Of a DNA stretch of 24,116 nt, positions 1 to 24,116 are shown piece after piece; positions within the stretch are counted from its first letter, which is position 1; every line of letters starts with the position of its first letter. The stretch is taken from IMG/VR virus record IMGVR_UViG_3300020469_000262, positions 1-24,116 of that record; one strand, 5' to 3'. Origin of the DNA: a virus (taxonomy: Duplodnaviria; Caudoviricetes). Position numbers and translations under genes: made by a program. The notes under the pieces are model-generated. The model made no database searches. It worked only from the letters and a program-made list of their open reading frames with translations, and had not been told where the DNA came from.

Positions 1-3000
1 AAGAACAATGAATTTGGTTTCGGTTATTCTCACGACTATACACTAAAACCTGAAATAACTTTCCCTGTAAACCTTCAACTGTTTAATACCGCTTTACTAG
101 CACAAATTAAGATAACTGATCCAGGTTCTGGATATACTTCAGTTCCTGCTGTTGTAATCGAAGGTGGTGGTGGTTCTAATGCTAGTGCTGAAGCAATAGT
201 TAAGAATAACAGACTTTCCGAGATCATTATTAAAGATCCAGGATCAGGTTACAGTTCTGAACCAGAAGTTACACTTAAGTCAGAATTTAACTACGTTGTT
301 AACGTTGATTTAGGATATCTACAGTTTAACTTCCCACACGGTATAACAAACGGAGCACAAATACAATTAAGAGCAGAAGATCTTGGATCTACAGTTGGTA
401 TTCTACCAAAACCAAGTTCTGCTGGTTTGGTCAGTCTATCTGCTAACCAGACATACTATGCTATTGCTGGTGAAGCAAATTCACTTGAATCTGACCAGTT
501 ACGTATCTCTTTAACACAGTTAGATGCTGAATCTGGTTCTTACATCACATTCTTGACACAAGGTGAAGGTAGACAGGTTCTTTTAACTGAAGTATTTGGT
601 GGTCAAGCAACTGCTATCGTTGAAACATCTCGTTTCTTAGAAGGTGAACTTGTTTATCAAGGTTCTTCACTTGAACTTGCATCTGCCACAGGTTATGTTT
701 CTACTAACGAAGGTTGGCAGATCGGACCTAGAATCCTTAAACTTGAGAACTATGATGGTGAATGGTTATCTGGTGAGCGTGTAACAGGTCAGGTATCACG
801 TGCTTCTGGTTTGATTGATAACCTTTCTATTGCAAGAGGTACACTTGAAATTGCATCTCTAACCACAACACCAGGTCAGTTTATCGATGACGTTGGTAAA
901 CCATCTGAAATTGTTCAGAAGATTCAAGATAGTTACTTCTATCAGAACTTCTCCTATGTTATTAAGTCTCAAACACCTATTAACCAGTGGAGAAAACCTG
1001 TATTAGAAACAAACCACCCTGTTGGATTCAACCTCTTTGGTGAATTGGCAATTACTGGTGGTAAAGATATTTCTGGAAGAAAAGTTGTATCTGATCTTGT
1101 TAAAGAAGTTAATATCAATAGTTTCACTAATATTAACCAGATTACATCATTTGCTAACGCACAACCAATATACACACAGTTTAATAACACTGAAGTCTTA
1201 TTCAGACAGAAGAGACTTACTAACTCTGAGGAAATTCTAACTTCTATTGTTAAGAAGGTAGATAACATTTCTGAAGAATTTGATGGTATCAGAACTCAGT
1301 TCCCACTGAATGTTGAGGGTTCATCAGTAACTGCAACAGAAGATCAGATGTTCATTCTGTTAAATGGTGTTGCACAGTCTCCAGGTACTGCATTCTCCAC
1401 AACAGGACCTTCTATAGTATTCTCAGAAGCACCTAAAGCACCTTCTAGAATTAAGTTCAGATCTTTACAGTTCTCACAACTTATCATTACTAGAATGACA
1501 TTTAGTACTATTGGTGGTATCTTCCCATTATTAGGTAATACAGTTCGTTCTCTACAAAATGAAGGTACTGCTTTAGTAATTGATTCTGGTGTTGACTATA
1601 TTGATGTTCTTAATGTAGTTGGTAGTTTCCAAATCAACGATAACGTCCTCTCCAGTGCAACTGGGTTTAATGCCGTACTCTCTGCTAAAAATAACATTAC
1701 TTCTAAGACAATCTTTGAACAAAGTGAAAGAATTACTAATTTATCTGGTAAGTTTGCTATTATTGAAGAGAATAACTTATTAGATGGTGTTATATCTGAT
1801 GACTTAGTTGTTTCTCGTACATCTGGTACTGCTGCGTTTGAAACTGGTGAATTTGAAATTAAGTTTAACGATATAATTTATTCTGCACGTTCTAAGATTG
1901 CAGCAACAGTTATTAGTATTGCTCCTTATCAAGATTCAGTATCTAATCAGATTATTGATACGGTTGATCTATCTCCTTCATCTTCCTTCTTTGGTCTTGT
2001 ATTCCAGAGGGTTCCTTCAATCACTTTCCCGAATGTTATCCTTGATAACATTTCAGAGACTGTTATTAACCCAACTGAACTTTATAGTGAGACTGCAAAT
2101 AACCAAGACTTCTTAGACTTTGAAAATGTACGTAACCAAGAGATACGTTATGACGGTTTAACTGGTACTGATTTTGCTGCTGGTACAGATATTCGTTTGA
2201 AGAAATTATACTTTACTAACTCCTCAATGAGGACACAACCTGATACTCGTGCATTTAACGCAGCAGAGGCATTAGAAAAGAATGCTGAGTTTATTGCTGA
2301 AGAAGCCGTGGGATTAATGTTGGCTTTCTACCCCTCCTTTACTATTCCAACAGGCAATCAAAACTGTATTGATGATATTGTTGATGTTCTCAACTTAATT
2401 GCTTGGCAAGTTCAGTATGATGGCAACTCAGAAGTTTGGGATGCTGCTAATACTTACGTTCAAAACAATAGCATATATCACGTTGATGGACAGGTTGCTC
2501 AAACTGTATATGCAATGACTAAAGCAAAGGATCTTGCTCTTAAATGTATTAATATGGAAGTTATTAATACATCTCATACTACAAAGCAACAATGGAGAGA
2601 TACAACTGTAACTGCTGAATATGTGGTAACTGATAACAGTCACGCTGATGCTAGAGCACTATTACTCGCTAACAAGTGGTACATTGCTCACGAATCATTA
2701 CATTACGCTAAACTACAAAATCCTGGTTATACAGTGTCTGGTGGAGATGAGCATTGTCTTTCTGATATAGTTGATGTTATTGAAGCATTAGGTTATAACA
2801 CTGCACACGGTGGTAACGACTTCATATGGGAAGCAACTGATCGTATTCTTCATTATGGTGTTACATCTGGTGATAGAAACACTATTGTAAATGCTTTCAC
2901 AAAAGCAAAGACAATGGCAGTTCAGATTATTCAAAATAATGCTGTTACTAAAGTAGACACTTCACACGGTTGGGTTCAGGTAATTGATAATACAATTACT

Positions 3001-6000
3001 GTTGATGCTGGTAACTGTGCTGCTGTACAATCAACCATCACTACATTGATGGATATTCTTATTACCAATCTTGGTACAACTGCATCACCTGGTACAAGAG
3101 CAGCATTCCAAGCAGCAGTAACTAAGACTGCACCTCAAGCAGATTACTCATCAGGTAGACTTACATATCCAGTAGGTGATAATGCTTGTGTAAACCAGAC
3201 ATCTGCTGTAACTAACTTCTTTAAGATTATTACTGATACTCTTCAAGATCCTACTGGTGCAGATAAAACAACATATCAATGGTCTATTAGTAACTTACAA
3301 AGAGTTGAACCAGCATATGCTTTCAAAGATGCTGAGACTGTTAAGTGCGTTAAACACAGTTATAAGAATAAGTCAACAGGTGGATTCTTTATATTTGGTG
3401 ATGTAGTTAAAGGTATAACATCTGGAAATACTGCTGAAGTTATTGGTTCAAATGGTGGTAACAAATGGATCTATAGTAAAGATCCTAGTGGAGCATTTAC
3501 TGTTGGAGAATATATCACTAACACTCTATTAACTAACGTTGGTGTTGTTGTAGATAATTTAGATTATGCTGTTGGTACTGGATCATTAGATTTCAACGGT
3601 AGTGCACACCTAACATATCCAGCAACTGAGAAACTTGCTTTAGGTGATGGTACAGTTGCTGCTGGTGACTTTACTATTGAACTATGGATAAAAGCAACTG
3701 CTGTTAATACAGTACAGATGCTATTAGATTTCCGTAGTAGTACATCTGACACTGGTTCATTCTATGTACTTCTTAATAACAATCAAATTCGTTGGAATGT
3801 AGGAAATAGTGATAGAATCACATCTACTGGTGTAGTAGCAAATACTTGGACACATATTGCTGTAACTCGTTCTACTGGTGTTACAAGATTATTTGTTGGT
3901 GGTACATTAGCAGGAAGTTATACAGATAATACAGTTTATGGTAATTTACCACTTAAGATTGGTGCAAATGCTTCTAACTCCACACCGTTTACTGGACATA
4001 TGGAGAACTTTATGGTTAAGAAAGGAATTGCTGAATATACAGTATCCTTTATACCATCAGCAGTATATGATTCTGGTGATCTTAATCTATCATTTGGATT
4101 TGATGGTGAAGCACCAATTCCTATTATTAAAGGTGAGATATATGCTACATTCCAACAATCAATCACATCAACTGCATCTGCTGATGGTATAGAATTGTGG
4201 AGAAGTGAAATAATGACTGAAGAGGTTGATCTCAGTCGTGAGGTAGAAAGAAATTGTGCAGATATTATTGAAACAAACAAATTCTGGATTGCTGAAGAAG
4301 CAGTGGGTAGAATGAAAGCTAAGTATCCAGATTTTGTGATACCTGGCGATACTGGTAACTCTACACAAGGTACAGATAAGTGTTTAAGAGATACTTATGA
4401 GTATATCATTCCTGCGATATATAAAGATCTTAGGTATGGTGGTAATTATAATAGTATCATTATTGGTAGAGGATATCTTGCTAACCAACAAGGTGAATTA
4501 GCACACGTTAATGAAGAACTACTTCAATCAATGTATGTTTGGAGAGAAGTTGCTAAACTTTGTATTGATGTAATTACAAAAGATCAGACTGATCTAACTG
4601 GTGCATATACAACACGAATTCGTGTTCCTAATTACTTTGCATCACCAGCTGGTAGTACAATTACTACTTACATTACTACATTAATGGATGATCTTCTTGA
4701 TGTATTAGGTCCTACAGGTCATAGATTTAGAGATGGTGCAGATTTACTATACTTCAACCGTAAATGTATTGCTGACGAAGTTGTTTACTGGTTAGAAGCA
4801 AGATATACAATTCAAATTAATAATCAAACAGTAAATCAACTTTATATACCTGGTGGTTCACCTGGTCGTGCAAAATGTGTTAGAGATATTAGAGATCATA
4901 TTATCCCTGCTATTGCTACTGATTTAATCACTGGTGGTAACTCTAATGCTCAAGGAATTATTGATTCATACTTAGATACTAATGGTAAGGTTTCTGATGT
5001 AGAACACGAGTTACTTCCAATGCTAGAAGCAATTGGATATGCTAAGTGGTTGATGGAGAAAGCATTACAAAACCTATTAATATCTCGTAGTGAAAATATC
5101 GCTAATCTTCCTGCTGGATCTTCAAACGCACAAACTATCGATGACTTTTTCCAGTTCCAATATACTGACTTACCAGCATTTAGAAAAGCATATGATGCAG
5201 CAGTTAACTATGACTTAACAGGTAACATAATAACAGAAAGTACATTCTATCCTCCAGATCCAAAAATTTATACAGGAACACATCGTGCTTTAGATGCTGC
5301 TGATCTTATCAATGCTAACAAACGTACTATTGCTGAAGAAGCAGTTGATCTAACAACTAAACAAAGTGCATTTACACATTATGGTTTTAGAGTACCTGGT
5401 GGTAAGGTTCATTGTGAAGATGATATTGTTGATATTTTAGATGGTGTTATCCACGATTTAAGATTTAGTGTTAACGAAAAAGTATACGAAGCATCTGAAT
5501 TATATCTCAATAGTGATTTTGGTCTGAAACACGTAACAGATCAAGCAGATGAAACCATCTATGCTATGAGAATGGCACGTGATATGGCAATCCTCGCCAT
5601 CCAGAACAAACTTGGGTTTAATCCCTATGAATCTGATTACACAGATGGTGGAGCACTTGGTGGAGGAGGAGGTGGTATAGAATCACGTCCTGATTACGAT
5701 TACAACTCTGGTGGTGGATTTGCATCATCAACTGAAGCTGGTAACAAATATTATGATGCTTCTAATGAAATTAAAAACAATTTAAGATTTATTGCTACAA
5801 CTGCTGTAGGTCGTGGTGTTTCAACATACTCTGGTCTTACATTCGGTGGATATGGTTATCAGTCTTGTGTTGATGATGTAATTGATGTTTTAGAAGCAGT
5901 CGTATTCAACTTAGCACACGGTGGTAATAATATTGTTTGGTATGCAAGTGACTTCTATATTACTATTGGTAATGCTATTCAACATATCAATTCACAAGCA

Positions 6001-9000
6001 ACACAAGTTAAGTATATCTTTGAACAAGCAAGAGATATTGCTATTCAGGTAATGAGACAACAGTTGGTTACTGTTAATGGATATACAGAAGGATATGCTA
6101 TTTACGACAATACAATTACTATCGATAACAATGGTGCAACCACTGGACAATATACTCCAACAGATGCAACTTATGATCCTACAACTGGTAATTTAGTTCT
6201 TACAAAAGCAGGACACGTTCTTACAACAAATGATAGTATTACTCTTGATCCAAATTCATTAGTATTTAATTGCACATTTGATGGTAATCAATCCAATAAA
6301 TCATATCCAAGACCATACGATCCTGCTTCTGGTGCCACTCTACCAATTACTGCAACAACAACTGACACATTCACTGTTGATGTTGGTACAACATCTAATG
6401 GAACATACAACGTAAGTTATGCAATTTACGAAGAAGATACAGGAAATATGTTCTTGGATGTTGGTAATCATAATCTTAGCAATGGAAGACATATTAGATT
6501 ACCTGATAATGCTATTTCATTCTTATGTCCTTATGGTAATGGTGTTCACACTTACATAAGTGGTGTTACTAACGCTATTGTTGCATCAACTGGTGGAAAT
6601 CATACTGCTGGATCAGGAACAACATATGATCCTGCTTCAGGAAATCTTGTATTAAATATTGGGTCTAATACCCTCACTGCCCCTACAACTCATACTGCAT
6701 CCAACGTTGCTTACAATCCAACATCGGGTGTAATGACAATAACCATTACAAGTCACCCATTCAGTAATGGAGATCAGATATTAATAGCAGATAACTCTCT
6801 ATCATTTACCTGTGGTCAAGATAGTGATACAACAAATCACTATTATCCAAGACCAACTGATCCTTCTAGTGGTAAGTGGTTAACAATATCAAATGTTAGT
6901 GGTGATAATTTTGATGTACAAGTTCTAGCAACTACACCTTCTACAAACACAACTGTACATAACTTTGTATGGGCTAAAACAAATGGAATTAGCAGAGCAA
7001 CTTCTACAGTTACTATTGCTGATAGTGCAGTCGTATTTACTTGTGATGCTGATAGTCACGCTTCAAATCACGCATATCCAAGAGCATCTGACCCTGTATC
7101 TGGAACTAACGTTGCTGTACAAGCAAAAACCAATACCACAATAACAGTTAACGTTGGTAAATCAGTTGGTTCTAATAGTACTAAGTCTTATCCACGTTCT
7201 ACAGATTATGCTAGTGGTAAATCATTAGAAGTTTTAGAAGTAACAGATTCTACATTTACTGCTACAAATGCAACATATAATCCTATAAGTGGAGTGATGG
7301 TAATCACTTCTGTTGCTCACGGATTTAATAACGGTGATGCAGTAATGATAGACACTAATTCATTGAACTTTACTTGTTCAATGGATAATTATGGAAGTGT
7401 TCATTCATATCCTCGTTTAACTGACCCTGCTCATAACATATATCTTCCTGTTCAAAATAAAACTAATGATACATTTGAAATTAATGTAGGTACTTCTCCA
7501 ACTCAATTATACAGTCCATCTAATGTTGTATATAACCCAACAACAGGTGATATGGTTATCACTATTGGTAGTCATAGTTTAGTTGCTGGAGCACACGTTA
7601 AACTTTCTGACAATGCTTTCACATTCACTTGTCTTGAAGATAATAACGCAACAAACCATTCATATCCTAGAACAACAACTACAACACATAGTACAACTGA
7701 CGCAGCATACAATCCAACAACAGGTGTAATGACTCTTCGTGTTCCTCAACACGGATTTGCAAATGGTGATCAAGTTAAGATTGCTGATAACTCATTAGTA
7801 TTCAAATGTGCTGCTGATGATTATTCTACAAACCATAGTTATCCAAGAACAACTGATCCTGCATCTGGATCTTGGTTGGAAATATCAAATATAACTACAA
7901 ACACATTTGATGTAAATGTTCTTCTAAGTACAGAAATACCTTCCACAAATACAACTGTACACGCATATCAATCTTCTACTGCTTCTAATATCACTTGGAA
8001 GAAAGATAGAGCATACGATGTTCCTTTGACAGTCAAGAGTGCTACAGATACAACTATCACAGTTAATGTTCTAGCATCTGGTAGAACTCCTTCTACAAAC
8101 ACAACTACACACACATTCGTTAGTGCTGCTGCTAATTCAGTCAGTGTTGGTGGAAATTACACACATCAATTTGTATCTGCTAAAGAGCACGGTATCAGAT
8201 TTAGAAATGGACGTATTAAGGTTAATGTAAACCCATCTCCAACAATCTACCAGTATCCTCATACCTTTATCAGTGCTGTTACTGGTGCTGTACAGTATGG
8301 TGGAAACTATACACATACATTTGTAAGTTCTGCTTCAAATTCAGTTAATTATGTTGTTGGTGGTGGTAATGCTGCTCGTTGTTCTAACCAAGCATCTGCG
8401 ATTACAACGTTGATGAATATTACTATCAATATGTTTGATTCAAGTAATACAGGTAATCCAAGATCATACTTAGATGGTGTGACAAGAACCCTACCAGGTG
8501 AATGGCCACTAACAGGTGAACGTGCATCCATAAGAGATACAACAATTACATATGACACTGCTGGTAGTGGAAAATGTGCAACAGAAGCTTCTGCGATCAA
8601 TACATTATTCTCTATACCAATCGGTGTTATCCAAACTGCTGCTGCTGGTAGTGGTAACTATCTTGTAAATCAAAGTATCACTAAAACAGTTACTCCTATA
8701 CCTTATTCCTCTGGTAATACACTTCTAAGTGGTGGTGGTATTTGTTATAACGTAACGTCTGCAATGGCAACATTGTCAGATCTAATTGAAGATACTCTAG
8801 GTAATGCACCTGAAATGTATCGTCAAGCAGCAAAATTATTGATGTTTAATAATGAGTACATTGATAAAGAAGCATTCTATAAGTCAACTAATAATTATTC
8901 GGGTTATGCTGCTGAATTAGAATTTGGTACAAACATCCGTAAGGCAATGATATATGACATCCTTACTGATGGAAATATAGCGACTATTCAATTAGTTAAC

Positions 9001-11946
9001 AGTTGGTTTGATAGTAATGGTATTTTTGTTGCTTATCCTGGTGTCTTTAGAACATACTTGATCTATCACGCTGAAGCATTAAAAGAGTATATGGTTAATA
9101 CTGTTGAGCAAGATTGTATCAACCCAGGTCCTAATAACTCGGAAGTTCCTTACACTAATAGAGAACTACGTCCTACTGCAACTGCTGTACATAAGATTCA
9201 CCAGTTATTCCACTTAATAATGACAGGTCTTGAGAAATCTTCAATTCCTACTGTATATCTAACTGAACCTTTTGACGTTGGTGTTGCTGTTAATACTGAT
9301 GGTTCTATCGATTCTGTTGGTCATAAGTTTGAAGCATACGATAAAGTTAATTATATTGTTCTCGGTACTGCTGTAACAGGACTTGATAGGGCACAATATT
9401 ATATTCACCCAGATACAACTGCAAACAAAATATATCTAGCAGAATATATTGATGGACTTAAGATAACAAAACTTACACCTGGTACATCTGGACAGGTTCA
9501 CACATTATCTGTTGGAGTTGATAACGGTGTAAATCGTATTGCAACCACATATGGTACTAGAGATATTCCTACACCTACAGGTGGTGGTATTAATACTGCT
9601 GATATATTCTTTGGTGGTACAAGTGGGGCATATGCTGAAGTAATCCGAATTCAAGATAACCTTGCACAAGTTCTATACAAGGTAGATTATATTCCAATAA
9701 CTCATACAAGTGGAGCTGTTAAATTTACAAATGGTGAGGTTATTGTTAAGACAGGTGCTACAGGAAATACTGGTACAGTTCTTGCAACTGACAGTGCAAC
9801 TTATATTAAAGTAGTGATGACTTCTGGAACATTTGTAGATACCGATAATCTTGAGGGTGTTACATCAGGTGCAACTGCTACTGCATCAGGATCTCCACAT
9901 AAACGTATCCTTGTCAACTTCAAACAGGGTGAATTTATTGCTACCGATATAATATACAGTAAGCAAGACTCTGGAAAAGCAAATGCTCTTATCGTTAGAA
10001 ATAATGATGGTTCATTACTTGACAATCAATCTGGTAGGGTTACATATGATGTAACGACTGTAACAGGTCAATTTGAAACTGGTGATGTTATCTACGGTTC
10101 TGTTACTGATCAAATTGTTGAAATTGAAGGATTTAATAAATTACCTAACTTTGGTGAATATCTCCATACAACAACGATTACTAGATTTACATATTCTGCG
10201 TTAATCACTGATACTGGAGTTACAGATTCATTTAACGTTGGTGATACATTACAATTACAGAACGCTGGACAATCTGTAGGACATACATTTGTTGTTACTG
10301 AACGAGATGATGATAATAATTACGTATACCTTGCAAATGAAACAGGTAGATTCTCTGCTATTGGTGATGATTTAACAGTTGTTGCTGGTGATGCTGCATA
10401 TCAACTTGCTAAGATTCCTGCTGGATCTAACTTCCCAAGTGTTTACACACAAGGAATTTCTGCTATAACAATCACAAACACTTCAGCATATGGAAGAATC
10501 GAAAAAATTGAACAAATTGGTCTACGTGCGATCATTCATCTTGGTGATACTTCTGGAACATTCGTCAAGAATGCTCAGATCATTGGTGACTATGGATTCC
10601 AAGGTGCTTGTTCTGTTGCTAAAGAATTACGTGGACGTGTTAGAAGGTTCTTCAGAGGATTTGATGGCGTACAGAAAAACTTCAAGTTAACTCAAACTAA
10701 CGGTACAGCATACTTCCCAGATCCTGCTGGACATATGATGATATTTGTGAATGGTATTCTACAACCTCCTGGTGGTAATAACGCATTTACTGCATTTTCT
10801 GATAATATTCAGTTCACTGAATCTCCTGCTGCTGGATCTAGTTTCCACGGTGTATATGTAGGTAAGTTAAGGCAGTTGGATGACATCTCATTCGACTTCG
10901 ATTCATTACGTAACTCATTCAACTTGAAGTTATCTGGAGTCTTCTACTCACTAACACTAACTGATGGTGTACAAAGTAATACAATTAGACCTGAGAACAA
11001 TATTGTCTGTCAGTTAAATGGTGTTATTCAGGAACCAGGTATCGGTTTTGAACTTGTTGGTTCACGTATTATCTTCTCTGAAGTTCCTCGTGCTGGTTCT
11101 ACATTCGTTGCCTTCTCTTATGTTGGTTCTGATGTTGACGTTATTGCAGCAACAGTCGTACCACCAATCGAATCTGGTGATAATTTATTCATCGAAGGTG
11201 AAGAATTTGAAAGAGAAGTTGCTCTTATTGAATCTTCTAACTCACTAATTACATTCGAGTATACAGGTGCTGTTCGTGGACGTAACGCAGACGCACTTGC
11301 AACTATCGAGAAAGGACGTATCACTGAAGCGATACTTACAAACTCAGGTGATGGTTATACATCTCGTCCAAACATTGATGTGATTTCCTCCTCTGGTTTC
11401 GGTGGTAAGATTAAAGCACTTGTTGGTCTCGCACGTATTGATGTTAAGAACTCTGGTCAAGGATATGTACAACCTACAGTTACTGTCTCAACATCAGTTC
11501 CAGATGACTATCTAGGACCTACAGGTGAAGGTGTTAATGGTGGTATTGACATATATGATCCTAATTACATTCCAACAGGTCAGAGTCAAGCACAAGGTGA
11601 ATCATTCATCAATATTAATTCTCAACCAGTTAACGTAACTGTTAACCAAGGTCAGATTGCTGCATTTACTGTGGTTGCAACTTCAACACCTAGTGGTCAA
11701 TCAATTAATTATCAGTGGCAGAAGAAGGATTACGGAACTAACAGTTGGATAAATATTGTTGGTGCTACATCAAGTGTTTACACTACTCCTGCTACAACTC
11801 AGGGTGATGGTGGCGATGAATTTAGAGTCGGATTAACATCCACAGGTGCTACACCTATACTCTCTAACGCTGCTACATTGACAATCAACATCGGTGCAAC
11901 AACTGTTGATAACTTCACACCTGATCAAATATTCGATGACAACTAA
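1..11946 (+). CDS. gp7: Giant virion structural protein, gp7-like baseplate wedge initiator of T4-like cyanophages (5'-truncated, >3980 aa)
   Basis: Frame +1 is open from base 1 (KNNEFGFGYSHDYTLKPEITFP...), so the TTG at 427 is not the real start. Contains IQDSYFYQNFSYVIKS...W...V...HPVGFNLFGE (922-1044), recognised as a gp7-like wedge motif, plus PGSGY Gly-rich repeats. Lies upstream of gp8. Stop TAA at 11944-11946. Confidence 0.8.
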   Translation, partial: KNNEFGFGYSHDYTLKPEITFPVNLQLFNTALLAQIKITDPGSGYTSVPAVVIEGGGGSNASAEAIVKNNRLSEIIIKDPGSGYSSEPEVTLKSEFNYVVNVDLGYLQFNFPHGITNGAQIQLRAEDLGSTVGILPKPSSAGLVSLSANQTYYAIAGEANSLESDQLRISLTQLDAESGSYITFLTQGEGRQVLLTEVFGGQATAIVETSRFLEGELVYQGSSLELASATGYVSTNEGWQIGPRILKLENYDGEWLSGERVTGQVSRASGLIDNLSIARGTLEIASLTTTPGQFIDDVGKPSEIVQKIQDSYFYQNFSYVIKSQTPINQWRKPVLETNHPVGFNLFGELAITGGKDISGRKVVSDLVKEVNINSFTNINQITSFANAQPIYTQFNNTEVLFRQKRLTNSEEILTSIVKKVDNISEEFDGIRTQFPLNVEGSSVTATEDQMFILLNGVAQSPGTAFSTTGPSIVFSEAPKAPSRIKFRSLQFSQLIITRMTFSTIGGIFPLLGNTVRSLQNEGTALVIDSGVDYIDVLNVVGSFQINDNVLSSATGFNAVLSAKNNITSKTIFEQSERITNLSGKFAIIEENNLLDGVISDDLVVSRTSGTAAFETGEFEIKFNDIIYSARSKIAATVISIAPYQDSVSNQIIDTVDLSPSSSFFGLVFQRVPSITFPNVILDNISETVINPTELYSETANNQDFLDFENVRNQEIRYDGLTGTDFAAGTDIRLKKLYFTNSSMRTQPDTRAFNAAEALEKNAEFIAEEAVGLMLAFYPSFTIPTGNQNCIDDIVDVLNLIAWQVQYDGNSEVWDAANTYVQNNSIYHVDGQVAQTVYAMTKAKDLALKCINMEVINTSHTTKQQWRDTTVTAEYVVTDNSHADARALLLANKWYIAHESLHYAKLQNPGYTVSGGDEHCLSDIVDVIEALGYNTAHGGNDFIWEATDRILHYGVTSGDRNTIVNAFTKAKTMAVQIIQNNAVTKVDTSHGWVQVIDNTITVDAGNCAAVQSTITTLMDILITNLGTTASPGTRAAFQAAVTKTAPQADYSSGRLTYPVGDNACVNQTSAVTNFFKIITDTLQDPTGADKTTYQWSISNLQRVEPAYAFKDAETVKCVKHSYKNKSTGGFFIFGDVVKGITSGNTAEVIGSNGGNKWIYSKDPSGAFTVGEYITNTLLTNVGVVVDNLDYAVGTGSLDFNGSAHLTYPATEKLALGDGTVAAGDFTIELWIKATAVNTVQMLLDFRSSTSDTGSFYVLLNNNQIRWNVGNSDRITSTGVVANTWTHIAVTRSTGVTRLFVGGTLAGSYTDNTVYGNLPLKIGANASNSTPFTGHMENFMVKKGIAEYTVSFIPSAVYDSGDLNLSFGFDGEAPIPIIKGEIYATFQQSITSTASADGIELWRSEIMTEEVDLSREVERNCADIIETNKFWIAEEAVGRMKAKYPDFVIPGDTGNSTQGTDKCLRDTYEYIIPAIYKDLRYGGNYNSIIIGRGYLANQQGELAHVNEELLQSMYVWREVAKLCIDVITKDQTDLTGAYTTRIRVPNYFASPAGSTITTYITTLMDDLLDVLGPTGHRFRDGADLLYFNRKCIADEVVYWLEARYTIQINNQTVNQLYIPGGSPGRAKCVRDIRDHIIPAIATDLITGGNSNAQGIIDSYLDTNGKVSDVEHELLPMLEAIGYAKWLMEKALQNLLISRSENIANLPAGSSNAQTIDDFFQFQYTDLPAFRKAYDAAVNYDLTGNIITESTFYPPDPKIYTGTHRALDAADLINANKRTIAEEAVDLTTKQSAFTHYGFRVPGGKVHCEDDIVDILDGVIHDLRFSVNEKVYEASELYLNSDFGLKHVTDQADETIYAMRMARDMAILAIQNKLGFNPYESDYTDGGALGGGGGGIESRPDYDYNSGGGFASSTEAGNKYYDASNEIKNNLRFIATTAVGRGVSTYSGLTFGGYGYQSCVDDVIDVLEAVVFNLAHGGNNIVWYASDFYITIGNAIQHINSQATQVKYIFEQARDIAIQVMRQQLVTVNGYTEGYAIYDNTITIDNNGATTGQYTPTDATYDPTTGNLVLTKAGHVLTTNDSITLDPNSLVFNCTFDGNQSNKSYPRPYDPASGATLPITATTTDTFTVDVGTTSNGTYNVSYAIYEEDTGNMFLDVGNHNLSNGRHIRLPDNAISFLCPYGNGVHTYISGVTNAIVASTGGNHTAGSGTTYDPASGNLVLNIGSNTLTAPTTHTASNVAYNPTSGVMTITITSHPFSNGDQILIADNSLSFTCGQDSDTTNHYYPRPTDPSSGKWLTISNVSGDNFDVQVLATTPSTNTTVHNFVWAKTNGISRATSTVTIADSAVVFTCDADSHASNHAYPRASDPVSGTNVAVQAKTNTTITVNVGKSVGSNSTKSYPRSTDYASGKSLEVLEVTDSTFTATNATYNPISGVMVITSVAHGFNNGDAVMIDTNSLNFTCSMDNYGSVHSYPRLTDPAHNIYLPVQNKTNDTFEINVGTSPTQLYSPSNVVYNPTTGDMVITIGSHSLVAGAHVKLSDNAFTFTCLEDNNATNHSYPRTTTTTHSTTDAAYNPTTGVMTLRVPQHGFANGDQVKIADNSLVFKCAADDYSTNHSYPRTTDPASGSWLEISNITTNTFDVNVLLSTEIPSTNTTVHAYQSSTASNITWKKDRAYDVPLTVKSATDTTITVNVLASGRTPSTNTTTHTFVSAAANSVSVGGNYTHQFVSAKEHGIRFRNGRIKVNVNPSPTIYQYPHTFISAVTGAVQYGGNYTHTFVSSASNSVNYVVGGGNAARCSNQASAITTLMNITINMFDSSNTGNPRSYLDGVTRTLPGEWPLTGERASIRDTTITYDTAGSGKCATEASAINTLFSIPIGVIQTAAAGSGNYLVNQSITKTVTPIPYSSGNTLLSGGGICYNVTSAMATLSDLIEDTLGNAPEMYRQAAKLLMFNNEYIDKEAFYKSTNNYSGYAAELEFGTNIRKAMIYDILTDGNIATIQLVNSWFDSNGIFVAYPGVFRTYLIYHAEALKEYMVNTVEQDCINPGPNNSEVPYTNRELRPTATAVHKIHQLFHLIMTGLEKSSIPTVYLTEPFDVGVAVNTDGSIDSVGHKFEAYDKVNYIVLGTAVTGLDRAQYYIHPDTTANKIYLAEYIDGLKITKLTPGTSGQVHTLSVGVDNGVNRIATTYGTRDIPTPTGGGINTADIFFGGTSGAYAEVIRIQDNLAQVLYKVDYIPITHTSGAVKFTNGEVIVKTGATGNTGTVLATDSATYIKVVMTSGTFVDTDNLEGVTSGATATASGSPHKRILVNFKQGEFIATDIIYSKQDSGKANALIVRNNDGSLLDNQSGRVTYDVTTVTGQFETGDVIYGSVTDQIVEIEGFNKLPNFGEYLHTTTITRFTYSALITDTGVTDSFNVGDTLQLQNAGQSVGHTFVVTERDDDNNYVYLANETGRFSAIGDDLTVVAGDAAYQLAKIPAGSNFPSVYTQGISAITITNTSAYGRIEKIEQIGLRAIIHLGDTSGTFVKNAQIIGDYGFQGACSVAKELRGRVRRFFRGFDGVQKNFKLTQTNGTAYFPDPAGHMMIFVNGILQPPGGNNAFTAFSDNIQFTESPAAGSSFHGVYVGKLRQLDDISFDFDSLRNSFNLKLSGVFYSLTLTDGVQSNTIRPENNIVCQLNGVIQEPGIGFELVGSRIIFSEVPRAGSTFVAFSYVGSDVDVIAATVVPPIESGDNLFIEGEEFEREVALIESSNSLITFEYTGAVRGRNADALATIEKGRITEAILTNSGDGYTSRPNIDVISSSGFGGKIKALVGLARIDVKNSGQGYVQPTVTVSTSVPDDYLGPTGEGVNGGIDIYDPNYIPTGQSQAQGESFININSQPVNVTVNQGQIAAFTVVATSTPSGQSINYQWQKKDYGTNSWINIVGATSSVYTTPATTQGDGGDEFRVGLTSTGATPILSNAATLTINIGATTVDNFTPDQIFDDN
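922..1044 (+). other. gp7-like conserved core motif (QDSY.YQ.FSY.IKS...HP.G..LFG)
   Basis: Direct translation; motif recalled from T4-like baseplate wedge proteins. Confidence 0.7.
3565..4107 (+). other. LamG / concanavalin A-like lectin domain inside the giant protein
   Basis: GSLDFNG...GDFTIELWIK...NTWTHIAVTRSTGVTRLFVGG...LKIGAN...FTGHMENFMV is the typical Laminin_G_3 pattern. Confidence 0.85.
6151..8346 (+). repeat. Seven ~100-aa beta-rich repeats (Y[ND]P.[TS]G / F.C / YPR..DP / H.F.SA) arranged as nested insertions
   Basis: Exactly seven copies of each of the four sub-motifs, in a non-tandem order (see findings). Confidence 0.85.
10640..11125 (+). repeat. Two tandem ~70-80-aa domains (FDG....F.L...NG..Q.P...F......I.F.E.P), with a third copy at ~1252-1470
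   Basis: FDGIRTQFPL...LNGVAQSPG...IVFSEAP; FDGVQKNFKL...VNGILQPPG...IQFTESP; FDSLRNSFNL...LNGVIQEPG...IIFSEVP. Confidence 0.8.
11608..11889 (+). other. C-terminal Ig-like domain of the giant protein
   Basis: INSQPVNVTV..GQ.A.FTV.A...YQWQK...W.NI.GATSS.YT...D.G.EFRV...SNAATLTI. Confidence 0.8.
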
Positions 11947-13694
11947 TGGCAGCAGAAGGTACTTACAATCCAGCAACTAAGATATTAACCGTAACAGGAG
12001 ATGGTATGCCATCCCCTGTATCTTACGGTACTTTTCCTAATGATAATAATCCAAACACAGTAGCAGCATATACTTTCAATCACTCTTTCTTGTATAGAGG
12101 TGGTGAAAATACAACTGGTGCTAGTTCAGTTCCATTAGGTATCGTTGGTTTTACTTCTAACGGTGTTGCTATATTTAATCCTAGTGCTGGTTCTGGTGGT
12201 AGTCCTCCTACAGGATTTCATTGGGTTGCCACTGCTGACTATGGAATGGTTAATTTTGGTGAAGATAGTTATGGTGGACATCCCGAATCAACTGGACAGT
12301 ATCATTATCACGATGGTGAGTTTTTAACTGGTTTCAAAGAGAACCAGATAATGAGTTTATATAATGATTACTATGGTCAGAGTCAATTTGGACAAGATAA
12401 TTTACGTCATCCTGATGGACATTCTAAAATATTAGGATTTGCATTTGACGGTTATCCTGTATATGGACCATATGGATATAATTTACCAACAGATAATACT
12501 TCTCCAATAGTACTTATGGAAACAGGGTATCAAATGAGAAGTAGTATTGCTACTAATCGTCCTGCATATGGTATAACTTTAGCAAACCCTCCTAAAGGAT
12601 CTTTGATGGAGGATTATGAATATAACGTTAGCAAACCAGGTAGACATTTAGATGTTTACAATGGTCGTTTCTGCAATACTCCAGAGTTTCCAAGTGGAAC
12701 ATTTGCATATTTTATAACATTGTGGAGTGATGAAACTGAATCAAAAGAGTATACAGTAACTGTTACAAGTGAATCAAATGGTAACAAATACAGAATTGAT
12801 GGCGTACTTTATCCAAACTTAACATTTGTTAAAGGTAGTACATATAAGTTTATACTTTCTGATAATAGTGTTGCTAACCACCAATTATTATTTTCTGATG
12901 CAAGTAATGGTTATCACGGTGCTGGTACAACATACACAACAGGTGTAACTACAGTAGGATCTGCTGGTAATGCTGGTGCGTATACTGAGATTACAGTTGC
13001 TCAAGATGCACCGTCACAACTGTATTATTTCTGCTCTCTCCATTCTAATATGTCTGAGAGTAGTGTAATAACTGTGGTTCCTAATCGTCACTTGACTCCT
13101 AAGTTTCCATACATATTTGGTCTCTCATCTAAACAGACACTAAATATACCTAGTAACCAAGGTGTCGGCACACCTCCTGCTAGTGGAGGTGATGGTGGAG
13201 GTAGTAGTGGTACGCCTCAAACACCTAGTATAATAATTACAAACCAACCCACTAACGCAACTATTGCTGATGGTGGTACTCAAACTTTCAGTTTGATTGC
13301 TGTAATTGAACCTGAAGCTGGTACTATTGCATATCAGTGGCAAGTATCTACCGATGGTGGATTTACTTGGGCTAACCTTACAGGACAGAATACTTCTTCC
13401 TTACAAGTAGTAGCACAAGCGTTTATGACAGGTTATAGGTATAGATGTGTATGTATAGGTCCTGTCGGAGCTCAGACACAAGCATCTAACTCACCGCTTT
13501 CAAGTAACCTAGCAATTCTCACCGTAACAGGTGGAACGAGTCAACAAGATACATCTGGTATTTTGAAGTGGGACAGTAATGTCGGTAAATTTGATATGAC
13601 TTCGGTTCCTTTTGATAGGGACAATAACAACCCAGATCTGACTAGAAATAATATCAGACTTGACGCAACTAATTATAATTACGACCTTACATAA
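11946..13694 (+). CDS. YHYH-domain protein with inserted cupredoxin-like domain, Ig-like domain and C-terminal aromatic-Asp heptad tail (582 aa), probably virion-associated
   Basis: GGHP...QYHYH (12300-12311), HSKILGFAFDGYPVYGPYG, LDVYNGRFC.TPEFP.GT.AYF. ATG overlaps the upstream stop (TAATG). Confidence 0.85.
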   Translation: MAAEGTYNPATKILTVTGDGMPSPVSYGTFPNDNNPNTVAAYTFNHSFLYRGGENTTGASSVPLGIVGFTSNGVAIFNPSAGSGGSPPTGFHWVATADYGMVNFGEDSYGGHPESTGQYHYHDGEFLTGFKENQIMSLYNDYYGQSQFGQDNLRHPDGHSKILGFAFDGYPVYGPYGYNLPTDNTSPIVLMETGYQMRSSIATNRPAYGITLANPPKGSLMEDYEYNVSKPGRHLDVYNGRFCNTPEFPSGTFAYFITLWSDETESKEYTVTVTSESNGNKYRIDGVLYPNLTFVKGSTYKFILSDNSVANHQLLFSDASNGYHGAGTTYTTGVTTVGSAGNAGAYTEITVAQDAPSQLYYFCSLHSNMSESSVITVVPNRHLTPKFPYIFGLSSKQTLNIPSNQGVGTPPASGGDGGGSSGTPQTPSIIITNQPTNATIADGGTQTFSLIAVIEPEAGTIAYQWQVSTDGGFTWANLTGQNTSSLQVVAQAFMTGYRYRCVCIGPVGAQTQASNSPLSSNLAILTVTGGTSQQDTSGILKWDSNVGKFDMTSVPFDRDNNNPDLTRNNIRLDATNYNYDLT

Positions 13695-13697
13695 ATA
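13690..13697 (+). promoter_or_regulatory. Probable T4-type (gp55-dependent) late promoter, CATAAATA
   Basis: One mismatch to TATAAATA; overlaps the upstream stop codon and ends 24 nt before the ATG at 13722. Confidence 0.7.
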
Positions 13698-13721
13698 AAA
13701 ACGTAGAATAACCCCCCTACT

Positions 13722-15374
13722 ATGGCTAAACAGAATCTCAATATTGGTGTAAGTGCCAATGATGGAACAGGTGATACCCTGAGAGACGGTGCTATAAAAC
13801 TCAATAATGTTATAAACGAGTTATATACCTATCTTGGCGATAACACTAACCTACAACTTTCCATTGGATCACCATCAACAAACCAAGTTTTAAAATGGAA
13901 TGGTTCAGTATTTACTGAAGGACAACTTGCTGCATCTAATCTGACAGACGTGGACGTTAGTGGGGTTACTAACGGACAGGTTCTTAAGTGGAATACTGCA
14001 AATGCTCGCTGGCAGCCAGGCGACGATCTACAAGGTGGTGGTGGCGGTGGTTCATCAATTACTAACCTAACCAATAATGGTTCTGGTAACGTTGTTGTAA
14101 ATACTCATTTCTTACCTAATAGTGATAATACATTTGATCTTGGATCTACAACTCTAAGATTTCGTGATGGTTATTTTACAAACGCATCTATCTTCTTGGG
14201 TGATACTGCTATAAGTGCAGATCCAACTACACAAGAATTACAAAGAAAGAAAAAGAAATCACATACTGTAGAAAGTATTAACACAGGTGCAACTAGAACT
14301 GTATCATCAAAACTATCTTCTGAAGACTCAACACAAGAAGAGCAATTCAGAACTCGTTTTAGTGCTATGAAAGTTGGTACTAAGTTACATATTGAAGATT
14401 CAACTGGTGCAAAAGCAGAAGTTGATTTTGCATCATTTACTGCTGAGAACGGTGGTGCACGTGGTTTTATTAGTGTTACTGCTGCTGGTGCAAACCAATC
14501 TCAAGAATTATCAACCACTAACCCTGTTCACATAACATCTGTTAATACGATGTTGAGTGAAGATGAAACAGGTACAGTTTCAATAACAGGACAAAAATTA
14601 GATTTTGGTAGTAGCAATACTATTGAATTTGATGGTTCTGGTAACTTACAGATTCCAGAATCTGCTGAAATTAAATTTGGTAGTGGTGCAAATAAAAAAC
14701 TATCATTTGATGGTAGTGACAACTTGATTCTTGCTGCTGGTACAGATATTCAGTTTGGTACTACTAATAAACTTAGTATGGACGCATCTGGTAACTTAAC
14801 ACTTCCAGATGGAGAACTACGTTTTGGAACAAGTGCACGTAAATTAAAAGTTGATAGTGATGGTAACTTAGAACTTCCTAGTGACGGTGAGATCAAGATC
14901 GGTACAAAGAGAATGAAGATCGGTACCAATGGTGATCTTGAAGTTGCTAATGATGGTACTAACTTTAATGAGATAGGTGGAGGTATTGGTTCTCAGTTAA
15001 GTAATGCTCCTGCTGGATCTTCTATTATTAAAGGACACGATAACTCTACTATCTACAAACCATCTCCAACAATTTTATATGTATTCACTAATAATGGTAT
15101 GACGAATTACATAGTAAATGGACCTGGCTCTGCAAGTAATGCTGCTAATGGTCCTCTTATAGTTCATAGAGGATTCACTTATGATCTTAAGAATGCTGCT
15201 GGTGGACATCCACTAGAACTAAGAGTTTCTGATGGTGGTTCAGAATATACAGGTGGTGTTTCAGGAAATAAGAACGCATTACAAACTTGGACAGTTCCAT
15301 TCGATGCTCCAACAACCCTTTACTATCAATGCACGTCACACCCTGCAATGATAGGAACAATCACGGTCAAATGA
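13722..15374 (+). CDS. Fibre-like baseplate protein with gp9/gp10-type N-terminus, internal beta repeats and C-terminal cupredoxin-like domain (550 aa)
   Basis: MAKQNLNIGVSANDGTGDTLRDGAIKLN..INELY is the gp9/gp10 N-terminal signature. Two QVLKWN fibre repeats, five ~22-aa repeats, and a LYYQCTSHPAMIGTITV end. Confidence 0.75.
   Translation: MAKQNLNIGVSANDGTGDTLRDGAIKLNNVINELYTYLGDNTNLQLSIGSPSTNQVLKWNGSVFTEGQLAASNLTDVDVSGVTNGQVLKWNTANARWQPGDDLQGGGGGGSSITNLTNNGSGNVVVNTHFLPNSDNTFDLGSTTLRFRDGYFTNASIFLGDTAISADPTTQELQRKKKKSHTVESINTGATRTVSSKLSSEDSTQEEQFRTRFSAMKVGTKLHIEDSTGAKAEVDFASFTAENGGARGFISVTAAGANQSQELSTTNPVHITSVNTMLSEDETGTVSITGQKLDFGSSNTIEFDGSGNLQIPESAEIKFGSGANKKLSFDGSDNLILAAGTDIQFGTTNKLSMDASGNLTLPDGELRFGTSARKLKVDSDGNLELPSDGEIKIGTKRMKIGTNGDLEVANDGTNFNEIGGGIGSQLSNAPAGSSIIKGHDNSTIYKPSPTILYVFTNNGMTNYIVNGPGSASNAANGPLIVHRGFTYDLKNAAGGHPLELRVSDGGSEYTGGVSGNKNALQTWTVPFDAPTTLYYQCTSHPAMIGTITVK
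14595..14957 (+). repeat. Five tandem ~22-aa repeats (I.FG...k.l..D.sGNL.lp)
   Basis: LDFGSSNTIEFDGSGNLQIP / IKFGSGANKKLSFDGSDNLILA / IQFGTTNKLSMDASGNLTLP / LRFGTSARKLKVDSDGNLELP / IKIGTKRMKIGTNGDLEVA. Confidence 0.85.
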
Positions 15375-15378
15375 TTAA

Positions 15379-17244
15379 ATGGCAAGAACAGTCCCAGGAC
15401 AAGGTGCAGTAATTGAACCACTCTTTAATTCTATATTTGGCGTTAGAGATGTTTTTGTGGTGGATGGGGGTAGTGGTTATAACCAGTCTGACCCACCTAA
15501 GTTAACTATAGGTAATTGTGGAACTCCTATTAGGGAGGCAATTCTTGAACCTATAATTACTAATGGTCAAATTGCTGCTGTAAAAGTATTAGATCCAGGT
15601 GAAGGGTACGATCCATTTAGAATTAATATAGAAACTGCTGGTGATGGTTTTGGTGCAAAGGCAAAAGCGATATTATATGAAACAGATCAGATTGATATTA
15701 ATGGTAATGTAATTGCTCCTGCTGGATCAATTCAATATATTCAAGTTTTATCTAATGGTGATCAATATTTTTCAGATGTTGTAACTGCTGAAATAAAAGG
15801 TGGTGGTGGATCAGGTGCTGAACTACGTCCTGTTACAGGTCTTATCACAGGTTTATCATTAGAAAGTGCTGGATCTAACTATGAAATAGGTGACGTTAAT
15901 ATTATTGTATCTGGTGGAGGGGGACAAGGTGCAACTGGTGTTGCTGAAGTTAATGAGTTTGGTATCGTTAAAACTATTAATGTATCTAATGTAGGTGAAT
16001 TTTATGAGACACCTCCTGTTATTTTATTAAATGGTGGTGGTGGTTCTGGTGGTAAAGCAATAGCAACTGTTGATCTTGGTGCTATCACTGGTATTAATAT
16101 CACAAATCCTGGTGGTGGATATTCAACTGCACCTTCAGTTCTCTTTACTAGAAATACAAACTTAACTAAGACATCCAGAAATAGACAGTCATTTAACTCC
16201 ACATTATATAATATTACTGGTCTATTAACTAGCGTTGATGAAAACGATACTAGCATCTTTGTTCAAACAACTGATCCATATCCAGGTTCAGGAAAAATAT
16301 TAATTGGAAGAGAAGTAATAAGATATACAGGTAAAACAGGTACGTCATTTACTGGTTGTGACCGTGCTCTAAACTTTAGATACGATCAAAAAGTAACCTT
16401 AGATGCACTTGCAGATATTGGTGGTACATCTGGATATGAATTTTTTGTTGGTGATAGAGTTGTAAGAACTAATGAAAGTTCTGGTAATAAGATTGCTAGA
16501 GTATATGATTGGATACCATCTGAAAGAGCATTATATTTGACATTTGAAGTTGACGAACTAGCATTCATTGATGGTGGTTCATCTCAAATCAAATCTCAAG
16601 TAATTGACTTTTATGCTGGTGTTGCATCATCTTCTGGTACTGGTCTTGCACCACATAATATTATTGATTCAGCAGGATCAACTATAGTTACATTAACAGT
16701 TCCTATCAGTTCAATATCTGATAAAGATTTTGAAGACATTGCAGAACTTCAAGGTGCTGGTGATGGTATACCTGATTTGATCAATACTGGCACTGATTTT
16801 GCTGGTAACATAAATCTAGATGGTGGTATAGCATCATCATTATATGGTATTGAAGAGACATTAGGTGGTACCAATACAACATTGTTTGCTGTTGGAGACC
16901 AAATGTCTGATGGTTCAAATCCTCCACTATCACCTACAGTATCCGTTGCGGGTGAGCTGGGTGATGGAGATGTCCACGTTGCACAAGTAGATTTCTTATT
17001 CCGTTCACATACAACAGGAAACTATGTTGTAGGTGAGACTGTTGTAGGATCTATCACTGGTATCACTGGTATTGTAACCGCTTGGGATGCAGCAACAAAA
17101 ACCTTATCAATAGGTTCAACCGTAGGAAATTCTGGTAATTTCTTATGGAATGATAATGAAACAATCACAGGTAATGGGTCTGGAATTGTTGGAACGATAC
17201 AAAAAATTTACTATCCTTCCTCAGTTCGCAATGAACCTGATTAA
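15379..17244 (+). CDS. Virion structural (baseplate-region) protein with ~6 Gly-rich ~40-aa repeats (621 aa)
   Basis: Repeats I..I.V...G.GY...P...I.GGGG.GA.A.A in the N-terminal ~250 aa; TSIFVQTT..YP.SGKILIG.EVIRYTGK....FTGC.R module; C-terminal GE.V.G..TG.TG.V..WD module. Position immediately upstream of gp8. Confidence 0.75.
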   Translation: MARTVPGQGAVIEPLFNSIFGVRDVFVVDGGSGYNQSDPPKLTIGNCGTPIREAILEPIITNGQIAAVKVLDPGEGYDPFRINIETAGDGFGAKAKAILYETDQIDINGNVIAPAGSIQYIQVLSNGDQYFSDVVTAEIKGGGGSGAELRPVTGLITGLSLESAGSNYEIGDVNIIVSGGGGQGATGVAEVNEFGIVKTINVSNVGEFYETPPVILLNGGGGSGGKAIATVDLGAITGINITNPGGGYSTAPSVLFTRNTNLTKTSRNRQSFNSTLYNITGLLTSVDENDTSIFVQTTDPYPGSGKILIGREVIRYTGKTGTSFTGCDRALNFRYDQKVTLDALADIGGTSGYEFFVGDRVVRTNESSGNKIARVYDWIPSERALYLTFEVDELAFIDGGSSQIKSQVIDFYAGVASSSGTGLAPHNIIDSAGSTIVTLTVPISSISDKDFEDIAELQGAGDGIPDLINTGTDFAGNINLDGGIASSLYGIEETLGGTNTTLFAVGDQMSDGSNPPLSPTVSVAGELGDGDVHVAQVDFLFRSHTTGNYVVGETVVGSITGITGIVTAWDAATKTLSIGSTVGNSGNFLWNDNETITGNGSGIVGTIQKIYYPSSVRNEPD

Positions 17245-17250
17245 ACCTAG

Positions 17251-17258
17251 TATAAATA
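17251..17258 (+). promoter_or_regulatory. T4-type late promoter TATAAATA
   Basis: Perfect consensus in the 36-nt intergenic gap before gp8. Confidence 0.85.
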
Positions 17259-17260
17259 AA

Positions 17261-17267
17261 AGGAAGG
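17261..17267 (+). promoter_or_regulatory. Possible ribosome binding site AGGAAGG
   Basis: Purine-rich motif 13 nt upstream of the ATG at 17281; spacing is somewhat long. Confidence 0.4.
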
Positions 17268-17280
17268 CAATAGCAGTCAT

Positions 17281-18816
17281 ATGGCACTACTAACTGACCA
17301 ATTTAGAATATTCACTGCGGAGAAGTTCATCAAATCACTCGAAGGTCCTGATAAGAACCAGAGTGACATAGCTGCTGGTGCGAACAGAGATCGCTTGTAT
17401 GTTTTTATTGGTAGACCCCAAGAATGGGATAACGAAAACAATCCACCAACCCCTGTTGATTCTTTTCAGGAGTTCTCTGATAGTTACGATGATATGATCT
17501 CGATGAAGCGTGTTCTTGCGAATGACGCTGTTCAGGTTATACGTCGTATTGACTGGATTCCCCCAGAACAAACAACTGGTGGTTTAGGTTATGTGTATGA
17601 TATGTATCGTAATGATTATTCATCTAGTAAGACTGCTTCTAGTGGTGCTACAAAACTTTACGATGCTGATTTCTATGTTGTAAATAGTTCATATCAAGCA
17701 TATAAATGTATCTACAATGGAACGTCACCATCCGACCCGAACGGTAAACCATCGACGATTGAACCTACAGGTACTTCTACTTCAATTATCACTACTGCTG
17801 ATGGTTATCGCTGGAAGTATATGTTTACAATACCAGTTGGACAAGTTTTAAAATTCTTCTCTGGTGATTATATGCCAGTGTTGACTGATACTGCTGTTAT
17901 ATCTGATGCTGTTGGTGGTGAGGTTGATACAGTTGTTATTCAATCATCTGGTTCTGGTTACAACAACGGTACATATGAAAACATTCCTGTAAAGGGTGAT
18001 GGTACTGGTGGAAGAATTTCTGTTGTGGTTGATGGTGGTCGTATTGTAAACGCTACTGTAACTTCTGGAGGATCTAATTATTCCTTCGGTAAAGTAATTA
18101 TTGATGAGATTAATGGTATTGGTGCTGGTACAGGATCAGGTGGTGCTATTGATGTTATCATTCCACCTAAAGGTGGACACGGATCTGATCCAGCAATTGA
18201 ACTTGGTGGATATCGTGTGATGATTAACACGAAGTTTACCTACGATGAAGGATCAGGTGACTTCCCAACTGATAATGATTACAGACGTATTGGATTAAAT
18301 TTAAATCCACTTAAATATGGTACTGAAGAACTTGCAGATGCTATCACATTATCATCTACAAACGCTGTGATTTTCTCTCCAGACTTCACAGGATCATTCA
18401 ACACGGATGAAATTATTACTCAAACTCGTACTATCGGTGGTCAACAGGTGACTGCTAGAGGTAGAGTTGTTTCTTGGAACTCAACAACTAAAGTTTTGAA
18501 ATATTATCAAAACAGAGTTGATGGTATCTTCCCAGAAATTTCTGGTAACAAGACTGTATTTGATGGAGGTAATACAGTTGTTGGTTCGGGATCTGGTACT
18601 TCTGCTGACCCTGATATTAACTTCCCTATTATTCCTGGTGAAGCAACACGTGTTATAAACAACACTGAATATGACCTAGGTATGTCATTCACATCTGGAT
18701 ATGCAAAACCAGAAGTGAAAAAAGACTCTGGAAAAGTCATCTACATAGACAATAGGAGAGCAATCTCTCGTGCTGGAGACCAAATTGAAGACATTAAGAT
18801 CGTAGTAGAGTTCTAA
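17281..18816 (+). CDS. gp8: Baseplate wedge subunit gp8 (511 aa)
   Basis: LYVFIGRPQEW...PPTP.D, MISMKRV...VIRRIDW, FYVVNSSYQ.YKCIYNG, ADGYRWKYMFTI, FP..NDYRRIGL..NP, SG.VIYIDNR..I.R..DQ.EDIKIVVEF are the T4 gp8 family motifs. Confidence 0.93.
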   Translation: MALLTDQFRIFTAEKFIKSLEGPDKNQSDIAAGANRDRLYVFIGRPQEWDNENNPPTPVDSFQEFSDSYDDMISMKRVLANDAVQVIRRIDWIPPEQTTGGLGYVYDMYRNDYSSSKTASSGATKLYDADFYVVNSSYQAYKCIYNGTSPSDPNGKPSTIEPTGTSTSIITTADGYRWKYMFTIPVGQVLKFFSGDYMPVLTDTAVISDAVGGEVDTVVIQSSGSGYNNGTYENIPVKGDGTGGRISVVVDGGRIVNATVTSGGSNYSFGKVIIDEINGIGAGTGSGGAIDVIIPPKGGHGSDPAIELGGYRVMINTKFTYDEGSGDFPTDNDYRRIGLNLNPLKYGTEELADAITLSSTNAVIFSPDFTGSFNTDEIITQTRTIGGQQVTARGRVVSWNSTTKVLKYYQNRVDGIFPEISGNKTVFDGGNTVVGSGSGTSADPDINFPIIPGEATRVINNTEYDLGMSFTSGYAKPEVKKDSGKVIYIDNRRAISRAGDQIEDIKIVVEF

Positions 18817-18820
18817 ACCA

Positions 18821-21800
18821 ATGCCACAGAATACCAATCTGAACATATCGCCATACTTCGACGATTTCGATAAAACAAATAACTTTTATCGAGTTCTATT
18901 TCGTCCTGGTTATCCAATCCAAGCAAGAGAGTTAACAACACTTCAATCTTTGATGCAAAATCAGATTGAATCTTTTGGTACTCATATGTTCAAGGATGGC
19001 TCGATGGTCATTCCTGGTCAAATAGGTTATGACTTAGATGCAAAAGCAGTATTGCTTCAAGGATCATTTTTAGGAGCAGACGTTGAGCAATATAGAGCTA
19101 ATTTAACTGGAACTATCATAAGTGGTTTAACTACTGGTGTAAAAGCAAAAGTTATATTTTCAATTGGAGCAACAGAATCAACTCGTGGATATATTACTTT
19201 ATATGTTAAGTATCTAACATCTGGTGGTGATGAATCTACTGAAAGAACATTTGTAAATAACGAACAGTTAATATCTGAAACTGAGATTACTTACGGTAAT
19301 TCACTTATTGAAGTTGGAACTCCATTTGCACAATTATTACCTACAAACTCTACTTCTGTAGGTTCTACTGCAACTATTGCTAACGGTGTATATTTCATTC
19401 GTGGATATTTTGTTGATGTTGTTGAACAAACTATCATCCTCGATCAGTATACAAACAGTCCTTCTTATAGGGTTGGTCTTGAGATCTTTGAATCTATTGT
19501 TACTCCAGAAGATGACCCATCACTAAACGATAATGCTACAGGTACTTCTAACTACTCTGCTCCTGGTGGACATAGATTCCGTATCAGAACCAGTCTAGTT
19601 AAGAAAGTTATCGATGATGATACAGATAAAAACTTTATTGAACTTTTAAGAATTAATAATTCTCAAATTGAAACTTTTGTAGAACGTTCAGCATATAATG
19701 AATTAGCAAGAGAATTAGCAAGGAGAACATTTGACGAGTCTGGTGATTACACTACTCGTGACTTTGATGTTCGTATTAGAGAGCATAAGAATGACGGTGC
19801 TAACGGTGGTGTATATTTACAAGGATCAACATCACCTGGTGGTATATCAGCATCTGAAGCATATTATGTAATTGAAGTTGGACCTGGAAAGGCATATGTA
19901 AGAGGTTATGAATCTGAAACTCTAGTTCCTACTTTTGTAGATTTAGAAAAATCAAGAACAACTGTAGCATTACAGAACTCTATCGTTCCATTTGAACTCG
20001 GCAATTATATGCTGATGAATAATGTAAAAGGTTCTCCTATTGTAAACGGAAACAGTATTACATCAAACTATCAAGTTGTTGAGTTTAGAGATATTAAACC
20101 TAATGGATCTTTAACTTCATCTGGTAATATTATTGGTTATGGTCGTGTTGCTGCATATGAATATCATAATGGTATTAACGTAACATCTTCTTCTACAGTA
20201 TTCAAAACATACGTATTTGACTTACAACCATTAACTTTAATGAAGTTGAGTCAAAATGTAACAGTAGCACAAGGTCACGTTATTAGAGGACGTACTTCTA
20301 AAGCAAAAGCATTTGTGGAAGCAGATTATACAGGTGTTGATCTTATTAAGTTGTATCAATCTTATGGTACATTTAAAACTGGTGAAGTTATTGAAAGAGA
20401 TGGTGTGGAAATTGGAACTGTTGTTGAAACATTCACACACGAAATAACTGATGCTAAAGGTCTGATCGGTAAAGATCCTGATACTAATGCAGTTATTTTT
20501 GCTGGTGATTTTATATTAGATCAAGAAACAATCATTCTAGGTTCTAACTTCAATGTTAGTTCTAGTGGTAGTACTGGTACTATTACTGGTACACAGTCTA
20601 ACTTTACTTTAGATCTCAGACCAGGTGATCAATTAACGTTTAACAATGCCAATTTTTTAAACGTTGATCTAATTGACTTAACAGGAACAAATATTGATAA
20701 TAATCTAACAAGTGCAACTACAGCAACTTATAGTGGTAACAATATTCCAGCAGGAGATTATGGATTTATGGTTCGTCAAAGACCACAAATTTATGATAGA
20801 GAAACTGCTGATTTAATGATTGAGATGCCCAAAGCATCAATCAAGTCTATCTCAGATGAATCTGCAATAGTTGCACGTTCATTTGACGACATTACAGTTA
20901 CAGGAGCAAATGACTTTACAATTTCCTTACCAGCAGACGAACAGTTTTTGGCATATGATAAAGACCATTACGCCTTGGTGGAACTTGCACCAACCGCAGG
21001 AACACTTATCGACATCGAAAGCAACATCACATTTAATAGCACAGGTACACCGAGAACTTCATTAACAGTATCTGGTCTTACAGGTGTAAGTACAGTACGT
21101 TTAGTTGCATCAGTTTCTAAAAACTCAGCTGAGAAGAAACTTAAGAATGCTACTCAGATGGAAGTGATGAAAGTAGAGAAAACTGCTAACTCATCTGATA
21201 ATGTTAAATATAATTTGACATATGGATCACTATATGGAACTCGTATTGAAGATGAAGAAATATCTTTAGGATCTACAGACGTTTATAATATACACGCTAT
21301 ATACGAATCAAATGATGATAACGCTGCTATCGTTCCAAACTTGACGATGCAAGCAGCGACTATCTTTAATAAAGGTACAATTATTGAAGGACAGACATCT
21401 AAAGCAAAGGCACGTGTTGTAAACTTTAACTCCGTTTCATATGTTTGCCATTTTGTATATGAAAATGAGAATCTATTCTCACTTGGTGAAACTGTACAAG
21501 GTTTTGATGCTAACGGTAACATAATCAGTGGTCTTATTAATGATGCTGATGGATCCATTAATAATGGTTCTCGTAATATTACTTCTAACTTCTATCTTGA
21601 TGCTAACCAGCAAGGTCATTATTATGACATATCTAAACTAATTAAGTTTTCTGCTGCTGGTGCACCTCTTCGTAAGTTGATGATAGTCTTTGACAGATTC
21701 ACACACGAAGCAACAGGTGATTACTTTGCATCACAGTCATACGTTGGTATTGATTATAAAGATATTCCATCAATTAATTTCAATGGTGAAACAAGAGAAC

Positions 21801-24116
21801 TTAGAGATGTTCTTGACTTTAGACCTGCCGTCACTCCAGTTTTATCTGGATCAGGAACTGTCGGTTCACCATACTATGTTAACTGTGCATCATTAGACTT
21901 TAAAGATAGAGGATTTGCTTCAGGTGGTGTTGCAAATAACGCCACGGTTATTGATATTCCAAAACCAGAATCAGATTTCCGTTGTGACTATGATTATTAC
22001 GTTGGAAGAATTGATAAGTTATTCTTAACAGACCAGCAAGGATTTAAAGTTGCGAAGGGTATACCTGGTGAATCAGATGATGTACCTGGTAATATTGATA
22101 ATGCAATGTTACTTGCTACTTTATATCACGAACCATATGGATATGGTCCTGAAGGAGTTCATATTGTTAGAGAAAACAATAGACGATTTACTATGCGTGA
22201 TATCGGTCTTATTGAAAGAAGAGTTGATAATTTAGAATATTATACTTCACTATCACTTTTAGAACTTGAAACTGCATCTCTACCTATCAAAGATAGTGAT
22301 GGTTTTGATAAGTTTAAAAACGGATTCCTTGTAGACAACTTTACAAGTTTCGATACAGCTGAATCGACAAACGAAGACTTTGCTTGTGCTCTAGACTTTA
22401 CTGATGGCACTATGCGTGCTGCTCACTATACAACGAACGTAGCTTTAGAATATAATGCTACTTCATCTAGTGGTGTTACTCTCCATTCAACAGGAACATT
22501 AACACTTCCATATAATGAGATGACATTTATTGTTCAACCATATGCTTCTAGAGTTGAGAATGTAAACCCATTCAACGTGTTTGCATATATTGGTAGATTA
22601 GATTTATATCCATCTTCTGATGACTGGGTTGATACACGTAGAGTACCAGATAGAGTTGTTAATATTGAAGGTGACTTTACTGCTACTATCCAACGTCTTG
22701 GTGGTGATGAAAACACTGGATTTGTTCCTACACAATGGAATTCTTGGAGAACTAACTGGTCTTCTGCTTCCAGTAGGTCTGATCAACAGACTATGAGAAG
22801 GGGTAGGTGGCCATTTATTAGAAGAGTTACTACAACAACTACAAACACTGTAAGTAGTCAGGGACGTTCTGGTATTAGAAGTAGAGTCACACCTAGAATT
22901 GATCGTCAGAATATGGGTGATCGTACTTTAGAAAAAACAGTAATACCTTTTATTAGATCAAGAAACATTGCGTTTAAGATTCAACGTCTAAAACCAAATA
23001 CAAGATTCTATGCCTTTATTGATAACGTAGATGTAAATTACTTTACAACACCAAGATTGATTGAGGTTATTAAGAACCCAGTTGATGATAGTCGTACAAA
23101 TAACACACCATTTGTTACTAATGAAACTGTTGTAGGTCAGACATCTGGATGTAGATTAAAAATTGTAAGTCCTGAAACAGGATTTGATGATGGTAAATCA
23201 CCTTATGATGGATCTGATCTTCCAACATCTTATGCTTCTACAACAGGTTTCTTAAACATTGATACTAAAACAATGTCAGAAACAGTTGCTGGTTCATATT
23301 ATGGTAATCCTATTGAAACTGAGATTCTTGTAGGACAAACATCTGGTGCTCGTGCTGTTGTTAAAACAAAACGTTTAGTTGCAAACACTAACGGTGATAT
23401 GGAAGGTATTATGTGGGTACCGAATCCACGTGTATCAACCAACCCAAGATTTGCTACAGGTACACGTGTTGTAAGACTTACCACATCAGATACTGACTCC
23501 AGAATACCAGGTCAGGTTGATTCTGCTGCATCTGCTAACTATGTTGCGTCAGGTGTTATTGAAACTAAACAGACAACAATCTTTGCTGTTAGAAATGCTG
23601 ATATTGTAAGAGATACAGTTACACAAGATAGAACTGTTAATAACACTACAAGTAATGTAACTAGAGACACAGGTTGGTATGACCCTCTTGCACAATCATT
23701 CTTGGTTGAATCTAAAGGTGGTGCATTCTTAACAAGTGCTGATCTATATTTCAATACAAGAGATGAGAGAATACCTGTATCAGTACAGGTTAGAGAAATG
23801 GCAAATGGTTATCCAACTACCAAAGTTCTTGCTTTCTCTGACGTTACTCTTCTACCTTCACAGATCAATTTATCTGAGAATGGTACAGTTGCTACAAGAT
23901 TTACATTTGATTCACCTGTATACGTTACAGAAAATAGAGAATACTGTTTAGTTGTTCTTTCTGACTCTAACGAATTTAAACTCTGGATTTCAAGAATGGG
24001 TGAGGATGATGTTACTAATGACAGAACGATCTCTGAACAGCCATATGCTGGTGTTCTATTCAAATCACAGAACGCATCTACTTGGACTGCTGACCAGTAT
24101 GAAGATTTAAAATTCA
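18821..24116 (+). CDS. Large VrlC-like / DUF4815 virion baseplate-associated protein (3'-truncated, >1765 aa)
   Basis: ATG 18821: MPQNTNLNISPYFDDFDKTNNFYRVLFRPGYPIQARELTTLQS...; later ARRTFDESGDY, GKAYVRGYE, RRFTMRDIG.IERRV.NLEYYTSLSLLE, FKNGFLVDNF, WYDPLAQSF, GVLFKSQNASTWTADQYEDLKF at the window edge, all in the same frame. Absent from the ORF track, consistent with no stop before the end. Confidence 0.88.
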   Translation, partial: MPQNTNLNISPYFDDFDKTNNFYRVLFRPGYPIQARELTTLQSLMQNQIESFGTHMFKDGSMVIPGQIGYDLDAKAVLLQGSFLGADVEQYRANLTGTIISGLTTGVKAKVIFSIGATESTRGYITLYVKYLTSGGDESTERTFVNNEQLISETEITYGNSLIEVGTPFAQLLPTNSTSVGSTATIANGVYFIRGYFVDVVEQTIILDQYTNSPSYRVGLEIFESIVTPEDDPSLNDNATGTSNYSAPGGHRFRIRTSLVKKVIDDDTDKNFIELLRINNSQIETFVERSAYNELARELARRTFDESGDYTTRDFDVRIREHKNDGANGGVYLQGSTSPGGISASEAYYVIEVGPGKAYVRGYESETLVPTFVDLEKSRTTVALQNSIVPFELGNYMLMNNVKGSPIVNGNSITSNYQVVEFRDIKPNGSLTSSGNIIGYGRVAAYEYHNGINVTSSSTVFKTYVFDLQPLTLMKLSQNVTVAQGHVIRGRTSKAKAFVEADYTGVDLIKLYQSYGTFKTGEVIERDGVEIGTVVETFTHEITDAKGLIGKDPDTNAVIFAGDFILDQETIILGSNFNVSSSGSTGTITGTQSNFTLDLRPGDQLTFNNANFLNVDLIDLTGTNIDNNLTSATTATYSGNNIPAGDYGFMVRQRPQIYDRETADLMIEMPKASIKSISDESAIVARSFDDITVTGANDFTISLPADEQFLAYDKDHYALVELAPTAGTLIDIESNITFNSTGTPRTSLTVSGLTGVSTVRLVASVSKNSAEKKLKNATQMEVMKVEKTANSSDNVKYNLTYGSLYGTRIEDEEISLGSTDVYNIHAIYESNDDNAAIVPNLTMQAATIFNKGTIIEGQTSKAKARVVNFNSVSYVCHFVYENENLFSLGETVQGFDANGNIISGLINDADGSINNGSRNITSNFYLDANQQGHYYDISKLIKFSAAGAPLRKLMIVFDRFTHEATGDYFASQSYVGIDYKDIPSINFNGETRELRDVLDFRPAVTPVLSGSGTVGSPYYVNCASLDFKDRGFASGGVANNATVIDIPKPESDFRCDYDYYVGRIDKLFLTDQQGFKVAKGIPGESDDVPGNIDNAMLLATLYHEPYGYGPEGVHIVRENNRRFTMRDIGLIERRVDNLEYYTSLSLLELETASLPIKDSDGFDKFKNGFLVDNFTSFDTAESTNEDFACALDFTDGTMRAAHYTTNVALEYNATSSSGVTLHSTGTLTLPYNEMTFIVQPYASRVENVNPFNVFAYIGRLDLYPSSDDWVDTRRVPDRVVNIEGDFTATIQRLGGDENTGFVPTQWNSWRTNWSSASSRSDQQTMRRGRWPFIRRVTTTTTNTVSSQGRSGIRSRVTPRIDRQNMGDRTLEKTVIPFIRSRNIAFKIQRLKPNTRFYAFIDNVDVNYFTTPRLIEVIKNPVDDSRTNNTPFVTNETVVGQTSGCRLKIVSPETGFDDGKSPYDGSDLPTSYASTTGFLNIDTKTMSETVAGSYYGNPIETEILVGQTSGARAVVKTKRLVANTNGDMEGIMWVPNPRVSTNPRFATGTRVVRLTTSDTDSRIPGQVDSAASANYVASGVIETKQTTIFAVRNADIVRDTVTQDRTVNNTTSNVTRDTGWYDPLAQSFLVESKGGAFLTSADLYFNTRDERIPVSVQVREMANGYPTTKVLAFSDVTLLPSQINLSENGTVATRFTFDSPVYVTENREYCLVVLSDSNEFKLWISRMGEDDVTNDRTISEQPYAGVLFKSQNASTWTADQYEDLKF

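Follow-up and report, generated by a model that had tools for sequence, protein, structure and literature searches.

In the phycobiliprotein CpcB, Cys82 and Cys153 carry separate bilins some 30 Å apart. T-type bilin lyases act at the position equivalent to β Cys-153 (PMC10452541), and the literature, as far as the accessible texts go, takes host phycoerythrin as the substrate of the CpeT lyase found in cyanophages. What Prochlorococcus phages gain from their bilin genes is unclear according to one review, in its accessible part (PMC2984593). Some cyanophages adsorb only in the light; unknown light-sensitive receptors of the host or tail fibres of the phage have been held responsible, and in S-PM2 the effect is independent of host photosynthesis (PMC6628666, accessible part). 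A full-text literature search, covering main texts and few subscription papers, yielded no paper describing the phycobiliprotein-like domains reported below and none on cpeT timing; none of the cpeT or phycobili terms searched for occur in PMC12284385 and PMC5082946.

The window analysed here is a stretch of 24,116 nt (IMG/VR record IMGVR_UViG_3300020469_000262). Judged by its family match and by its gene order with gp9/10-like and gp8 genes, the ORF at 1-11946 belongs to a T4-like cyanophage and encodes a giant baseplate protein of the gp7 type; it has 3981 aa in the window, compared with 5400–9200 aa in relatives. With tblastn, its helical repeats turned up in phage records (344 and 304 of them) whose names are all Synechococcus, Prochlorococcus or Cyanophage. 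One protein can have up to about nine such domains, and one phage two or three of these proteins. The features are as follows:

1..11946, + strand: giant virion protein of gp7/baseplate-wedge-initiator type, 5′-truncated (PHROG 701, 2885)
2242..2619, + strand: H1 core, helices A–G, open at the G–H loop; C..D Cys789 at 2365 (PF00502, E 5e-4)
2632..3075, + strand: H2, intact phycobiliprotein-fold domain nested in H1; Cys919 (2755), helix-H Cys1006 (3016)
3187..3243, + strand: helix H of H1 (Cys1063)
3631..4017, + strand: Laminin G/concanavalin-A-like domain between H1 and H3 (PF13385, E 1e-18)
4240..4710, + strand: H3, intact; Cys1461 (CLRD) retained, helix H begins with Gly1551
4720..5142, + strand: H4 core, outermost; Cys1626 (CVRD) at 4876
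5281..5640, + strand: H5 core, middle; Cys1805 at 5413
5743..6126, + strand: H6 core, innermost; Cys1956 at 5866; terminates in the linker DNTITID
6127..8379, + strand: optional insert of about 7 beta modules of ~100 aa, partly nested (‘beta tree’; PHROG 5342, 1276)
8380..8439, + strand: closer 1 (c1), helix H of H6 (Cys2794)
8533..8631, + strand: G–H linker and closer 2 (c2), probable helix H of H5 (Cys2859)
8743..8802, + strand: closer 3 (c3), probable helix H of H4 (Cys2915)
8812..9249, + strand: H7, divergent repeat without C..D; end approximate

A core HMM detected exactly seven repeats, starting at aa 749, 879, 1416, 1574, 1761, 1915 and 2938, and a PSSM scored without its Cys column detected exactly six closing helices at aa 1006, 1063, 1551, 2794, 2859 and 2915 (scores 29–45; none scoring ≥8 in 168,933 shuffled residues). 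Together they give the order H H c c / H c / H H H [insert] c c c H7 that an earlier note on this DNA had claimed. The eight peptides quoted in that note are all encoded in frame +1, no more than a few codons away from the positions it gave: RDTTVTAE (2596-2619), DNTITVDAGNCAAVQSTITTLMDI (2986-3057), CVNQTSAVTNFFKII (3187-3231), DNTITID (6106-6126), CSNQASAITTLMNI (8380-8421), RDTTITYD (8533-8556), CATEASAINTLFSI (8575-8616) and CYNVTSAMATLSDLI (8743-8787). It had regarded H3 and H7 as intact, which holds for H3 with its closer at aa 1551. For H7 this was not confirmed: in no locus does the closing-helix PSSM detect a closer beyond H7, so that ‘intact’ here denotes a helix-like stretch recognized by eye at ~aa 3060–3080.

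What had been missed is that the helical repeats are phycobiliprotein-fold domains without helices X and Y; the closing helix likely corresponds to helix H, with the G–H loop as the likely nesting site. The Pfam model PF00502 (Phycobilisome) scores 36.5 bits on the whole ORF and 22.7 bits on H1[H2], against a cut-off of 22.2 bits; single repeats reach at most 21.6 bits, under that cut-off. At E ≤ 1, a profile of 32 intact domains retrieved 138 sequences from the PDB, the best at 8.8e-6; 59/60 among the matches listed (of 138) are phycobiliproteins. In a global HH alignment, Acaryochloris CpcB is matched over residues 34–172 (E 2.4e-6); C..D falls on its Cys82 and the Cys of the closer on its Cys153, the second bilin position (153/155) at the start of helix H; the local alignment spans 58 columns only, and at CpcB Cys153 the closer PSSM gives weak support (4.2 and −2.3, below the threshold of 10). 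Cys82/84 and Asp85/87 of helix E are present in H1–H6, where C..D aligns to KCLRD/ACLRD, and are absent from H7. The Foldseek search with the window's H1[H2] model returned phycobiliprotein entries, mostly named beta chains, for 37/38 among the matches listed (prob 1.00, TM by target 0.49–0.67, E 0.02–0.12, not significant); with a 681-aa model they appear at rank 19 and lower. AF2 models, made for the insert region of the giant protein, whose 5′ part is missing from the window, agree with Foldseek, at these non-significant E values, on a globin-like A–H helical fold. H2 alone gave no phycobiliprotein match in Pfam, in phmmer against PDB or in the Atlas, where no match was usable, and a homologue search with the domain profile returned 12 unnamed proteins of 97–316 aa and zero phycobiliproteins. 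Four weak phmmer matches of H2 to ornithine decarboxylase (E 0.03) were taken as chance. The N-terminal helices X and Y were not found, the alignment beginning at CpcB residue 34; since these helices build alpha-beta monomers, assembly into host antennae is unlikely. The domains would work like a phycobiliprotein but are no antenna subunit.

Five of the seven domains stand in nested groups, H1[H2] and H4[H5[H6[beta tree]]], a nesting already proposed in the earlier note and borne out by natural variants, linker bookkeeping, orthology and a confident model. Across 79 loci the insert ahead of the first closer ranges in length from 8 to 2541 residues, yet the cassette of three helices is fixed: it reads CCC in 78/79 loci, and its closers keep a spacing of 62–69 and 49–56 aa. 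Three cores are accompanied by three closers in 74/85 loci (22/25 non-redundant; the loci are partly redundant, with some contigs repeated and close relatives included). This count left out four-core and un-nested loci because of the H4 regex; those were taken from the PSSM scan, in which four loci (L080/081/091/092) have four cores with four closers, the added fourth core bringing a fourth closer. The other 11/85 loci, of the P-TIM40 type, have only 1–2 closers over threshold; one of them, L012, shows three at similar spacing with scores of 6.4, 40.9 and 3.7. A scan of genome contigs gave a single 4.4-kb contig, which was left out of the analysis, and S-PM2 has three-deep nesting at a second site. 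The helices after the insert might instead form a bundle of their own, with H4–H6 as short tandem repeats, and helix-only scores indeed assign no partners: c3 is not singled out, and closer assignment by the helix alone failed. This reading is nevertheless hardly tenable and already largely refuted, as the number of closers tracks that of cores (1, 3 or 4), H6 and c1 are contiguous, 8–24 residues apart, in 36/79 loci (among them L047-type, S-WAM1 and S-SZBM1), and each core would otherwise be without the helix H found in intact paralogues, the earlier note having seen no closing helix on H4, H5 or H6.

For the nested domains, we strongly infer that H6 pairs with c1, H5 with c2 and H4 with c3. 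Un-nested H4 orthologues match H4 best in 7/7 cases (clade support 100/97), and their closer-plus-flank is nearest to c3 in 14/15 comparisons. The G–H linker missing from the H5 core sits before c2, as it does in 12/12 among the loci listed, and the AF2 model of H4–c3 from locus L100 reached pLDDT 76.5 and pTM 0.66 (closers 76–91). With each domain inserted into the likely G–H loop of the next, the nested region would, by prediction, run out and back as an arm whose tip is the variable cluster of beta modules. Between H6 and c1, the insert (aa 2043–2793, 751 aa) has no match in Pfam; for one module the nearest named Atlas cluster is E1_FCCH-like (PF16190; score 0.92, 73% of members, 91% viral), and the UBA6/Uba1 rows of the Foldseek search with the 681-aa model are weak.

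The cysteines at both bilin positions are conserved although paralogue identity is only about 20–30%: C..D is kept in 289/290 distinct H1–H6 sequences and the closer Cys in 196/207 closers; helix G of H1 has an additional invariant Cys849. A disulfide between the two cysteines, as the earlier note suggested, would staple each nested domain shut, and both are indeed found in H1, H2, H4, H5 and H6 and missing from H7 (C..D in 0/54 distinct H7 sequences). We consider such a bond very unlikely, as the cysteines align to the separate bilin sites β-82 and β-153 of CpcB. Moreover, the coupled conservation expected of partners is absent. H3, as that note had seen, lacks only the second Cys: C..D is present in 61/61 sequences with its partner missing, and the closer, which begins with Gly here, has Gly, Ser or Thr as its first residue across the window's lineage or else falls under the threshold. 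Likewise, closer 1 of L090 and of the P-TIM40 type lacks Cys while the cores retain theirs.

Presence of the domain and of phage CpeT is concordant in 28/29 complete genomes (19 both, 9 neither, 1 domain only) and, among 17 genomes not chosen for the domain, 8 have both and 9 neither; as the genomes are related, the Fisher p (4e-5) overstates this support. The Pfam CpeT model missed 3/11 named phages, whereas a phage-CpeT profile found 11/11. Unfiltered rechecks were made for the absence of domain and cpeT in P-SSM2 and S-SM2 and of cpeT in S-SKS1; the other seven negatives come from the prefiltered search. No cpeT is present in the window's own 13%-complete contig, and two further genomes with the domain (G001 and G005, 94% and 85% complete) have no cpeT match, the expected site lying at or over the contig edge. 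cpeT lies ≤1.5 kb upstream of gp5 in 12/21 genomes; in 3 more it sits a short way upstream of a tail gene bearing the repeats.

We regard as moderately probable that the locus encodes a nested phycobiliprotein-related arm with a variable beta-module tip, whose cysteines likely bear bilins attached via phage CpeT. Six of the seven domains keep a pigment-attachment Cys, which makes it likely that pigment, attached by a lyase of the virus itself, is present on the particle. A purely structural arm, without bilin, its cysteines kept for packing, metal or another modification and cpeT tracking it by descent, is less probable but a serious contender. It would account for the retention of H7 in all lineages without either cysteine, for the loss of the Arg of C-x-R-D (Arg84/86) in 4/6 domains (H3 and H4 keep it), for S-SKS1, which has the domain with the closer Cys but no CpeT, and for bilin reductase genes not tracking the domain (P-SSM2 and S-SSM7 have a reductase and no domain); a globin-like fold tolerates insertions and could act as a spacer. 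It fits less well with cysteines at exactly both bilin positions in such divergent paralogues, with the place of cpeT among baseplate and tail genes, and with a concordance that extends to the very divergent domain versions of ACG-2014f and S-CAM7.

If the pigmented arm is correct, the homology and the order H4-H5-H6-insert-c1-c2-c3 established above, the inferred pairing and the predicted geometry would provide its frame. In the infected cell, phage CpeT would then ligate a host-made or PebS-made bilin to the β-153-like Cys of helix H, and the β-82-like Cys may receive its bilin from a host lyase or by self-attachment. More speculatively, light absorbed by the bilins could shift the arm and expose or position its tip, thereby gating adsorption. 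Such a CpeT-loaded multi-bilin photoreceptor on the virion, with light-only adsorption and a swappable beta tree as host-contact tip, is a doubtful extension. P-HM2, which has the domain, does not adsorb in the dark, whereas P-SSM2, which lacks it, does, although adsorption of P-SSM2 is still enhanced by light (PMC6628666, accessible part). The domains might also bind bilin, host phycobiliproteins or linkers in the cell or at its surface, as decoy, antenna, photoprotective pigment or receptor contact, with no light switch. Up to about nine domains per protein in two or three proteins per phage would be easier to reconcile with pigment in bulk than with one sensor, and light stimulation without the domain points the same way, but the missing X/Y helices speak against host antenna assembly, and we give this version a small chance. 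It coincides with the favoured explanation up to the step of bilin ligation by CpeT.

The pigmented-arm reading makes two questions directly testable, the substrate of the widespread cyanophage lyase CpeT and the cause of light-only adsorption in some cyanophages; if the virion is pigmented, cpeT would be a morphogenesis gene and not a metabolic helper. The nesting also shows that a virion arm can grow by recursive insertion at two loops, one to four domains deep, with tips ranging from 0 to ~2500 residues.

Compared with known systems, the ORF shares with T4 gp7 and the cyanophage ‘baseplate wedge initiator’ (PHROG 701, 2885) its position ahead of gp9-like, gp8 and DUF4815 genes and its database annotation; it differs in having phycobiliprotein-like, Laminin G and beta-module inserts. 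The likeness of the modules to E1_FCCH-like beta domains of phage proteins is a lead only, as here they are repeated and nested. The position served by T-type lyases, the class of phage CpeT (PF06206), corresponds to the site kept by the closers, and a phage structural protein is proposed as its substrate, cpeT lying outside the window. With CpcB and CpeB (PF00502) the repeats share the helix pattern A-B-E-F′-F-G-H, the helix E motif C-x-x-D followed by GG and a second Cys starting helix H. In contrast to these proteins they lack the X/Y helices, are only 15–25% identical, have often lost the Arg of C-x-R-D, carry insertions in the G–H and B–E loops and are tandem-fused and nested inside a virion protein of >5000 aa, with putative bilin binding.

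The virus record of the window is linear, 24 kb long and 13% complete, with a GC content of ~36%, and we infer Prochlorococcus as host of the phage. One gene concerns us here:

1-11946, frame +1: giant protein ORF, 3981 aa, open at its 5' end

Downstream of it follow, in this order, YHYH, gp9/10-like, gp8 and DUF4815 genes. Together these genes form the baseplate wedge cluster known from T4-like cyanophages; annotations of the giant protein in relatives read baseplate wedge initiator, gp7 or virion structural protein. The YHYH protein has its own gene in the window (11946-13694), whereas PHROG 701, 2885 and 4406 carry a similar stretch within giant proteins, which suggests that it is mobile among baseplate genes.

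All motifs quoted in the earlier note are present in the window. Its seven helical repeats (H1 to H7) were recovered with an iterated core HMM, and a PSSM of the closing helix, with its Cys column left out of the scoring, returned six closers in the order given there (control: 0 matches at score ≥8 in 168,933 shuffled residues); closure of H7 was the sole element that the PSSM did not confirm. The giant ORF scores above the Pfam Phycobilisome cut-off. A domain profile built from 32 naturally intact core-plus-closer domains matched 138 PDB sequences at E≤1, phycobiliprotein chains making up 59 of the best 60, and its kclrD...GG lines up with KCLRD and KCARD of PDB phycobiliproteins. Aligned globally with two Acaryochloris CpcB sequences, the profile covers residues 34-172, where the C..D motif (Cys-x-x-Asp) of the cores falls at Cys82 and the closer Cys at Cys153; aligned locally, only 58 columns are spanned. 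With an AF2 model of H1[H2], i.e. H2 nested in H1 (pLDDT 79.9, pTM 0.68), phycobiliprotein entries were 37 of the 38 Foldseek rows listed, at probability 1.00 but E 0.02-0.12. These matches identify every repeat as a globin core of the phycobiliprotein type that lacks helices X/Y, with the closer as its helix H; nesting breaks the G-H loop (letters follow established phycobiliprotein nomenclature).

The earlier note had proposed that H4, H5 and H6 enclose one another and, innermost, a beta tree, and that the three helices behind it (closers 1, 2 and 3) complete H6, H5 and H4. Natural variants bear this order out. Across 79 partly redundant loci with three closers, the gap from last core to closer 1 ranges from 8 to 2541 residues, closer spacing is constant (62-69 and 49-56) and all three closer Cys are retained in 78. 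In 36 of the 79, among them S-WAM1, S-SZBM1 and loci of the L047 type (64% identical to the window), the gap is only 8-24 residues, so that H6 runs on into closer 1 as one contiguous domain. A fourth core, inserted on the inner side together with a fourth closer, is found in four loci (L080, L081, L091, L092). H4 is un-nested, with a single closer, in Syn10, ACG-2014d, S-ShM2, S-SSM4 and L095: un-nested cores matched window H4 best in 7/7 tested (S-SM1 and S-RIM8 included), the H4 clade (support 100/97) takes in all four present in the tree, and, of 15 comparisons of un-nested H4 closers plus 60 residues, 14 gave closer 3 as the best match. The helix alone, without flank, did not discriminate among closers for these loci. 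The G-H linker precedes closer 2 in 12/12 loci listed and follows H5 in none, which assigns closer 2 to H5. Core and closer counts agree in 74 of 85 loci, the remaining 11 being P-TIM40-type with diverged closers. Given the fixed spacing, the fourth core and closer, the un-nested H4 and the linker position, we hold the order H4[H5[H6[beta tree]]] with high confidence; an arrangement without nesting is barely credible.

An AF2 model of H4 to closer 3 of L100, a relative with one beta module at the insert site (pLDDT 76.5, pTM 0.66, well-formed closers), would fit one ordered unit; Foldseek found no significant match for this model. The beta tree's place at the tip follows from the nesting topology, and an elongated stalk is predicted. 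The tree (window 6127-8379) is itself internally bracketed, with seven opener and six closer motifs, four of the latter stacked at aa 2704-2772. L090 has a different kind of insert at the H6 G-H site (giant ORF aa about 3925-4150; ~230 aa, glycine-rich, apparently beta-rich), and Thr replaces Cys in its closer 1. A second insertion site lies behind core column 37-40 and is filled with beta modules (L028) or entire domains, which in S-PM2 are nested three deep. This B-E loop triple nest surrounds an intact domain (L206, S-PM2 50001-65000, ORF at +3485, aa 857-1533) and has Cys in all four closers; S-PM2 yields 13 domain-profile matches, spread over two proteins. In ACG-2014f and S-CAM7 (L210, L211) highly divergent domains are interrupted by a ~3000-residue insert, and cpeT is equally divergent.

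The earlier note had also suggested that the C..D Cys may pair with the closer Cys. A loose regex for C..D matches 289 of the 290 distinct H1-H6 cores and none of the 54 H7 cores, and 196 of 207 closers begin with Cys. The two are uncoupled, since H3 in the window's lineage retains C..D while its closer is without Cys, and they align with two distinct bilin sites (beta-82 and beta-153), which argues against a bond between them. A disulfide staple of this kind is highly improbable. A third Cys lies in helix G (Cys849 of H1, window 2545-2547; Cys1521, 4561-4563); that of H1 is invariant in 14/14 aligned relatives, and it is common in H3. In sequence topology it falls close to where helix H starts, which makes it a better disulfide candidate than C..D as partner of the closer Cys; alternatively it may be an additional bilin site.

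T-type lyases act on the beta-153 position, according to PMC10452541. In 29 named phages with complete genomes, the domain and the T-type lyase CpeT occur together in 19 and are both absent from nine; one, S-SKS1, has the domain without CpeT. Eleven of the 19 and S-SKS1 had been selected for the domain; of the other 17, eight have both and nine neither (Fisher p 4e-5, kinship ignored). Searches run without filters bear out P-SSM2 and S-SM2 as negatives and S-SKS1 as the exception. The cpeT gene lies ≤1.5 kb upstream of gp5 in 12/21 genomes (11 via regex, Syn10 via the next ORF); in Sf-FR1, Syn1 and S-PM2 it precedes a tail gene with repeats by 0.6-1.4 kb. Of 24 genes, 9 have ATAAATA, a late-promoter-like motif, in the 400 nt upstream (expected 0.06 per 400 nt). 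A bilin reductase is found in 9/32 genomes, two of which lack the domain. Two cpeT genes each are present in three relatives at 64-66% identity (G003, G004, G012), the first two of which also have a bilin reductase; the cpeT paralogues are in tandem, distant from gp5 (L135/L143 in G012, L136 in G004, L137 in G003), possibly one lyase for each site type. P-SSM7 (L169, 13407-14535) has a cpeT match with one internal TAA, with the bilin reductase gene directly behind it and gp5 next. The S-SKS1 domain is single, its closer has Cys, and it sits in a 928-aa tail fibre (L161:8464-11250) adjoining an HNH gene and psbA; perhaps it was acquired recently and relies on a host lyase.

From sequence and gene association we lean towards a virion protein that would carry bilin, with CpeT involved. 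A nested scaffold free of pigment is unlikely, and a different pigment role for the domains quite improbable. Light-gated adsorption through the bilin-bearing protein is a tentative idea only: according to PMC6628666 adsorption is light-dependent in P-HM2 and S-PM2, and P-SSM2 adsorbs in the dark, better in light; the reading draws on these three phages, the domain being present in the first two and absent from P-SSM2.

In the accessible main text of the literature searched, we found no description of nested phycobiliprotein domains as building blocks of virion proteins. The phycobiliprotein fold itself is already known; what this analysis adds is a variant-based test of the order in which cores and closers pair, together with arguments against the disulfide.
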